A DNA stretch of 64,000 bases from Chloroflexota bacterium (GTDB lineage: Bacteria > Chloroflexota > Limnocylindria > Limnocylindrales > CSP1-4). The notes under the pieces are model-generated. The model did no database searches, had not been told where the DNA came from, and worked only from the letters and a program-made list of their open reading frames with translations. The position numbers and the translations under genes were made by a program. The stretch covers positions 218,434-282,433 of the forward strand of contig JBIQKJ010000001.1 of assembly GCA_044506615.1 (NCBI GenBank). The letters run 5' to 3'. Shown in pieces: positions 1 through 64,000 of the stretch. Every line of letters starts with the position of its first letter. Positions within the stretch are counted from its first letter, which is position 1.

Positions 1-440
1 AAGTAGCCGAGGAAGGCGAGGCTCACCGCGTCGGTCGGCGAGCCGTCGACCGAGTAGCCCGTCGAGCCGTCGCCGAGCGTTCGCTCGCGCACCCGAAGCG
101 GTCGCATGAGCGTCTTCTGGTGGCCGACCGCGCTCTGATTCGTGTCGGGCGCGACGACCACCGTGTCGCCGATGGGGTCGAGCGCCTGCTTGAGCGCGAG
201 CAGCCCACGCGACTCGACGCCGTCGTCGTTGGTGATCAGGATGCGCGGCCGGGACGTCCAGTCGTGGAGCGGGCGCGCCTTCGAGCGGAGGGCGCGGGGC
301 CCGCCGCGCAGCGCGCTCTTCGCGAGCGGCTCGCCGCGCTCGAGGTCGAGATCCCGCCGCTCGGTCCGCGCCCGCTCGCGGGTCATGTCCGGCCGTTCGA
401 GCGGCCGGTGTCGATCGCTGCCGCGTCCGTCGTCGGTCAT
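1..440 (-). CDS. surE: 5'/3'-nucleotidase SurE (runs off window edge)
   Basis: Manual translation gives RILITNDDG...VVAPDTNQSAVGH...DGSPTDAV. ATG at 440 overlaps the upstream stop (ATGA). Not in the ORF track. Confidence 0.9.
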   Translation of the reverse strand, partial: MTDDGRGSDRHRPLERPDMTRERARTERRDLDLERGEPLAKSALRGGPRALRSKARPLHDWTSRPRILITNDDGVESRGLLALKQALDPIGDTVVVAPDTNQSAVGHQKTLMRPLRVRERTLGDGSTGYSVDGSPTDAVSLAFLGY

Positions 441-1669
441 GAGGTGCTGCCGGCGCGGCGCTCGGCCTGGGTCGGGCCCGACGCCGGCTCCTCGATGTCG
501 TCGTCGATCGTCGGATCGGGCTCGCGCGGGACGCGGACCGGTCGCCCGGCACGCCGCTCGAGCCGGCGGGCCGCGCGGGAGGCGACGCTCCGCTCCGCGC
601 TCGACAGGTTGAGGAAGTGGAAGAAGAAGGCCTGGATCACGGCCGCGACGGGGATCCCGAAGATCGCGCCGGCGATGCCGGCCAGCTTCGACCCGATCAG
701 CACCGACCCGAGGACGACGATCGGATGGACGCCGACCGCGCCCTGCATGATCCGCGGCTGGAGCACGTTCATGACCACGAACCAGCCGATGCCGACGATC
801 GCGGCGGTCGGCAGCAGCGCACCCGGCTCGAACACGATCGCGACGACGATCGGCGGCGCCCACGAGACGAACGGCCCGAAGAACGGGATCGCCATCAGCA
901 CCCCGGCGGTCGTCGCCGACAGCGCCCCGAGCGGCAGCGAGAACAGCAGGTGCGGGGCGAGCGCCACGAGGAAGAACGTCACGCCCATCACCGCCTGCCC
1001 GCGCAGGAAGCCGCCGAACGAGCGCGACACCGACGTCTGGAGGAGGCGGGCCTCGTCGGAGTAGGCCGGCGGCACGAGCCGGAAGAGGAACGCGATGATG
1101 GCCTCGCGGTCGAGCACCATCCAGACCGAGAGGAAGAACGTGATGAGGAACGTGCCGATCACGCCGACGCTCGCCACGGCGAGCTGCTGGAGCGGCTGCA
1201 CGAGCGTGCCGGCGAACACGTTCAGGTTGGCGAGCACGAGGTTCGCCTGCTGCTCGAGGTCGATCTGTTCGAACCCGAGCGAGTCGAGCCACTCCTGGTA
1301 GGGCCGCACGAGGTCGGGGAGGTTCTGGCGGATCGTCGGGATCTGGGTGATGAAGTCGCCGATCGAGTTCGCCAGCGCAGCGGCGCCGGCCACGAGCAGC
1401 GCGAGCCCGACGATGACGACGACGGCATAGACGAGCATCGTGGCCGCCGCCTGTGGCAGGCCCGGGATCTGGGCGATCACCCAGCTCACGACCGGGCTGA
1501 TGATGAACGCGATCAGCCAGGCCAGGAAGAACGTCAGCAGCGTGTCGCCGAAGAACGAGATGACGTTCGCGAGCTGCGCCGCGATGACGAGCGCGAGCGC
1601 GATCGCGCCGAGGAGCAGGACCGTCCGCAGCAGGCGGCGGTCGCGTGGCTCGAGCTGGTCCTCAAACAT
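437..1669 (-). CDS. AI-2E family transporter
   Basis: Multi-TM protein with GFLRGQ, IPFFGP and 'NVLQPRIMQGAVGVHP' family motifs. Confidence 0.88.
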   Translation of the reverse strand: MFEDQLEPRDRRLLRTVLLLGAIALALVIAAQLANVISFFGDTLLTFFLAWLIAFIISPVVSWVIAQIPGLPQAAATMLVYAVVVIVGLALLVAGAAALANSIGDFITQIPTIRQNLPDLVRPYQEWLDSLGFEQIDLEQQANLVLANLNVFAGTLVQPLQQLAVASVGVIGTFLITFFLSVWMVLDREAIIAFLFRLVPPAYSDEARLLQTSVSRSFGGFLRGQAVMGVTFFLVALAPHLLFSLPLGALSATTAGVLMAIPFFGPFVSWAPPIVVAIVFEPGALLPTAAIVGIGWFVVMNVLQPRIMQGAVGVHPIVVLGSVLIGSKLAGIAGAIFGIPVAAVIQAFFFHFLNLSSAERSVASRAARRLERRAGRPVRVPREPDPTIDDDIEEPASGPTQAERRAGSTS

Positions 1670-1747
1670 GGCCGGCCTTCCAGGTCGCCCGATCCGCCGG
1701 TGTCACGGCCGGCGCGCGTCGGCCCATGGTAGCCGCGGCCCGCTCGG

Positions 1748-2767
1748 TCAGCGCAAGCCCATCCGCTCGCGGACCTCGGCCATCGTCGCCTCCGCGAGCG
1801 GGCGGACGCGCTCGGCGCCCGCGGCCAGCACCTCGTCGAGTTGTGCGGGGGCCGCCATGAGCTCCAGGTAGCGCTCGCGGGCCGGCGCGTAGTGGGCGAT
1901 GATCCGATCGGCCAGCAGCCGCTTCGTGTCGACGCACCCGGTCCGCGCGGTGCGCTCGCCGTCCCAGATCTCCTCGTAGTCCGGACCGAAGAAGCGATGG
2001 AGCTGGCACACGTTGCAGACCTCGGGCCGGCCCGGGTCCGTGCGCTTGATGCGCTGGGTGTCGGTGACCATCGACATGACCTGCCGGCGGATCTCGTCGG
2101 GAGACCCGAGGATCTCGATCGTGTTGCCGACCGACTTGCTCATCTTCCGCACGCCGTCGGTGCCGAGGACGACCGGCGCCTCGGTGAAGACCGCCTGCGG
2201 CTCGGGGAACGTGTCGCCGTAGCGGGCGTTGAAGGCGCGGACGATCTCGCGCGACAGCTCGAGGTGGGCGGCCTGGTCCTTGCCGACCGGGACCCGGGTC
2301 GCCTTGTACAGCACGATGTCGGCCGCCTGGAGGATCGGGTAGGTCAGGAGGCCGTGGTTGACGTCGTCGGGCTGGAGCTGCTTCTTCTCCTTGTAGGTCG
2401 GCGTCCGCTCGACCCAGCTCACCGGGGTGACCGTCGCCAGCAGCCAGGCGAGCTCGGTGTGCTCGGGGCGGTGGCTCTGGACGAACAGCGTGCACCGCTC
2501 GGGGTCGAGGCCCAGCGCCAGGAGGGCGGCCGCCATCTCCCGCACCCCGCGGCGCAGGGCGTTCGCGTCGTGCTGGCTCGTCAGCGCGTGGTAGTCGACG
2601 ATGCAGTAGATCGCCTCGTACTCCCACTGGAGCATCACGTAGTTCCGGATCGCCCCGAGATCGTTGCCGAGATGGACGATGCCGGAGGGCTGGATGCCCG
2701 AGAAGATCCGCGGGCGGGGCAGGGGAGGCGCGATCGGCGCGGGGGCCGGCGCCAGCTCAATCGTCAT
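1748..2767 (-). CDS. trpS: Tryptophanyl-tRNA synthetase
   Basis: FSGIQPSG, HLGN, YPILQAADI, VPVGKDQ and KMSKS motifs. Start moved to MTIELAP. Confidence 0.95.
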   Translation of the reverse strand: MTIELAPAPAPIAPPLPRPRIFSGIQPSGIVHLGNDLGAIRNYVMLQWEYEAIYCIVDYHALTSQHDANALRRGVREMAAALLALGLDPERCTLFVQSHRPEHTELAWLLATVTPVSWVERTPTYKEKKQLQPDDVNHGLLTYPILQAADIVLYKATRVPVGKDQAAHLELSREIVRAFNARYGDTFPEPQAVFTEAPVVLGTDGVRKMSKSVGNTIEILGSPDEIRRQVMSMVTDTQRIKRTDPGRPEVCNVCQLHRFFGPDYEEIWDGERTARTGCVDTKRLLADRIIAHYAPARERYLELMAAPAQLDEVLAAGAERVRPLAEATMAEVRERMGLR

Positions 2768-2814
2768 CGCCGCCGAGTGTAGCCGAGCGCCAACGGCCGT
2801 CGTTCGGTCCGTGA

Positions 2815-3720
2815 CTAGCGTCGCTGCCGAGTTCGTTCGGCAGGCCTCGCGACGAGAGGCACGCGCGGATCGGTCTCCATCTCGGCCCACGACTGAGCCA
2901 CCCAAGCCAACGCGGGATCGAACGAGCACGCCATGGTCCGGTGCTCGCCAGCAAGCGCGTTGAGGTAGTACGCGTCATCGCCGTGGGCCGCCACGAACGG
3001 GTGGTAGCCGTCCGGGACGATGACGACGTCGCCGTCCCGAACCTCGAAGGTCGCGTCGAGAGGCCCGTCCCGCGCGAACCGGGCGCCGCCCCGCCGGTAC
3101 ACCCGTTGCATTCCCCAGGCGTCCGGCCGCGCGAACCGGTAGTGGTAAACCTCCTCCAGGACGGCCTCCCCCGGCAGGTCGTCCACGTCGTGCTTGTGTG
3201 GCGGCCACGATGACCAGTTGCCCGACGGCGTCAACACCTCGACGGCGAGCAACCGAGCGGCCGGGAACGACGGCTCGATGATGTGGTTGATCTGCCGCGT
3301 CGCGTTGCCGGCCCCCCGTGTCTCGACGCGGACATCCTGCGGTGTGACGATCAGCGGGCGTCGCGCGACCGGCCTGCCTTCCACGGGAGGCGCCCACGCC
3401 ACCGCGACCTGGGTGGGACCCCGGGCCTCGAGCTCGACCCGCCAATCCGGCGGCACGTACATCGCCGAGGGGAGCCCGTCGAACGGAGTGGCGCGTCCCT
3501 GGAGCTCGCCGACCGACCGGACGGTGACGTCCGGGCCGGCGAGCAAAACCACGACGGCCTCCCGATCCCCGGAGTCGAGACGCGACGTCGGTGTGTCGAG
3601 CTGTCCGACCTCGAACGACAGAAAGCGCCACCCGGCGTCGGCCGGGGTGACGGCGACGCTTCCACGCGAAGCGCGCCGATGGAGCTGGACAGCGGGGACC
3701 GTTCGCGCCGGGCCGGTCAC
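2815..3720 (-). CDS. iolB: 5-deoxy-glucuronate isomerase (IolB family)
   Basis: TPSGNWSSWPPHKHD, LEEVYHY and GYHP motifs. GTG start overlaps the upstream stop. Confidence 0.88.
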   Translation of the reverse strand: MTGPARTVPAVQLHRRASRGSVAVTPADAGWRFLSFEVGQLDTPTSRLDSGDREAVVVLLAGPDVTVRSVGELQGRATPFDGLPSAMYVPPDWRVELEARGPTQVAVAWAPPVEGRPVARRPLIVTPQDVRVETRGAGNATRQINHIIEPSFPAARLLAVEVLTPSGNWSSWPPHKHDVDDLPGEAVLEEVYHYRFARPDAWGMQRVYRRGGARFARDGPLDATFEVRDGDVVIVPDGYHPFVAAHGDDAYYLNALAGEHRTMACSFDPALAWVAQSWAEMETDPRVPLVARPAERTRQRR

Positions 3721-4832
3721 GGGCGAATCGCCGGGTCGGGCAGCTGGGCATCGGTCACGGCGGTGAGCAGCTCGTGGTAGCTCGCGATGAACGCCCGAAG
3801 CGTTCGCACGACCGGCGGGTATCGATCGAACGCAGGTGACGCGAGCCCGTCCGGCTCGTACGCCCGGACGAAGTCCGGAAACGAGCGGCACAGCTCGTCC
3901 ACGATGTCCGGTTCGACGGGATCGTCGATCCGCGACTGAACCGCGATGGACGAGGCATTGAACCGTCGCTGCCAGAGCGCCGGCAGGGTGATCACGACAT
4001 CACCCCCGATCAGCGCCGACCAGTGCAGGTGATGGCGGATCGCAGCGCCCAGCAGCCGCGCCCGATACCGCCGCTCCCGGAAGACCCGGTAGGCTCGTTT
4101 GAAGACCGCCACGCCGGACCAGGCCAGCGCCGCCGGATCGACGACGACGTCGTCCCGGTCGGCGACGAGGCGCAGCCAGTCCTCGAGGCGCCCCATCATC
4201 AACGTGATCACGGGGGCCATGTGCGATACCGGGCGCCCCTCGCTCTCGCGCCGGGCCAGCCCACGCTCGACCGCCTCCGCTGCCGCTACGGCCTGCCCGA
4301 CGGAGAAGCTCACTGTGGCGTTGATGACCACGCCCCGGTAGGTCGCCTCCTCGATCGCCACAAGCCCGGCGGTCGTTGTCGGGATCTTCACCATGACGTT
4401 CTGCGCGAGGGCGTCGAACGCTGCTGCCTGCGCAAGGATTCGGTCCGGCGATCGCCACAGGGTCGGGTCGGTCTGGATCGAGAGGCGCCCATGCCGGCCG
4501 CCGGAGGCGTGGAAGGCGGGCTCGAGCAGGCGGGCCGCTCGGACTGACATCTCCTCGACGATGCGCCAGGCGAGATCCGCCTCAGTCGCGGTGGGCCAGT
4601 CGCTCGCCAGCTCGACCGCCCGCCGCTGCCAGTCCGCGCTGTGCCGGTTCCACACGTCGATCACGATCGTCGGGTTGGCGGTCGCTCCGGTCGCCCCATG
4701 GGCCACTGCGTAGCGGAGCTCGTCCGCGTCGCAGGAGTCGTTCCAGATCTCGGTCGCGGTCTCGGCAACGGTGCGGGCGAGGGGCGAGTCCCGGGACGCC
4801 GCAGGCGCTCCGCGTTCCGAGGCGACGTTCAT
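3717..4832 (-). CDS. Transaldolase-family protein
   Basis: WNDS, GATANPT, Schiff-base VKIP and INATVSFS motifs. Start at MNVASE. Confidence 0.8.
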   Translation of the reverse strand: MNVASERGAPAASRDSPLARTVAETATEIWNDSCDADELRYAVAHGATGATANPTIVIDVWNRHSADWQRRAVELASDWPTATEADLAWRIVEEMSVRAARLLEPAFHASGGRHGRLSIQTDPTLWRSPDRILAQAAAFDALAQNVMVKIPTTTAGLVAIEEATYRGVVINATVSFSVGQAVAAAEAVERGLARRESEGRPVSHMAPVITLMMGRLEDWLRLVADRDDVVVDPAALAWSGVAVFKRAYRVFRERRYRARLLGAAIRHHLHWSALIGGDVVITLPALWQRRFNASSIAVQSRIDDPVEPDIVDELCRSFPDFVRAYEPDGLASPAFDRYPPVVRTLRAFIASYHELLTAVTDAQLPDPAIRP

Positions 4833-6634
4833 CGCTGCTGCTCGGCGCGGCCGGCGAGCTGCTCCGCATGTCCGACCGCGTGGTACTCGGGCACGGGCAT
4901 GTCCCACCACCCGGTCTTCTCGGCCCCGGCGGTGAGGTGGCGATCGACGTGGACGTGCACGAGTGAGGGTCGGCCAGACGCGAGCGCTCGTCGGATGGCC
5001 GGCGCGAGGGCCCCCGGTTCGCGGACCTCCTCGCTGTGGAGCCCGAACGCCCTTCCGACGGCCGCGAAGTCGGTGCCCGTGAGCTCGCCCTTCCGGGTGA
5101 CGAAGTCGGTCATCGCGGTGCGCCCGAAGAACGCTTGCTGCCCGCCCTTGATGCTCAGCCATCCCGCGTTGTCGAGGACGACGGTGCACACGGGCGTATC
5201 AGCGAGCACGGCGGTCTGCAGCTCCTGCATCGACTGAAGGAAGTCACCGTCGCCGCACACCGCGACAACCGGGCAGTCGGGTCGCGCCAGCTTTACGCCG
5301 ATCGCCGCCGGGAGCGTGAAGCCCATGGTGGAGAATCCGCCGGAGGTGATGTGGCTGCGCGGTCGGCGGGTCACCCAGCGCTGCTTCACGACGCCCTGGG
5401 GCAGTCCGGCTCCGGTCACGACGATCGCGTCGTCCCCGGCGCCGCGCTGGATCTCGCGAACCGCCCGCGCCATCGTCATCGGCACCGCGTTGGAGCCCGA
5501 CAGGCGTTCGATTCGCGCGAACCAGGCGGCCCGTCGCCGATCGATTTCCTCGAAGTAGGCGGTGGTGCGGTAGGTGGCTGGGCCGCCGCCCGGGCCGATG
5601 GCGAGGAGGAGGTCCGCCAGGACGGCCCGGGCGTCGCCCAGGAGCGCGATGTCGACCGGGTAGTTCTTCCCGATCTCGCGCGGGTCGATGTCGATCTGGA
5701 TGAGCCGAGTCGGTGGGATCGCGAACGTGACTCCGCGCCGATACGAGGATGCGGACCAGTCGGTGAAGCGGTTGCCGACGGAGAGGAGCACGTCCGCGGA
5801 CGCCGCCAGCTGGTTCCCGCACGTCGATGCTGTGTCCCCCACCGTCAACGCCGCAAGGTCGTGCGTCTCGTCGATCGCCCCCTTGCCGTTCCACGTGGTC
5901 ACGACCGGCGCTCCCAGCCGCTCCGCCAGCGCCCGCACCTCGTCCCAGGCTTCGGCCAGGATCGCCCCTCCTCCGGCGACGACCACGGGGCGCTGTGCCG
6001 ATCGCAGCATCGCCGCAGCTCGCTCCACGTCGTCGGCGGCTGCCCGGACACGCGTCCGAGTCGTGCGCGCGGCCCCGTCCGGAAGCACGACCTCGGATGA
6101 CTCGGCCTGCACGTCCATGGGCACGTCGAGGAGCACCGGTCCGGGCCGACCCGTGGTCATCGCGTTCCAGGCGCGGTGGAGGACGAACGGCAGCTCGTCG
6201 ACGCGCGACGGCTGCCACCACTCCTTCACGACGGGCTCGAACATGCGCGGGTTGTCAGCGACGTGCCGCCGCTCGAGCTCCTGGAGGACGCCGCGACCCC
6301 GGAGGTAGGTGTGGACGGACCCGGTCATGAGCGCGACGGCCGTCGAGTCGACGTACGCGGTCGCCATGCCGACGACGGTGTTCGCCTGCCCGGGCCCGAT
6401 CGAGGTGAAGGCGAGCATCGGACGCCCCGTTGCGCGGAAGTGGCCGTCCGCCAGGTGCACCGCGGACTGCTCGTGCATGACCTGCACCGCCCGGATGTCG
6501 TCGGGCCGGTCGAGGAGGGCATCGACGAACGTCCAGCAGCCATGGCCCGGGATCCCCGCTACGAATGCGACCCCCTGGTCAACGAGGAAGTCGACGAGGA
6601 GTTGGGCCCCCGAACGACGGCGCGCCTCGGTCAC
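4829..6634 (-). CDS. ThDP-dependent enzyme, IolD-like acylhydrolase/acetolactate-synthase family
   Basis: GIPGHG, HEQ, TSIGPG, GRPGPV and the GDGD...DN ThDP motif. In the same operon as iolB. Confidence 0.8.
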   Translation of the reverse strand: MTEARRRSGAQLLVDFLVDQGVAFVAGIPGHGCWTFVDALLDRPDDIRAVQVMHEQSAVHLADGHFRATGRPMLAFTSIGPGQANTVVGMATAYVDSTAVALMTGSVHTYLRGRGVLQELERRHVADNPRMFEPVVKEWWQPSRVDELPFVLHRAWNAMTTGRPGPVLLDVPMDVQAESSEVVLPDGAARTTRTRVRAAADDVERAAAMLRSAQRPVVVAGGGAILAEAWDEVRALAERLGAPVVTTWNGKGAIDETHDLAALTVGDTASTCGNQLAASADVLLSVGNRFTDWSASSYRRGVTFAIPPTRLIQIDIDPREIGKNYPVDIALLGDARAVLADLLLAIGPGGGPATYRTTAYFEEIDRRRAAWFARIERLSGSNAVPMTMARAVREIQRGAGDDAIVVTGAGLPQGVVKQRWVTRRPRSHITSGGFSTMGFTLPAAIGVKLARPDCPVVAVCGDGDFLQSMQELQTAVLADTPVCTVVLDNAGWLSIKGGQQAFFGRTAMTDFVTRKGELTGTDFAAVGRAFGLHSEEVREPGALAPAIRRALASGRPSLVHVHVDRHLTAGAEKTGWWDMPVPEYHAVGHAEQLAGRAEQQR

Positions 6635-6638
6635 GCCG

Positions 6639-7397
6639 TCACCGTGCCATGGGGCCGGCGGCCGCTTCGGGCCCGCAGACGAACGGCTTCGCGGCGGGAG
6701 CCGGGAGGTCCGCTCGGCTGCGCTCGAGCCACGACTGGATGTCGCCGAAGTCCACCCAGGGGTGGAACGGCACCCCTCTCGATCTGCAGATGTCGGCCAG
6801 GACGCCCTTGGCAAAGACGGTGTCGGCGTAGGCGATCGCGTACTGGTCGCTGTAGCCGTCCCCGATGAAGACGACGTGGCGGCCGAGCCGCTGGTGGACG
6901 AGGACCCGGTCCCGCTTGCACGTCCCACACGTCGGGCAGCGGGGGTGCCCGTCCGGGAAGGTGATCTGGGGGCCGTCCTCGCCGAAATCGACGCTCGCGG
7001 TGAAGACCGGGAGGTCGCCCATCCCGGCGGCCGCGAGAGCGGGGCGGATGAAGAACCCCAGTCCGTCGCTCACGACCTCGATCGCCAGATCACGTCGCCG
7101 TACATAGCGGACGAACGTCTCGAAGGTCGGATCATGGCCGTGCTCTGGCGTCACGCGGCCGCTCGCAGCGGCACCGGCCGGGAGAAGCCTGGTTTCAGCC
7201 TCGAGCAGCGTGCGAGAGCCGATGTCTCCGCGGCGGTACCGCAGCTCCAGCTCAAGCCATGCCTCTTCCGAGGACGACTGCCGGACGAGCTCGTCGGTCA
7301 CGTCGATCGTCGCGATCGTGCCGTCGTAGTCGACGAGGATGGCGACCTCGACGGGGTGACCGCCCGGTTGTTCAACCGGCGAGGGGCGTGCTAGCAT
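6639..7397 (-). CDS. HAD-IB phosphatase, MtnX-like
   Basis: DYDGT, VVSDG, CGTCK, IGDGYSD and ADTVFAK motifs. Confidence 0.82.
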   Translation of the reverse strand: MLARPSPVEQPGGHPVEVAILVDYDGTIATIDVTDELVRQSSSEEAWLELELRYRRGDIGSRTLLEAETRLLPAGAAASGRVTPEHGHDPTFETFVRYVRRRDLAIEVVSDGLGFFIRPALAAAGMGDLPVFTASVDFGEDGPQITFPDGHPRCPTCGTCKRDRVLVHQRLGRHVVFIGDGYSDQYAIAYADTVFAKGVLADICRSRGVPFHPWVDFGDIQSWLERSRADLPAPAAKPFVCGPEAAAGPMAR

Positions 7398-7424
7398 CAA
7401 CCTCGTCCATCTGATATCTGCAAC

Positions 7425-7436
7425 CTGATATTTCAG
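7425..7436. promoter_or_regulatory. Candidate GntR operator CTGATATTTCAG
   Basis: One mismatch to the palindrome CTGATATATCAG, in a divergent intergenic region. Extra half-site at 7411-7420. Confidence 0.6.
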
Positions 7437-7495
7437 ACTGTACGGTGCAAAGCAGGCGCGTGTCAACGGTTCGCGCGGACAGGAAGGACCACCAG

Positions 7496-8320
7496 ATGCA
7501 GCCCGACCGAGCGGCGACACGCAATCCCTGGGTCCGACCGGATCGGCCCGTGCTCATCGCGCATCGCGGGCTCCGCGCGCGGGTTCCGGAGCACACGACA
7601 CCGTCCCTGGAGGCCGCAATCGCCGCAGGGGCCGAGATGATCGAGGTCGATGCGCGCTTCACGCGGGATCGCGTCCTCGTGCTGATGCACGACGCGACGG
7701 TCGATCGCACCACCAACGGAACCGGGCCGATCGCCGAGCTGACGTGGGACGAGGTGGCCCGGCTGGACGCAGGCGATCCGGCCGATGCGAGACTCGCCAA
7801 TCAACCCGTGCTCCGTGTCGCGGACGTCATGGACCTGGCGGCTGCCGCTGGCGTCGCACTGTGTCTCGAGGCCAAGGGAGAGACGCCCGAGGAGGCGGCC
7901 GACGTCGCCGTGGCGCTCGCCCGGCTCGTCGAGGACCGCGACGCGATCGATTGGGCGTTCGTCTCCTCGTTCGATCACGCGGCGCTCGCGCGTGCCCGCT
8001 CGATCGTGCCGGCGTTGCTCCTCGCCCCGGAGCGCATCCCCGAGAAGGGCGCGCAGCCACCCGGTCTCGCCGCCGAGCAGGCGCTCGGCCTCGGGGCCGC
8101 GGTGATCCAGCACCGCTGGGAGCTGATCGAGCCGGACGTCGTCGAGGCGGCCCACGAGGCGGGCGTCGGGATCTGGGCATGGAACACGAACGACGTCGCG
8201 AGCGTGGAGCACACGTTCGACCTCGGCGTCGACGGCATCGTCAGCGACGACGTGACCCTGCTCGTCGCCGCTCGCGATGCGCGGACCACACGGGACAGCC
8301 GCGAGGGACCGGCACGCTGA
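7496..8320 (+). CDS. Glycerophosphodiester phosphodiesterase
   Basis: IAHRG, PEHT, IEVD, HDATVDRTT, EAK and DGIVSD motifs. AGGAAGGA RBS. Confidence 0.88.
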   Translation: MQPDRAATRNPWVRPDRPVLIAHRGLRARVPEHTTPSLEAAIAAGAEMIEVDARFTRDRVLVLMHDATVDRTTNGTGPIAELTWDEVARLDAGDPADARLANQPVLRVADVMDLAAAAGVALCLEAKGETPEEAADVAVALARLVEDRDAIDWAFVSSFDHAALARARSIVPALLLAPERIPEKGAQPPGLAAEQALGLGAAVIQHRWELIEPDVVEAAHEAGVGIWAWNTNDVASVEHTFDLGVDGIVSDDVTLLVAARDARTTRDSREGPAR

Positions 8321-8342
8321 CCTCGGCTGTTTCGGTCGGCGC

Positions 8343-10439
8343 TCAGCGCCAGCTCGAGAGGTCCGCCCCCGCGGGGCCGGCATCGAGCACCACGAACCGC
8401 CCGCCCGCCGCCTCCGCCGCCCGAGCGACCTCCGCGTACGCGGATCGGTAGACCGACGCGGGGAGCGGCGCGCCGCTGCCGTCCACGGGCCGGCTCACCG
8501 TGATCCGCCGATCCGCCGCGAGCGCCAGCACATCGCCAAGGTCGAACTCCGACAGGATGTCGACCAGGTACGTGGTGATCGAGAGCGCTGTCGTCGGTGC
8601 GAGGACGAGCGATCCGAACGACAGCAGCACCCGGTCGAGCCACGCGGCCCTGATGGACGGCTCCAACGCGACGGCGAACGCGGCCCGCAGCGAGCTCAGG
8701 GTGCCAACGGCCACCACGCTGGGGGATCCCCCGTCGGCGGCCGCCGGATGAACGCGGCGGACGTAGGCCGTCGCCGCCAGAACGTCCGCTGCCTGCTGTC
8801 CGAGCAGGCTCCGGCCGAGCATGATGCAGTTGGTCGCCACCTCGAACTCGAGGTGCTCGTCGCGGGATGGGGTCACCTGTTCGAGGCCACCGTCGAGCGT
8901 CGCGAGCGTCACCGACGGCGGTGGGTTCGGTGCGGTCGCGCCCACGCCGCGCGGATCGAACAAGTAGACGGTCGAGCCCGTCGCCAGGAGTGCGTTCAGG
9001 ACGGCCCCGGACTCGGCCGTGTCCATCCCGCCGTCGGACAGCAGCACGACCGGTGCCCCGGGCCTGCCGGTTGGCTCGGCCCGAGCCAGGGGCAGGCTGA
9101 TTCCGCCGACGGGGAGGATGACGTGGTGCTCGACCGATGTCCCGCGGAGGAAGCCGGTCCCGAGAGGCGACCCGTCAACGACCACGGCCTCCTCGAGCCC
9201 CAGGACGCGGCGGAGCGGGTCGATCCTCGTTCCGCCCAGTTGAACGCGCCCCTGGCCGGCACCGAGGCGGTGGGCGGTGGTTCGCACGAGGTCGCGGACT
9301 GCCTGCGTGGTGCCGGCCTGCTCGGATCGGTCCAGGCACCGAAGCCGCTCGGTACCCTCCGGGTACAGGACCAGGTCGCCCTCGGGGACCGGATCTCCGG
9401 CGCCCGATCCGCCGAGCCAGCGCAGGAACCAGCCGTATGCCGCCTCCCGCATGAGACGGTCGTATCCATGGCCGGCATCGACCACGTGGAGCCGCAGCGC
9501 GGCCGGGGCATCCTCGTACAGCGGCTGAAGTCGGTCGACGACTTCCGCGGCCCCACGCGCCGGGAACTGCGGATCCCGCGATCCGTTGATGACGAGCAGC
9601 GGACGGGGCGAGATCAGTGCGCATGCCCCGGCCATCTCGGTGTTCGCCACGACCCCCGGGATCTGGTTGCAGAGATCCCCACGGCCGTTCCAATTCAGGC
9701 CTCGCATCACGCGGAGGAAGCGATCGTACGAGCTGACGAAACAGACCGGCACCACCGCACGGAAGCGCGAATCAACCGCAGCGGCGAACACCGTTGCGAG
9801 ACCGCCGCCCGACGCGCCCGTGATGCCGATCCGCGTTCCATCGATGTCCGGCCGGCTCACCAGGTAGTCCACGAGGCGGGTCAGCTCCCAGACGCGCAAC
9901 CCTGCCTGGGACAGGCCGAGTGGCAGAAGCTGCGGCACTCGGTGGAGCTCGAAGCCCGCATCCCGCTCACCCTGTCCGATGGGGTCCATCGCCAGGGCTG
10001 CGATACCGCGACGAGCCAGACCCGTACACACTGCCTGGACGTGCTCGGTCGTCTTCCCGTGTCTGATCCAGTGCCCGACCGCGACGACCACCGCCGGGAA
10101 CGGGCCGACGCCGTTGACCGGCAGATAGAGCAGCGACGGTGCCGAGACCCCTCGAAGCGGCTCGATGACCAGTCGCTCGATCCGACATCCATCACCGTCG
10201 ACCACGCCGGCCAGGCGGCCGCTGCCGCTGCCGCCGGCCGGGAGCCGGTCGAGGCCGAGTGACCGGACCAGCCGGGCCCTCGTGCGTTCCCGTGCCGCCG
10301 GCCACGTCCCCGGCTCGATCCCCTCCAGCGCCGCCGTCCCGACACGGACCGCTTCCTCACCAAGCCAGTCGAGGAGCGCGTCGCCCGACGGGCTCGCGAT
10401 CACTCGGGTTGGGTCCGGAACGCGACGGTCCGTGGTCAC
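8343..10439 (-). CDS. Two-domain alpha/beta hydrolase (acetylxylan esterase-like)
   Basis: DPIGQGER and the GASGGG nucleophile elbow. The second domain lacks the GxSxG motif. Start taken at GTG 10439. Confidence 0.7.
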   Translation of the reverse strand: MTTDRRVPDPTRVIASPSGDALLDWLGEEAVRVGTAALEGIEPGTWPAARERTRARLVRSLGLDRLPAGGSGSGRLAGVVDGDGCRIERLVIEPLRGVSAPSLLYLPVNGVGPFPAVVVAVGHWIRHGKTTEHVQAVCTGLARRGIAALAMDPIGQGERDAGFELHRVPQLLPLGLSQAGLRVWELTRLVDYLVSRPDIDGTRIGITGASGGGLATVFAAAVDSRFRAVVPVCFVSSYDRFLRVMRGLNWNGRGDLCNQIPGVVANTEMAGACALISPRPLLVINGSRDPQFPARGAAEVVDRLQPLYEDAPAALRLHVVDAGHGYDRLMREAAYGWFLRWLGGSGAGDPVPEGDLVLYPEGTERLRCLDRSEQAGTTQAVRDLVRTTAHRLGAGQGRVQLGGTRIDPLRRVLGLEEAVVVDGSPLGTGFLRGTSVEHHVILPVGGISLPLARAEPTGRPGAPVVLLSDGGMDTAESGAVLNALLATGSTVYLFDPRGVGATAPNPPPSVTLATLDGGLEQVTPSRDEHLEFEVATNCIMLGRSLLGQQAADVLAATAYVRRVHPAAADGGSPSVVAVGTLSSLRAAFAVALEPSIRAAWLDRVLLSFGSLVLAPTTALSITTYLVDILSEFDLGDVLALAADRRITVSRPVDGSGAPLPASVYRSAYAEVARAAEAAGGRFVVLDAGPAGADLSSWR

Positions 10440-11593
10440 TGCGACGGCGTGCTCACCTCGAGCGGATCGCCGACCCCGAACATCTGCCGACGTCGCACCG
10501 GTGTCCAGCTCGGAAGGTCCAGCGTCCGAAGTCCCGTCACCCCCTCGAGATGGACCGGATCGGCGCGGTCGAGGGGCAGGCAGACGGTTCGGCCCAGTGC
10601 GGCTGACTGGTACGCGGCAGCGACGGCTTCCACGAGCCGCAGGCCATCCGCGCCGGTTGCCGGTGGCTGCCGCCCGGTGGCGACCGCCTCGGCGAACGCA
10701 CGGACGGCGAGGGGGATTGTCGGTCCTCCGGGGGAGACGTCCGCCCGCCGCGTCCCGTCCCGGTCGCTGACCAGCAGTTCCGCGAACGGGGCAAACGTCC
10801 CGTTGTTCTCGTAGCGAATCGAGATGCGCCCGGCCGTCCCGCTGATCTCGACCCCGCCCGGTCCGAATCCCCATCCGACATTCACGATGGCTGCGCCGCT
10901 CGCCGACTCGAACCGGCAGACCGCGATGTCCTCCACGTCGGCGCGAGCGCGACGCGCATGGACCCAGGCGGACACGCGCTCGATCGGCCCGCCGAGGAAG
11001 GTCTCGGCGAGGTACGCGACATGCAGCATGTCCATGAGCACGCCACCGCCCGACCGCACCGGGTCGTGACGCCAGACCGGGCTGTACTCGGCGGCACCCG
11101 GGACATCGGTGATGCCGAGGTAGTTGATGATGACGACCTCGACATCGCCGACTGCACCGTCGTTCACCAGCCGGTGCGCCTCGGCGATCTCGGGCTGGAA
11201 GAGGTAGTTGTGCACCTCGCCGAGGACGACGCCGGCGGTCGCCGCCGCGTCGACCATCGCCAGGGCGTCTGCCGGCCGGGCAGCGAGCGGCTTCTCGGCC
11301 AGGATGTGCTTTCCGGCACGCGCCGCGGCCACTGCGATCCCGGCCCGCAGGTGGGGTGGAACGCACAGGTCGACGACGTCGACATCCGGGCGGGCGAGCA
11401 CCTCCTCGAACGTGAGGTATGCGTCGCGTGGCGGCAGGTCCGCGGCCGCGCGACCCAGCTCGAGCCGCGCGGGAGTCGCGTCGGCGACGGCGACGATCCG
11501 AAAGCCTGCCGGCCGTTCCAGCCACGCCGAGAGGTGCTGGAGCCCGATGTTGCCGCAACCGATGAGGCCGACGCCCCTACCGTCCGCGGCCAT
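10436..11593 (-). CDS. Gfo/Idh/MocA oxidoreductase
   Basis: GCGNIG, EKPLA and GGGVLMDMLH motifs. Confidence 0.88.
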   Translation of the reverse strand: MAADGRGVGLIGCGNIGLQHLSAWLERPAGFRIVAVADATPARLELGRAAADLPPRDAYLTFEEVLARPDVDVVDLCVPPHLRAGIAVAAARAGKHILAEKPLAARPADALAMVDAAATAGVVLGEVHNYLFQPEIAEAHRLVNDGAVGDVEVVIINYLGITDVPGAAEYSPVWRHDPVRSGGGVLMDMLHVAYLAETFLGGPIERVSAWVHARRARADVEDIAVCRFESASGAAIVNVGWGFGPGGVEISGTAGRISIRYENNGTFAPFAELLVSDRDGTRRADVSPGGPTIPLAVRAFAEAVATGRQPPATGADGLRLVEAVAAAYQSAALGRTVCLPLDRADPVHLEGVTGLRTLDLPSWTPVRRRQMFGVGDPLEVSTPSQ

Positions 11594-12568
11594 TCAGGCG
11601 ACCCTCCCCGGCGTCTGGGGGAGGCCCTCCTGGGCGAGCGCGGCATCGATGATCGGGCGAATGAATGCAGCGGCATCCCGGACACCTTCTTCGGCCGACT
11701 GGAACGGATCCTCGTTCTCGATGCTCAGCACACCGTCATAGCCGACCGCGCGAAGCTCCACAGCGAACGCCGACCAGAACGACCGGTCGTGCCCGATGCC
11801 AACGGTCCGGAAGTTCCACGCGCGTTCCGAATGGCCGCCGGGGCCGCCCTGGTCGAGGACCCCGGCGATCGCGACCCGTGCCGGCTCGAGCTGGGTGTCC
11901 TTGAGATGCACGTGATGGATGGCCGGGCCGAGCTCCCGGATCACCGCGATCGGATCCATCTGCTGCCAGAACAGATGGGAGGGATCCAGGTTGGCGCCGA
12001 TGATCGTGCCAACCTCGTCGCGCATGCGGCGCAGGGTCGGCACGTTGTACACGAGCTGGAGCGGATGGAGCTCGAAGGCGATCCGCTCGATCCCGTGATC
12101 GACGGCGCGCCCGACCATCTCTCGCCAGAACGGCACCGCCTCTGCCCACTGTCGTTCCAGGAGCCGGACTCCGTCTTCGGGCCAGTTCGACCAGACCCAG
12201 TTGATGGTCGTGTCGTTCGGCGCGTCACCCGGGCACCCGGACATCGTAACGATGCGCCGGACCCCGAGACGCTCGGCGAGATCGAAGGTGCGTCGAATGA
12301 GGTCGGCGTGTCGCTCGCCGACGACCGGGTGGAGCGGCCAGGCGGAGCAGTTGAGCGCGCTGATGTGGAGACCACGAGACTCCACGGCGTCCCGAAAGGC
12401 GGCGAGCTGTCGATCGTCGGCCAGGAGCGCATCGATCGACAGGTGCGTCGCCGGCGACTGTCCGCCGGTCGCGATCTCCACGCCGGTCGCCCCGACCTCG
12501 ACGGCCAGGTCGAGGGCGGCGGGCAGCGTCCAGTCCCGGACTGAATCCGTCAAGAGCCCCAGGTACAC
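11594..12568 (-). CDS. Sugar-phosphate isomerase/epimerase (xylose-isomerase-like TIM barrel)
   Basis: ELHP, NLDPSH, HVHLKD and SIENED metal-ligand motifs. Confidence 0.85.
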   Translation of the reverse strand: MYLGLLTDSVRDWTLPAALDLAVEVGATGVEIATGGQSPATHLSIDALLADDRQLAAFRDAVESRGLHISALNCSAWPLHPVVGERHADLIRRTFDLAERLGVRRIVTMSGCPGDAPNDTTINWVWSNWPEDGVRLLERQWAEAVPFWREMVGRAVDHGIERIAFELHPLQLVYNVPTLRRMRDEVGTIIGANLDPSHLFWQQMDPIAVIRELGPAIHHVHLKDTQLEPARVAIAGVLDQGGPGGHSERAWNFRTVGIGHDRSFWSAFAVELRAVGYDGVLSIENEDPFQSAEEGVRDAAAFIRPIIDAALAQEGLPQTPGRVA

Positions 12569-12612
12569 GGTTCCTCCTCGATCGTCCTCGCTGGGCAGGG
12601 CCGCGCGGCCCG

Positions 12613-13722
12613 CTACTGCGCGGTGTGCACGTCCTTGGAGATGAGCATGAGCGAGCCGGGGGCGAACAGCAGCGACTCGGGCTGATGCTCGAGCAGTCCG
12701 AATCGCGCGGGTCCAGTCGCGTGCAGGCGCAGGGGCTCACCGTCGACGTCGGCGTCGACCTGGACGACCTCGCCCACGAACGTGATGCGGCGAACGATGC
12801 CCTCGAAGACGTGTGGGTACCGATCGCGCTCGGACTCGGCCACGATGTGCACGTCATCAGGCCGCAGTCCGACCATGACCTGGTCGCCGGCCTGGCGACC
12901 GTCGCCGTCGACGAGTGTCACCTCTTGGCCGAGGACCCGGACTCGCACGTGCCCGTCGGCCGTCCGCTCGAGGACCGTGCCCCCGAGCAGGTTCGAGCTC
13001 CCGACGAAGCCGGCAACGAACCGCGTCGACGGACGACGATAGATATCGGTGGGCGAGCCGAGCTGGGCGATCCGTCCGCTATCCATGACCGCGACCGTAT
13101 CAGCGAGGCTCAGCGCCTCGCGCTGGTCGTGGGTGACCATGATCATCGTCTTGCGTGTCCGGCTCTGGACCTCGGCAATGCCCTCCTTGAGCTCGTCCCG
13201 CAGCCTCGCGTCGAGCGAGCTCAATGGCTCATCGAGAAGCAGGACCGGCGGATCGGGCGCGAGCGCGCGGGCGATGCACACGCGTTGCGCCTGCCCACCC
13301 GAGAGCTGCGTTGCGTAGCGCGACTCGAGGCCCTCCAGGTGCACGAGGCGAATGACCTCCTCGACGCGCGCCCGCACTTCGGCCTTGGGCCGCCGCCGCA
13401 GGTTCAGCCCCCAGGCAATGTTCTCCTCGACCGTGTAGTGGGGGAACATCGAGGACCGCTGGAACACATAGCCGATGCCGCGCCGGTGGGCCGGAATGTG
13501 GGTCGCATCGACGCCGCCGAGCCAGATCCGGCCCGCCGACGGCTCCTCGAGCCCGGCGATCATCCTGAGGACCGTCGTCTTTCCCGAGCCCGATGGCCCG
13601 AGGAGCACGGTGAACGTTCCCGGCTCCACGGTCAGGTCGACGTTGTCCACGGCGACCACGGTGCCGAACCGCTTCGTAACCCCCTCGACGTGAATCATCA
13701 TGGCTGCTGCCTCGTCGCTCAA
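12613..13722 (-). CDS. ABC transporter ATP-binding protein (PotA/FbpC-like)
   Basis: GPSGSGKT, LSGGQ, LLLDEP and a C-terminal TOBE-like region. Confidence 0.92.
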   Translation of the reverse strand: MSDEAAAMMIHVEGVTKRFGTVVAVDNVDLTVEPGTFTVLLGPSGSGKTTVLRMIAGLEEPSAGRIWLGGVDATHIPAHRRGIGYVFQRSSMFPHYTVEENIAWGLNLRRRPKAEVRARVEEVIRLVHLEGLESRYATQLSGGQAQRVCIARALAPDPPVLLLDEPLSSLDARLRDELKEGIAEVQSRTRKTMIMVTHDQREALSLADTVAVMDSGRIAQLGSPTDIYRRPSTRFVAGFVGSSNLLGGTVLERTADGHVRVRVLGQEVTLVDGDGRQAGDQVMVGLRPDDVHIVAESERDRYPHVFEGIVRRITFVGEVVQVDADVDGEPLRLHATGPARFGLLEHQPESLLFAPGSLMLISKDVHTAQ

Positions 13723-14531
13723 ATCAGGAATCCCCGGAACCGTCGTCGGGTGATCAGGTACCCGACGACGACCAGCGACATGACGACGAGCTCGACGGCG
13801 AGCGCCTGGACCGCGATCCGCGGGGTCAGGCCGCTACGGTCGAGCTCGGTGAAGATCTGGACCATCGACGTGACGGACGTCGTGCGCCCGAGGAAGAGAG
13901 GCGCGATGAAGGCCGTGGCAGCGTTCGCAAAGACGATCATGGAGCCGACGGCGATCCCGGGCGCGATCTGCGGGAGTGTGATGAACAGGAAGGCGCGCAG
14001 GCGGCTGGCACCGAGCATGAGGGCGGCGTCTTCATACGCGGGATCGGACGTGGCGAGGGAGCCCTGGATCGCGCGGACCATCCATGCCAGGTTCGCGATG
14101 GCGACCGGGAAGAGCACACCGAGGAACGACCCGATCAGATCGGGGGCAATCACGAGGTACGCGGCTCCCAGCGCCACGGTGTAGCCGACGCCCGGGATCA
14201 CGAACGGAAGGAAGATGGCGACGCCCATCGCGTTGCGACCCCGAAATCGCGTCCGTTCCATTGCGTACGCGGTGGGAAGGCAGAGGAGCAGGAGGACGAC
14301 CGTGGTCACGGCACCCAGCGCAACGCTGAAGGGCAGGGTCGCGAGGAAGCGGGGGCTCATGTCGCCGATCGCGTCCAGCGAGAAGTAGCGAGGAGGAAAG
14401 ACGATGTCGTCGCTGATTGCCACGATCGCGAGCTGGATCGTCGGGTAGATGACGATGACGGCGGCGACGACGGCGTAGAGCTGCACGAGCCGGCGTCCCA
14501 GGGCGGTAGCCGACAGCCACCTAGCCGACAT
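13719..14531 (-). CDS. ABC transporter permease
   Basis: Six TM segments and an EDAALMLGAS EAA loop. Confidence 0.9.
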   Translation of the reverse strand: MSARWLSATALGRRLVQLYAVVAAVIVIYPTIQLAIVAISDDIVFPPRYFSLDAIGDMSPRFLATLPFSVALGAVTTVVLLLLCLPTAYAMERTRFRGRNAMGVAIFLPFVIPGVGYTVALGAAYLVIAPDLIGSFLGVLFPVAIANLAWMVRAIQGSLATSDPAYEDAALMLGASRLRAFLFITLPQIAPGIAVGSMIVFANAATAFIAPLFLGRTTSVTSMVQIFTELDRSGLTPRIAVQALAVELVVMSLVVVGYLITRRRFRGFLI

Positions 14532-15456
14532 AGCGGCGCACCTCGGACCGTCGGTTCGACAGGCGGTTGTAGACGTAGATCGTCAATGCGGTGATGACCG
14601 TCAGCGTCACGCTCAGGGCCGACGCCAGGGGAATGTTGTCCACCTCGGTCTCGAACCAGATGATCGTGCTGAACCAGTCGTTCACCCGCCCGGCGAGGAT
14701 GACCGGCAGCGTGAATGCGCCGACCGCCGCAGCGAACGTCAGGAGGAACGCTCCGCCGATGCCGACGCGGGCGAGATACAGCGTGGTGCTCACGTACGCC
14801 CGGAACGGATGGGCGCCCAGCATGCGGGCCGCCTCCTCGTAGACCGGGTCGATCCTCACCAGCGCCGACCGGACCAGGAGCACCGTCAGCCCGGGGAGCA
14901 TCATCGCGATGACTGCCGAGAGCGGTGTCCCCGAGATGCGCACGGGCGTGTCGGTGATGCCCATGCCCATGAGCGCCCAGTTCACGATCCCCTGGGGGGC
15001 GAATGCGTAGAGCAACGCGTACGCGAGGAAGATGTCGCCGAACAGGGGGAGGAGGAGCGCCATCTCGACGAAGAGCTTTCCGCGGCCCCGGCCGCGAGCG
15101 AGGAAGTGGGCGATCGGGAGACCGATGATCACCGATCCGAGGGCGATGACGAGCGAGATCGAGATGGTCCAGACGAGGCTCCCGAGGATGTCCGCGGCGA
15201 GGATCTGCTCGTAGTTCTCGAGCGTGAACCGGTGGACGATTCGGTATGCGAACTGGCCGCGCTCTCGATCCAGGAAGCTGTTGTAGATCTGGATCGCGAG
15301 CGGTCCGATGACGATGACGGTCAGGTAGATCGCCACCGGCGCGACGAGCAGATAGGGGACCGCGCGCGAGAGCGGAGGCAGGCTCGCGCGCGCGGTCGTC
15401 TCGGTCCGCTCGGCGGATTGGGCAGCGACGCCGGTGTCCGAGGATGGGGTGGTCAT
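14521..15456 (-). CDS. ABC transporter permease (PotB-like)
   Basis: TM segments, EEAARMLGA and FTLENY. Confidence 0.9.
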   Translation of the reverse strand: MTTPSSDTGVAAQSAERTETTARASLPPLSRAVPYLLVAPVAIYLTVIVIGPLAIQIYNSFLDRERGQFAYRIVHRFTLENYEQILAADILGSLVWTISISLVIALGSVIIGLPIAHFLARGRGRGKLFVEMALLLPLFGDIFLAYALLYAFAPQGIVNWALMGMGITDTPVRISGTPLSAVIAMMLPGLTVLLVRSALVRIDPVYEEAARMLGAHPFRAYVSTTLYLARVGIGGAFLLTFAAAVGAFTLPVILAGRVNDWFSTIIWFETEVDNIPLASALSVTLTVITALTIYVYNRLSNRRSEVRRYVG

Positions 15457-15529
15457 TGCGGCAGTCGTCCCTCAGCAGGCGCCGGGCGCGCACGTGGTGC
15501 GCGCCCGGCGGCTACCGGCAGTCGCCCGA

Positions 15530-16816
15530 TCAGGGGAGCTGCTTGTACTGGTCCTGGATCCACTCAGTCTGTGCGGCGACGAACTCGAAATCCAGTGGCA
15601 AGGTGTACTTCGCCGGATCATCCGGGTAGTACGGCTTCGCCCAGTCCGGCATCAGCTCCCGGTCCTCGGCGATGACGCCGCCGGTATACGCCCCGAGGAA
15701 CTCCGCCTCGGTCATGTCCCAGCGGTTCTCCTCGGCGCCCGTCTCGGGGTCCTTGTACCAGCCGACCATCTGGAAGTCCCGGCCGAGCATCCAGTCGAGC
15801 AGCACACGGGCCGTCACCGGATGCGGCGTGCCCTTCGCGATGCGCAGCTCAGACCGGACGGCCGGCAACGACGACTCGAAGTAGATGGGTGCGATGACGT
15901 CGTCCCGAAGGTTCCACTCGGCGCCCTGGATCTCCCGGATGTAGGCCCCCCAGGTGACGGCGATGGCCGCTTCGCCCGACTGCATCATGGTGCGGATCTC
16001 ACCGGTGTCGACGTACTTGAGCACGTTCGGCTCCAGGTTCTCCTTCCACCACTTGAGCCCCTCGAGGACGGTCTCCTCGGACCACAGGTCCCCCTGGATG
16101 ACGCCCTCCTCGAGCAGGGCGTTCACGACCCCCATGAGGATGATGGGACCCCGGGTGTCGCCTTCGAAGCCGTACAGCACGATCTTGCCCTTGTACTCGG
16201 GCTTCGCCAGGTCGGTCCACGACGTGATTGCGTTGACGTCGACGAGGTCCTTCCGGGCCAGAACGCCCATCCACTCGAACCCCTGGTAGATCACGCTGAG
16301 CCCGTCGTCGTACAGGTACGTGTCCTCGACCTTGTGGTAGTTCTGCAGGACGTTCTCGTACTGCGGCGCATCGATCGGCTCGATCCAGCCCAGCTCCTTG
16401 AGCTTCGGCAGCTTGTCCTCTTCGCTGTCGATGACATCGATACCCAACTCGCTGGGGAGACGGCCCGCCTGTTCCGCCTGCTGCAGCACGCCGTTCGTCG
16501 AGTCCCAGACGAGCTCGACGGGTACGCCGAACGTCTCCTCGGTGTAGGCACGGAACTGGTCGGGGAATGTCGACTGGTCGAGCCCGCCGAAGCCCCAGCT
16601 CTTGAGCCCGACGACCTGCCCCTCGGCCTTCAGCGCCTCGGCGATCTGTTCCTGGGAGAGGGGAGCGTCGGAAGCGGCCCCGCCGCCAGACGCCTGTGGG
16701 GTGCCGGGAGTGGACGTCGCAGCCGGCGGCGTCGGCGCGGCGGTACCGGTACACGCCGCCGCGACGGCGATGACCGACAGCGCCGCGAGCCCCCTCAGCA
16801 GTCGCGGGTGGTTCAC
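15530..16816 (-). CDS. ABC substrate-binding lipoprotein (PotD/AfuA-like)
   Basis: Lipobox AAAC, SWTDLAKPEYKGKI and HPVTARVLLDW. Confidence 0.85.
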   Translation of the reverse strand: MNHPRLLRGLAALSVIAVAAACTGTAAPTPPAATSTPGTPQASGGGAASDAPLSQEQIAEALKAEGQVVGLKSWGFGGLDQSTFPDQFRAYTEETFGVPVELVWDSTNGVLQQAEQAGRLPSELGIDVIDSEEDKLPKLKELGWIEPIDAPQYENVLQNYHKVEDTYLYDDGLSVIYQGFEWMGVLARKDLVDVNAITSWTDLAKPEYKGKIVLYGFEGDTRGPIILMGVVNALLEEGVIQGDLWSEETVLEGLKWWKENLEPNVLKYVDTGEIRTMMQSGEAAIAVTWGAYIREIQGAEWNLRDDVIAPIYFESSLPAVRSELRIAKGTPHPVTARVLLDWMLGRDFQMVGWYKDPETGAEENRWDMTEAEFLGAYTGGVIAEDRELMPDWAKPYYPDDPAKYTLPLDFEFVAAQTEWIQDQYKQLP

Positions 16817-16842
16817 GATCGAGCCCTCCAGCTGTCTAATGC

Positions 16843-16888
16843 CTTATACATCAGACCCCAATCTTATCGCCTGCGCCGCGGGCGTCAA
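16843..16888 (-). promoter_or_regulatory. Sigma70-type promoter (TTGACG-16-TAAGAT) with downstream candidate operator CTGATGTATAAG
   Basis: -35 at 16883-16888, -10 at 16861-16866, operator at 16843-16854. Confidence 0.6.
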
Positions 16889-16968
16889 TACTCAATTCGT
16901 CAATTCCACAGGGTGGGTCAGGAGGGCGGGCCGGACCGCGTCGCTTGGCGCGCTTCGCCGGGACCGGG

Positions 16969-17754
16969 CTAGGATGCGGCCGCGGCGCTCTTCCCTGCGT
17001 CGACCGCGACGATCGCGCCGGTGATCATCTGCGCGGCGTCCGAGCACAGGTAGGCGATCATCCCGGCCACCTCGTCCGGAGTGATCATCCGCTGCATCAC
17101 CGCGGCGAGTGGAGCCCGAGCGAGGTAGCCGGCCGCCGCCAGGGTCGGGTCGGGTGCCGCGGCCAGGTTCCGATCCATGATCCCGGTGTCGCCGACGGGA
17201 CCGGGGCACACGGCGTTCACCCGGATGCGGTCGACGGCGTGCCCGAGGGCGAGTGCGCGGGTCAGCATGATCAGTCCCGCCTTGGCCACCGAGTAGGCCG
17301 GCTCGTCGGCACGGGCCACCAGCCCGGCATTCGATGCGTTGTTGATGATCACGCCACCGCCGCGCGCGCGCATCAGCGGTAGGGCGGCGCGCGCACAGAG
17401 GAAGGCGCCCTTCAGGTTCGTATCGAGGCAGTGATCCCACGCGGCTTCGGAGAGGTCGTCGATCCTGCCCTCGCAGCCCACGCCGGCGTTGTTGACGAGG
17501 ACGTCGAGACCGCCGTGCGCCGACCCGACCAGCTCGAAGGCGTCGTGCACGGACGCCGCATCCCGGACGTCGAGGAGAACGAACGTCGCATCGATGCCGT
17601 CGCCTCGCAGGCCGTCCACGGCGGCAGCCCCGCGACGGCGATCCCGTCCCCCGACGAAGATGACCGTGTCGATTCGCCCGAGTGCCCGCGCGGTCGCAAG
17701 CCCGATGCCCGACGATCCGCCGGTGACCAAGGCGGTGCGCGGGCGCCGGTTCAT
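16969..17754 (-). CDS. Short-chain dehydrogenase/reductase
   Basis: TGGSSGIG, NNAG and YSVAK motifs. Confidence 0.9.
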   Translation of the reverse strand: MNRRPRTALVTGGSSGIGLATARALGRIDTVIFVGGRDRRRGAAAVDGLRGDGIDATFVLLDVRDAASVHDAFELVGSAHGGLDVLVNNAGVGCEGRIDDLSEAAWDHCLDTNLKGAFLCARAALPLMRARGGGVIINNASNAGLVARADEPAYSVAKAGLIMLTRALALGHAVDRIRVNAVCPGPVGDTGIMDRNLAAAPDPTLAAAGYLARAPLAAVMQRMITPDEVAGMIAYLCSDAAQMITGAIVAVDAGKSAAAAS

Positions 17755-18515
17755 CGCTGCCTGCGGCGCGCTCCGCTCCGATCCGTGCCGTCGTCGCCGG
17801 AGCCATCGACTGCGGTCACGTCCTCCATCCGACTCAGGAGGTCAGCCAGGGTGTGCTCGAGGTGGGTCGTCATCGCCGCTCGAGCGGCAGCGGGGTCGCG
17901 CGTCGCGATGGCGGCGGCGACGCGTTGGTGCTCACCACGTCGGTGGGGCAGGTTGCGGTTCAGCTCCGGGAACGTGATCCGAACCAGCAGGAGGTGGCTC
18001 CGGAGCCCCTCGTAGACCGAAGCGAGCCGTGCATTCCCGGCGGCCCTGACGACTCGCGCGTGGAAGTCCTGGTCGACGGACAGCTCGGTCATGAACCGGT
18101 CGAGATCGGTGATCGTGCGGCGCCCCGGCGGGGCGGACTCGAGGTACTCGGCAAGCTCGCGAATCTCTGCGACGTCCTCGTCCGTTGCGCGTTCGCTCGC
18201 CAGGGCAGCGGCGGCCGGCTCGATCAACATGCGGATCTCGTAGAGCTCTGCCACGTCCCTGGCCGAGACCGGAGCGACGATCGTGCCTCGGCGGGGATGG
18301 ACCTCGACGAGCCCTTCGGCTGCGAGGAGGTTCACTGCGTCCCGCACCGGCGTGACGGAGATCCCGAGGCTCGCCGCCACCGACGCCGGCGAAATCTTGT
18401 TTCCCGCCTGCAGCTCGCCGCGCACGATCTGCGCGAGCAGCATGTCGTGCACCTGGCGCTGGAGAGAGCGCAGCTCGAGCCCCTTCGAGTCCATCGTGCG
18501 CCGGCCGTCGGTCAT
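17751..18515 (-). CDS. GntR (FadR/FCD) transcriptional regulator
   Basis: GISVTPVRDA HTH and an FCD domain (DQDFH, EH). Confidence 0.9.
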   Translation of the reverse strand: MTDGRRTMDSKGLELRSLQRQVHDMLLAQIVRGELQAGNKISPASVAASLGISVTPVRDAVNLLAAEGLVEVHPRRGTIVAPVSARDVAELYEIRMLIEPAAAALASERATDEDVAEIRELAEYLESAPPGRRTITDLDRFMTELSVDQDFHARVVRAAGNARLASVYEGLRSHLLLVRITFPELNRNLPHRRGEHQRVAAAIATRDPAAARAAMTTHLEHTLADLLSRMEDVTAVDGSGDDGTDRSGARRRQR

Positions 18516-18991
18516 CGTCGAGAGGGTACCGCACGGTTGTCGTCGCGCGCGTTCGTCTCGACGGGATCGGTCTCACCCGGATCCGCCGCCGCGTCGAACT
18601 CGACGAACGCCGATGCGGCTTCATCCTCGGGCGACACGTAGCCGATCGACAAGCCGCGCACATTCACGACGAGCACGAGGGTGTCCTCGGCCAGTGCCGT
18701 GGGACTGTGCCGCACGCCGCGCGGGATCCGGGCACCCTCGCCGGCGGCCAACTCGATCGAGCCCAGCTCCGTGTCGATCCGCAGTCGACCGCGGTGCACG
18801 AACCAGCCCTCGTCGCCCTCGCTGTGGCGATGGGCCGGGAACGTGTCGCGGACCCGCGCGATGCGAACGGCATACCGGTCGTCCACGTAGAAGGTATTGA
18901 TGTTCGTGCGCGGGGGATGGGGCGCGAGCGCCGCCTCGATGTTGAATTTCGACAGCACCGAGTCGGCTCCCGAGTCGCGTTGATCGCTCAT
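18512..18991 (-). CDS. Cupin-domain protein
   Basis: HRHSEGDE and IPRGVRH cupin motifs. Confidence 0.8.
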   Translation of the reverse strand: MSDQRDSGADSVLSKFNIEAALAPHPPRTNINTFYVDDRYAVRIARVRDTFPAHRHSEGDEGWFVHRGRLRIDTELGSIELAAGEGARIPRGVRHSPTALAEDTLVLVVNVRGLSIGYVSPEDEAASAFVEFDAAADPGETDPVETNARDDNRAVPSRR

Positions 18992-20187
18992 CCTCCGGCG
19001 ACCTCGCGAATCCAGCCGAGGTTGGGGCGCGGGCAGAGGCCGTAGTGGTAGTACCGGAAGCCGTCGACGCCTCGGGCTGCCAGCCGGCGGGTGGCAGCGG
19101 CGAGGTCGCCCCCGCTCCGCACGTCGGGGGCAAAGGCCCGAAGTCCGACCAGCAGCCGCGCCGCCCCGTCGATGCCTGCCCGGAGCCGGTCAACCTGGGC
19201 GTCCGCGGTGGCGGCGGTCATCCCGAACAGCGGGTAGAGCACGTTCTCGGCCCGATCCGCCACGTCGCCCAGGGACGTGCCGATCGCCGCTCCCGCCTCG
19301 TACCGGGAGGGCGCTGCCGTGACCGTGACCGGGACGTTCCGAGCTCGAGCGCGCTCGGTCACCGCGTCGAGCAACGCAATCGTCACGCGATCGCGCACCG
19401 AGAACAGGGTGTGCGCATCGTGCTCGCCCAGCCACGCCGACAGCCCGGCGTCGGCGTCCTCCACGGTGTCCGCGGGACCCTCGACCCCTGCGAACCTGCC
19501 TCGTAGCGACTCGATCACCCGGGCTCGGAGCCGGTCCGGGTCGAGGTCGGCGGCTCGCATGGCCGATTGACACGCCTCGCAGAAGCAGACCGAGAGAAGG
19601 AACCGGCCGAGCAGATCGAGCCGAACGCCGAACTTCTCGTGGTGCGACAGGTGCTCGTAGCCCATGTAGCCACAGGCCTCGAGCTCGACCCCATCGAGGA
19701 CATAGCGGTCGATGAGATCGCCGACCAGGGTGGCGGCGTACGCGCGCACCTCGGGTTGCGCGGGGCAGAGTGCATGGACGTAGCGATCCCCGAACGCGTT
19801 CTGGAGCGTCAGCTCCTGGTTGGCCCCACCGAGCCGGCTGTTGTGCAGGACCACGGTCCAGGCAGTGATTCGCTGCCCGGCGGCGCGCAGCGCATCGGTC
19901 GCCAGCCCGAACGAGTCTCTCGGGACCCAGGATGGCTCCGCAGGGGTCAACCTCGCTCCGCGGTACCGGGCCCGGTCCGGTTCGAAGTAGACAGCCGCGT
20001 GCGCGGCGTCGAGCACGACGCGATGCGGGTTGTGCGGCAGGAGCGCGCGGGTGGTGTGGTAGGACGCCGCAAGGCTCACGCCGTCCAGCCCAAGCGACGC
20101 AATCTCGTCGGCTGCGGCCGGATCGTCGAGGACGTCCCACGGATAGGCCCAGATCGAGTGCCGGGGACCAGGCTGCTCAGTTGCCAA
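18988..20187 (-). CDS. Uncharacterised glycoside-hydrolase-like TIM-barrel protein
   Basis: AYPWD, LCPAQPEVR, DGVELE, CFCEAC and YHYGL. Confidence 0.55.
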   Translation of the reverse strand: MATEQPGPRHSIWAYPWDVLDDPAAADEIASLGLDGVSLAASYHTTRALLPHNPHRVVLDAAHAAVYFEPDRARYRGARLTPAEPSWVPRDSFGLATDALRAAGQRITAWTVVLHNSRLGGANQELTLQNAFGDRYVHALCPAQPEVRAYAATLVGDLIDRYVLDGVELEACGYMGYEHLSHHEKFGVRLDLLGRFLLSVCFCEACQSAMRAADLDPDRLRARVIESLRGRFAGVEGPADTVEDADAGLSAWLGEHDAHTLFSVRDRVTIALLDAVTERARARNVPVTVTAAPSRYEAGAAIGTSLGDVADRAENVLYPLFGMTAATADAQVDRLRAGIDGAARLLVGLRAFAPDVRSGGDLAAATRRLAARGVDGFRYYHYGLCPRPNLGWIREVAGG

Positions 20188-21340
20188 CGTACTGCTTCCC
20201 GTGCGCCGGTCGATCCCACTCGACGAGGGAGCCGCGGATCGCCTCCAGCTTGTCTTCGTCGAGCTCGATACCGAGCCCCGGACCGTCGGGGACGACCAGT
20301 CGGATGCCGTCGTACTGGATCCTCTCGACGGTGACGTCCTCGATGTAGAGCAGGGGGCCCACGGCGTCGCCGGGCATGTGAAGGGACGGAACGCTCGCCC
20401 CGAGGTGGGCGACAGCGGCCGTCCCGATGCTCATCTCCTGCGTTGTCGAGATGAGGCACTGGAGGCCCGCCGCGTCGGCCAGCGCGAAGAGCCTGGAGGC
20501 GCCCCACAGACCGCCCGACTGGTGCGTGATATTGAAGACGTCGACGGCGCCCGCGCGAATGAGCCGCATCGCTTGCGCGTAGCTCGATACGTGCTCGCTG
20601 ACCGCCACGTCGACGCGGCGACGGACCTCGGCCATGCCCTCGTAGTCCTCGGACCAGCTGACGCTCTCGATGAGGTCGAAGCCGAATGGTCGCAGACGGT
20701 CGTAGAGTCGGAGGGCGTCTTTCCAGTACAGCCGGCTCTGAAAGTCGAGTCCCTTGAGGTGGATCGACCGGTCGAACCGGGACCGCAGTGCGTCGAGAAA
20801 GCGTTCGTCCGCGTCAGCGTCCACCCCGACGTAGTAGCGGAGTCGGGTGATCCCCTGATCGACGAGGTCGGCGATCGCGTCGAGCTGCTGTGGCACGTCC
20901 TCGGGTCGCTTCACCTGGAAGATCGGGTACGTCATCTCGAGCTCGCTGCGAACCTTCCCGCCCAGCAGGTTGTAGACGGGCGTGCCGAGACACTTCCCGG
21001 CGAGATCGTAGAGGGCCATCTCGACGCCCGCGGCGATCTGGGAAGCGAGCTGGAACGGCGGGTACGAGTTCGCATACCGGAGGTAGGTCGGCATGTACTC
21101 GAACATCTCGAGGTGAAATCGCGCCTGCGCCAGCGGATCTCGGCCGAGCACCATCCGCTCGATCGCGACGCGGAGGGCGTCCAGGTCCGGCAGGTGCATC
21201 CGGTAGCAGTCGAGATCAGAGATCTCGCCGAGCCCGACGAGGCCGACGTCGGTCCGAAGCTGCAGAACGATGTGGACCGACACGGAGCCGGTACGCCGGG
21301 TCGTTCGAACAGGCGTGAGCGAAACGTCAACGACCTTCAT
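20177..21340 (-). CDS. Enolase-superfamily dehydratase, divergent GalrD-II paralog
   Basis: RYYVG (RxY), GLDF, IES, SEHV and TTQE motifs. Confidence 0.75.
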   Translation of the reverse strand: MKVVDVSLTPVRTTRRTGSVSVHIVLQLRTDVGLVGLGEISDLDCYRMHLPDLDALRVAIERMVLGRDPLAQARFHLEMFEYMPTYLRYANSYPPFQLASQIAAGVEMALYDLAGKCLGTPVYNLLGGKVRSELEMTYPIFQVKRPEDVPQQLDAIADLVDQGITRLRYYVGVDADADERFLDALRSRFDRSIHLKGLDFQSRLYWKDALRLYDRLRPFGFDLIESVSWSEDYEGMAEVRRRVDVAVSEHVSSYAQAMRLIRAGAVDVFNITHQSGGLWGASRLFALADAAGLQCLISTTQEMSIGTAAVAHLGASVPSLHMPGDAVGPLLYIEDVTVERIQYDGIRLVVPDGPGLGIELDEDKLEAIRGSLVEWDRPAHGKQYVGN

Positions 21341-21442
21341 GGCGTTCCTTCACGCACCGAACACGGGGACCGCCCGGCCGGTCGAATCCGAGGCGCACAG
21401 GCCGGGCGGGTGGGACCACCGAGTCCCCGCACGACGGGCGAA

Positions 21443-22624
21443 TCAACGGCCGTCCACCGGCGCATGGACCCCGACCGTCCGGTCCTGTGCCCCTGCGAGG
21501 TCGACGCCGAAGGCCCACGTGCCATCCGAGTGCATTGCCGCAAGACGCTGCTCATCGACAACGGGACCCAGTCCGGGGGTCTGTGGAACGAGGAGAAAGC
21601 CGTTCTCGTAGTCGACGCCGCGGTCGACGACGTCCGAGGTGTACAGGCGCGGCCCGATGTTGTCGGCAGGATAGGGCAGCGCGGGGAGCACGGCCCCGAC
21701 ATGGGCGACGGCGGCCGTACCGATGTTGAGCTCCTGGGTCGTGCCGATCAGGACGCTCGCCCCGGCCGCCTCGGCGAGGGCGGCGGTTCGAAGGGTCGCC
21801 TGCATTCCGCCGAGGACGTATGGCGAGATGTTCAGGATGTCGACACTGCCGCGGTGGAGCAGGTCCCAGGCGTGACGCATGCCATGGACGTGCTCGGAGA
21901 CCGGCCACCTGCTCCGGCGCCGGTACTCGGCCAGGCCATCGAGGTCGCCGCGAGGGGCGACGCTCTCGACGAGCATGACGTCGCAGATGGCCGTCAGCTC
22001 CTCCGTCAGGCGGAAGGCTCGCCGCCAGTCGAGGAGATTCGAGAAGTCGAGCGACTTGATCCGCACCGTCGAGCCGAACCGACCGGCGAACGCGGAGAGG
22101 AATGCGACGTCTGCTGCGGGATCGGCCCCGACATAGAAGCGGATCGTCGAGAACCCCTTGTCGAGCTTGTCCGCGACTCCTGCCAGGGCATCCTCCACCT
22201 GATCCGTCGAGCGCAGACGGAATACCGGGTAGCAGACCGCGATGCGATCTCGCGCCGCACCTCCGAGCAGCTGGTGGACCGGAACGCCTTCGGCGCGGGC
22301 GACAAGGTCGTGGAGGGCGAGATCGACACCCTGCCGGACCAGGCCGGACCGGCTGTACATGTGGCCTTCATCGGGATAGAAGTCACGCATCCTCCGCTCG
22401 AGCAGACCAAGCATCCGTGGATCGCTGCCGACGAGGATCTCGGCCAGCGATGCCTCGAGCTTGGCGAGGTCGAACTGGTACATCGGGAGGTGGGAGAGAT
22501 CACTCATCTCCCCCCAGCCGACCGCACCGTCGTCAGTCTCGAGTCGGACCAGCACATGGTCGTTCGCGACTCCGGTGTCCCGGGCGATCCGGACGGGATG
22601 CAGGGAGATCGACGCGATCCTCAT
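21443..22624 (-). CDS. Galactarate dehydratase (D-threo-forming, GalrD-II)-like enzyme
   Basis: GEMSDLSHLPMY, CYPVFR, RFYVG, KSLDFS, SEHV, GTTQEL and C-terminal QDRT match my recollection of the O. iheyensis enzyme. Confidence 0.8.
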   Translation of the reverse strand: MRIASISLHPVRIARDTGVANDHVLVRLETDDGAVGWGEMSDLSHLPMYQFDLAKLEASLAEILVGSDPRMLGLLERRMRDFYPDEGHMYSRSGLVRQGVDLALHDLVARAEGVPVHQLLGGAARDRIAVCYPVFRLRSTDQVEDALAGVADKLDKGFSTIRFYVGADPAADVAFLSAFAGRFGSTVRIKSLDFSNLLDWRRAFRLTEELTAICDVMLVESVAPRGDLDGLAEYRRRSRWPVSEHVHGMRHAWDLLHRGSVDILNISPYVLGGMQATLRTAALAEAAGASVLIGTTQELNIGTAAVAHVGAVLPALPYPADNIGPRLYTSDVVDRGVDYENGFLLVPQTPGLGPVVDEQRLAAMHSDGTWAFGVDLAGAQDRTVGVHAPVDGR

Positions 22625-23523
22625 GCAGCGCTCCCGACGGAGGCGCCGGCGATCGACGCCAGCAGCGTGCGCACGGATTGGCGGTCCTGCTCATCCAGGG
22701 TCGTGATCGGTGGCCGGACCGCGCGGCCGGCAATCCCCATCTGGTGCAGCGCCTCCTTGACCGCCGGGACGTTCGCGGCTCCGCCGTCGCGGGCACGAAG
22801 GAGTTCCAGAGGTCGGACCAGGCTCCAGGTAGCACGGACCTGCTCGTTCGCGCCCGCGCGCAGCTGCTCGTGAAGGGCGAGCGCCACCTGGGGCGCAAAC
22901 GACGCGAGGCCGGATGTGAAGCCTTCGGCTCCGAGCGCCCCGAACGGCGGTGCCCAGAGCTCCGCGAGCCCGCAGAGCCACGTCACCGGATGGCCAAGGT
23001 CGGCAACGATCCCCCCGAACCTGACGACGTCGGGAACGGCGTACTTGACCGCCGTCACGTTGGGACACCGAGCGAAGAGCGCGGCCAGCGTGCTGCTGCC
23101 CACGGCGGGATCCTTCACGTATGGGATGACGGGGGTCCCGGACCCTGCCTCCGCAACCGAGGCGAAGTAGTCGAGCCAGCCGGCGCCCGACCGAAACGGG
23201 CCGGGCGGCTCATGGACCATGACGGCCGCCGCCCCGCGCCGGGAAGCTTCACGAGCCTCGCCTATCGCAGATCGGACGTCGCCACCGACGCCGACGACGA
23301 CATGGGCGCTGCCGGCCGCTTCGAGCACGACGTCCCGAGCGACGGCTCGCTCGCTCGGGGATAGGGACCAGTACTCGCCGGTGTTGCCATTGACCGTCAG
23401 AACCGTCACCCCGCCGGTCAGGGTGTGGTCGACGATGCGCGCCAAGGCGCGCTCGTCGAGGGCCCCGCCCGGCTCGAACGGAGTCGGCAGCACAGCCACG
23501 ACTGTCGCGAAGGGTCCGCTCAC
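22621..23523 (-). CDS. DHDPS/NAL-family enzyme, probable keto-deoxy-aldarate dehydratase
   Basis: GNTGEY, IPY, Schiff-base AVKY and GFTSG. Aldarate gene context. Confidence 0.7.
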   Translation of the reverse strand: MSGPFATVVAVLPTPFEPGGALDERALARIVDHTLTGGVTVLTVNGNTGEYWSLSPSERAVARDVVLEAAGSAHVVVGVGGDVRSAIGEAREASRRGAAAVMVHEPPGPFRSGAGWLDYFASVAEAGSGTPVIPYVKDPAVGSSTLAALFARCPNVTAVKYAVPDVVRFGGIVADLGHPVTWLCGLAELWAPPFGALGAEGFTSGLASFAPQVALALHEQLRAGANEQVRATWSLVRPLELLRARDGGAANVPAVKEALHQMGIAGRAVRPPITTLDEQDRQSVRTLLASIAGASVGSAA

Positions 23524-23544
23524 GACGCCCTCATGTTGTGGGAT

Positions 23545-23563
23545 CAGATATATCAGGTATCAT
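23545..23563. promoter_or_regulatory. Candidate GntR operator CAGATATATCAG next to a TATCAT -10
   Basis: One mismatch to CTGATATATCAG, within the 47-bp divergent intergenic gap. Confidence 0.6.
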
Positions 23564-23570
23564 ACACGGC

Positions 23571-25082
23571 ATGGCGCAAGCTGTCACGGCACCCGGCACC
23601 CTTTCGCTCCGTGCTCGCATTGGCCCGACGTGGGAACGCAGCGAAGGTCAGACGGTGGCCGATCGGAATCCCGCTCGGCCCGATGAGGTGGTGGCCACTG
23701 CACCGGCCGGGGATGTCGCGACGGCTCGTCGGGCGCTCGAGGCTGCCCGCAGCGCGCTTCCTGCCTGGGCACGGACGCAGGCGCCCGCGCGAGGCGAGAT
23801 CCTGTTTCGGGCCGCCGAGCTCCTTACCGACCGTGCCACGGAGATCGGACGGGATCTCTGTCGGGAACAGGGCAAGACGCTGTCGGAGGCAATTGGCGAG
23901 GTTCGCCGTGCCGCACAGATCTTGCGCTACTTCGCTGGGGTCACGCTTCAGCCCGAGGGGGAGATCCACTCCTCCAGCGTTCCCGGTACCCGCATCTGGG
24001 TTATCGGGCAGCCGGTTGGAGTGGTCGCGCTCGTCACGCCCTGGAACTTTCCCATCGCGATACCCGCCTGGAAGATCGGCCCCGCGCTGGCGTTCGGGAA
24101 TACCGTGATCCTCAAGCCCGCGTCCGCGACGCCGTTGAGTGCGTTCCGTTTGGTCGAGGCGCTTGTCGACGCCGGTGTCCCTGACGGCGTCGTCAACTTG
24201 GCGTATGTCAGCGGTGCGGCCGCCGAGTCGGCCTGGCTGCGTGACGGCGGCGTAGACGCGATCTCCTTCACAGGGTCGACCGCGGTCGGGACCCGGGTTC
24301 GGGAGCACGCCGCCGCTGCCGGGATTCGTTCCCAGCTCGAGCTGGGCGGGAAGAACGCCGTCGTCGTGGCAGAGGATGCCGATCTCGACGCCGCCGCGGA
24401 CGCGATTGCCCGAGGCGCCTTTGCCTCCGCTGGTCAGAAATGCACGGCGACGTCACGTGTCATCGCCGTCGAACCGGTCGCCCGAGCCTTGGAGGAGCGA
24501 CTTGCCGAGCGCGTCCGAGCGCTCGTGCCGGGCGATCCTCTGCATCCGTCGACGACGCTGGGGCCCGTGATCGACGAGTCGGCTCGCGGTCGGGTGCTCG
24601 CGGCCGTCGACCGCGCCGTGACGGAAGGCTGCCGAGTCGTCGCGCGCGGGGAGGTCCCAGAGGTCGGGTGGTATGCCCCGCCGGTCGTGCTGGCGGACGT
24701 TCGGCCCGAGCACGCGATCGCGCAGGAGGAGGTCTTCGGGCCGGTCGTCGGCATCCTCGTTGCCGCCGACCTCGACGATGCGCTGCGCATCCACGACTCA
24801 GTTGCTTTCGGGCTCTCCGCCTCGATCTTCACGCGCGACATCGCGACCGCTCATCGGTTCGCGGTTGCAGCGCGCGCCGGCGTCGTGCACGTCAACGGCG
24901 AGACCGCGGGCGCCGAGGCCCATGTGCCGTTCGGCGGGATCAAGGCATCCTCCTGGGGTCCGCCCGAGCAGGGCTCCGCGGCACGCGCGTTCTACACGCA
25001 GTCGAAGACGGTCTATTGGGATAATGGGACACCGACTGGCTTGTTCGACGCCGTCGGTCGTCGTCCTGACCCGAACGCGTAG
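23571..25082 (+). CDS. Aldehyde dehydrogenase, probable 2,5-dioxopentanoate dehydrogenase
   Basis: TPWNFP, FTGS, LELGGKN, GQKCTATS and EEVFGP motifs. Confidence 0.85.
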   Translation: MAQAVTAPGTLSLRARIGPTWERSEGQTVADRNPARPDEVVATAPAGDVATARRALEAARSALPAWARTQAPARGEILFRAAELLTDRATEIGRDLCREQGKTLSEAIGEVRRAAQILRYFAGVTLQPEGEIHSSSVPGTRIWVIGQPVGVVALVTPWNFPIAIPAWKIGPALAFGNTVILKPASATPLSAFRLVEALVDAGVPDGVVNLAYVSGAAAESAWLRDGGVDAISFTGSTAVGTRVREHAAAAGIRSQLELGGKNAVVVAEDADLDAAADAIARGAFASAGQKCTATSRVIAVEPVARALEERLAERVRALVPGDPLHPSTTLGPVIDESARGRVLAAVDRAVTEGCRVVARGEVPEVGWYAPPVVLADVRPEHAIAQEEVFGPVVGILVAADLDDALRIHDSVAFGLSASIFTRDIATAHRFAVAARAGVVHVNGETAGAEAHVPFGGIKASSWGPPEQGSAARAFYTQSKTVYWDNGTPTGLFDAVGRRPDPNA

Positions 25083-25087
25083 CCAAC

Positions 25088-25753
25088 ATGGACTTCGACC
25101 TCGCGATCCGATTGATCGCCGCGGCGACATGCGGTGCGCTCATCGGGTTCGAGCGCGAGATCCATGACAAACCAGCGGGCATGCGTACCCACCTGCTGCT
25201 CGCCCTCGGATCGGCCATCTTCACGGTCCTGTCGGCGCACGGCTTCAGCTCCACGGCGCCGACCGCGGTCGACCCATCGCGGATCTCCGCGCAGATCGTT
25301 GCGGGTGTCGGCTTCCTCGGCGCCGGAGCCATCATCAAGGACGGCGCATGGGTCCGCGGTCTGACCACTGCGGCGAGCCTGTGGGTGACCGCCGCGATCG
25401 GGCTGGCCGCGGGCGCCGGGTCGTACGGCGTTGCCACCTTCGGCACGCTCCTGGTGGTCGTCTCACTGTGGCCGCTCAACCTCGTGATGGCCCGGGCGCG
25501 ACCGAGCGGCCAGGAGGTCCTTCGCGTCCGGCTGGCACTCGCGAAGCTCACGGCGTTCGGCTCGATCCTCGAGCGAGTGAACGCCGATGGCCTCACCCTG
25601 GTCGGAGTGCAGAGTCAGCGGGTCGGTAAGGGCCGATACGACTTCGACCTTTCGCTCCGGAGCCCCGGACCGGGCGCCGTGGCTCACTTCCTGGGCGAGA
25701 TCGGCAGCCTCGTCGAGGTCGAGATCCTCGAGACGAACCGCGATTTCGGATAG
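25088..25753 (+). CDS. MgtC/SapB family protein
   Basis: IGFERE, AGMRTH, DPSRI, GFLGAG and GLTTAA motifs. Confidence 0.9.
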   Translation: MDFDLAIRLIAAATCGALIGFEREIHDKPAGMRTHLLLALGSAIFTVLSAHGFSSTAPTAVDPSRISAQIVAGVGFLGAGAIIKDGAWVRGLTTAASLWVTAAIGLAAGAGSYGVATFGTLLVVVSLWPLNLVMARARPSGQEVLRVRLALAKLTAFGSILERVNADGLTLVGVQSQRVGKGRYDFDLSLRSPGPGAVAHFLGEIGSLVEVEILETNRDFG

Positions 25754-25858
25754 GGCCCGGCCGCTCGCCGTGCTCACCGCGCCAGGCATTGCGCCGCTAC
25801 CATTCGGGGCGATGCCGCACCCCCGTCACCCGGGCTCCGCGCCCGATCCCGTCTCGCG

Positions 25859-27133
25859 ATGAGCCGCGCCCCGTTGCGTGTCGCCGTGCTCGGCGCCGGG
25901 ACCGTCGGCGCGGCCGTCGTGCGCGGCCTCGTCGAGCACCCGGAGCGGCTGGTCGCCGCCGACGGCGCCCCGCTCGCACTGGCCGGCGTCGCGGTCCGCG
26001 ATCTCGAGGGCGGCCGTCGGCGCGGCCTGCCCGCCGATCACCTGACCGACGCGCCCGCGCACCTCGTCGCCTCGCCCGACACCGACGTGATCGTCGAGCT
26101 CATGGGCGGCGACGAACCGGCCCACACGCTGATCGCCGCGGCCCTCGGCGCGGGAAAGCCGGTCGTCACCGCGAACAAGCACGTCGTCGCCCACCACGGC
26201 CCCGAGCTCGAGGCGATCGCTCGACGGACCGGCGTCGCGCTCCGCTTCGAGGCGGCGGTCGCCGGCGGCATCCCGGTCCTGGCGCCGCTCGCGGGCGACC
26301 TCGCGGCGAACCGGATCGCGCGCGTGCGCGGCATCGTCAACGGGACGACGAACTACATCCTGAGCGCGATGGCCGAGGACGGTCGGGCCTACGGGGACGT
26401 GCTGATCGACGCGCAGGAGCTCGGCTACGCGGAGGCCGATCCGACGGGCGACGTCGAGGGGCACGACGCGGTCAACAAGCTCGTGATCCTGGCGCGGCTC
26501 GCATTCGGCCAGTGGCTCGACCCCGCGTCGATCGCCACGGCGCCGCCGCGCGCTCGCGGACACGGCGCGCCCGGGATCACCGGCGTGACCGACCAGGAGG
26601 TCGAGGGCGCTGCCGCCCTCGGGCTGTCGATCAAGCTCCTGGCGACCGCGGCCCGGAGCGAGGACGGTATCGCGGCCTCGGTCGTGCCGACCGCGGTCCC
26701 CGCCGACAGCCCGTTCGGCTGGACCGACGGCGTGACGAACCGGGTCGAGGTCGAGGCGGAGCCGCTCGGGACGGTCTGGTTCGCGGGACCCGGTGCCGGT
26801 GGCGGGGCGACCAGCAGCGCAGTCCTCGGCGATCTCGTCGCGGTCGCACGCGGGCTCACCTCGACGTGGGCCGGGCTGCCGGTCGCCGGGCCTCCGGCCA
26901 TGTCGGCCGTGCCGGCGCTCGAGACCGCCCGCGCCTGGTACGCGTTCGTTCCGCCGGTCGACTCGCTCGACCCGGCCGACTTGCCGGCCGCCCTCGATCG
27001 CGCCGCATCGGTCGAGTTCGAGCACGGCACCGCGATCCGCACCGAGGTCGTGACGCTGCACGAGGCCCGTGCCGCGTTCGATGCGATCCTCCCGTCGGGC
27101 GCCGACGTCACGCTGTACCCGGTCGATGACTGA
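25859..27133 (+). CDS. hom: Homoserine dehydrogenase
   Basis: [30 protein letters not shown] and GYAEADP motifs. Confidence 0.95.
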
Positions 27134-28199
27134 CCGGGGCGCCGGGCGCCCCCGGCTCGTCGACCGCTACGCGGCGTTCCTGCCGGTCAGCCCGGCCACG
27201 CCGGTCCTGAGCCTCGGCGAGGGGTTCACGCCGCTCGTCCGGCTGGCGCGGCTCGGGGCCGAGCTCGGGATCGGGAACCTCTACGCCAAGGTCGAGGGAC
27301 AGAACCCGACCGGCTCGTTCAAGGACCGCGGCATGGTCGTCGCGGTCTCGAAGGCGCTCGAGGCCGGCGCTCGCGCGATCATCTGCGCGTCGACCGGCAA
27401 CACGTCGGCGTCAGCGGCTGCGTACGGCGCGGCTGCCGGGCTCGAGGTCGTCGTCGTCCTGCCCAAGGGTCAGATCGCGGTCGGCAAGCTGCTCCAGGCG
27501 CTCGTCGCGGGGGCGCGCGCCGTCGCGGTCGACGGCAACTTCGACCAGGCGCTCGGCATCGTCCGGGCGCTCGCCGAGCAGGACGACCACCCGGTCACGC
27601 TCGTCAACTCGGTCAACCCGCACCGGATCGCCGGCCAGAAGACCGCCGCGTTCGAGATCTGCGACGACCTCGGGCGCGCGCCGGACATCCTCGCGATCCC
27701 GGTCGGCAACGCCGGCAACATCAGCGCGTACTGGGCGGGTTTCCGCGAGTACGCCGGTGCCGGCCGGATCGACGCGCTCCCGCGGATGTGGGGGTTCCAG
27801 GCCGCGGGCGCCGCGCCGCTCGTGAGCGGGCACCGGGTCGAGCGACCCGAAACCGTCGCGACCGCGATCCGGATCGGCGACCCGGCCTCGTGGGGGACCG
27901 CGATCGCGGCGCGCGACGAGTCGGACGGTCTGATCGACGCCGTCACCGACGACGAGATCCTCGCGGCGTATCGAGACCTGGCGCGGTTCGAGGGCGTCTT
28001 CTGCGAGCCGTCGTCCGCGGCGAGCGTCGCGGGCGTGCGCAAGGCCGCGGCTGCGGGCCGGGTACGCGAGGACGCGGTCGTGGTGTGCGTGCTGACCGGG
28101 CACGGGCTCAAGGACCCGACGACCGCCGAGCGGACCGTCGGACCGCTCATCGAGGCCCAGGCGACGATCGGCTCGGTCGCCGTGGCGCTCGGCTGGTAG
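27126..28199 (+). CDS. thrC: Threonine synthase
   Basis: [18 protein letters not shown] and PVGNAGN motifs. Confidence 0.95.
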
Positions 28200-28207
28200 G
28201 GGCGGCC

Positions 28208-29170
28208 GTGGTCACGCATTGGCTCGCCGAGCTCGACGGCCGCCGGGCGGTCGTCGAGGTCCCGGCAAGCTCGGCCAACCTCGGCGCCGGCTACGACTGC
28301 CTCGGGCTGGCGCTCGGCATCGTCAATCGCGTGGCGCTCGAGGTCCGTTCCTGGAGCCGCGGCCGGGTCGAGCTGTCGGTCGACGGGGAGGGCGTCGGCG
28401 AGATCGGCGAGAGCCGCGACAACCGGTTCGTGCGCGGCGTCGAGGCAGCGATGGAGGCGGTCCACGGCCCGATCCCCGACGGCGTCGGCTGGCGGGTCGA
28501 GATGCGCAACGAGATCCCGCTGGCGCGGGGCCTCGGGTCCTCGGCCGCCGCCACGGTCGGCGGGCTGCTGGCGGGCAACGCCCTGCTCGGCGACCCGCTC
28601 GACACCACCGCCCTCCTCGGGCTCGCGTCGGCGATCGAGGGTCACCCCGACAACGCCGCGACCGCGCTGCTCGGCGGGTTCGTCGTCTCGGCCGCGACCG
28701 AGGAGGGGGTCGAGGCGGTTCGGTTCGACGTTCCGCGCGACCTGCGGGCGGTGCTGTTCATCCCGGAGCTGCGCCTGTCGACATCGGCGATGCGGGAGGT
28801 GCTGCCGGCCGACGTTCCGCGGGCCGATGCGGTCGCAAACCTCGCGGCCGCGGCGATCGGCGTGGCCGGCATCGCGACGCGCCGGTACGAGCTGCTCGGG
28901 CGGCTGACGGTCGACCGCCTCCACGAGCCGTACCGCGCGGCGGCCTACCCGCAGCTGCCGCGGCTGGTCGGCGCCGCGCGCGAGGCGGGCGCGCTCGGGG
29001 CGTGCCTGTCGGGCGCCGGTTCGACCGTGATCGCCTTCGCCGACTCCGTCGCGAGGATCTCGCGGATCGAGGCGGCGCTGCTCGCGGCCGCGGCCGACAC
29101 CGACCTGCCGGGGCGTGTCACGGTCGCCAGGCCGCGCAACGCCGGGGCGTCGGTCGTCGAGCGGACGTAG
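28208..29170 (+). CDS. thrB: Homoserine kinase
   Basis: PASSANLGAGYD, PLARGLGSSA, EGHPDN and LSGAG motifs. Confidence 0.93.
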   Translation: MVTHWLAELDGRRAVVEVPASSANLGAGYDCLGLALGIVNRVALEVRSWSRGRVELSVDGEGVGEIGESRDNRFVRGVEAAMEAVHGPIPDGVGWRVEMRNEIPLARGLGSSAAATVGGLLAGNALLGDPLDTTALLGLASAIEGHPDNAATALLGGFVVSAATEEGVEAVRFDVPRDLRAVLFIPELRLSTSAMREVLPADVPRADAVANLAAAAIGVAGIATRRYELLGRLTVDRLHEPYRAAAYPQLPRLVGAAREAGALGACLSGAGSTVIAFADSVARISRIEAALLAAAADTDLPGRVTVARPRNAGASVVERT

Positions 29171-29208
29171 CGGGCCGGCCGCGCGGAGGAGCCTCGCCGG
29201 CGCGCCGA

Positions 29209-29321
29209 ATTCCGCACGTGTCATGCGATTCGCCATCAGCACGCACGACCGTCTCGCGATTCCTGCGGTTTCGGTCGAGGGTCACGCTCGCTACGGCCGA
29301 TCCTGATGAAGCGCGTGGAAT
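29209..29321 (-). repeat. 113-bp imperfect palindromic element, copy 1
   Basis: Ends ATTCC...GGAAT. Its reverse complement aligns to 30583-30695 (83/113 identical ungapped, counted by hand). Confidence 0.85.
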
Positions 29322-29324
29322 ACC

Positions 29325-29504
29325 TCAGCGCACCAGGCGCCAGGCGACGACGACCAGGAGCCCTGCGCCGACGAGCCAGAGCCACCCGCCCGGGATGCTG
29401 GCGAACGCGCCGCCGATGCCGGTGAGCGCCCCCTCGAGCGCACCGCCGACCCCGTCGAACAGGCCGCCGATCGAATCACCGACCGAGCGGCCCAACCCCT
29501 CCAT
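29325..29504 (-). CDS. Small Gly-rich membrane protein (59 aa)
   Basis: MEGLGRSVGDSIGGLFDG...GWLWLVGAGLLVVVAWRLVR. GC-rich third codon positions; CACACT 6 nt upstream. Confidence 0.65.
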   Translation of the reverse strand: MEGLGRSVGDSIGGLFDGVGGALEGALTGIGGAFASIPGGWLWLVGAGLLVVVAWRLVR

Positions 29505-29525
29505 GCGCGGAGTGTGCGCTCGGCG

Positions 29526-30284
29526 TCAAGCCACGCCGATGAACCGGCGCACCTCGTCCCAGGCGGCGGCGCTTGCGTCCGCGAACTGCTCGGCCTTGCG
29601 GTCGAAGAAGCTGTGCGGCGCGCCGTGGTACTCGACGAGCCGATGCTCGACCCCGGCCGCGCTGAGCGCGTCGTCGAACGCTCGCACGGACGTGGGCGGG
29701 ATCGCCGGGTCCGCGCCGCCGAACAGTCCCAGGATCGGGGCGCGCATCTCGTCGGCGAGCTCGGCCGGGGCCGGCGTCCCGGCACGGTGCGGGCCCACCG
29801 GCACCCCGTAGAACCCGATGGCCCCGGCCAGGTCCAGCCCCATCGTCGCGCTGAGGAACGCCAGCCGGCCGCCGAAGCAGAAGCCGACGGTGTAGATGGC
29901 TTCGGGCGCGGGGTCGGCGCGTCGCAGCTCGGCGATGCCCGCGCGGATGTCGGCCCGGAGGCCCTCGTAGGTCGCCTGCTCGACGTGCGCCATGTGCTCG
30001 AACTCGTCGCCCCGCGGCCCGGTGCCGGCCGTGCGACCGAAGTAGTCGATGGCGACCGCATCGACCCCGATCTCCGCGAACCGGAGCGCGAGCTCCTCGT
30101 AGTACGGGTGCAGCCCGCGGATGTCGGGGAGGACCAGCATGCCGATGCCTGCCCGCGTCGTCGGCCGTGCCCGGAAGGCACGGAGCCGCGCGCCGTCCTC
30201 GGCGGTGAGCACGATCTCCTCGGCGTCGAGGGCGCCGCCCGCGATCGGCTCGATCGGCGGTCGGTCGTCGGGCGTGAAGCACAT
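29526..30284 (-). CDS. Dienelactone hydrolase family protein
   Basis: PDIRGL, GFCFGG, D and HSF catalytic elements. Confidence 0.9.
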   Translation of the reverse strand: MCFTPDDRPPIEPIAGGALDAEEIVLTAEDGARLRAFRARPTTRAGIGMLVLPDIRGLHPYYEELALRFAEIGVDAVAIDYFGRTAGTGPRGDEFEHMAHVEQATYEGLRADIRAGIAELRRADPAPEAIYTVGFCFGGRLAFLSATMGLDLAGAIGFYGVPVGPHRAGTPAPAELADEMRAPILGLFGGADPAIPPTSVRAFDDALSAAGVEHRLVEYHGAPHSFFDRKAEQFADASAAAWDEVRRFIGVA

Positions 30285-30291
30285 CGGTCGG

Positions 30292-30537
30292 CTACTCCTC
30301 GGTCGGTGCCTGGCGGTCAGCGTCGTCGGCGCGACGCTCGCCGCCCTGGGCCGGCGGCGTCCAGGCATGGTCGGCGTAGCGCAGCTGGCGCTGCTGAAGG
30401 TCGGTCAGGCGGTCCTGCTCGGCGCGGGCGAGCTCGAGCTCGTAGGCGCGCTCGTCGGCCTCGACCTCGGCCGGGGTGGCGGGCGGTCCGGAGGCGCGGT
30501 CGTCCCTCCCGCCCAGGAGCCGTTTGAGGAAGCCCAT
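30292..30537 (-). CDS. Hypothetical protein (81 aa)
   Basis: MGFLKRLLGG N-terminus. TACGAT upstream; codon bias fits a real gene. Confidence 0.65.
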   Translation of the reverse strand: MGFLKRLLGGRDDRASGPPATPAEVEADERAYELELARAEQDRLTDLQQRQLRYADHAWTPPAQGGERRADDADRQAPTEE

Positions 30538-30582
30538 CGCGCGGCCATCGTACCGGAGCCGCCCACGGGTCAGGCGTCCGTC

Positions 30583-30695
30583 ATTCCCCACGGTTCATCG
30601 AGTTCAGGCTCAGCGAGCGTGACCCCCAGTCGATTCATGCAGGATCGGTCGACGGTCGAGCATGCTGATGGCGAATCCCATTCCACGTGCGGAAT
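30583..30695 (+). repeat. 113-bp imperfect palindromic element, copy 2
   Basis: ATTCCCCAC...GTGCGGAAT; inverted relative to 29209-29321. Confidence 0.85.
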
Positions 30696-30758
30696 ACAAG
30701 GGGCGGAACGAACCGCCCGGGCCGGCCCGAACCGACCCGCTGCTAGAATCCCGCGGTC

Positions 30759-32027
30759 ATGCCTGCCCGTCCCTCGCTCGTCGTCCAGAAGTTCGGCGGT
30801 TCGTCGCTCGCGGACGCCGACCGGATCAAGCGCGTCGCCCGCCGCATCGCCCGTGAGCGGGCCGCCGGCCACGACCTCGTGGTCGTCGTCTCGGCGATGG
30901 GCGACACGACCGACGAGCTGCTCGGCCTGGCCGCCGCGATCACCGACGACCCCGACTTGCGCGAGCTCGACATGCTGCTCGCGACGGGCGAGCACCAGAG
31001 CGCCACGCTCGTGTCGATGGCGCTCCACGCGCTCGGCGTCCCGGCGATCTCGCTGACCGGTCCCCAGGCCGGGATCACGACCGACGGCCGCTACGGCCGG
31101 GCGCGCATCGCCGACATCGAGCCGCGTCGCGTGCGCCAGGAGCTCGACAACGGCAAGGTCGTGATCGTCGCCGGCTTCCAGGGCCTCGCTGCCGACGCCT
31201 CCCTCGATGCCGAGATCACCACGCTCGGCCGTGGCGGGAGCGATACCACCGCGGTCGCCCTCGCCGCCCGGCTGCAAGCCGACCGCTGCCAGATCTTCAC
31301 GGACGTCCGCGGCATCTACACCGCGGACCCGCGGCTCGTCGCCTCGGCCCGTCAGCTGCCGATCGTCGGTTACGAGGAGATGCTCGAGCTCGCCCACCAG
31401 GGCGCCCAGGTCATGCAGACCCGCGCGGTCGAGCTCGGCTGGGTCAACGACGTCGTCATCGAGGTCCTCAGCTCGTTCGAGGACGCCCCCGGCACGCTCA
31501 TCACGGAGGACCCGCTCGTGGAACAGCGCAACAAGGTTCGCGGGCTGGCCCACGACCGGAACGTCGCGAAGCTGACGCTGGTCGAGGTGCCGGACCACCC
31601 CGGCGTCGCGGCGCAGGTCTTCGAGCCGCTCGCGGACGCCGGCATCAACGTCGACATGATCGTCCAGAACGTCGGCCACCACGGCGCGACCGACCTGTCG
31701 TTCACGATCCCGCAGGTCGAGCTCGCCCGCGCCAAGCGCCTGCTCGAGCCGATCGTGCGCGACCTCGGCTTCCGCGAGCTCACGACCGACACCGCGGTGG
31801 CCAAGGTCTCGATCGTCGGGGCCGGGATCCAGAACGCACCGGGCTACGCGGCACGGATGTTCCGGACCCTGGCCGAAGCGGAGGTGAACATCGAGATGAT
31901 CTCGACCTCCGAGATCCGGATCACGACGATCATCGCCGAGGACGCGCTCGAAACCGCGCTTCGCGCGCTCCACGCGGCGTTCGAGCTCGAGCGCCCCGAG
32001 GCCATCGAAGCCGCAGCGGCCGGCTGA
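30759..32027 (+). CDS. lysC: Aspartate kinase
   Basis: VQKFGGSS, VSAMGDTTD and LGRGGSD motifs; two ACT domains. Confidence 0.95.
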   Translation: MPARPSLVVQKFGGSSLADADRIKRVARRIARERAAGHDLVVVVSAMGDTTDELLGLAAAITDDPDLRELDMLLATGEHQSATLVSMALHALGVPAISLTGPQAGITTDGRYGRARIADIEPRRVRQELDNGKVVIVAGFQGLAADASLDAEITTLGRGGSDTTAVALAARLQADRCQIFTDVRGIYTADPRLVASARQLPIVGYEEMLELAHQGAQVMQTRAVELGWVNDVVIEVLSSFEDAPGTLITEDPLVEQRNKVRGLAHDRNVAKLTLVEVPDHPGVAAQVFEPLADAGINVDMIVQNVGHHGATDLSFTIPQVELARAKRLLEPIVRDLGFRELTTDTAVAKVSIVGAGIQNAPGYAARMFRTLAEAEVNIEMISTSEIRITTIIAEDALETALRALHAAFELERPEAIEAAAAG

Positions 32028-32037
32028 CCGGGCCGTC

Positions 32038-32931
32038 GTGACCGACGCATTCCTCGCCCGCCAGGAGCGCTTCGACGCCGTCGGCTCGACCAACGACGTC
32101 GTGCGGGCCTGGCTCGACGCGGGCACGCCCGAGGTGTGCCTCGCCGTCGCCGACGAGCAGACCGCGGGCCGCGGGCGCGCCGGCCGCACCTGGACCGCGC
32201 CGCCCGGCGCGGCGCTCCTGATGTCGCTGGGGTTCCGGCCGGGGTGGCTCGCTCCGGATCGCGTGTGGCGCCTTGCCGCCACGGTCTCGCTGGCGATGGC
32301 CGACGCGGCGGAGGAGGTCGCGGGACTGCCCGACGGGATGATCCGTCTGAAGTGGCCGAACGACCTCGTCGTGGAGACAGTCGGCGAGGCCGTCGTCAAG
32401 CTGAGCGACGCCGACGCGGTCACGGCGGCGAGCCACCTGACGTCGGCGTCCGACGTCCGCAAGCTCGCCGGCGTCCTCGGCGAGTCCGACGGGCTGGGCA
32501 CGGACGACCCGCGCGTGATCGTCGGGATCGGCATCAACGCCGACTGGCAGGAACGCGACTTCCCGCGGGAGCTGGCCGGCACGATGACGTCTCTGCGCGA
32601 GGCGTCGCGCGGGCGGCCCATCGATCGCGCGCTGCTGCTCGACGGGTTCCTCTCGCGGCTCGAGGTCCGCGTCGAGGCGCTGCGCGGGGGCCGCTTCGAC
32701 ATCGCCGACTGGACCGCCCGCCAGCTCACGACCGGCCGGCAGGTGACGCTCGAGACACCGGCCGGGGATGCGGAGAGCGTCCTGGCGCTCGGCGTCGACG
32801 CGCTGTCCGGCGCCCTCGTCGTGGCCGATCCGGCCGCCGCGAGCGGTGAGCGGCCCGTCCACGCCGGCGAGGTCCGCCACGTCCGACTGGCCCCGGCCGG
32901 CGAGCCGACCGCTGCCGCGGGCGGGGTGTAA
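32038..32931 (+). CDS. birA: Biotin-protein ligase (no HTH)
   Basis: STN, QTAGRGRAGRTW, KWPND, KLAGVL and GIGIN motifs. Confidence 0.92.
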   Translation: MTDAFLARQERFDAVGSTNDVVRAWLDAGTPEVCLAVADEQTAGRGRAGRTWTAPPGAALLMSLGFRPGWLAPDRVWRLAATVSLAMADAAEEVAGLPDGMIRLKWPNDLVVETVGEAVVKLSDADAVTAASHLTSASDVRKLAGVLGESDGLGTDDPRVIVGIGINADWQERDFPRELAGTMTSLREASRGRPIDRALLLDGFLSRLEVRVEALRGGRFDIADWTARQLTTGRQVTLETPAGDAESVLALGVDALSGALVVADPAAASGERPVHAGEVRHVRLAPAGEPTAAAGGV

Positions 32932-32935
32932 CACG

Positions 32936-33565
32936 ATGGCCCGGCGCGCGTTGTGGAAGGCGGACCGGTCGGCGGAGCCGCGTGCCCCCCGCATCGCGCA
33001 CCTCGACCGGGACCGCGCGCTCGTCCACGCCGCCCAGGCGGACCCGGCCCGGTTCGAGGCCCTGTACCGGAAGTACCTCGCCCAGGTGTACAGCTACGCG
33101 TACTACGAGCTCCGCGATCACCATGACGCCGAGGACGTGACCGAGCGCACGTTCGTCGCGGCACTCACGAACCTCCACCGCTTCGAGGAGCGCGCGCGGC
33201 CCGAGGATGGGCAGGGCGCCTCGACGTTCCGCGTCTGGCTCTTCCGGATCGCGCGCAACGCGGTGGCGGACCGTCGCCGCGCGACGCGACGCCGGAACGA
33301 GGCCCCGCTCGAGGCCGCGGCGACCGTCTCGACCCCCGACGATGTCGCCGCGACCGTCGTGCGGCGGGACGAGGCCGGCGCGGCGTGGCGGGCGGTCGAT
33401 CGCCTGCGCGGCGATCGGCGTCGGGCGGTGGTGCTCCGCTTCGTGGACGAGCTGTCGACCGCCGAGATCGCCGGCATCCTCGGCCGCTCCGAAGGCGCCG
33501 TTCGGGTCCTGATCCACCGGGCGCTGCGATCGGTGGCGCGCGACCTCGCCGACGACGGCCGGTGA
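32936..33565 (+). CDS. ECF sigma-70 factor
   Basis: DAEDVT, FRVWLFRIARN and region 4 'EIAGILGRSEGAVRVLIHRA'. Confidence 0.9.
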   Translation: MARRALWKADRSAEPRAPRIAHLDRDRALVHAAQADPARFEALYRKYLAQVYSYAYYELRDHHDAEDVTERTFVAALTNLHRFEERARPEDGQGASTFRVWLFRIARNAVADRRRATRRRNEAPLEAAATVSTPDDVAATVVRRDEAGAAWRAVDRLRGDRRRAVVLRFVDELSTAEIAGILGRSEGAVRVLIHRALRSVARDLADDGR

Positions 33566-34071
33566 GCGACGGGTTCGGCGTCCGGCCCGGCGAGGAGATC
33601 GAGGCGCTCGTCGTCGATCGCTACCTCGAATCGCTGCTGGCGCGTGCCGCCGAGGATCCCGCCGTCGAGCGTCGAGCCGGGCGGGTGCGGGCGGACCTGC
33701 GTACTGCCGCCGAGCGCCTGACGGCCGAGCTGCCGAGGCTCCACCCGTCGTTCCGCTTCGAGGAGCGGCTCGCGCTCCGACTCGCCGACGTCGCGGCGTC
33801 GCTGCGCGTGCCGGTCGCGGCGGGCGGCGACGTCGTGGTCGCCTTCGACCGGGCGTCCCCGTCGGATGACGCGCTGTTCGCCGACCTGGCGTCCCACGAC
33901 CCGGAGGCCGACGACCGGCCGGAGCTCGTCCGACCGCTGCTGATCGGCGGCGCGCTCACGTCGGCGGCCCTGTCGCTGGCGGGCGCGGCCTACGTCGCGT
34001 GGCGCCGGACCCACCCCGGCTCTCCGATGGCCCGGGCGGTCCGGGCGGTCGCCCGCGGGAGGCTCGCCTGA
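33562..34071 (+). CDS. Putative membrane-anchored anti-sigma factor
   Basis: GTGA overlap with the sigma gene; PSFRFEERL motif; one C-terminal TM helix. Confidence 0.55.
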   Translation: MSDGFGVRPGEEIEALVVDRYLESLLARAAEDPAVERRAGRVRADLRTAAERLTAELPRLHPSFRFEERLALRLADVAASLRVPVAAGGDVVVAFDRASPSDDALFADLASHDPEADDRPELVRPLLIGGALTSAALSLAGAAYVAWRRTHPGSPMARAVRAVARGRLA

Positions 34072-36002
34072 TGCCGCCGATCAAGCTGCCGTCGTTCCGC
34101 TCGCGCCGGAACGTCTACCCGCCCGATCTGTGGACGAAGTGCCCGTCGTGCGAGGAGATGCTGTTCAACAAGCAGCTCGACAAGGCGCTCCGGGTGTGCC
34201 CGGCGTGCGGCCACCACTTCCGGCTGACCGCGGCGGCCCGCATCGAGCAGCTCGTCGACCACGGCTCGTGGCACGAGCGTGACGGCGGCCTCCAATCGGT
34301 CGACGCCCTCGGGTTCGTCGACCAGAAGCCCTACCCGGATCGGCTCGCCGCCGCCCAGACCGCGACCGGCCTCCGGGACGCCGCGGTGTGGGGGACGGCC
34401 GCGATCGAGCGCACGGACGTCGCTCTGGTCGTGATGGACTTCGGGTTCATGGGCGGCTCGATGGGCGCGGTCGTCGGCGAGAAGGTCACCCGTGCCGCCG
34501 AGCATGCCCTGGCCGCCCGTCAGCCGCTCGTGGTCGTCGCGTCCTCGGGCGGCGCCCGGATGCAGGAGGGGACGCTCGCGCTCATGCAGCTGGCGAAGAC
34601 GCTCGCCGCGCTCGAGCGGTTGCGTGCGGCCGGCGTCCCGTACGTCAGCGTGCTAAGCGACCCGACGACCGGCGGCGTGTTCGCCTCGTTTGCCGCGGTG
34701 GGCGACGTGAACGTCGCCGAGCCGAACGCGCTCATCGGGTTCGCGGGCGCGCGGGTCTCGGCCGGCACGATCGCCCAGGAGCTGCCGCCGGGGTTCCAGC
34801 GCTCCGAGTTCCTGTTCAGCCACGGCTTCGTCGACCGGGTCGTGCCGCGCCACGAGCTGCGTGGCGAGCTCGGCCGGCTGCTGCGCCTCCTCCGGCCGGC
34901 GCCGGCCGGACTGCTCCTCGTCGAGGACGATCCGCTCGCCGGCGGCATCGCCCCGGGCTTCCGGCCGCTGTCGTTCCTCGCCGACCTCGCCGATCGGGTG
35001 GCCGAGGCGGGCTCGAACGGCACGGGACCGCTGGCCGAATCCGAGGAGGCGGGCGACCCCCGGGCCGCCGTCTGGGCTCGCGTCCAACTTGCCCGCAACC
35101 TGCGCCGCCCCCGGACGCTCGAGTTCGTCGAGGCGATGACCGAGGACTTCGTCGAGCTGCACGGCGACCGGCTGTTCGGCGACGACGCCGCGATGGTCGC
35201 GGGTCTTGCCCGGCTCGACGGCCGGGTGGTCGCGGTGGTCGGGCAGCAGAAGGGCGCCGACACCGACGAGAACATCCGGCGCAACTTCGGCATGCCGCAT
35301 CCCGAGGGCTACCGGAAGGCGATGCGGATCATGGAGCTCGCGGAGCGCTTCCGGCTGCCGGTCGTCACGTTCGTCGACGTCCCGGGCGCCCACCCGGGCG
35401 CCGAGTCCGAGGAGCGCGGGATCGCCGAGGCGATCGCCCGGTCCGTCGCGCTGATGACGCGCCTGCGCACGCCGATCGTCGCGGTGATCACCGGCGAAGG
35501 CGGCTCGGGCGGCGCGCTCGCGATCGCGGTCGGGGACATCGTGGTCGCGCTCGAGAACGCGGTCTACTCCGTCATCAGCCCCGAGGGCTGCGCGTCGATC
35601 CTGTGGCGCACCGCCGACGAGGCCTCGACGGCCGCGCTCGCGATGCGCATGACCGCCGCCGACCAGCAGGCACTCGGGGTGATCGACGTCGTCGTCCCCG
35701 AGCCGCCCGAGGGTGCCCACGCGGACGTTCCCGAGACCGCTCGCCGGTTGAAGGCGATCCTGGTCAACCGGCTCGGCGCCCTCGAGGCGGTCCCGATCGA
35801 CGACCTCCTCGAGGCTCGCTACCGACGGTACCGGGAGCTCGGGCCGTACACTGAGGTCGAGACGCCGACCGCCGCGCCCCCGTCCCCGCGAAGCCTCGCC
35901 GATCGGCTGCGCGAGCTGCTCGGGCCCGGCCGGTGGTCGGTCCCGGTCCCCGCCGGCGTGCGTCGGTCCCGGGACGAGCCGCCCGCTCACGAGGAGGTCT
36001 AG
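34071..36002 (+). CDS. accDA: Fused acetyl-CoA carboxylase carboxyltransferase beta+alpha (AccDA)
   Basis: WTKCPSC...CPAC zinc finger and GGARMQEG (AccD), then ELHGDR, NFGMPHPEGYRKA and GEGGSGGAL (AccA), all in one ORF. Confidence 0.93.
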   Translation: MPPIKLPSFRSRRNVYPPDLWTKCPSCEEMLFNKQLDKALRVCPACGHHFRLTAAARIEQLVDHGSWHERDGGLQSVDALGFVDQKPYPDRLAAAQTATGLRDAAVWGTAAIERTDVALVVMDFGFMGGSMGAVVGEKVTRAAEHALAARQPLVVVASSGGARMQEGTLALMQLAKTLAALERLRAAGVPYVSVLSDPTTGGVFASFAAVGDVNVAEPNALIGFAGARVSAGTIAQELPPGFQRSEFLFSHGFVDRVVPRHELRGELGRLLRLLRPAPAGLLLVEDDPLAGGIAPGFRPLSFLADLADRVAEAGSNGTGPLAESEEAGDPRAAVWARVQLARNLRRPRTLEFVEAMTEDFVELHGDRLFGDDAAMVAGLARLDGRVVAVVGQQKGADTDENIRRNFGMPHPEGYRKAMRIMELAERFRLPVVTFVDVPGAHPGAESEERGIAEAIARSVALMTRLRTPIVAVITGEGGSGGALAIAVGDIVVALENAVYSVISPEGCASILWRTADEASTAALAMRMTAADQQALGVIDVVVPEPPEGAHADVPETARRLKAILVNRLGALEAVPIDDLLEARYRRYRELGPYTEVETPTAAPPSPRSLADRLRELLGPGRWSVPVPAGVRRSRDEPPAHEEV

Positions 36003-36005
36003 CGC

Positions 36006-36650
36006 GTGGCAGAACCGCTCCAGCCGGACGTGCCCTCGGGCGACGCGCTGCCCGGGCGCGAGCCGGACCGCGCTGCGGACCACGACGCCATCGATCGGCT
36101 GGCGGAGGAGCTGCTGCCGGCGCTGATCGCGAAGCTCTCGGCGACCGGGCTCGGCGAGCTCGAGGTGCGCCAGGGCGGGTGGCGGGTGCGGCTCCGGCGA
36201 CCGGCCGACGCAGCGTCCCGTGAGCGACGACCGCACGCCGGCCCGCGGAGCCAGCCCGGGCACGCCGGGCACGGGCACGGCCCGGTCCCGGTGGAAGGCC
36301 ACCGGCCTGCGCGCCCGGCGGTCGCAGCGACGAACGGCGCCTCCCCGGGGGCGCACACCGCGGTGGGGCCCGGCCGGCCCGACGGCCACGATCGCTCCGG
36401 CCCGGCCTATGCGACCTCGCCGGCGGTTGGGGTCTTCCGGGTAGCGTCCGGCCTGTCGGCCGGGAACCGCGTCCGGGCCGGCGACCGCCTCGGCGCCGTC
36501 GACATGCTCGGCGTCGCGCAGGAGGTCGTCGCCCCCTGCGACGGGATCGTCGGCGAGCAGGTCGTCGAGTCGGGCGACGCGGTCGAGTACGGACAGGAGC
36601 TCATCGCGATCGAGTTCGCGGCCGCGCCGAGCGCTCACGGGGAGAGCTGA
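36006..36650 (+). CDS. BCCP-like protein lacking the biotinylation lysine (BADC-like)
   Basis: AccB-like N-terminus and biotinyl-domain motifs (SPAVG, GDAVEYGQEL), but EAMK is replaced by DMLG. Confidence 0.85.
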   Translation: MAEPLQPDVPSGDALPGREPDRAADHDAIDRLAEELLPALIAKLSATGLGELEVRQGGWRVRLRRPADAASRERRPHAGPRSQPGHAGHGHGPVPVEGHRPARPAVAATNGASPGAHTAVGPGRPDGHDRSGPAYATSPAVGVFRVASGLSAGNRVRAGDRLGAVDMLGVAQEVVAPCDGIVGEQVVESGDAVEYGQELIAIEFAAAPSAHGES

Positions 36651-38017
36651 TGTTCCGCAAGATCCTCATCGCGAACCGGGGCGAGATCGCGCTCCGCATC
36701 CTCCGGGCGTGTCGTGCCCTCGGGATCGAGTCGGTCGTCGTCTACAGCGAGGCGGATCGGGAATCGCTGCCGGTCCAGCTCGCCGACGAGGCGATCTGCA
36801 TCGGCCCGGCCGACGCACGTCGGTCGTACCTTTCGGCGCCGGCGGTCATCTCGGCCGCGCTCGTCGCCGACTGTGACGCCATCCATCCCGGGTACGGCTT
36901 CCTGTCCGAGGACGAGGGCTTCGCCGAGATCGCGGCGGCGCACGGGCTGACGTTCATCGGCCCGCCTGCCAACGTCCTCGAGCGCTTCGCGAGCAAGGAA
37001 TCCACGCGGCGACTCCTCGCGGAGCACGGCCTCCCGACGATCCCCGGCTCGGACGGGAACCTCCGGGACGACCTCCATGCGCTCGGCGAGGCCGAGCGCA
37101 TCGGCTACCCCGTGCTGATCAAGCCGTCCGCGGGCGGCGGCGGCAAGGGCATGCGGATGGTGCGGACGCCGCGCGAGCTCGAGTCGGCGCTCAAGGTCTG
37201 CCGGTCGGAGGCGAAAGCGGCGTTCGGCGACGACTCGCTGTACCTCGAGAAGTGGCTCGACGAGAACCGCCACGTCGAGGTGCAGGTCGCGGTCGACCGG
37301 TACGGGCACGGCGTCCACCTCGGCGAGCGCGACTGCTCCGTCCAGCGCCGGCACCAGAAGATCATCGAGGAGGCCCCCACGCCAGCGCTCGGGCCCGCGG
37401 CCCGCGAGGACCTCGCCGAGCGTGCGATCCGGGCGATCGTCGCGGCGGGCTACGAGAACGTCGGCACCCTCGAGTTCCTCGTCGATCGCGACGACCAGCC
37501 GTACTTCATCGAGATCAACTGCCGGATCCAGGTGGAGCACCCGGTGACCGAGATGCTGACCGGCATCGACCTGGTCGAGACCCAGATCCGGATCGCGGCC
37601 GGCGAGCCGCTCGGGTTCTCGCAGGCCGACGTCGAGTTCCGCGGCCACGCCATCGAGTTCCGCATCAACGCCGAGGACCCGGAGCACGAATTCCGGCCGG
37701 CATCGGGCGTCGTCGAGCGGTTCCACGTCCCGGGCGGGCCGGGGCTGCGCATGGACACGCACCTGTACGCGGGCTACGAGGTGCCGCCGTACTACGACTC
37801 GCTTCTCGGCAAGCTGATCGTCTGGGGCCCGGACCGTGCGGCCGCGATCGCCCGGAGCCGGGTCGCGCTCGCGGAGCTCCAGGTCGACGGCCTCGTGACG
37901 AACGTCGCGATCCATCGCGCGCTCCTCGAGAACGAGGCGTTCCTCGAGGGCCACATGACGACGAACCTGCTCGACCGCGTCGGCAGCGCGGCCTTCCTGG
38001 CCGCAGCGGCCCGGTGA
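36650..38017 (+). CDS. accC: Biotin carboxylase
   Basis: ANRGEIA, HPGYGFLSE, GGGGKGM, ERDCSVQRRHQK and RIQVEH motifs. Confidence 0.96.
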   Translation: MFRKILIANRGEIALRILRACRALGIESVVVYSEADRESLPVQLADEAICIGPADARRSYLSAPAVISAALVADCDAIHPGYGFLSEDEGFAEIAAAHGLTFIGPPANVLERFASKESTRRLLAEHGLPTIPGSDGNLRDDLHALGEAERIGYPVLIKPSAGGGGKGMRMVRTPRELESALKVCRSEAKAAFGDDSLYLEKWLDENRHVEVQVAVDRYGHGVHLGERDCSVQRRHQKIIEEAPTPALGPAAREDLAERAIRAIVAAGYENVGTLEFLVDRDDQPYFIEINCRIQVEHPVTEMLTGIDLVETQIRIAAGEPLGFSQADVEFRGHAIEFRINAEDPEHEFRPASGVVERFHVPGGPGLRMDTHLYAGYEVPPYYDSLLGKLIVWGPDRAAAIARSRVALAELQVDGLVTNVAIHRALLENEAFLEGHMTTNLLDRVGSAAFLAAAAR

Positions 38018-38108
38018 GGCGGCTGGGAGCGCGCCGCGTGGGTGCAGACCTGCACCGACCGGGTCGCGTGCCCGCCGTTCGACAGGCGACACTGGAAGCC
38101 CACCCCGC

Positions 38109-38576
38109 ATGGAGCCGTTCGTGACCGACGCCATCCACTCGACCTCGGAGATCGAGGGTCTCATCCCGCACCGCTGGCCGTTCCTGCTCGTCGATCGGAT
38201 CGTCGAATACGACCCGGAGGGGAAGCGGATCGTCGGTCTCAAGGGCGTGACCGCGACCGAGTGGTTCTTCCAGGGCCACTTCCCGGGCCTGCCGGTCATG
38301 CCGGGCGTGCTGCAGGTCGAGGCGCTCGCTCAGACGATGGCTGTCTACGTCGCGAAGCAGGAGGGGTTCGGCGACCGCATCGGGCTGTTCGCGGGGATCG
38401 ACGACCTCCGGTTCAAGCGGGTCGTCGTGCCGGGCGACACGCTCCGGCTCGAGGTGACGATGGAGAAGCTCGGCTCGCGCTTCGGGCGCGGGCGCGGCGT
38501 CGCGACCGTCGACGGCGAGGTCGCCTGCGAAGGTCTCCTCTCCTTCATCATCCCGCCCGCGGGGGTCCTCCGATGA
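38109..38576 (+). CDS. fabZ: 3-hydroxyacyl-ACP dehydratase
   Basis: IPHRWPFLLVD and GHFPGLPVMPGVLQVEALAQ. Confidence 0.95.
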   Translation: MEPFVTDAIHSTSEIEGLIPHRWPFLLVDRIVEYDPEGKRIVGLKGVTATEWFFQGHFPGLPVMPGVLQVEALAQTMAVYVAKQEGFGDRIGLFAGIDDLRFKRVVVPGDTLRLEVTMEKLGSRFGRGRGVATVDGEVACEGLLSFIIPPAGVLR

Positions 38577-39319
38577 CCCGGATCGCGGTCTTCTCGGACG
38601 TCCACGGCAACGTCGCCGCGCTCGAGGCGGTCCGACGCGCGGTCGACGCCGCCCGTCCCGACGCCGTGCTCGTCGCGGGCGACCACGTGCTCAACGGCCC
38701 CGAGCCCGCCGCAGCGGTCGACGCGCTCCGCGAGCTCGAGGCCGCGGGCGCGCTCGTTGTCCAGGGCAACACCGACATCGCGGTGGCGGACTTCGACTAC
38801 GCCGCCGCGTTCCCCTGGTTCAGCGACGGGGTGCCGGACTCCTTCGTGGCCGCGGCGGAGTGGGCGCACGACGCGCTCGGCGACGAGCGGGTCGACTGGC
38901 TCCGCCGGCTGCCCGCCGAGCGACGGCTGCGCACCGCGGACGACACGCTCGTGCTGGTCTGCCACGCGTCGCCCGGCTCGCAGACGGCGGGCTTCGACCA
39001 GGCGCTCGATCCGACCGTCACGATCGAGCGCGTGGCGCGGACCGACGCCCGCGTGATCCTGTGCGGCCACACGCACCTCCCCGAGGTCCGCGATCTCGGC
39101 TGGAAGGTCATCGTGAACGGCGGCTCCGCAGGCTACGTCTTCGACGGCGATCCGACCGCGTCCTGGGCGCTGGTCGACATCGTCGACGGCGAGGTCACGG
39201 CCGAGATCAAGCGCACGTCGTTCGACGCGCTCGCCGTCGCGAACGCGATCTCCGCACGGGGGCTGCCCGGCGACGTGTACCGGGCCGCGACGGTCCGCAC
39301 GGGAAAGCTCGTCCGATGA
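38573..39319 (+). CDS. Metallophosphoesterase (calcineurin-like)
   Basis: SDVHGN, GD, GNTD, HASP, GHTH and NGGS motifs. Confidence 0.88.
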   Translation: MTRIAVFSDVHGNVAALEAVRRAVDAARPDAVLVAGDHVLNGPEPAAAVDALRELEAAGALVVQGNTDIAVADFDYAAAFPWFSDGVPDSFVAAAEWAHDALGDERVDWLRRLPAERRLRTADDTLVLVCHASPGSQTAGFDQALDPTVTIERVARTDARVILCGHTHLPEVRDLGWKVIVNGGSAGYVFDGDPTASWALVDIVDGEVTAEIKRTSFDALAVANAISARGLPGDVYRAATVRTGKLVR

Positions 39320-39344
39320 GGGGGGTCGCGTGGAGGGAGGCGGC

Positions 39345-40601
39345 GTGACCACGGGACGCCGCGTGGTCGTGACCGGCATGGGCATGGTGACCGCGCTCGG
39401 CAACGACGTGCCGACGACCTGGGCCGGCCTCATCGAGGGCCGTCCCGGCGTCCGCACGATCGAGGCCTTCGACCCCTCGCGCCTTGCGTCGCGGATCGCC
39501 GGCGAGGTCCGCGACTTCGACGCGAGCCACGTGCTCGAGCGCAAGGATCTCCGCCGCACCGACCGCTACATCCAGTTCGGGCTCGTCGCCGCGCGCGAGG
39601 CGATGGACCAGGCGGGCCTGCCGGCGCGGCTCGAGGGCGACCTCGCCGAGCGCACCGGGGTCATCCTCGGCACGGGCCTCGGCGGCGTCGGCACGCTGAT
39701 CGAGGGGTTCAGCACGAACGCGCTGCGCGGCCCCGATCGGATCAGCCCGTTCCTCGTCCCCATGGGCATCCCGAACGTCGGGTCGGGCCAGGTCGCGATC
39801 AGCTTCGGCATGACCGGCCCGAACTACACGACGGTCTCCGCGTGCGCGACCGGCGGTCATGCGCTCGGCGAGTCGGGCGAGATCATCCGGCGCGGCGACG
39901 CCGACATGATGATCGCCGGCGGCGCCGAGGCCGGGATCCACGAGGCGCTCGTCGGCGGGTTCGCGGCGATGCGCGCGCTGTCGACGCGCAACGACGACCC
40001 GGCCGGGGCGTCGCGGCCGTTCGACCAGGGACGCGACGGGTTCGTGATCGGCGAGGGGGCCGGGGTCGTCGTGCTCGAGGAGCTCGAGCACGCCCGGGCC
40101 CGCGGAGCCACGATCCTCGCGGAGCTCGCGGGCTACGGCGCCACCGCCGACGCGTCGCACATCACGCTCCCGGCCCCGGGCGGCATCGGCGCGGTCCGGG
40201 CGGCGCGGCGGGCGCTCGAGAAGGCCGGCCTCGCCCCCGGGGCGATCGAGCACGTCAACGCGCACGCGACGTCCACGCCGGAGGGCGACAAGGCGGAGCT
40301 CCAGGCGATGCGGACGTTGTTCGGGGACCACGTCCGGAACGTCTCGATCACCTCGAACAAGTCGATGCTCGGTCACACGCTCGGCGCGGCCGGCGCGATC
40401 GAGGCCATCGTGACGATCCTGTCGATGCGCGAAGGCTGCGTCCCCCCGACGATCAACCTCGACGACCCCGATCCGGCCGGCGAGGGCCTCGACCTCACGC
40501 CGAACCGGGCGACCCGCCGGGACATCCGGGCGGCGATCAGCAACTCGTTCGGGTTCGGGGGGCAGAACACCGCGCTCGTGTTCGCCCGGTGGGACGCATG
40601 A
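39345..40601 (+). CDS. fabF: 3-oxoacyl-ACP synthase II
   Basis: SACATG, HATST, GHTLGAAG and SNSFGFGG motifs. Confidence 0.95.
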   Translation: MTTGRRVVVTGMGMVTALGNDVPTTWAGLIEGRPGVRTIEAFDPSRLASRIAGEVRDFDASHVLERKDLRRTDRYIQFGLVAAREAMDQAGLPARLEGDLAERTGVILGTGLGGVGTLIEGFSTNALRGPDRISPFLVPMGIPNVGSGQVAISFGMTGPNYTTVSACATGGHALGESGEIIRRGDADMMIAGGAEAGIHEALVGGFAAMRALSTRNDDPAGASRPFDQGRDGFVIGEGAGVVVLEELEHARARGATILAELAGYGATADASHITLPAPGGIGAVRAARRALEKAGLAPGAIEHVNAHATSTPEGDKAELQAMRTLFGDHVRNVSITSNKSMLGHTLGAAGAIEAIVTILSMREGCVPPTINLDDPDPAGEGLDLTPNRATRRDIRAAISNSFGFGGQNTALVFARWDA

Positions 40602-41134
40602 CCGACGACGTGCGCCTCGATCCGGCTGACGCCGACGAGTCGCTCCAACCCGCGCCGCCGCCGGCCAACGGCGACGATCGAGCGTTGCTCGCACTGATCG
40701 ACCGCCTCGCGGTGCTGCTCGAGCGATCGGACCTGGTCGAGATCGAGGTGGAGGCCGGCGAGACCGGGCTCGTGCTGCGCAAGGCGGCCGCGCTGGCGGC
40801 GCCGGCGGTCGCATCGGGACCCGCTCCGGCCGCCGCGCTCCCGGCGGCGGCGGAGGACCTCGCCGGTCAGGGCGCGACGGACGCGCCGGCCGAGCGCCCG
40901 TCGGTGAAGGCCCCGCTGACCGGGATCTTCTACGGGTCGCCGGCGCCGGGCTCGGCCCCGTACGTGCAGGTCGGGGGCGAGGTCGCGGTCGGCCAGGTCA
41001 TCGGGCTGATCGAGGCGATGAAGCTGTTCAACGAGATCAAGTCGGACCTCGCCGGGCGGGTGGTCCGCGTCGTCGCCGAGAACGGGGCCCTCGTGAAGGC
41101 CCGTCAACCGCTCATCGAGGTCGAGCCGCTGTGA
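40598..41134 (+). CDS. accB: Biotin carboxyl carrier protein
   Basis: APLTGIFYGSPAP and intact IEAMKLFNEI. ATG 40598 overlaps the fabF stop. Confidence 0.92.
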   Translation: MTDDVRLDPADADESLQPAPPPANGDDRALLALIDRLAVLLERSDLVEIEVEAGETGLVLRKAAALAAPAVASGPAPAAALPAAAEDLAGQGATDAPAERPSVKAPLTGIFYGSPAPGSAPYVQVGGEVAVGQVIGLIEAMKLFNEIKSDLAGRVVRVVAENGALVKARQPLIEVEPL

Positions 41135-42324
41135 CCGAGCCCCGTTACGCGCACGTCACCGGCTGGGGCCGCTACGCCCCGGCCCAGGTCCTCACGAACG
41201 CCGATCTCGAGCGGATGGTCGACACGTCCGACGAATGGATCCGGACCCGCACGGGGATCCGCGAGCGACGCGTGGCGGCGGCCCACGAGACGACCGCATC
41301 GATGGGCGCGGTCGCGGGCCTGCGCGCGATCCGGACCGCCGGGCTCGACCCGGACGACATCGATCTGATCCTGCTCGCGACCCTGACGCCCGACTACTGG
41401 ATGCCGTCCACGGCGGCGCTCGTGAAGGAGGCGATCGGCAACACGCGGGCGGCGGCGATGGACGTCGCCGCCGCGTGCTCGGGCTTCGTGTATGCGTTCT
41501 CCACAGCCCAGGCGTACATCGCGAGCGGGCTCGCGAGGCACGTGCTCGTGATCGGATCGGAGCTGCTCACCCGGTTCCTCGACTACACCGACCGGAGCAC
41601 CTGCATCCTCTTCGGCGACGGGGCCGGCGCGGTCGTGCTGTCGGCGTCCGACCAGCCCGGCGGTGCGCTCGGGACCGAGCTGACGACCGAGCCGCAGGGG
41701 GCCTACATGATCTGGCTGCCTGCCGGCGGGGCGAAGGCGCCGCCCTCGCCGGGGACGATCGCGCGCGGCGAGCACTACATCCGGATGGAGGGGAACCAGA
41801 CCTACCGGTTCGCCACGAAGACGATGGCCACGACCGCGCTCGAGTCGATCCGCCGGTCGGGGATCGACCCCGCGGACGTCGAGCTGTTCATCCCGCACCA
41901 GGCCAACGTCCGGATCATCGAGGCGGTCGCCAAGGGGCTCGGGCTGCCGATGGACCGCATGTACGTGAACCTCGACCGGTACGGGAACACGTCGGCGGCA
42001 TCGGTGCCGATCGCGCTCGCCGAGGCCGTCAACGAGGGCCGCCTCTCGGTCGGCGACCACGTGACGCTCGTCGCCTTCGGGGCCGGCTTCACGTCCGGGG
42101 CGGTGACGATCCAGTGGACCGCCGACCCGGCTCGCGGTCGCGCCGGCGACGCGGCGGTCGACCCGGCCGACGTCCGGGTCCGGCTGCCGGTCGACTGGGA
42201 TTCGGTCGACCCGATCCCGGCGGCGCTCGCGGACCTGATGGCGCGGCCGGGGCCGGTCGACGTGCCGCTCGACGACGTCGTGCCGGGCGAGCCGGCGCGC
42301 GCCGGCGAGCCGGTCGGCCGATGA
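41131..42324 (+). CDS. fabH: 3-oxoacyl-ACP synthase III
   Basis: AACSGF, FGDGAGA, PHQAN and GNTSAAS motifs. Confidence 0.95.
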   Translation: MTEPRYAHVTGWGRYAPAQVLTNADLERMVDTSDEWIRTRTGIRERRVAAAHETTASMGAVAGLRAIRTAGLDPDDIDLILLATLTPDYWMPSTAALVKEAIGNTRAAAMDVAAACSGFVYAFSTAQAYIASGLARHVLVIGSELLTRFLDYTDRSTCILFGDGAGAVVLSASDQPGGALGTELTTEPQGAYMIWLPAGGAKAPPSPGTIARGEHYIRMEGNQTYRFATKTMATTALESIRRSGIDPADVELFIPHQANVRIIEAVAKGLGLPMDRMYVNLDRYGNTSAASVPIALAEAVNEGRLSVGDHVTLVAFGAGFTSGAVTIQWTADPARGRAGDAAVDPADVRVRLPVDWDSVDPIPAALADLMARPGPVDVPLDDVVPGEPARAGEPVGR

Positions 42325-42358
42325 GGATGGTCGCGAGCACCGACGCAGGAGGGGCGAC

Positions 42359-43108
42359 ATGATCGACCTGGCGGGCAAGAGCGCGCTGATCACCGGGGGT
42401 TCGCGCGGGATCGGGCGGGCGATCGCGCTGCGGCTCGCGGCCCAGGGCGCCGACATCGCGTTCAGCTACAAGGGCAACGAGGCCGCGGCGACGGCGACCG
42501 CCGGGGAGATCGAGGCGCTCGGTCGGAAGGCCGTGCCGATCCAGGGGGACGTCCGGGATCCCGAGTCGGCCGAGGCGGTCGTCAAGGGCGCGCTCGAGGC
42601 GTTCGGGAAGATCGACATCCTCGTCAACAACGCCGGGATCACCCGCGACGACCTGATCATGCGGATGACGCCCGAGGCCTGGCGCGACGTGCTCGAGACA
42701 AACCTGTTCGGGGCGTTCTGGACGACCAAGGCCGTCACCAGGCCGATGCTCAAGGCCAAGGGCGGGCGGATCGTCAACATCACCTCGGTGTCCGGGCAGG
42801 CCGGGCAGATGGGCCAGGCGAACTACTCGTCGGCGAAGGCCGGGCTGATCGGCCTGACGAAGGCGACTGCCCGCGAGCTCGCTTCGCGCGGCATCACCTG
42901 CAACGCCGTCGCGCCGGGCTTCGTCCTGACCGAGCTGACCGAGAGCTTGCCGGAGGACCTGAAGGCACAGCTGATCGAGCGGACGCCGCTCGGGCGGTTC
43001 GGGACGGTCGAGGAGATCGCGGCGGCCGTCGCGTTCCTCGCCAGCGACGAGGCCTCGTACATCACCGGCCAGGTGCTGGCGGTGGACGGCGGCCTGGTCA
43101 TGATGTAG
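42359..43108 (+). CDS. fabG: 3-oxoacyl-ACP reductase
   Basis: TGGSRGIG, NNAGITRD and GQANYSSAKAG motifs. Confidence 0.93.
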   Translation: MIDLAGKSALITGGSRGIGRAIALRLAAQGADIAFSYKGNEAAATATAGEIEALGRKAVPIQGDVRDPESAEAVVKGALEAFGKIDILVNNAGITRDDLIMRMTPEAWRDVLETNLFGAFWTTKAVTRPMLKAKGGRIVNITSVSGQAGQMGQANYSSAKAGLIGLTKATARELASRGITCNAVAPGFVLTELTESLPEDLKAQLIERTPLGRFGTVEEIAAAVAFLASDEASYITGQVLAVDGGLVMM

Positions 43109-43163
43109 GACACCGACGAGCGTCCATTCCGTCGGCGCAGGTCGGCGGGTGTAGCCTCGACCC

Positions 43164-44639
43164 ATGCGCATCGAACAGTTCGTCATCGAGGGCCTCGGTC
43201 ACCTCTCGACGCTGATCTCCGACGACGATGCGGGTGCCGCGGCGGTCGTCGACCCTCGCCGCGACGTCGACGTCTACCTGGCCGCTGCGCGGGCCCGCGA
43301 CCTGCGGATCACCCATGTCGTCGAGACGCACCTGCACAACGACTACGTCTCCGGCGGTCGCGAGCTCGCGGCGCTGACCGGCGCGGCGCACGTCATCGGG
43401 ACCGGCGCCGAGCTGCGCTACGAGCACCGCGGTGTGCGCGACGGGGAGTCGTTCGACGTCGGCGGGCTGCGGTTCCGGGCGCTCCACACGCCGGGGCACA
43501 CCCCGGAGCACATGAGCTACACGGTCGCCGACACGGCGCGGGCGGACGAACCGGCCGTCGCCTTCACCGGCGGGTCGCTGCTGGTCGGCGCGGTCGGGCG
43601 GACCGACCTGCTCGGCGCGGAGCACGCGATCCCGTATGCCGCCGACATGCATCGCTCGCTCCACGAGGTCCTGCTCCGCCAGGAGGACTTCGTCGGCGTC
43701 TACCCGACCCACGGGGCGGGATCGCTGTGCTCGACCGGCATCGCCGCGACACCGTTCTCGACCATCGGGTACGAGCGCCGGCACAACCGGCTCCTGCGCC
43801 CGATGGACGTCGACGCGTTCGCGCGCGCGCTCCTGCGCGACCAGCCGGCGTTCCCGCGCTACTTCGCACGGATGCGTCCGATGAACCAGGGCGGACCGGC
43901 GCTCCTCGGGGGCGTGGTGCCCGCGCCGCCGCCGCTGCCGGTGGAGGCCGTCCGCGACGCGATGGACGGCGGCGCGCTCGTCGTCGACGCCCGGGTCCCG
44001 CCGGCGCACGCGCTCTCGCACGTTCCGGGCAGCCTTTCGATCCCGGTCGGCAGCTCGTTCGGCACGTGGCTCGGCTGGGTCGTGCCGCACGACCGCCCGA
44101 TCGTCCTCGTCCTCCAGGACCCGTCCGACGCCGACGACCTCGTGCGGCAGGCGCTGCGGATCGGGCACGAGTCGATCGCCGGGTATCTCCAAGGCGGGTT
44201 CCGCTCGTGGATGGAGGCGGGCCTGCCGATCGAGTCGACGGGACGCATCACGGTCGACGACCTGGCCGCGGCGCTCGGCGCGGACGATGCCCGCGCACGC
44301 GACGACGCCCCGTTCGTCCTCGACGTCCGCCAGGCCCGGGAGTACGTCTCCGGGCACGTGCCGGGGGCCGTCCACCTGACCGCGGGCGACCTGCCGGACC
44401 GCCTGACCGAGCTGCCCCGATCCCGACCGATCGCGGTCATGTGCGCGTCGGGCTACCGATCGTCGGTAGCAGCGTCGATGCTCCGGAGCGCCGGCTTCGA
44501 GGACGTCTCGTGGGTGGCAGACGGCGTGCCCGCCTGGAAGGCCGCGGGCTTCGACGTCGAGCGCGGCGAGGGCGATGCCGACCCGGACGCCGAGGACCAG
44601 CCGGCCGCCGCGGTGTCCGCGCCCTCCCACCCGCAGTAG
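43164..44639 (+). CDS. MBL-fold/rhodanese fusion (CstB-like persulfide dioxygenase-sulfurtransferase)
   Basis: ETHLHNDY, PGHTPEH and HGAGSLC; a Cys-less rhodanese followed by a CASGYRS rhodanese. Confidence 0.85.
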   Translation: MRIEQFVIEGLGHLSTLISDDDAGAAAVVDPRRDVDVYLAAARARDLRITHVVETHLHNDYVSGGRELAALTGAAHVIGTGAELRYEHRGVRDGESFDVGGLRFRALHTPGHTPEHMSYTVADTARADEPAVAFTGGSLLVGAVGRTDLLGAEHAIPYAADMHRSLHEVLLRQEDFVGVYPTHGAGSLCSTGIAATPFSTIGYERRHNRLLRPMDVDAFARALLRDQPAFPRYFARMRPMNQGGPALLGGVVPAPPPLPVEAVRDAMDGGALVVDARVPPAHALSHVPGSLSIPVGSSFGTWLGWVVPHDRPIVLVLQDPSDADDLVRQALRIGHESIAGYLQGGFRSWMEAGLPIESTGRITVDDLAAALGADDARARDDAPFVLDVRQAREYVSGHVPGAVHLTAGDLPDRLTELPRSRPIAVMCASGYRSSVAASMLRSAGFEDVSWVADGVPAWKAAGFDVERGEGDADPDAEDQPAAAVSAPSHPQ

Positions 44640-44728
44640 CGAGGAGCGCTCCCCGTACCGGAGTACCACGCCGACCGGGTACTGTTCGGCTACCGCCCGC
44701 GGTGCCGCGCGGTGGGACGATCACCGCC

Positions 44729-46927
44729 GTGAGCTCGCCGACCAGCGAGCGTCTCGCCTCCGCCGGCCAGCCTCGATCGGAGACGGACGCTCCTCGCCGG
44801 AACCCCGTGATGCCGTCGCTCCTGCGCCGGCTGTCCGGGCGCGACCACGACCGGGGGACGCTCGCCCGGGACGATGCGCTCGATGCCGCCGCCGAGCTCA
44901 CGGTCCATCTCGACACCGTGCTCGAGATCGCCGAGCGGCTCGCCTCCTCGCACGACCGTGCCGAGCTGTTCCACCTTATCGTCGACGAGGCGAAGCGGGC
45001 GCTGCGCGCAGATGCCGTGACGATCCGGATCCTGCGCGAAGACGGGCGCCTCGAGGTGACCGCCTGGGCGGGGCTCACCGACGAGGTCGCGAGCAGGCTG
45101 CCCGTCTTCCGGCAGGACGAGGGCTGGATCGGCGAGGTCCTCCGGACCCGCCGGCCGATCGCGGTTCGAGACGTCCGGCGCGAGGGGCTGGCGGGCCTCG
45201 ACCGGTACGACGGTGTGCTCCGCATCGCGGGCGACCTCGTCGCGCCGCTGATCCACCACGACCGGCCGATCGGCGCGCTGTCGGTCGCGACCTTCGAGCC
45301 GCGCGACTGGACCGCGCGCGACCTCGCCTTCATCACGACCCTTGCGACGCACGCCTCCGTGGCGCTCGCGAACGCGGAGCTCTTCGAGCAGACCGAGCGG
45401 CGCGCGGCGCAGCTCGCGGTCCTGCAGTCGGCGTCGGCGCGGATGAGCCGGGCGACGACGATCGAGGAGGTCGGTCGCGCGCTCGTCGAGGAGACGCGCC
45501 GGATCATCGACTACCACAACGCCCGGGTGTACCTGATCGAGCCGCCCGACGACGTCGTGCCGATTGCCTTCGAGGGCCGGGTCGGCGCGTATGAGCGGGT
45601 CGACCTGCGACTGCTTCGGTGCCGGCTGGGGGAGGGGTTCACGGGCTGGGTCGCGCTGCACGGCGAGCCGTTGCTGATCGACGACGCGAACGCGGACTCG
45701 CGGGGCGTGTCGATCGACGGCACCGACGAGATCGACGAATCGATGCTGGTGGTGCCGATGCGCAAGGACGGGGCGACCGTCGGCGTGATCACGCTGTCGA
45801 AGCTCGGGCTGGGGCAGTTCGGCCCGGAGGATCTGCGGCTGCTGTCGATCCTCGCGGATCAGGCCGCGACCGCGCTCGAATCCGTCCGGCTGCTTGCCCG
45901 CACGCGCGACCTCGCCGGCGAGCTCCAGCGACTGCTCGACATGTCGAGCGATCTGTCGGCGAGCCTCGACTCGCGCGAGGTCGCCGATCTCATCGCCCGC
46001 CACCTCGCCCTTGCCCTCGCGGTCGACGAGTGCGCGGTCAGCTACTGGGACAAGCCGAACGAGCGCGTGCTGTCGCTCGGGTACTACCCGGCGCTGCGGA
46101 TCGACGAGCTCGAGCCGTGGTTCGACGTCGCCGGCTACCCGCAGACGCTGCGCGTTCTCGAACGCCACGAGATCGCGATCGTGGACGCCGAGGACCCGGC
46201 AGCCGACCCGGCCGAGGTCGCGCTGCTGCGGCGCGACGGCAACCGGGCGCTGGCGATGCTCCCGCTCGTCGCGAAGGGCGAGGCGATCGGGCTCGTCGAG
46301 CTGTTCTCGAAGACGCCCGTCGCCTGGGACGAGGGGCGCCTCCGGTTCGCCCAGACGATGGCCAACGAGGCGGGCATGGCGCTCGAGAACGCCCGGCTCT
46401 ACGAGGCCGCCCGGAACCTGGCCGACCGCGACCCGCTGACCGGCTTCTACAACCACCGGTTCCTGCACGAGCGTCTCGGCGAGGAGGTCGTCCGTGCCCA
46501 GCGCGCACGACGGCCGCTGAGCATGCTCATGCTCGACCTCGACGACTTCAAGCTCGTGAACGACACGTTCGGTCACCTGTTCGGCGACCGCGTCCTCACG
46601 TTCACCGCCGACCTGATCCGGTCGACGCTGCGCGCGTCCGACATCCCGGCGCGCTACGGCGGGGACGAGTTCGCGATCCTCCTGCCCGAGACCGACCGGG
46701 ACGAGGCGTGCAGCGCGGCGGAGCGAATCCTGGCGGCGTTCCGCGACCGACCGTTCGTCGGGGAGCAGCGCGGTCCCGTGCCGATCGCGGCCTCGATCGG
46801 GGTCGCCACGTACCCGGCCGACGGGCGCACGCCGACCGAGCTGATCGCCGCAGCCGACGAGGCGCTCTACCGGGTGAAGCGCGACGGGGGCCGTGACGCC
46901 GCGACGGGGTCGGGCGAGGCGGCGTAG
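44729..46927 (+). CDS. Diguanylate cyclase with three GAF domains
   Basis: GAF repeats, DPLTG, RASD I-site and GGDEF. Start at 44729 or 44810. Confidence 0.9.
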   Translation: MSSPTSERLASAGQPRSETDAPRRNPVMPSLLRRLSGRDHDRGTLARDDALDAAAELTVHLDTVLEIAERLASSHDRAELFHLIVDEAKRALRADAVTIRILREDGRLEVTAWAGLTDEVASRLPVFRQDEGWIGEVLRTRRPIAVRDVRREGLAGLDRYDGVLRIAGDLVAPLIHHDRPIGALSVATFEPRDWTARDLAFITTLATHASVALANAELFEQTERRAAQLAVLQSASARMSRATTIEEVGRALVEETRRIIDYHNARVYLIEPPDDVVPIAFEGRVGAYERVDLRLLRCRLGEGFTGWVALHGEPLLIDDANADSRGVSIDGTDEIDESMLVVPMRKDGATVGVITLSKLGLGQFGPEDLRLLSILADQAATALESVRLLARTRDLAGELQRLLDMSSDLSASLDSREVADLIARHLALALAVDECAVSYWDKPNERVLSLGYYPALRIDELEPWFDVAGYPQTLRVLERHEIAIVDAEDPAADPAEVALLRRDGNRALAMLPLVAKGEAIGLVELFSKTPVAWDEGRLRFAQTMANEAGMALENARLYEAARNLADRDPLTGFYNHRFLHERLGEEVVRAQRARRPLSMLMLDLDDFKLVNDTFGHLFGDRVLTFTADLIRSTLRASDIPARYGGDEFAILLPETDRDEACSAAERILAAFRDRPFVGEQRGPVPIAASIGVATYPADGRTPTELIAAADEALYRVKRDGGRDAATGSGEAA

Positions 46928-47094
46928 GCGCGGCGGCGGAGGCGCGGACCCTCGTCCGGGCCGGTGCGCGGCGGTACGGAAGTACCACCCGGCGGGATTC
47001 GGGAGTACCACGCGGGGGAGTGGACGGCGAGCACCCCGAACCGGCATGCTCACCACCGAACGTGAGCCAACCCATCCGGAAGCCCGAACGGCCG

Positions 47095-48465
47095 ATGGAC
47101 CAGCCCGATCCCCGGATCCGGCGGTCCTGGTGGATGCTCTCCGGAACGTTCTCGCTGCTCGGTGCGGTCGTGCTGCTGCGCGTCCTCATCGGCGGGGAGC
47201 GGCCGGTCGACTGGCTGACCGCCGCCCTCGTGGCCGTCGCGGGCGTCGCCGCGATCCAGCACCGCAACGCGGTCGCCTCGCTCGAGGCCGGCCGGCGCAG
47301 CGAGGCCGAGTCGTTCGCCCGCATCCTGCGCGGGCTGTCGCGTTCGGTGTCGCCCGACGCGATCGTCGACGCGATCGTGGCCGAGCTGGCCGACTCGACG
47401 GGCGCGGACCACGTCGTGGTCGTTCGTCGTCGGCCCGACGAGCGGCGGCTCGAGGCGACGCTCGTCAACGCCCGTCCGGGCGTGCCGAACTCGACGACGC
47501 TCCTGCCGCTGTCGGACCTCGAGGATCCCGTGGCGCCCGACGACCGGCGTCGCGAGGTGGGCGCCCTGGTGGGGATCCCGATCGAGCCGGTGTTCGCCGC
47601 CGCTGCGGTGGCCCCCGGCTCCCGAGCCGACGGTGGCGGGGTCGCCACGCTCCGCTCGCCGGGGGAGGAGCCTGCGCCAGGAGGCCTCGGGACGGCGGGC
47701 GGTCGGGCGGCCAGGTCGGCCGGGGCCTCCCGCCCGGACGCCGAGACGCGGGCCTTGCTCGTGGCCGATCGCATCGCCGAGCGCGTCCGCCGCGTCTACG
47801 GCCTGCGCGACGTCATTGCGGCGCCGCTCGTCAGCGACGGCGCCGTCCTCGGCGCGATCGTGCTCTCGCGCCGGGTCGCCGATCCGTGGCCCGAGACCGC
47901 GCGCCGGCTGCTCGTCGGGGCCGCGCACGAGGCCTCGGCCGCGCTGTCGCGGGCGTACTCGCACCGCGCGGCGGAGCAGCAAGCCTCGACGGACGCCCTG
48001 ACCGGTCTTCCGAACCGCCGCTACTTCGACGAGTTCTGCGGTCTCCTCGCCCGGCGCCGGCGTGCCGACGACGCGGTCGGCGTGCTGATGGTCGACATCG
48101 ACCACTTCAAGCGGCTCAACGACACGTACGGGCACGCGACCGGCGACGAGGTCCTGCGGGCCGTCGGTGGGGCGATCGTCTCGGCGGTCCGCGAGGACGA
48201 CGTCCCGGCCCGGTTCGGGGGCGAGGAGTTCGTCGTGCTGCTGCGCAACCCGGGTCACGGTGTCGCGCTCGAGGTCGGCGAGCGCGTCCGTCAGGCCGTC
48301 GCGTCCCTCGACCTGTCCGCCGCCCGCGTGCCGCCGATCTCGGTCTCGGTCGGCGTGGCGGTCGCGGAGGCGCCCGACGAGCCGATCGACGGGCTCATCG
48401 AGCGTGCCGACGCGGCGCTGTACCGGGCGAAGCGCGCGGGGCGCGACCGGGTGGTCGCGGCCTGA
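47095..48465 (+). CDS. Membrane GAF-GGDEF diguanylate cyclase
   Basis: Two N-terminal TM helices, DALTG, REDD I-site and GGEEF. Confidence 0.88.
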   Translation: MDQPDPRIRRSWWMLSGTFSLLGAVVLLRVLIGGERPVDWLTAALVAVAGVAAIQHRNAVASLEAGRRSEAESFARILRGLSRSVSPDAIVDAIVAELADSTGADHVVVVRRRPDERRLEATLVNARPGVPNSTTLLPLSDLEDPVAPDDRRREVGALVGIPIEPVFAAAAVAPGSRADGGGVATLRSPGEEPAPGGLGTAGGRAARSAGASRPDAETRALLVADRIAERVRRVYGLRDVIAAPLVSDGAVLGAIVLSRRVADPWPETARRLLVGAAHEASAALSRAYSHRAAEQQASTDALTGLPNRRYFDEFCGLLARRRRADDAVGVLMVDIDHFKRLNDTYGHATGDEVLRAVGGAIVSAVREDDVPARFGGEEFVVLLRNPGHGVALEVGERVRQAVASLDLSAARVPPISVSVGVAVAEAPDEPIDGLIERADAALYRAKRAGRDRVVAA

Positions 48466-48573
48466 CCGTCGGGTCGGCCGGCCGGCTGACGGCCGGCGGG
48501 CCGGTCGAGCGGGGCGTTGCGTCGCCGGCGCGCGTGGGCCTGCCGCATCCCGGCGTCGCGCTACCATCGCGGG

Positions 48574-50511
48574 GTGCCTGCCAGCCGACCCGGCCCCGAT
48601 CGCGACGCGCCCGCTGCCGCGGTCGCCGACGACGCCGACGACCTCGATCGCCCGGTCGACGAGCCCGACGACCACCTGATCGACCCCGGTGACGATCGCC
48701 CGCTCACGAACGGCGATCTCGCACGGATCTTCCACGAGATCGGCGACATCCTCGAGGTCAAGGGCGAGCTCGTGTTCAAGACCGTCGCCTACCACCGAGC
48801 CGCGGACGCGATCGGGCGGAGCCCGGTCGACCTCGTCTCGGCGTATCGGGAGGGGAAGGCGCCCCGGATCCCGGGCGTGGGCAAGGCGATCAGCGACAAG
48901 ATCGACGAGCTGGCGCGGACCGGGCGCATGGCGTTCTACGATCGGCTGCGCTCGGAGGTGCCGCCCACCCTGGTCGAGCTCCTCCGGATCCCGGGTCTCG
49001 GCCCGAAGGCGGTCCGGACGATGTACGAGACGCTCGGCATCGAGACGATGGACGACCTGCGGCAGGCGGCCGAGGCGGGCACGCTCCGCGATCTCCCGCG
49101 GATGTCGAAGCGGACCGAGCAGCTCGTCCTCGAGGGGATCGCCCGGCTGGAGGCGAACCCGCGACGGATGCTCCTCCACCGGGCCGAGGCGGCGATCACC
49201 GGCATCATCGCGGCGCTCGAGGGGCTGCCGGGCGTGCGCTCCGTGCAACCGGCCGGTTCGTTCCGGCGCAAGCGCGAGACGATCGGCGACCTCGACGTGC
49301 TCGTCGAGACCGACGATCCGCGCGCGGCGATCGACGCGTTCACCGGGCTCGGGGTCGTGGAGGACGTGATCAACCGCGGCGACGCCAAGGCCGCGGTCCG
49401 GCTGCTCCGCGGCCCCCAGGTCGACCTGATGGTGATGCCGCCCGGCGAGGCCGGCACGTACCTCGTCCACTTCACGGGCTCGAAGGAGCACAACGTCCGG
49501 CTGCGGGCACGCGCCCGCGATCGCGGCTGGAGCCTGTCCGAGAAGGGGTTCCTCCGGATCGACGAGGAGGGCCGGCCGCTGACCGGCGACGCCGCCGAGC
49601 TCCGGACGTTCGCGACGGAGGACGAGGTCTACGCGTTCCTGGAGCTGCCGTTCATCGAGCCCGAGCTGCGCGAGGACAGCGGCGAGATCGAGGCGGCGCT
49701 CGCCGGCCGGTTGCCGACGCTCGTCACCGGGGCCGACCTGCGCGGCGACCTCCACACGCACTCCGAGTGGTCGGACGGGATGCACCCGATCGAGGTGATG
49801 GCCGAGGCGTGCCGTCGGCGCGGGTACGCCTACCAGGTGCTGACCGACCACTCGATGTCGCTGGCGATCGCCCGGGGGCTCGACCCGGGCCGGGTCGAGG
49901 AGCAGCGCGCGATCATCGCCGCGCTCAACGCCCGGTTCGAGCAGGAGGAGCGCGAGGGGACCGTCCCGCCCGGCTCGTCGCCCGACGGGTTCCGGTTGCT
50001 CCACGGCTGCGAGCTCGAGATCCGGGCAGACGGCCGGCTCGACTACGAGGACGACCTCCTCGCACGGTTCGACGTGGTCGTCGCGTCGCTCCACGTCTCG
50101 CGTCGCCAGCCCCGCGCCGAGCTGACGCAGCGCACGCTCACCGCGATCCGCAGCCCGCACGTCGACGTCATCGCCCACCCCGCCGGTCGGATGATCCAGA
50201 CGCGCGACGACCTCGACCTCGACTGGGACGTGGTCTACGAGGAGGCGGCGCGGACGGGCACGGCCCTCGAGATGAACGGGTCGCCCCACCGGCTCGACCT
50301 CGCGGTCGAGCGCGCCCGACGAGCGGTCGCCGCCGGCTGCGTCCTGTCGATCGATTCGGATGCCCACAAGACCGCCGAGCTCGACTACGTTCGGTGGGGC
50401 GTGAGCCAGGCACGCCGCGCCTGGGTGGAGCCGGCGAACGTGCTCAACACGCGCTCGCGCGAGGAGCTGCTCGCCTGGGTGGCCGGGAAGCCGGCACGGG
50501 TCGGGGCGTGA
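48574..50511 (+). CDS. polX: DNA polymerase X with PHP exonuclease domain
   Basis: HhH motifs, GSFRR, GDLD and FTGSKEHN; PHP motifs HTHSEWSDG, TDHS and DSDAH. Confidence 0.93.
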   Translation: MPASRPGPDRDAPAAAVADDADDLDRPVDEPDDHLIDPGDDRPLTNGDLARIFHEIGDILEVKGELVFKTVAYHRAADAIGRSPVDLVSAYREGKAPRIPGVGKAISDKIDELARTGRMAFYDRLRSEVPPTLVELLRIPGLGPKAVRTMYETLGIETMDDLRQAAEAGTLRDLPRMSKRTEQLVLEGIARLEANPRRMLLHRAEAAITGIIAALEGLPGVRSVQPAGSFRRKRETIGDLDVLVETDDPRAAIDAFTGLGVVEDVINRGDAKAAVRLLRGPQVDLMVMPPGEAGTYLVHFTGSKEHNVRLRARARDRGWSLSEKGFLRIDEEGRPLTGDAAELRTFATEDEVYAFLELPFIEPELREDSGEIEAALAGRLPTLVTGADLRGDLHTHSEWSDGMHPIEVMAEACRRRGYAYQVLTDHSMSLAIARGLDPGRVEEQRAIIAALNARFEQEEREGTVPPGSSPDGFRLLHGCELEIRADGRLDYEDDLLARFDVVVASLHVSRRQPRAELTQRTLTAIRSPHVDVIAHPAGRMIQTRDDLDLDWDVVYEEAARTGTALEMNGSPHRLDLAVERARRAVAAGCVLSIDSDAHKTAELDYVRWGVSQARRAWVEPANVLNTRSREELLAWVAGKPARVGA

Positions 50512-50515
50512 CGCG

Positions 50516-51640
50516 GTGAGCGGCGGGGAGCGGCCGGGCGCCGAGCGGTCGGGCGCCGAGCGGTCGGGCGGCGCCGAGCGCGGCGGCCGGGGCCACGGGT
50601 GGGCCGCCGATTCCGGCGGGCGGGACGTGGACGGCCCCGGGCGGCTCCCCGGGTGGCTCTCGGGCGCAGGGTCGACCACGCCGGCCGGCGGTGCGCGCCG
50701 AGCCTCCATCACGCGCGCATCGACCGCCGGCCGCGAGGCGCTCGGCGGCTCCCCGTCGCTCCGCGGCCCCGCGTCGCTGCCGGGTCTGTCGCCGGGCCCC
50801 GGCCGGCCGCAGCAGCTCTCGCCCAGCCTCGAGGGACGGCTGGCCCGGCGCGACCTCGCGCTCGCGTCGGTGGTCGTCGTCGGGCTGTCGCGGCTGCTCG
50901 ACGGGCCGCTCGTGTGGCTCGTTGCCGCGCTCGTGCTCGGCGCGGTCGCGGTCGGCGCCCTCCAGGTCCTCGCCGAGGACGACCCGACGGCCGAGACGAC
51001 CGGCGTGCCGATCGAGTCGGTCATCCTCCCGGCCGTCGCGGCGGTCGCCTCGGTCGGCGCGATCCGGCTGGTACCGATCGGCCTGTGGCTGGCGCCGGCG
51101 CTGCTGCTGACCGGCCTCGCGGTCGACCGGGCGCTCGCGCTCGAGAGCCGGATCCTGCGCGCGCGGTCCGCGCCGGGCCCCGAGGAGCGGACGCGGATCC
51201 TCGTCGCGACGCTCGTCATCGGGTTCGTCGGCTTTGCGGGCGCGGCGGCGATCGTGCCGGGCGGTCTCGCCGAGCCCGCGGGCGAGGCGGGTGGCGCGCT
51301 CGAGGAGTCGAACCTGCTCGTCCTGGCTGCCGCGGATGCGGCGATCGCGTTCCTGCTCGGGTACCGGGCGGCCGCCCTGCGGGTGACGAACCTCATGGAT
51401 GCGCTGTGGTCCGCGGCCACGTACGCGGGCGCCATCGCCATCGGGGCCGCGGCCGTGCGCGCCATGGAGATCCCCCGGCTGGTCGGGCCGGCGCTGCTGA
51501 TCCTCGCGTTCTACCTGTGGGACGCCTTCCACGGCGCCCCGCGCTCGCGCCGCCGCGACGTCCGGTGGATCTGGCAGACGGCGCTGCTCGCGATCCTGGG
51601 CATCGCGGTCGTCCTGTGGAACCTCCAGCTGCGCGGCTGA
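50516..51640 (+). CDS. Hypothetical polytopic membrane protein (start uncertain)
   Basis: About 9-10 hydrophobic segments after a low-complexity N-terminus. Confidence 0.7.
   Translation: MSGGERPGAERSGAERSGGAERGGRGHGWAADSGGRDVDGPGRLPGWLSGAGSTTPAGGARRASITRASTAGREALGGSPSLRGPASLPGLSPGPGRPQQLSPSLEGRLARRDLALASVVVVGLSRLLDGPLVWLVAALVLGAVAVGALQVLAEDDPTAETTGVPIESVILPAVAAVASVGAIRLVPIGLWLAPALLLTGLAVDRALALESRILRARSAPGPEERTRILVATLVIGFVGFAGAAAIVPGGLAEPAGEAGGALEESNLLVLAAADAAIAFLLGYRAAALRVTNLMDALWSAATYAGAIAIGAAAVRAMEIPRLVGPALLILAFYLWDAFHGAPRSRRRDVRWIWQTALLAILGIAVVLWNLQLRG
50528..50580 (+). repeat. 15-bp tandem repeat GAGCGGYCGGGCGCC, about 3 copies
   Basis: Read directly from the sequence. Confidence 0.75.
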
Positions 51641-51655
51641 CCGACCCGGCCGCGT

Positions 51656-51684
51656 TTGACGCGGACCCGGATGGGTGCTAGAAA
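51656..51684 (+). promoter_or_regulatory. Sigma70-type promoter TTGACG-17-TAGAAA
   Basis: 17-bp spacer with an extended -10 TG. Confidence 0.5.
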
Positions 51685-51782
51685 GCGATGCTTGCGCGGC
51701 GGCCCCGAACCTGCCCCGCGTTCCCGCACGCCGATCCGTCCGGCCTCGTCCGGACGCGCTCCGTGAAAGGACGACACCGCAC

Positions 51783-52643
51783 GTGACCTTCCCCGACATC
51801 GAGACGACGAACAGCCAGACGCCGGTCAACCTGACCCGCCAGAAGCGGCAGCTGGCCGAGCAGGCGATCGCCCACGCGGCCGCGGCGCGCTGGGCGGATG
51901 CGGCGGAGGCGAATCGCAAGCTGCTCGAGCTCGGCCCCGACGCCGAGGCCGAGAACCGCCTCGCCAAGGCGCTGTGGGAGCTCGGTGAGCTGGCCGCCGC
52001 CCGCGAGCACTACCAGACCGCGCTCGCGCTCGATCCGACGAACCGCATCGCCGAGCGCAACATCGATCGGCTCAAGATGCTGCTCGTGGCGGCCGGCGAG
52101 AAGACGGTCCCGGCGACCGAGGGCAGCAAGGCTCCGGTCTCGATCTTCGTCGAGGAGACCGGCAAGACCGGCTTCGCGTACCTCACCGACCTCGCCGACC
52201 CGCGCCAGCTCGCCCAGGTGAACCCCGGCGACTTCGTCGAGCTCGTCCCCGAGGGGAACCGGCTCATCGCGATCAGCAACGGGGTCCGGATCGGCGTGGT
52301 CGAGCCGCGGGTCGCGGCACGCCTGCTCAAGCTCATGGCCGACGGCAACAAGTACGCGGCCGGGGTGACCTCGCTCGGCGACAAGGACGTCCGGATCATC
52401 CTCCGCGAGACGTTCCAGGACCCGCGCAACTACGGCAAGGTCAGCTTCCCGACCGCGGCGAAGTCGACCGACCTGCGGCCGTACACGAAGGGCACGCTCG
52501 TCCGCGAGGAGATGGAGCTCGAGGAGGACCTCGAGGACGACGAGGAGGACGAGGAGATCGAGGATCTCGATCGCGTCCTGCCGCCCGAGTCGACGACCGA
52601 GGAGGCCTTCGAAGAGGAGCCCGACGAGCTCGACGAGCCGTAG
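51783..52643 (+). CDS. TPR + HIRAN-like domain protein with acidic tail
   Basis: TPR 'NRLAKALWELG...LALDPTN', FVEETGKT, 'IGVVEPRVAARLLKLMADG' and a D/E-rich tail. AAAGGA RBS. Confidence 0.7.
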   Translation: MTFPDIETTNSQTPVNLTRQKRQLAEQAIAHAAAARWADAAEANRKLLELGPDAEAENRLAKALWELGELAAAREHYQTALALDPTNRIAERNIDRLKMLLVAAGEKTVPATEGSKAPVSIFVEETGKTGFAYLTDLADPRQLAQVNPGDFVELVPEGNRLIAISNGVRIGVVEPRVAARLLKLMADGNKYAAGVTSLGDKDVRIILRETFQDPRNYGKVSFPTAAKSTDLRPYTKGTLVREEMELEEDLEDDEEDEEIEDLDRVLPPESTTEEAFEEEPDELDEP

Positions 52644-52725
52644 CTTCGCGGGGCGCCCCGGCCCGAACCGCCGACACGCCGACCTGGGGTCGATCCGGGC
52701 ACGACGCTCGGCTAGGATGCAACCG

Positions 52726-55581
52726 ATGACCGGACGCTCGATGCCCGCGCGCGCCGAGCCGGGCCACTCGCTCCCGGTCTTCGACCGACTCGCCCCGGCC
52801 CCGTCCCCGGCGCTCGTCAACGCCAGGATCGACGAGCATTCGGGGCCGGGCGACGTCGTCGCGGACCTCTTCGGGCGGGGCGGCTGGGTGGCCCGTGCCG
52901 CGATCGACCGGCAGCGGCGGGTCGTGTCCCTCGAGTCGAGCCCGCTCACGCGGATGCTCGCCGAGGTGGTCCTCCGTCCGCCCGACGTCCGCCATCTCGA
53001 CGCCGCGTTCCAGGGCCTCTCGGCGTCGCCGCGCCGGGAATCGAGCCTCAAGGTGTCGATCGGCGAGCTGTTCGCGACGCGCTGCGCGACGTGCGGCCGG
53101 TCGCTCGTCGCGGACGAGCTCATCTGGAAGACCGCGGACGCCGAGGGCCCGCAACCCGAGATCGTCGCGAAGCACTATCGCTGCGTCGTGTGCCGGGACC
53201 AGCGCGGGGGATCGGAGCAGCGGTCGGCGCCGCCCGACGCCAACGACCTGGCCCGGGCCGCGGCCGACCCCGGGATCGACGAGGCTCGCGCGTTCGTGGC
53301 GGATCGCTTCCCACCGGTCGACGGCGCACCCGATCTCGTCGACGAGCTGCTCGGGCTGCACACCCCGCGCCAGCTGGTCGGCCTTGCTGCGATCCTCGAG
53401 CGCATCGAGGGCGACCTCCGAGCGGCGCCCGTCCTCGCGGCGCTCCGGCTCGCGCTGCTCCACGCGCTGCTGCCGGCCAGCCGGCTGGCCGTCTTTCCCG
53501 GTCGCGGGGCGACGCTTCGGGTCGGGGGCGGGCACGTCAAGCCGCCGAGCGCGAGCCAGTGGCGTGAGCGCAACCCGTGGCTCGCGTTCGAGGACGGGGT
53601 CCGAACGGTCCGCGGGTTCGTCCAGCGGCTCGAGGGCGGCGCGCTCGGGCCGGTCCAGGCGCGGCTCGGCGAGGACCTGCGCAGTCTCGGGGAGGGAACC
53701 GCGACCGCGCTGCTCGGGATCGGGACCGTTGCCGGGCTGCGGCTGCTCGGGACCGACACGCGGGAGCCCGGCCACGGCGGCTCCGTCCCGCGCATTCGGC
53801 TCGTGTTGAGCCAGCCGCCGGCGCGGCCCACGCTGGACCGGCTCGCGCTCGGCTACTACGGGACCGCCTGGGTCCTCGGGCGGGAGGCCGCGACGCTCGT
53901 GCCGGCCGCGGCGCTCGCCGGGTCGAGCCTGCGCGCGCCGTGGAGCTGGCAGACCGCGTTGCTGAACCGGGCGCTCGAGGCGATCGAGCCGGCGCTCGCT
54001 CGCGACGGCCGGATCGTGCTGCTCGTCGAGGGCGGCGTCGAGGCGCTCGCGGCAGCGGCGCTCGGGGCGAGCGGTGCCGGCTATCGCGTCGTCAGCGCGA
54101 GACTGGCGGACGCCGACGACGACGCCGGCGTCGTCGAGCTGCTCGGTCCGAACGCGGTCCTGCCCCCGGGGCCGCGTACCCGGGCGAACGTCGCGCTGGC
54201 CCCCCTGTCCGGCGGCGCCGGCGATCCCGACGTCGTGCCCGCCCACGGCTTGTTCGCCCCGCCGGAGCGCTTCGACCGGCGGCCGTTCTCGCCGGCCGAG
54301 ACCGCGCGCACCGTGACCGACGTCGCCGTGGAGGTCCTCAAGGCGCGCGGCGAGCCGGCCCGCGCGGAGCGCCTGATCGGGGAGGTGCTGGTCGGGCTCG
54401 ACCGGGCGGGGCACCTGCGGCGGTTCGCGTCGGCGGCACGCGGCGGCGCCGGGGACGACGACCACGCGCCGGAGAGCGAGCACGACGAGGAGCGCGCCGC
54501 CGGACCCGTCGAGCGCGGGGACGACGGCCCCGGCCGGTCGCGTGCGGGCCGCTCCGGCCCCGACGACCGGCATGCGGATCCGCCCTCCGGACCGCCACCC
54601 GCCGTCGACGATCCGCCGCCGCCGTCCCGAGAGGCCGTCCCCGACGACATCCTCGCCGCGATCGGCGTCGGACGACGGACCGCGACGAGCGAGCAGCTCG
54701 ACCCGGTCGACCGGCTGCTCGCGCTGATCCGCGACGAGCTGACGCGGCCGACGCAGCGCCGCCTCGTCGAGATCGAGCCCGGGCGCTGGTGGCTCGCCGA
54801 CCGGGCCGATCGGGACGCCGCGGCCGCGCCGCTCGCGGACCGCGTCGAGTGGTCGGTCTTCAGCCTGCTGTCGACCGCGGGTCCCCTGTCCGAGGCGGCG
54901 TTCCTCGAGCGGATCGCCGCGCTGTTCGCCGGTCATGACCTCCCCGACGAGCGGCTCGTCCGGGCGTGCCTCGACAGCTACCGCAGCCTCGCCAGCACGC
55001 CGGACCGGATCGTGACCGCGGACGACCTCCTCAAGCGCAGCCAGGAGCACACCGAGCTGCTGGCGCTCCTCGCCGACGGCGGTCATCGGCTGGGCATGCA
55101 GGTCTGGCTCGGCCGGCGGGAGCAGAGTCGCCGGATCGGGGGCGGGCTGCTCGGTGACCGACTCTCGGACGCGGAGCAGCGGGCGCACCTCGCGGGGATC
55201 AGCCGGGCGGTCGACGACCTCGCCGAGGTCGACTGCATCTGGTACGTGCGGAACCGGCTCGCGTTCCTGTGGGAGGTCGAGTGGACCGCGATGCTCGGCG
55301 AGCCGCTGCTCAAGCGCCACGCCCGCATCCCGCCCGACGAGAAGCTCGTGCGGTTCCTCGTGATCGCGCCCGAGCGCACCGAGCTCGTGCGCCACAAGCT
55401 CGAGCGTTCGCCGCTCCTTCGCTCGGCGCTCGAGGAGGGCAACTGGCACATCCTCAAGAGCGATCACCTGCGGACGTTCCTCGCGAGCGACGAGCCGACC
55501 CTCGAGTCGCTCGAGCCGCTGCTGGGGCTCGATCCGCTCATCGAGCGGGGCGGGGAGCAGCTGCCGCTGTTCGGCGGCTGA
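52726..55581 (+). CDS. Degenerate DNA methyltransferase-like/Zn-ribbon/restriction-endonuclease-like fusion
   Basis: VADLFGRGG (motif I remnant), CATC...CVVC, LSQPP (motif IV remnant), VDCIW...WEVEWT and terminal QLPLF. Confidence 0.65.
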   Translation: MTGRSMPARAEPGHSLPVFDRLAPAPSPALVNARIDEHSGPGDVVADLFGRGGWVARAAIDRQRRVVSLESSPLTRMLAEVVLRPPDVRHLDAAFQGLSASPRRESSLKVSIGELFATRCATCGRSLVADELIWKTADAEGPQPEIVAKHYRCVVCRDQRGGSEQRSAPPDANDLARAAADPGIDEARAFVADRFPPVDGAPDLVDELLGLHTPRQLVGLAAILERIEGDLRAAPVLAALRLALLHALLPASRLAVFPGRGATLRVGGGHVKPPSASQWRERNPWLAFEDGVRTVRGFVQRLEGGALGPVQARLGEDLRSLGEGTATALLGIGTVAGLRLLGTDTREPGHGGSVPRIRLVLSQPPARPTLDRLALGYYGTAWVLGREAATLVPAAALAGSSLRAPWSWQTALLNRALEAIEPALARDGRIVLLVEGGVEALAAAALGASGAGYRVVSARLADADDDAGVVELLGPNAVLPPGPRTRANVALAPLSGGAGDPDVVPAHGLFAPPERFDRRPFSPAETARTVTDVAVEVLKARGEPARAERLIGEVLVGLDRAGHLRRFASAARGGAGDDDHAPESEHDEERAAGPVERGDDGPGRSRAGRSGPDDRHADPPSGPPPAVDDPPPPSREAVPDDILAAIGVGRRTATSEQLDPVDRLLALIRDELTRPTQRRLVEIEPGRWWLADRADRDAAAAPLADRVEWSVFSLLSTAGPLSEAAFLERIAALFAGHDLPDERLVRACLDSYRSLASTPDRIVTADDLLKRSQEHTELLALLADGGHRLGMQVWLGRREQSRRIGGGLLGDRLSDAEQRAHLAGISRAVDDLAEVDCIWYVRNRLAFLWEVEWTAMLGEPLLKRHARIPPDEKLVRFLVIAPERTELVRHKLERSPLLRSALEEGNWHILKSDHLRTFLASDEPTLESLEPLLGLDPLIERGGEQLPLFGG

Positions 55582-55653
55582 CGCAACGGACCGCTACCCG
55601 CCGGCCCGCTACCCTACGGCTGAACCCCTGAAGGATCCCTGCGAGGAGCCACC

Positions 55654-57336
55654 GTGACCGACGCCACCCCTGCCCCCGACGTCAACGCGCTCTCGGACCG
55701 GTTCTGGGAGTCGATCCTCGAGCTCAATCCCACGACGGCCACGGTCTACGGGGACGACCGCTACGACGATCGGCTCGAGGACCCGGGTCCCGAGGGCCGT
55801 GCCCGGACCCGCGATCTCTACGAGCGCACGCTCGCCGAGGCGACCGCCATCGACCCGACCGGCCTGTCGACCGAGGACCGGATCACCCGGGACATGCTGC
55901 AGGTCATCTGCGAGCTCGGCCTCGAGGAGCTCGACCAGCGGATCCACGAGCTGCGGGTCGTCGACCAGATGAGCGGTCCGCAGCAGCTGCTCCCGCAGCT
56001 CACGTCGTTCCAGCGGGCCGACACGCCGGAGCGGCTCGAGGCCTTCCTCGCTCGCCTCCGTGCCTACCCGGCGTACATGGCGGCGAACACCGAGATCCTG
56101 CGCGACGGGCTGGCCTCGGGCCTCACCGCGCCGCGCATCGTCGCCGAGCGGACCATCGCCCAGATCGAGCGGCTGCTCGAGGTGCCGATCGACTCCGCGG
56201 TCGTGCCGGCGATGGCGACCGTGGCGAGCGAGGCGGACCGCGAGCAGGTCCGCGCCGCGGTTCGCGAGCACGTCTACCCGGCGGATCAGGCGTTCCTCGA
56301 CGTCCTGAAGGGCGACTACCTCGCGGCATCGCGGACGGAACCCGGTCTCTGGTCTGCCCCGAACGGGGAGGCGCTCTACCGGACCGCGATCCGCGGCTGG
56401 ACGACGCTCGAGCTCGACCCCGAGGACGTCCACCGCATCGGGCTCGAGGACATCGAGCGGATCGACGAGGAGCGCCGGGCGATCGGGCGCGCCGCGGGCT
56501 ACGGCGACGACATCGACGCCTACCGCCGGTCACTCGAGGCCGATCCCGCGAACGCGCCGAGGTCGAAGGACGAGCTGGTCACGCGCGCGAACGAGGACAT
56601 CGAGCGGGCGATGGCGGCGGCGCCGCGCTACTTCGGCCGGCTGCCGAAGGCCGGCCTGGAGGTTCGCCCGGTCGAGGAGTTCAAGGAGAAGGACGCCCCG
56701 TTCGCCTACTACTTCCCCCCGACCCCCGACGGCTCGCGCCCCGGCATCTACTACGCGAACGGCTACGACCTGCCGAGCCGGACGTTCACGAAGCTCGCCA
56801 CCACGACCTACCACGAGGCCGTGCCCGGCCATCACTTCCAGATCACGCTCGAGATCGAGAACCCGTTCCTCAACACGTTCCGGCGGCTCGGGGCGCGGAT
56901 GATCGGCGGCGCGTACGTCGAGGGCTGGGGCCTGTACAGCGAGCGGCTCGCCGACGAGATGGGGCTCTTCCGGTCGGAGGGCGAGCGGTTCGGGATGCTC
57001 GACGCGCAGGCCTGGCGCGCGGCGCGGCTCGTCGTCGACACGGGCATGCACGCGCTGCGCTGGCCGCGCGAGCGCTCGATCGAGTTCCTGCGGGCGACCG
57101 GCCTGTCCGAGACCGACGCGGTCATCGAGACCGACCGGTACATCTGCTGGCCGGGACAGGCACTGACGTACAAGATCGGCCAGCGTGAGATCGAGCGGCT
57201 GCGTGCGGAGGTGGAGGCGCGCGACGGGAGCGCCTTCGACATCCGGGCCTTCCACGACGCGGTGCTCGGCCACGGGTCGCTGCCGCTCGCGACGCTGTCG
57301 CGCGAGCTGCCGGGCTGGGTGGCGACCCCGGCCTGA
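55654..57336 (+). CDS. DUF885 family putative metallopeptidase
   Basis: HEAVPGHHFQ, EGWGLYSE, RLVVDTG and PGQALTYKIG motifs. Confidence 0.9.
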   Translation: MTDATPAPDVNALSDRFWESILELNPTTATVYGDDRYDDRLEDPGPEGRARTRDLYERTLAEATAIDPTGLSTEDRITRDMLQVICELGLEELDQRIHELRVVDQMSGPQQLLPQLTSFQRADTPERLEAFLARLRAYPAYMAANTEILRDGLASGLTAPRIVAERTIAQIERLLEVPIDSAVVPAMATVASEADREQVRAAVREHVYPADQAFLDVLKGDYLAASRTEPGLWSAPNGEALYRTAIRGWTTLELDPEDVHRIGLEDIERIDEERRAIGRAAGYGDDIDAYRRSLEADPANAPRSKDELVTRANEDIERAMAAAPRYFGRLPKAGLEVRPVEEFKEKDAPFAYYFPPTPDGSRPGIYYANGYDLPSRTFTKLATTTYHEAVPGHHFQITLEIENPFLNTFRRLGARMIGGAYVEGWGLYSERLADEMGLFRSEGERFGMLDAQAWRAARLVVDTGMHALRWPRERSIEFLRATGLSETDAVIETDRYICWPGQALTYKIGQREIERLRAEVEARDGSAFDIRAFHDAVLGHGSLPLATLSRELPGWVATPA

Positions 57337-57349
57337 GGGGCTGCTCGGG

Positions 57350-58741
57350 CTAGGAGTCGAACCCGATCCCCAGCTCGTCGAGCGTTCGCAGGAGCAGGCT
57401 GCGCCGGCCCTCGTTGCGGTCCGCCCGGTCGAGCTCGCGGCGCACGACCTGTACGGTGGCATAGCGCAGCGGCTCGGGCGGGAACGGGATCGGCGGCGAC
57501 GTGACGATCCGCAGCCGCAGCCGGTCCTCGTCGGGCCGGAGGATGAAGTCGCGCACGACGCCGGCGGCCCAGCGGCTCGCGCCGACCCCGAGCCCCGTGT
57601 ATCCCAGCGCGTAGGTCAGCCGGTCCCCGAGCAGCTGCCCGAACGTCACCGTGAACCGCGAGGTCGTGTCGATCGCGCCGCCCCACCGGTACGGGAACCG
57701 CAGACCGGCGAGCTGGGGGAACGCGCGGAAGAACTGCGCCTCGAGCTTCGCGAACGTCTCGGGTCGCTCGTCGAGGTGCGCGCCGACCGCGCTGCCGTAG
57801 TGGTAGACCGCGTCGTAGCCGCCCCACAGGATCCGGTCGTCGGCGGTCAGCCGGAAGTAGTGGAACTGGTTGTTGGCATCGGACAGGCCCTGGCGTCGCT
57901 GCCAGCCGATGGCCTCCCGCTCGTCCGGCGTCAGCGGGTCCGACACGAGCGCGTAGTCGTACACGGGGACGAAGGTCGGCGTGAGGCGCCGAAGCCAGCC
58001 CGAGTACGCGGACGTCGCGACCACGACGCGGTCGGCGCGCACCGAGGCGCCCGCGCCGGTCCGCACGTGCACACCGCCCGCGCGCCGCTCGACCGACGTC
58101 ACGCGCGTCCGCTCGCAGATCCGCACGCCCCGCTCCAGCGCCACCCGGGCGATTCCCCGGCACAGCTTGACGGGGTCGAGGAGGACGTCCCGCCCGGGCG
58201 GCCGGTAGAGCCCGGCGTGCCACAGCGGCGAGTGGACCTCGGCGCGGGCCGCGTCGGCGTCGAGGAACTCCAGCTGCTCCCCGTGCTCGGCCGCGACGTC
58301 GACCCACTCGCGGAACTCGTCGACCTGGTACGGCTGGTCCGCGAGCGTCAGCGTGCCGGTCTCCTCGAGATCGCAGTCGATGCCGTGCTCGCGGGTGAAC
58401 GCGATGAGGCCGCGGAGGTTCTCGATGCCCTCGCGCTCGAGGATGTCGAGGTCGGCGGGGAAGTGGCGGATGCCGTTGGCCAGCCCGTGCGTGAGGCTGG
58501 CCTCGCAGAAGCCGCCGTTGCGGCCGCTGGCCCCGTACGCCACGGTCTCGGCCTCGAGGACGACGACCCGCAACGACGGGTCCGTGTCGGTCAGCGCGAT
58601 CGCCGTCCACAGGCCGGTGAAGCCGCCGCCGACGATCGCGACGTCGGCCGTCGTGTCGCCCTCGAGCGGCTCACCGAACGCCGGTGCCTCGCCGCGCAGC
58701 CAGTACCCGGTTCCCACGATCGCATCGTGCCACGAGCGCAC
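57350..58741 (-). CDS. FAD-dependent oxidoreductase (PuuB/DAO family)
   Basis: GGGFTGL, GASGRNGG and GYTGLGVG motifs. Confidence 0.85.
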   Translation of the reverse strand: MRSWHDAIVGTGYWLRGEAPAFGEPLEGDTTADVAIVGGGFTGLWTAIALTDTDPSLRVVVLEAETVAYGASGRNGGFCEASLTHGLANGIRHFPADLDILEREGIENLRGLIAFTREHGIDCDLEETGTLTLADQPYQVDEFREWVDVAAEHGEQLEFLDADAARAEVHSPLWHAGLYRPPGRDVLLDPVKLCRGIARVALERGVRICERTRVTSVERRAGGVHVRTGAGASVRADRVVVATSAYSGWLRRLTPTFVPVYDYALVSDPLTPDEREAIGWQRRQGLSDANNQFHYFRLTADDRILWGGYDAVYHYGSAVGAHLDERPETFAKLEAQFFRAFPQLAGLRFPYRWGGAIDTTSRFTVTFGQLLGDRLTYALGYTGLGVGASRWAAGVVRDFILRPDEDRLRLRIVTSPPIPFPPEPLRYATVQVVRRELDRADRNEGRRSLLLRTLDELGIGFDS

Positions 58742-58927
58742 GCATCACTGTGCGCCGATCCTGCCAGAGCGCGTGATTCGTGCGTCAAGCGCTCGATCAC
58801 GACGAAATTCGCGTTGACGAGCACGTCGGGGGTGTGAGACGATCCGTGCCCGTCGTCCCGCACCACGAAACGGTCGTCCCGCGTGCTGCACCGCGCGACC
58901 GCGACCGCGTCGTCCCACGGAGGACCC

Positions 58928-60292
58928 ATGACCGCCGAACCGTCGACCGCACCCCGCCTCCGCCGCGACCGGCAGCTCGAGCTCTACCGGCGAGCACTGC
59001 AGACGCTCCCCGGCGGCACCGATTCGAACTTCCGGGCCTGGGGCGAGGACACGGTCTACGTCGATCGCGGGCAGGGCGGCCTCGTCTGGGACGCCGACGG
59101 CAACGAGTTCGTCGACCTGCGGATGGGCTACGGCCCGGTGATCCTCGGGCATGGCGACGCGCGGGTCGACGACTACGTCAACGAGCGGATGCGCCGGGGC
59201 GTCTCGTTCTCGCTGACCTCCGAGGACGAGATCCAGGCGATGGAGCTCCTGCGCGAGCTCACCGGCTGGGTCGACATGGCTCGCATGACGGTATCCGGCA
59301 CCGAGGCCACGATGCACGCGATGCGCGTCGCTCGCGCGTACACCGGCCGCAACAAGATCGTGAAGTTCGAGGGGCAGTACCACGGCGTCCACGACTACGC
59401 GCTGATCAGCGTCGGGCCGGACGACATGAGCGAGCTCGGGCCCGAGGACAACCCGGTCCGGCTGACCTGGGGTCGCGGCATCCCCGAATCGGTCGCGGAC
59501 ACGATCATCCCCGCCCGGTACAACAACATCGAGTTCCTGCGCCGCCTGTTCGAGCGCGAGGGCGACGACATCGCGGCGATCATCGTCGAGCCGGTCCTCG
59601 GCAACGCCCAGGGAATCATGCCGAAGCCCGGCTTCCACCAGGCGATGCGGGCGCTCACCGAGGAGTTCGGCATCCTGCTGATCTTCGACGAGGTCAAGAC
59701 CGGCTTCCGCTTCGCGAAGGGCGGCGCCGCCGAGTACTTCGGGATCACCCCCGACCTCGCGACGTACGCGAAGGCGATGGGCAACGGCTACCCGGCCGCG
59801 GCGTTCGGCGGGCGCCGCGAGGTGATGAGCGTGCTCCCCGACAAGGTCAGCCACGGCGGCACCTACGCCGGGAACCGGGTCGCGGCGGCCGCGGCGGTCG
59901 CGACACTCGGGATCATCCGCGACACCGATGCGCTCGCCACGATCGAGGCGACCGGCCGGCGCATCCAGGACGGGCTGCGCGAGGTGCTCAACCCGGCCGG
60001 GCTGCCGTACCACTTCACCGGCCATCCATCGATGTTCGGGATCATGTTCCGGGAGGAGGAGGCGTCCGAGTACCGCGACTGGGCCGACACGGACCACGAG
60101 CTGTACGACGCGATCGCGATCGGGATGCAGGCTCGGGGCGCCATGCCCGAGCCGGATTCGCGTGAGCCGTGGTTCGTGTGCGAGGCGCACGCCCAGGGCG
60201 ACATCGTCGATCGCGTGGTGACGGCCTTCGCGGATTCGCTCGACGCGGCGCTCCAGGCCCGCGCACACGGCACGCTCGGCTCGGCCGAGTAG
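58928..60292 (+). CDS. Class III aminotransferase (GSA-aminomutase-like)
   Basis: SGTEATM, FEGQYHG, FDEVKTGFR, AKAMGNG and HGGTY motifs. Confidence 0.85.
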   Translation: MTAEPSTAPRLRRDRQLELYRRALQTLPGGTDSNFRAWGEDTVYVDRGQGGLVWDADGNEFVDLRMGYGPVILGHGDARVDDYVNERMRRGVSFSLTSEDEIQAMELLRELTGWVDMARMTVSGTEATMHAMRVARAYTGRNKIVKFEGQYHGVHDYALISVGPDDMSELGPEDNPVRLTWGRGIPESVADTIIPARYNNIEFLRRLFEREGDDIAAIIVEPVLGNAQGIMPKPGFHQAMRALTEEFGILLIFDEVKTGFRFAKGGAAEYFGITPDLATYAKAMGNGYPAAAFGGRREVMSVLPDKVSHGGTYAGNRVAAAAAVATLGIIRDTDALATIEATGRRIQDGLREVLNPAGLPYHFTGHPSMFGIMFREEEASEYRDWADTDHELYDAIAIGMQARGAMPEPDSREPWFVCEAHAQGDIVDRVVTAFADSLDAALQARAHGTLGSAE

Positions 60293-60309
60293 AGGAGGGG
60301 AGGGCGCCC

Positions 60310-61086
60310 GTGGTTCTCGACGGAAACGCGGTTCGCTCGGTCGATCGGGCGGCGGCGCTCCTGCTGGCGCTGGGGGAGAGTCAGGGCGAGGCCGGGGTGA
60401 CCGAGCTCGCCCGCCGGCTCGGGCTGCACAAGTCCACGGCCTCGCGGCTGCTGGCGACGCTCCAGAAGCGGGGTCTCGTCGAGCAGGACGACGAGACCGG
60501 CAAGTACCGGCTCGGGCTGGTCGTCATCCGGCTGGCCGAACGCGCCGAGCGGACGCTCGACCTGCGCGGCATCGCGATGCCGGAGCTCGAGCGGCTCGCC
60601 CGGCTCACGCACGAGACGACCGGGCTGGGCGTGCTCGACGGCGAGTCGCTGCTGACCGTCGCCCAGGCCGACGGCCCGAACCTGATCGCGGTAGGCGACT
60701 GGACCGGCCGGAGCGTCCCGCTCCACTGCGTCGCGTCCGGCAAGGTGCTGCTCGCCGCCCTCGCGGAGCGCGAGGTGCTGCGGATCGTCCGGCGCGGGCT
60801 CGTGACCTACACCGAGCGCACGATCGTCGAGCTCGAGCCGCTCCTCGAGGAGCTCGCCCGGATCCGGCGTCGCGGGTACGCGACGGCGATCGGCGAGTAC
60901 GAGATCGGGCTGAACGCGGTCGCGGCGCCGGTCCACGACGCGCGTGGCCAGGTCATCGCGGCCGTCGACATCTGGGGGCCCGCGTTCCGGCTCACGCCGC
61001 GGCGCATCCCGGAGCTGGCGGCCCAGGCGCGCGAGACCGCGGCTGCGATCTCGGTCCGTCTCGGCGGCCCGAACGGGGTGAACTGA
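60310..61086 (+). CDS. IclR family regulator
   Basis: HKSTASRLLATL HTH, PLHCVASGK and AVAAPV. Confidence 0.92.
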   Translation: MVLDGNAVRSVDRAAALLLALGESQGEAGVTELARRLGLHKSTASRLLATLQKRGLVEQDDETGKYRLGLVVIRLAERAERTLDLRGIAMPELERLARLTHETTGLGVLDGESLLTVAQADGPNLIAVGDWTGRSVPLHCVASGKVLLAALAEREVLRIVRRGLVTYTERTIVELEPLLEELARIRRRGYATAIGEYEIGLNAVAAPVHDARGQVIAAVDIWGPAFRLTPRRIPELAAQARETAAAISVRLGGPNGVN

Positions 61087-61108
61087 GCCGGAAGCGTTCC
61101 GCGGGGGA

Positions 61109-63712
<2,604 letters not shown>

Positions 63713-63831
63713 GGCCCTCTCCGGTCCGGTGCCTTGACGTTCCCGAAACGCCGGGGCCGCTATGGTACCGCCGCGTCCGCGCGAGGCAACGACCGGGTGC
63801 CGCGTGCCTGGACCGCGGAAGGAGCACTCAG

Positions 63832-64000
63832 ATGCCCGGACGGGATCTCGTCGTCGTGGGCGGATCAGCAGGCTCCATCGAGGCGCTGATCGCGTTCGTC
63901 GCGCAGCTCCCGCCGGATCTCGACGCTCCGGTGCTCGTCGTCGTGCATGTCTCACCCGACGCCCCGAGCCAGCTGCCGCGGATCCTCGCGCGGAACGGCC
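63832..64000 (+). CDS. CheB-type methylesterase (partial)
   Basis: MPGRDLVVVGGSAGSIEAL...VLVVVH. AAGGAG RBS; runs off the window. Confidence 0.8.
   Translation, partial: MPGRDLVVVGGSAGSIEALIAFVAQLPPDLDAPVLVVVHVSPDAPSQLPRILARNG

Follow-up and report, generated by a model that had tools for sequence, protein, structure and literature searches.

The two inverted 113-nt palindromes that lie between a thrB-like and a lysC-like gene in this Chloroflexota genome are independent insertions belonging to a family of 19 dispersed intergenic repeats, and these repeats are linked to the gene of an XRE-HTH protein with a predicted PD-(D/E)xK nuclease domain. We judge it just on the probable side that they are REPIN-like non-autonomous palindromic repeats, served by a nuclease that is not a RAYT. 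Bacterial genomes often contain long palindromic repeats; an enzyme responsible for their spread is known chiefly for REP/REPIN sequences, namely the RAYT transposase. The window, i.e. the whole stretch of 64,000 nt that was analysed, belongs to a 3.48-Mb genome (G000) whose assembly is 86% complete; the features discussed here are summarized in Table 1.

Table 1. Repeat copies A and B and the open reading frames around and between them (positions in the window).
Feature	Position	Strand	Remarks
Open frame with thrB-like GHMP kinase	27788..29170	+	GHMP_kinases_N and GHMP_kinases_C domains within residues 220-432; true start further downstream
Repeat copy A	29209..29321	- (family orientation is the minus strand)	113 nt; the thrB-like gene and the 59-aa ORF converge on it with their 3' ends
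59-aa ORF	29328..29504	-	Glycine-rich, hydrophobic C-terminus; no Pfam family; unique in the genome; doubtful gene; outside the repeat
Dienelactone-hydrolase-family gene	29529..30284	-	Pfam DLH, E = 4.9e-33
81-aa ORF	30295..30537	-	No Pfam family match
Repeat copy B	30583..30695	+	113 nt; in the divergent spacer, upstream of both ATGs, at 45 nt from that of the 81-aa ORF and 63 nt from that of lysC
lysC-like aspartokinase gene	30759..32027	+	AA_kinase and ACT domains

Copies A and B in the thrB-lysC spacer

A repeat search of the window recovered two inverted arms of 113 nt each, 73% complementary (83/113) and 1261 nt apart, in agreement with the pair of elements, identical at 83/113 ungapped positions, that had been described in a sequence-only reading of this DNA. 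The three shared strings named in that reading are all present in the A/B alignment. With copy B as a BLAST query against the whole 3.48-Mb genome, copy A was found at E = 1.4e-15, so the match between them is far beyond chance. The two copies have ATTCC at the start and GGAAT at the end, and each strand of each copy can be folded into a long imperfect hairpin (MFE of -41.1 to -47.5 kcal/mol). The termini and the hairpin potential were thus seen as previously claimed, though the fold energies are unexceptional in comparison to shuffled sequences (z of -0.96 to -1.81; 9 to 31 of 200 shuffles equal or better). The earlier description of the interval was also correct: three minus-strand ORFs, one of them doubtful as a gene, lie there inside a plus-strand run, and no transposase was found between A and B. 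A promoter/terminator scan indicated one terminator-like hairpin adjoining B and no promoter-like site.

Comparison with same-genus genomes separates the genes of the spacer from the repeats. The hydrolase gene occupies the same place in the same orientation in G002, G003, G004 and G005, and DNA homologous to the 81-aa ORF is found at the same place in G001-G005; both genes are ancestral residents of the thrB-lysC spacer rather than repeat cargo. The ~300-340 nt that contain the 59-aa ORF and copy A are absent at that place in G002-G005. In G003 the stops of thrB and of the hydrolase gene overlap, and the lysC spacer is short, with no room for a copy. None of the five same-genus genomes matched the family model, and the element was lacking in these genomes at all four sites examined, namely A, B and two further copies, C30:152046 and C14:237251. 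At C30:152046 the flanks abut in G004, and at C14:237251 about 133 nt are missing in G004 and G005. The copies were therefore inserted later and are absent from same-genus genomes. The same-genus alignments, too diverged to fix the target or any duplication, provided no clean empty-site junctions. The nearest relative of A is not B but the copy at C33:86205 (81%), and the nearest relative of B is the copy at C30:152046 (74%); A and B are independent insertions and not each other's closest pair.

The position of minus-strand genes between two inverted copies, inside a plus-strand thr/lysC run, had led to the proposal that this is a cassette insertion or inversion site. Several results argue against it. 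The order and orientation of thrB, hydrolase, small gene and lysC are kept in same-genus genomes without the repeats, and both A and B have closer relatives elsewhere in the genome. Moreover, G005 carries an element of another lineage at a different point of the same lysC spacer; the thrB-lysC spacer is a site where such DNA accumulates. Both cassette orientations were sought, but contigs from four other metagenome runs (two studies) span both copies in a single orientation, and no joint omitting or inverting the block was detected when joints were compared with sides of only 20-32 nt, rare variants being invisible in contigs. We accordingly give almost no credence to the idea that the inverted pair delimits an invertible or inserted three-gene cassette.

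The 113-nt family and its wider Chloroflexota relatives

Iterated nhmmer searches of the genome yielded 19 family copies, A and B being two of these, and all of them cover model positions 1-113. Their MAFFT alignment is gap-free, with a mean pairwise identity of 67% (range 57-98%), and variable stretches alternate in it with conserved blocks. Dispersed copy pairs are at most 81% identical, closer pairs being only local tandem duplications that include the flanks; the copies are old. No insertion polymorphism was noticed in contigs of the four other runs, hence there is no sign of current activity, and a strain variant of copy B, with a 2-nt deletion at 30600, is present in three of the runs. 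According to a GC3-based ORF call, all 19 copies are intergenic, in 8 convergent, 5 divergent and 6 tandem contexts. The terminal inverted repeats ATTC...GAAT are invariant in all 19, usually extended by GT...AC, and the element measures 113 nt, or 117 nt if this flank is counted. The flank bases are T at -1 in 15/19 copies, A at +1 in 17/19, G at -2 in 10/19 and C at +2 in 17/19. Decaying selfish DNA would not usually combine a fixed length of 113 nt with an identity of 67%. The fixed length despite this divergence could reflect host use of the elements.

The 113-nt consensus contains neither the GTAG and CGTC tags nor their complements. The core site of integron attC has the motif GTTRRRY; in the search for the R''/R' core sites, the nearest string in the consensus was GTTCATC, in which a C replaces a required purine, and a complementary RYYYAAC was absent.

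The family is part of a wider set of ~110-nt Chloroflexota palindromes with the common core GAGCGTGRCC-N29-GGYCGAGCGTG. The ends of these palindromes carry a short symmetric motif, X-N4-6-X', which depends on the lineage, while the central stem is kept. A pattern scan of genome contigs gave at least 117 matching stretches, among which about 16 were real elements according to nhmmer and inspection by eye, those all in Chloroflexota bins; the remaining stretches resemble chance matches in high-GC coding DNA. RNAalifold predicted 18 pairs, 10 with compensatory changes, from 49 elements of 14 sources, and only 9 core pairs, all invariant, from the 19 family copies. At four core positions, pairing is non-Watson-Crick in 35-39 of the 49 elements, and these positions switch jointly to Watson-Crick in 7-9.

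The XRE-HTH/PD-(D/E)xK gene beside the palindromes

Three family copies (29404-29516, 30447-30559 and 30605-30717) flank the gene of a 276-aa protein at 29604-30431 of C26, another contig of the genome than the one that holds the window. Public records name this protein only "helix-turn-helix transcriptional regulator". It contains an HTH_31 domain, whose best structural matches are restriction-modification controller proteins and HipB. In the AF2 model (pLDDT 89), residues ~90-246 match PD-(D/E)xK folds with Z of 8.8-9.0 over 104-119 residues in VIA-align: Upx (Z 9.0, 117 aligned residues, rmsd 3.1), XisH (2okf, Z 9.0), AF1548 (Z 8.8) and NucS (2vld, Z 8.8). Foldseek also matched the R2 endonuclease domain (E = 4e-5). 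Residues H91, E112, D125, E140 and K142 are invariant in all 14 orthologues and include an E...D...ExK motif. With these catalytic residues placed on a restriction-endonuclease-like fold, the linked protein is a predicted PD-(D/E)xK nuclease. It is similar to XisH (the fdxN-element excision-controlling factor), NucS and AF1548-type proteins in the fold of the nuclease domain and in the motif, but it has no detectable sequence similarity to them and additionally carries the N-terminal XRE-HTH and a conserved C-terminal region; the common fold does not show a common function.

The nuclease gene and the palindromes are linked beyond this genome. Palindromes that share the core but differ in their ends flank the orthologues in G023, G061 (two genes) and G062 (46-54% identity), and the one in G018 (40%). 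On metagenome contigs, a superfamily palindrome was located within ~200 nt of 17 of 18 relatives of the gene, on both sides in 8 of them; these relatives come from a single-protein query that gave 20 loci, two of which had an HTH-only match and were left out. The gene-flanking copies share their orientation in G000, G023, G062 and most metagenome loci. With the models used, no flanking palindrome was found for the orthologues in G029, G031, G035, G001, G002, G005, G033 and G014, or for a second, TGA-interrupted nuclease copy in G000. Among 22 same-family genomes, nuclease and palindrome occur together in 5, the nuclease alone in 1 (G020, a gene without a model match), the palindrome alone in 2 (G016 and G022, matches without the gene) and neither in 14; since the compared genomes are related, these counts are not independent. 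In G063, which contains elements, the nuclease is represented only by a 33%-identical paralogue.

The right-hand neighbour of the nuclease gene is kept in G023 and G029, which points to a fixed, vertically inherited locus, as described for RAYTs. Plasmid and phage collections contained no relatives of the nuclease. When the phylum was sampled evenly, a match to it at E <= 1e-30 was obtained in only 1 of 120 other genomes; the nuclease-palindrome system is patchy and not phylum-wide. The earlier suggestion of a MITE/REPIN-like non-autonomous family thus stood as regards the repeats: there are 19 copies, three of which flank the gene of a candidate cognate nuclease. Neither a RAYT nor an IS630-type (DDE_3) transposase was found in the 86%-complete assembly.

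Rival readings and a proposed REPIN-like partnership

ERIC, Correia/NEMIS and RUP-type bacterial MITEs are tied or attributed to DDE transposases, and the repeats described here resemble them as 100-130-nt intergenic imperfect palindromes with short terminal inverted repeats and possibly TA at the junctions. The repeats could accordingly be ordinary MITEs, i.e. deletion derivatives of a classical IS (for instance of IS630/Tc1 type, with TA duplication in a GTAC target), the master copy being missing from the 86%-complete assembly and the nuclease gene being merely a frequent neighbour. The family is short, non-coding, multi-copy and intergenic, it has ATTCC/GGAAT termini, the prevalent T at -1 and A at +1 are readable as a TA duplicated in GTAC, and metagenome bins often lose repeats and IS copies. 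However, GT...AC is itself a palindromic extension and perhaps no more than a portion of the inverted repeat; the genome, as far as it is assembled, has no DDE_3 match, and no larger unit with the same ends was found, matching end pairs 40-4000 nt apart enclosing no candidate. Unlike in those MITEs, it is the internal core that lineages share while the ends vary, the reverse of what is predicted for terminal repeats bound by a transposase, and a palindrome adjoins the nuclease gene at 17 of 18 metagenome loci. We consider this origin unlikely. A related possibility is that the mobile unit was palindrome-nuclease-palindrome and that recombination between direct repeats deleted the gene, leaving solitary relics in the manner of solo LTRs. 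The same orientation of the flanking copies in G000, G023, G062 and most metagenome loci would permit such a deletion, but the gene is single-copy with the same neighbour in three genera, no second intact unit exists in G000, and at least 16 separate insertions of the whole unit would be needed, each followed by a deletion, which makes this account rather improbable.

Alternatively, the HTH protein could be a regulator or a nucleoid-type factor, and the palindromes its operators, or host-adopted structures kept at a selected length. The exact 113 nt in 19/19 copies despite 67% identity, the symmetric end motifs that resemble operators for a dimeric HTH protein, the structural proximity of its HTH domain to restriction-modification controllers and HipB, and the 5 copies in divergent promoter spacers, B included, are all consistent with this. 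On the other hand, 8 of the 19 copies have the 3' end of a gene on either side and hence no promoter, the same spacers lack elements in same-genus genomes with conserved neighbour genes, the catalytic motif is intact in 14/14 orthologues, and the strain variant of B is 2 nt shorter; binding sites that are not mobile DNA are thus also an unlikely explanation. Finally, the sequence-only reading had listed a structured RNA, i.e. a transcribed element acting as a small RNA or a cis-acting hairpin. The long hairpin potential, the stems that covary across lineages, and an excess of G-U over A-C pairs (about 132 vs 25 over 18 predicted pairs, with 74 of the 132 from two core pairs that were also used to define orientation) speak for it. 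Other results do not support the proposal. A search of both strands of 3 kb around the copies, and of 17 related loci, against Rfam 15 gave no family at E <= 1. Within the 19-copy family there is no covariation (score of 0.154 vs 0.148 in shuffles, reached by 148/500), and the compensatory changes seen across lineages are not diagnostic, as a DNA palindrome predicts them equally. Half-swapped chimeras fold as well as native copies, and orientation is independent of neighbour genes, the tandem contexts being 2 sense and 4 antisense. We regard the RNA reading as quite improbable.

The REPIN-like reading remains the one that we favour. In the REPIN-RAYT system, REP doublets that form hairpins are served by REP-associated tyrosine transposases that are encoded in single copy (Bertels and Rainey, PMC3337134, PMC5581495; Di Nocera et al., PMC3733652). 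Compared with the accounts in these papers, the likeness comprises ~100-nt non-coding palindromic repeats scattered between genes and specific to the lineage, a single-copy chromosomal gene flanked by repeats at a locus fixed across genera, and the inverted-doublet design, with the whole element being one imperfect palindrome with symmetric end motifs. In contrast to that system as described there, the enzyme here combines XRE-HTH with PD-(D/E)xK and is not a Y1/HUH transposase, the GTAG/CGTC tag is missing, the hairpin centre is conserved while the ends are variable, and the copy number is low (19). Pfam Y1_Tnp was found in none of six element-bearing genomes (G000, G023, G035, G061, G062 and G063). 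A full-text literature search revealed no HTH/PD-(D/E)xK nuclease paired with palindromic repeats.

Position and co-occurrence are the only grounds on which we infer that the nuclease mobilises the repeats. By the most likely mechanism, the XRE-HTH protein would bind the symmetric ends of the element, the nuclease would cut the element or its hairpin/cruciform form, and cutting would lead to the repeats being copied or moved in trans, a role that would parallel that of RAYT for REPINs, as far as the cited papers describe it, with a different enzyme. Stated in full, this would be a second, independent REPIN-like partnership in several Chloroflexota lineages, in which a domesticated single-copy XRE-HTH/PD-(D/E)xK nuclease recognises lineage-specific ends, cuts the extruded hairpin or cruciform at the core with its fixed G-T and A-G mismatches, and copies the palindromes around the chromosome, A and B being among the products; we put it forward tentatively, as somewhat short of an even chance.

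For the thrB-lysC region, the results mean that A and B are to be annotated as dispersed repeats rather than as cassette boundaries. Should mobilisation by the nuclease prove real, non-autonomous DNA would have a new means of persisting, and the protein with its DNA site would make a ready pair for the study of sequence- and structure-specific cutting.

Copies A and B as members of a dispersed palindromic family

The sequence-only reading had described two inverted 113-nt repeats sharing 83/113 positions, with ATTCC...GGAAT termini and the ability to fold into a hairpin, around three minus-strand genes between plus-strand thrB and lysC, and all of this was borne out, except that the smallest ORF may be no gene. 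The arms of copies A and B were 73% complementary in the repeat search, with 1261 nt between them; the pairwise alignment contained the three strings named earlier and the ATTCC start and GGAAT end of both copies. In a BLAST search of the whole source assembly (G000; 3,483,106 bases, 33 contigs, 72% G+C, 86% complete) with copy B as the query, copy A was found at E = 1.4e-15, thus their likeness is not due to chance. Either strand of A and B was predicted to form a long imperfect hairpin (MFE -41.1 to -47.5 kcal/mol); since 9-31 of 200 dinucleotide shuffles per strand folded at least equally well, this energy is unremarkable alone.

Coordinates of the repeats, genes and conserved blocks (window positions unless a contig or the 19-copy alignment is named)
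Feature	Position	Strand or orientation	Remarks
Copy A	29209-29321	(-), inverted relative to copy B	113 nt; repeat search and pairwise alignment
59-aa ORF	29328-29504	(-)	between A and B; without family match
Dienelactone-hydrolase-family gene	29529-30284	(-)	between A and B
81-aa ORF	30295-30537	(-)	between A and B; without family match
Copy B	30583-30695	(+), inverted relative to copy A	113 nt; repeat search and pairwise alignment
GHMP-kinase (thrB-like) and aspartokinase (lysC-like) genes		(+)	flank the three ORFs
Nuclease gene	G000:C26:29604-30431		276-aa protein; three of the 19 copies around it
Repeat copy upstream of nuclease gene	C26:29404-29516	antisense to gene	
Repeat copies downstream of nuclease gene	C26:30447-30559 and 30605-30717	antisense to gene	
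Block ATTC(C)	alignment 1-5		conserved
Block TTCAT	alignment 12-16		conserved
Block CAGCGAGCGTGACCCTC	alignment 29-45		conserved
Block GGGTCGAGCGTGCTGA	alignment 71-86		conserved
Block CCATTCC	alignment 96-102		conserved
Block CGT..GGAAT	alignment 104-113		conserved

A and B are members of a dispersed family, as BLAST and iterated nhmmer searches of the whole genome revealed 19 copies at convergence, each spanning model positions 1-113; the suggestion of a MITE/REPIN-like family was therefore right. The copies were aligned by MAFFT without gaps over 113 columns, with variable stretches between the conserved blocks and a mean pairwise identity of 67% (range 57-98%). There were only two close pairs, C26b/c (94%) and C4a/b (98%), and both are local tandem duplications, as their flanks were duplicated too. 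The left flank had T at -1 in 15/19 and G at -2 in 10/19 copies, and the right flank A at +1 and C at +2, each in 17/19, so that the flanks mostly prolong the palindrome (GT-ATTCC...GGAAT-AC); judging from the sequence, either TA was duplicated within GTAC or the palindrome is just 117 nt long. According to a GC3-based ORF call, to which thrB was added manually from the domain annotation, all 19 copies were intergenic, with convergent neighbours for 8 (including A), divergent for 5 (including B) and tandem for 6, the last being sense to the genes in 2 cases and antisense in 4.

Several side observations concern the surroundings of the copies. A GC-rich hairpin, GGGCGG...CCGCCC (30701-30718, minus strand), adjoins the right end of copy B, and several other copies also have one right after their 3' end; these may reflect a target preference or merely neighbouring terminators. 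To the right of the copy at 3001-3113 of locus L043, at G000:C28:43337-43380, a tandem unit of ~21 nt, composed of the element's final 5 nt and 16 nt of flank, directly follows the copy and is present 2-3 times. The TAGAAT box (30744-30761), 48 nt downstream of the end of copy B and 9 nt upstream of the ATG of lysC, is kept in the same-genus genomes G003 and G005 and suggests that the lysC mRNA is leaderless or nearly so. The 59-aa ORF, glycine-rich and hydrophobic at its C-terminus, is found 3 nt from copy A. It occurs once in the genome, has no Pfam family, is missing at the equivalent place in G002-G005, and only 3/7 strain differences in it fall on third codon positions; it lies within a stretch of ~200 nt and perhaps is no gene.

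Insertion history of the thrB-lysC region

The gene block is ancestral, and the repeats arrived later, A and B being inserted independently. The family model R1 had no match in the five other same-genus genomes (66-90% complete). In G003, the stops of thrB and the hydrolase gene overlap, and a short spacer leads up to the conserved TAGAAT immediately before lysC, leaving no space for A, B or the 59-aa ORF. The proposed cassette insertion or inversion was wrong, since G003 keeps the hydrolase and the small gene in the same order and orientation as G000 and lacks the repeats. Contigs from four other metagenome runs of two studies (~98-99% identical) spanned both copies in one orientation only, with a small number of substitutions, and three of the runs had copy B shortened by 2 nt; a joint that leaves out or reverses the A-B block was not seen in these contigs, which cannot show rare variants. 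The near-identical strain of one run (X2) carries a 21-nt in-frame insertion (7 codons), duplicating adjacent sequence, at 30310 inside the 81-aa ORF, in its 3' part.

The span separating two BLAST matches, ~380-400 nt in G000, where it contains copy A as well as the 59-aa ORF, measures 41-76 nt in G002, G004 and G005. Copy A is closest to the copy at C33:86205 (81%) and copy B to that at C30:152046 (74%), compared with 73% between A and B, thus the two are not a local inverted duplication. At two other sites relatives lacked the element: at C30:152046 both flanks abut in G004, and at C14:237251 G004 and G005 lack ~133 nt; clean junctions were not obtained from these alignments. The spacer itself (29170-30759; loci L067-L076 in the genus) is variable and is a collecting place for such DNA: G001 has the region without the hydrolase, G002 and G004 carry ~1.7-1.9 kb of additional DNA ahead of lysC, and G005 holds a palindrome of another lineage (G005:C43:82194-82315) at a different point of the lysC spacer, followed by a second, partial one.

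The superfamily and its HTH/PD-(D/E)xK gene

The 19-copy family forms a branch of a superfamily, and a single-copy HTH/PD-(D/E)xK gene is flanked by members of this superfamily. R1 gave weaker full-length matches in 7/36 other same-family genomes, and the matched elements share the core GAGCGTGRCC-N29-GGYCGAGCGTG, with ends varying by genus. When one genome per species was scanned for the exact pattern, at least 117 stretches were returned, most being chance matches in coding DNA, and among them at least ~16 complete elements, from bins labelled Chloroflexia, Anaerolinea, Limnocylindrales, Thermomicrobiales or Chloroflexota. When aligned, 49 elements from 14 sources proved to share one architecture: the motif X-N4-6-X' at the end, then a spacer and the 5' arm of the core, ~29 nt with TCCG at their centre, the 3' arm of the core, another spacer and the end motif in inverted form.

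In G000, the three copies around the nuclease gene share one orientation. Sequence searches (Pfam, NCBIfam, PDB) found only an XRE-type HTH in the protein. In the AF2 model (mean pLDDT 89), residues ~90-246 match PD-(D/E)xK folds, with VIA-align hits to Upx (Z 9.0), XisH (9.0), AF1548 (8.8) and NucS (8.8) and a Foldseek match to the R2 endonuclease domain (E = 4e-5); H91, E112, D125, E140, K142 and the C-terminal region are kept in 14 orthologues. The right-hand neighbour of the gene also adjoins it in G023 and G029, which indicates a fixed locus, not a jumping one. A second HTH-nuclease copy (G000:C29:172052-172822, L205), 41% identical to the first and with its closest matches in the proteins of G001 and G002 (46-48%), has an in-frame TGA and no flanking palindrome with the models or pattern used; it may be a decayed genus-type gene.

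Superfamily palindromes flank orthologues in G023, G061 and G062 (46-54% identity) and G018 (40%), and each of the two G061 genes has its own end type. Flanking repeats in G034 and G020 were seen by BLAST only, and with the models and pattern used no flanking palindrome was found in G029, G031, G035, G001, G002, G005, G033 and G014. Among metagenome loci (20 returned, 18 counted after dropping 2 HTH-only matches), a match to the superfamily palindrome model R2 lay within ~200 nt of the gene in 17/18, on both sides in 8/18 and nowhere in 1; the 18 represent ~11 independent groups, as several are near-identical copies from different samples. Across 22 same-family genomes (nuclease E <= 1e-30, R2 E <= 1e-4), 5 had both, 1 the nuclease only, 2 the element only and 14 neither, counts which overstate independence because the genomes are related. 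The neighbouring family (1.1-Mb genomes) had the nuclease in 0/24 genomes and the element in 0/24 with R1 and 0/14 with R2.

The nuclease (E <= 1e-30) was found in 1/120 other genomes of an even phylum sample, a patchy distribution, and its relatives were absent from the plasmid and phage collections searched. A protein collection contained at least 402 clusters at E <= 1e-20 among 8000 candidates scored, named, where at all, as HTH regulators or hypothetical proteins; the nearest named homologues were labelled Chloroflexota, Anaerolinea or Limnocylindrales. About 45 of 120 listed relatives came only from contigs of ~0.9-1.5 kb, which would fit assemblies breaking at flanking repeats; such contigs are usual in that collection.

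Mechanism and alternative explanations

A structured RNA is an unlikely rival reading of the palindromes; the superfamily alignment gave 18 predicted pairs, 10 with compensatory changes (RNAalifold, 49 elements). Four core positions were non-Watson-Crick (G-T 35/49, A-G 37/49, G-A 39/49, T-G 39/49) and turned Watson-Crick jointly in 7-9/49 elements (G023, G061); such a switch fits pairing within a single strand and, equally, a rule by which two GAGCGTG motifs, whatever their relative orientation, are read on double-stranded DNA. Within the 19-copy family we saw no sign of a structured RNA. Covariation over the full palindrome was absent (score 0.154 vs 0.148 shuffled, reached by 148/500 shuffles; paired cells 77.6% vs 76.8%), and native copies folded no better than 5'-half/3'-half chimeras between copies (RNA top strand mean -46.1 vs -47.6 kcal/mol, native better in 8/19), with the same outcome on both strands and with RNA or DNA parameters, so the hairpin potential resides in the conserved consensus and not in compensating changes. 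The copies followed no orientation rule relative to genes, as a leader or terminator would show, and neither A and B nor the elements of the exact-pattern scan matched Rfam.

Another rival is a classical MITE whose master copy is missing. ERIC, Correia and RUP-type MITEs are similar to the 113-nt family in size and shape; the family has no demonstrated target duplication and no DDE partner (no DDE_3 match in the 86% complete G000 assembly). Operator-like binding sites and solo relics of a larger unit are further rivals. Scattered palindromes together with one flanked, vertically kept gene resemble REPIN/RAYT (PMC3337134, PMC5581495 and PMC3733652). However, two features that define that system are missing here, a GTAG/CGTC tag and a Y1 transposase (Y1_Tnp in 0/6 element-bearing genomes), and for this reason we did not file the family under REPIN/RAYT.

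In the most likely reading, with the nuclease as partner, the HTH/PD-(D/E)xK protein would bind the symmetric ends of the element and cut it, and the element would thereby be copied or moved, its active form perhaps being a hairpin or cruciform. Against active mobility, no two dispersed copies exceed 81% identity, the contigs of other samples showed no insertion polymorphism, and the unvarying length of 113 nt is a hint that selection acted once the copies had been inserted. A limited full-text search found no publication that pairs palindromic repeats with an HTH/PD-(D/E)xK nuclease, and the non-RAYT nuclease partner is the most interesting part of the finding.

Follow-up and report, generated by a model that had tools for sequence, protein, structure and literature searches.

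A conserved AccB paralog without the biotinyl-lysine in the acc operon of a Chloroflexota lineage: a putative non-biotinylatable ACC subunit

The committed reaction of fatty-acid synthesis is that of heteromeric ACC, an enzyme at which antibiotics and herbicides are aimed. Non-biotinylated paralogs of its biotin carboxyl carrier protein (BCCP, or AccB), the BADC proteins, are to our knowledge recognized as ACC subunits in plants and green algae only. The AccE/PccE epsilon subunits of actinobacterial acyl-CoA carboxylases are, as far as we know, not homologous to BCCP. In E. coli, AccB acts as a repressor of the operon that encodes it. Passages on BADCs in two papers describe them as lacking the AMKL motif or the conserved lysine (PMC11926652, PMC13585458), and passages in these and a third report binding to biotin carboxylase (BC) and propose that BADCs are either inhibitors or a 'glue' for BC-BCCP assembly (PMC11926652, PMC12706156, PMC13585458). 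Plant and algal BADCs are described in part of one source as sequestering BC at low pH (PMC13585458), and a section of another presents the inhibitor model as disputed within the plant field (PMC11926652); its lines on AccE/PccE have these epsilon subunits as small, non-catalytic proteins that are said to glue the holoenzyme. For the tubes formed by E. coli ACC, sections of PMC11160672 describe a non-catalytic BCCP site on BC and an oligomerizing N-terminal alpha/beta/beta module, and mention the AccB N-terminus in transcriptional repression. A full-text literature search returned no paper on a bacterial counterpart of BADC.

The window, that is, the whole 64,000 nt stretch of DNA analysed here, comes from a Chloroflexota bacterium (Limnocylindrales; CSP1-4; assembly GCA_044506615.1, contig JBIQKJ010000001.1, positions 218,434-282,433, forward strand); its genome is a MAG, 86% complete, and the genomes compared with it are also MAGs. 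A preliminary description had drawn attention to an open reading frame, here called X, that lies between accDA and accC and overlaps the accC start with its stop, and had interpreted the product as a BADC-like relative of AccB. The observation is confirmed and the interpretation is partly supported. Coordinates and TIGRFAM matches place X where it had been reported (Table 1). Only 3 nt separate the accDA stop (TAG, 36000-36002) from the X start, which has GGAGG about 10 nt on its 5' side, and the X stop (TGA, 36648-36650) has one base in common with the accC ATG at 36650; this spacing of starts and stops fits coupled translation. The zinc ribbon of AccDA is found at residues 45-70. The separate, intact accB that had been noted about 4 kb downstream is indeed there, its ATG overlapping the fabF stop and its own stop overlapping the fabH GTG. 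Apart from the birA-like gene upstream (TIGR00121 match at G000:C30:250504-251307, corresponding to window positions 32071-32874), none of this kind was found in the genome; the sigma factor ORF as listed overlaps birA, and the true start of that ORF is uncertain. Two further biotin carboxylases, with fused carriers, are encoded in the window genome. The one RNA run among 22 listed (X20, word share 0.05) gave a near-identical piece in accDA only (34514-34737, 1 difference) and no informative coverage of X.

Table 1. Features of the window around X (positions are those of the window)
Feature	Coordinates	Strand	Basis and remarks
birA-like biotin-protein ligase gene	32038..32931	+	TIGR00121, Pfam BPL_LplA_LipB
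ECF-type sigma factor gene	32768..33565	+	Pfam Sigma70_r2, r4_2; in 46/46 loci
Fused accD-accA carboxyltransferase gene	33999..36002	+	TIGR00515 aa 36-300, TIGR00513 aa 358-618; putative start codon
X, lysine-less AccB/BCCP paralog, 214 aa	36006..36650	+	ORF call, GTG start
AccB-type N-terminal module, X residues 19-63	36060..36194	+	Predicted helix 19-46, hairpin 52-63
His-rich motif QPGHAGHGHGPVPVEGHR, X residues 83-100	36252..36305	+	Linker predicted disordered, pLDDT ~50-57
Biotinyl-type beta-barrel, no lysine, apparently short thumb, X residues 133-205	36402..36620	+	pLDDT 92-98
Gly169 codon GGC, biotinyl-lysine position	36510..36512	+	Alignment to window AccB and E. coli BCCP
accC, biotin carboxylase gene	36650..38017	+	TIGR00514, 628 bits
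Metallophosphoesterase gene	38042..39319	+	Pfam Metallophos_2; in 35/46 loci
fabF	39330..40601	+	TIGR03150, 569 bits
True accB, 178 aa, EAMKLFNEI	40598..41134	+	TIGR00531, 102.5 bits
fabH	41131..42324	+	TIGR00747
fabG	42359..43108	+	TIGR01830

Alignment sets Gly169 of X opposite the lysine of EAMKLFNE in the window's AccB and the corresponding lysine of E. coli BCCP (chain 4hr7_B). The sole lysine of X is K43, in its N-terminal part, and the carrier domain has none, as the preliminary description had stated. The match to Pfam Biotin_lipoyl (PF00364, residues 138-202) is a marginal pass, at 23.3 bits against a cut-off of 22.1, and the match to the BCCP profile TIGR00531 stays at 43.2 bits, under the cut-off of 115.2; the window's true accB, at 102.5 bits, is likewise under this cut-off. 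Profile alignment and the predicted fold agree with the earlier statement that the AccB-type N-terminus and the biotinyl motifs are kept. The closest PDB sequence match is 4hr7_B (E 8.8e-18), with an alignment that begins at residue 28 of that chain, in its N-terminal part, and P38, L40, E51, E53 and R62 of the N-terminal module of X are invariant in 51 orthologs. Foldseek gave 1bdo as the best match of the X model (TM to target 0.82), and its top matches for the barrel, 1bdo, 2evb and 4hr7_G, reach TM values of 0.82-0.91. The thumb shows a six-residue gap relative to that of E. coli BCCP in the HMM alignment, a difference seen at the level of sequence only. With the barrel fold intact in the model, X might be thought still to act as a carrier, with its cofactor on another residue; we give this next to no credence, because the domain is free of lysine in the window's X, in 88 of 120 close homologs and in 115 of 136 representatives, any lysine present elsewhere is never at the hairpin tip, Cys178 is not conserved, and the thumb appears shortened. 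The NCBIfam profiles hold no family specific to X, and its ESM Atlas matches are Chloroflexota 'hypothetical protein' clusters only. Misannotation is common: JGI and one NCBI record call many X-type proteins 'biotin carboxyl carrier protein' although, as judged from sequence, these could not be biotinylated.

The glycine is a fixed feature of the family. Of 8000 candidates scored in a database search with X, 3248 proteins matched at E<=1e-3, a likeness well above chance. Gly occupies the site in every one of the best 120 of these 3248 (56-100% identity), in 143 of 150 X-family representatives at 50% identity, the remaining seven being truncated or frameshifted predictions, and in 77/77 orthologous loci with sequence at this position. 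Within the window's class, X has a match (E<=2.1e-9) in each of the 45 genomes sampled, four of which are 1.1-1.4 Mb in size, and 160 clusters (50% identity) match it at E<=1e-30. The ORF is intact in all loci but for a few apparent frameshifts in some MAG assemblies, which are probably assembly indels, and a DNA contig of a related strain (X5 record 22) covers the entire gene with 58 substitutions and zero indels. With a mean column identity of 36% versus 82% for AccC, X is far the faster evolving of the two. Estimates of dN/dS are limited to the three closest ortholog pairs, dS being saturated in nearly all others; medians over all 1129 pairs were discarded as meaningless because, in a lineage as GC-rich as this, dS levels off at about 0.6-0.7. 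In these three pairs, dN/dS is 0.20-0.25 for the whole gene, 0.10 for the C-domain and 0.25-0.58 for the linker, and the N-domain value is 0.76 in the closest pair (L052/L053, dS 0.17) and 0.08-0.09 in the other two. Both folded modules of X are thus under purifying selection, although the N-domain value of 0.76 counts against this. The invariant residues persist in relatives down to about 35% identity. This conservation already contradicts the idea that X is a dying accB duplicate, redundant beside the accB of the fab cluster. Such decay could account for the missing catalytic lysine, the score of 43 bits against a BCCP cut-off of 115 and the fast-evolving linker, but not for the near-universal intactness of the ORF, its presence throughout the class, the many clusters at E<=1e-30 and a C-domain dN/dS of about 0.1, and its probability is very small.

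The position of the gene is equally constant. Where the upstream flank measures 2.2 kb or more, accDA lies immediately 5' of X (66/66 loci), accC follows on the 3' side in 66/66 loci, and fabD is the sole gene ever placed between X and accC (12 loci). In all loci whose downstream flank exceeds 5.4 kb (56/56), a lysine-bearing accB is located further downstream, and a birA-like gene lies upstream in all 46 related loci with full flanks. X therefore combines an AccB N-module and a biotinyl-type barrel devoid of an acceptor lysine with a fixed operon slot, and a lysine-bearing AccB is always alongside. The preliminary description had proposed to look for a conserved accDA-X-accC order with an invariant Gly and a low dN/dS, and these are what we observe, the low whole-gene dN/dS in the three closest pairs; orthologs that retain the lysine and signs of neutral decay were both looked for, and neither was found. 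With its lysine site occupied by Gly, conserved and under selection, X appears from its sequence to be an AccB paralog that cannot be biotinylated and that is encoded within the ACC operon.

Modelling of X together with AccC, also proposed earlier, is supportive of binding. The AccC+X co-fold scored 0.74 (runs of 0.74, 0.74 and 0.77), versus 0.00 for the best of three controls, a mark that 58 of 80 solved complexes and 2 of 110 mismatched pairs attain; no less than 40% of contacts are shared between the runs, and the pLDDT of the partner is 58 or higher. The predicted interface comprises X residues 140-143, 167-168, 170 and 192-197, among which V141, G142, L168, V193, E194, Y195, G196 and Q197 occupy columns that are invariant or nearly so in 51 orthologs. 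X is predicted to touch AccC at the N-domain of the latter, off the active site, and the N-module of X is outside the confident interface. The co-fold supports an interaction as a likeness to known complexes, and its pass may reflect memory of solved BC-BCCP complexes (4HR7 and 8UZ2-type structures are among the PDB matches).

The reading that we prefer, and consider more probable than not, is that X is a non-biotinylatable BCCP paralog that serves as an ACC subunit, BADC-like by analogy, and for this subunit we favour a role in assembly. The barrel would dock on the AccC N-terminal domain through its invariant AVG / ML-G / AVEYGQ surface, away from the active site, at a place resembling the non-catalytic biotin carboxylase site where E. 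coli BCCP is seen bound, while the N-terminal alpha/beta/beta module would associate with the equivalent module of the catalytic AccB. X would in this way keep the subunits together and the mobile carrier tethered, as in the 'glue' model proposed for plant BADC. The net effect of X may be either activation or competition with AccB; we favour assembly. If competition prevailed, X would be a decoy inhibitor that lowers ACC flux by vying with AccB for AccC, perhaps tuned by pH or metal through its His motif in one subclade. A protein that keeps the predicted AccC-docking surface and cannot carry biotin would suit such a role, and the sequestering of BC at low pH described in part of one account of BADCs (PMC13585458) provides a precedent. 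We nevertheless regard the decoy as unlikely: a fixed operon slot with the catalytic subunits in every genome is more in keeping with a constitutive, stoichiometric subunit than with a conditional brake, AccC is predicted to be contacted at its N-domain and not at its active site, and the inhibitor model is, according to a section of PMC11926652, disputed for plants themselves. The His-rich linker bears on this question in two ways. HAGHGHG does occur at residues 86-92, as had been reported; G85, H86, G88, H89, G90, H91 and E97 are invariant in 23 close homologs and GHxGHGH is found in 116/120 close homologs, a strictness that speaks for the decoy. However, only 15 of 152 X-family rows contain GHxGHGH, so this short motif is confined to a subclade of the window's close relatives and, being absent from most of the family, cannot be the core of the mechanism.

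Lysine-less AccB paralogs extend well beyond what the preliminary description had covered, being present in many Chloroflexota families and mostly beside efp. Outside the window's class, 32 of 39 efp-adjacent accB-like genes, from many Chloroflexota families, are lysine-less, with Q, N, G, D, H, A or M in its place; they sit between efp and, where seen, xseA, with acc genes not nearby, and the sources label them 'biotin/lipoyl-containing protein' or 'hypothetical protein'. In the window genome the efp-xseA slot is empty. Two trees, both of Chloroflexota sequences only, midpoint-rooted and made with a 'quick' search, the first with a long-branch warning and the second with the lysine column kept, assign X and the window's accB to separate starred clades: X clusters with lysine-less proteins linked to efp (SH-aLRT 90) and the window's accB with lysine-bearing AccBs that are not efp-linked (96*). 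X thus appears, as judged from these trees, to belong to the efp-linked AccB lineage, the gene having apparently moved to the acc operon in the window's class. In each of the ten genomes whose efp-linked copy lacks the lysine, a lysine-bearing AccB is encoded elsewhere as well, and in 5/5 genomes whose efp/xseA-linked copy retains the lysine there is no second AccB of the same type; lysine loss is seen wherever a second, lysine-bearing AccB is present. The second tree needs at least four changes at the site, of which its starred branches force only one. The residue found there in efp-linked relatives is Q, N, G, D, H, A, M or R, and one efp-linked subfamily of 120 clusters has Q, H, S, N, T, G, R or D; the variety among relatives (Q, N, D, H, A, M, R, S or T) rules out glycine as a general requirement of the site.

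An ACC role for the wider efp-linked family is suggested by its sequences alone, because the related genes adjoin efp with no acc gene near. The predominance of lysine-less copies at efp could be taken to mean that X acts outside ACC, on EF-P, on another carboxylase (the genome has the two with fused carriers) or as a transcriptional autoregulator through its AccB N-module, a module touched on in this connection in part of PMC11160672, so that its operon position is incidental. We hold this to be improbable. The lysine is present in 7/39 of the efp-adjacent copies and in G287, and efp is therefore an ordinary place of functional AccB, a context that argues for AccB ancestry and not for an EF-P function; moreover, X keeps the AccB-type VEYGQ surface, the gene is fixed in accDA-X-(fabD)-accC at 66/66 loci, and the AccC co-fold passed its controls. 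If X is instead the ACC subunit that we favour, it would be an old efp-linked AccB that lost its lysine after a second AccB had assumed catalysis and that then entered the acc operon in this class. It is possible, and we offer this more tentatively, that the jobs of BCCP are split in Chloroflexota, with the ancient efp-linked AccB, now biotin-free, serving as a fixed anchor at the non-catalytic docking site of BC and nucleating the N-terminal oligomer while all swinging catalysis falls to a second AccB; in Limnocylindria the anchor would be encoded in the accDA-accC operon with its Gly tip fixed, and a subclade would have added a His/Glu motif for metal- or pH-responsive assembly.

At least 56 species-level genomes encode X together with a catalytic AccB, and its relatives occur phylum-wide. 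A conserved, operon-encoded bacterial version of BADC would show the same solution arising more than once, and accDA, X, accC and accB make up a four-gene system for testing the role of a pseudo-carrier. Should the split of BCCP jobs prove true, bacteria would have evolved their own counterpart of plant BADC independently, and it would offer a simple means of deciding whether such proteins assemble or inhibit the enzyme.

Compared with E. coli AccB/BCCP, X has the same order of N-terminal alpha/beta/beta module, flexible linker and C-terminal biotinyl barrel, but differs in having Gly for the Lys of the MKM hairpin, the six-residue gap in the thumb, VEYGQ in place of VEFDE and a His-rich instead of an Ala/Pro-rich linker. 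Its nearest relatives in the trees, the lysine-less efp-linked Chloroflexota proteins, have in common with it the AccB N-module, VEYGQ, the lost lysine and coexistence with a lysine-bearing AccB; they differ in context (pepP-efp-gene-xseA as opposed to the acc operon) and in a site residue that varies, whereas it is always Gly in X. With AccE/PccE the resemblance is a functional analogy only, and the mycobacterial carboxylase regulators MSMEG_0435-0436 were rejected as analogues, being KipA/KipI homologs that are not BCCP-like. The term BADC-like holds only as an analogy: X, like BADC, is a BCCP homolog that has lost the biotinylation lysine and has a catalytic BCCP alongside, and a contact of X with AccC is predicted. 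Unlike BADC, X is bacterial, is operon-encoded between accDA and accC and falls with the Chloroflexota efp-linked AccB lineage, so that the likeness of the two is probably convergent and of independent origin.

X, the lysine-less AccB paralog of 214 aa, lies between a fused accD-accA gene (accDA) and accC. The preliminary description of this arrangement, including a separate true accB, is borne out here in all its elements: the ORF, the Gly codon, the flanking genes and accB were each found where it had placed them, and the same order recurs in relatives. The GTG of X stands 3 nt past the accDA stop with a GGAGG about 10 nt upstream, and its TGA has one base, at 36650, in common with the accC ATG. 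X falls far under the cut-off of the BCCP model (43.2 vs 115.2 bits) and matches Pfam Biotin_lipoyl marginally (23.3 bits vs 22.1). Its sole lysine is K43, in the N-terminal part. In the source databases, X-type proteins are called "hypothetical protein" or "biotin/lipoyl-containing protein", and some, wrongly, "biotin carboxyl carrier protein"; the ESM Atlas clusters are all "hypothetical protein" of Chloroflexota.

Coordinates of X and associated features (window positions unless a locus is named)
Feature	Position	Strand	Remarks
Cluster (aspartokinase)-birA-ECF sigma-accDA-X-accC-(metallophosphoesterase)-fabF-accB-fabH-fabG	30759-43108		also loci L017-L096
accDA (accD-accA fusion), upstream of X	33999..36002	+	accD TIGR00515 aa 36-300; accA TIGR00513 aa 358-618
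X ORF	36006..36650	+	GTG start, 214 aa, TGA stop
Gly169 codon of X, GGC	36510-36512	+	aligned with Lys of window AccB EAMKLFNE and with Lys of E. coli BCCP
accC, downstream of X	from 36650	+	TIGR00514, 628 bits
True accB, 178 aa, EAMKLFNE	40598..41134	+	start overlapped by fabF stop, end by fabH start
fabD between X and accC	L077 6432-7397; L110 7907-8830		most divergent X clade (12 loci)

Among 8000 scored candidates, 3248 database relatives of X were found at E<=1e-3, and when 1.84 billion representatives were searched with a profile, 160 clusters reached E<=1e-30 and 472 reached E<=1e-10. The lysine position is Gly in all of the best 120 matches and in 143 of 150 representatives, the other seven being truncated or frameshifted predictions. 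Our scan of species-representative genomes with two peptide patterns gave at least 543 encoding stretches among the 600 pattern matches listed; 80 loci were returned, with titles nearly all of Chloroflexota or Limnocylindria MAGs. Synteny and substitution, which the preliminary description had proposed to check in related genomes, go together in the listed loci: accDA lies directly upstream and accC downstream of X in 66/66 with enough flank, a lysine-bearing accB follows further downstream in 56/56, and Gly occupies the site in 77/77 that cover it (76 by motif and L074 by eye; three loci ending before the carrier domain were left out). Twelve divergent listed loci have a 321-aa fabD between X and accC (Acyl_transf_1; identity tested on L077 and L110), and L110 additionally has a large TPR/cyclase-type gene inserted on the opposite strand. 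X was matched in all 45 sampled genomes of Limnocylindria (families f1 23/23, f2 4/4, f3 16/16, f4 2/2), with best E-values per genome from 6e-57 to 2e-9; four of the X-bearing genomes measure only 1.1-1.4 Mb. The overall tally of genomes with an X match, 224/401, includes the unpublished genome G145, on which no specific claim rests.

Synonymous sites are saturated in most ortholog pairs. In the three closest pairs, dN/dS, for which the preliminary description had proposed low values as a check, is 0.20-0.25 for the whole gene, with 0.10 for the barrel and 0.25-0.58 for the linker; for the N-terminal module, two pairs have 0.08-0.09 and the closest (L052/L053) has 0.76. A DNA contig of a related strain differs over 35565-36693 by 58 substitutions and no indel. 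That X is a relic is thus ruled out by the invariant Gly, fixed synteny, low dN/dS and intact gene in the related strain, and we regard it as maintained.

Two groups of loci depart from the general picture. L020, L021 and L076 carry full accDA-X-accC under the titles Methylomirabilota, Verrucomicrobiia and Solirubrobacterales; as these contigs are short (2.6-11 kb), they are probably mis-binned Chloroflexota. In seven MAG loci (L023, L062, L070, L072, L089, L091, L092) X and acc genes seem split over several frames; accC and accDA are broken in the same loci, so that indels in the assembly are a likelier cause than genuine pseudogenes.

The structure model built from 51 orthologs (mean pLDDT 72.5) has a helix (19-46), a hairpin (52-63), a low-confidence linker (64-132) and a beta-barrel (133-205) at pLDDT 92-98. 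Its top fold matches are the biotinyl domains 1bdo, 2evb and 4hr7_G, and the top sequence match among solved structures is 4hr7_B (E 8.8e-18), E. coli BCCP in complex with biotin carboxylase. The latter alignment starts in the N-terminal module and reaches the C-terminus, with the E. coli lysine opposite Gly and the E. coli thumb represented by six gap positions in X. Columns that never change in the 51 orthologs are P38, L40, E51, E53 and R62 in the N-terminal module, and V141, G142, G153, G159, L168, G169, G190 and V193-Q197 in the barrel. The last of these lie in the AVEYGQ of X, which is LVKARQ in the catalytic AccB of the window and VEFDE, at VEYGQ, in E. coli BCCP; VEYGQ is absent from the type-2 AccBs of other Chloroflexota and present in AccBs linked to efp. 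As one of the two search patterns contained VEYGQ, its invariance in the 80 loci is not independent; in the protein database search and the 1.84-billion-representative profile search it is.

The linker was proposed earlier to sense pH or metal through its histidines. Residues 83-100 (QPGHAGHGHGPVPVEGHR, window 36252-36305) are invariant among close homologs, 116/120 of which have GHxGHGH and the remaining four near variants. This QPGHAGHGH...EGHR stretch stands amid a fast-evolving, apparently disordered linker, a pattern suggestive of a short functional motif such as a metal site or partner-binding peptide. The motif occurs in just 15/152 rows of the wider X family and most members lack it, so that the sensor idea needs tempering and would apply to a subclade.

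To model the complex of X with AccC, as had been advised, we co-folded the two with a 51-row alignment for each partner. The score was 0.74 (runs 0.74, 0.74 and 0.77) against 0.00 for the best of three controls, with at least 40% contact agreement between runs and partner pLDDT of at least 58; the mark is reached by 58/80 solved complexes and 2/110 mismatched pairs. The result supports binding in the sense of likeness to a complex, and since BC-BCCP complexes are already solved, it may reflect memory of those structures. The confident interface comprises 140-143, 167-168, 170 and 192-197 of X, largely its invariant surface, and 34, 49-53, 59, 64-65, 67-69, 71-73 and 98 of AccC, which belong to the N-terminal domain and not to the ATP-grasp active site. 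In E. coli ACC tubes, passages of a preprint (PMC11160672) place the BCCP biotinyl domain at a non-catalytic BC site, as in 4HR7, also touching the AccD N-terminus, and describe the N-terminal 30 residues as a predicted alpha/beta/beta module that oligomerises and tethers carriers. Both modules are present in X too. X might compete with AccB and throttle ACC; sections of the plant BADC literature (PMC11926652, PMC13585458) show that field split between assembly and inhibition models. On the basis of the interface, the E. coli tube sites, the two modules and the VEYGQ pattern, we propose an assembly and retention subunit instead: X would permanently fill the docking site on biotin carboxylase and the tether, helping holoenzyme assembly and retention of the mobile AccB.

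Outside Limnocylindria, we fetched 20 regions with weaker X matches, picked for good E-values. Many hold an AccB-like gene in which the lysine is replaced by G, N or R; among eight such regions that were annotated, the gene follows pepP and efp in seven and precedes xseA in seven, with no acc gene nearby in any. All 10 genomes checked that have a lysine-less efp-linked gene have a lysine-bearing AccB elsewhere. In a less biased survey, we took the 1 kb downstream of efp in 87 genomes from outside Limnocylindria (92 regions). These are the 88 genomes in which efp was matched, minus the unpublished G038, which is included in the efp-match tally of 99/101 and on which no specific claim rests. A BCCP-like gene lies within this distance in 39 genomes and none was found there in 48. 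The lysine column holds K in seven of the 39 (families f5, f22, f31) and another residue in 32 (Q 9, N 8, G 8, D 4, M, A and H one each; 11 families). Lysine is absent in all 120 clusters of one efp-linked subfamily searched alone (Q 76, H 21, S 7, N 6, G 3, T 3, R 2, D 1, one gap), and the organism names given are all Chloroflexota. At least 11 other families of Chloroflexota have a lysine-less AccB-like gene beside efp, the residue in place of the lysine being Q, N, G, D, H, A, M or R (loci L097-L107, L113, L114, L122-L126, L134, L140-L144, L154-L233), and the VEYGQ-type C-terminal motif is always present in these genes.

Genome G287 has the order pepP-efp-AccB(Lys)-xseA, presumably the original state. 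Where the efp/xseA-linked copy has kept its lysine, a second AccB of EAMK(V/L)FNE type was looked for and not found (5/5 genomes); the remaining matches there are EAMKMEN-type domains. The genome of the window has pepP, efp and xseA side by side on contig C32 (about 105409-109170, outside the window), and no AccB-type ORF was found in the 548 bp efp-xseA gap, the slot of the AccB-like gene in other Chloroflexota. Two trees (short search, SH-aLRT support, midpoint root, Chloroflexota only) place the window accB with non-efp lysine-bearing AccBs (95* and 96*) and X in its own clade (91 and 99*). In both, X clusters with lysine-less proteins linked to efp: those of f21 (98*) in the first tree, which carries a long-branch warning, and those of f13, f21, f32 and f37 (90) in the second. 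Our reading of these sequences is that in much of the phylum catalysis passed to a second AccB; the older copy linked to efp would then have lost its lysine yet been retained, and in Limnocylindria it would have moved into the acc operon.

The genome (3.48 Mb, 33 contigs, 86% complete) encodes seven biotinyl/lipoyl domains, X and accB being the only stand-alone carrier-type genes. Two of its three biotin carboxylases apparently carry carrier domains of their own, biotinyl domains lying close by, and have their own carboxyltransferases nearby; moreover, a third carboxyltransferase adjoins a separate biotinyl domain (contigs C6, C26, C33). The single birA lies 3 kb upstream of accDA. Of the 46 loci with full flanks, every one has birA, sigma, fabF and fabH, while 35 have the metallophosphoesterase and 38 have fabG; this rigidly conserved cluster brings the biotin ligase together with the first steps of lipid synthesis.

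The earlier interpretation of X as a non-biotinylatable ACC accessory subunit appears right in outline. It needs widening, because this is a pseudo-carrier lineage spread through the phylum, which would have moved into the acc operon in Limnocylindria. We found no description of a lysine-less BCCP paralog in bacteria in the literature searched, which covers subscription journals thinly, and the passages searched of the Chloroflexus ACC paper make no mention of one. X lacks the defining feature of a functional BCCP. The earlier likening to plant BADC stands as analogy: X may work like BADC, while descent from it looks unlikely.
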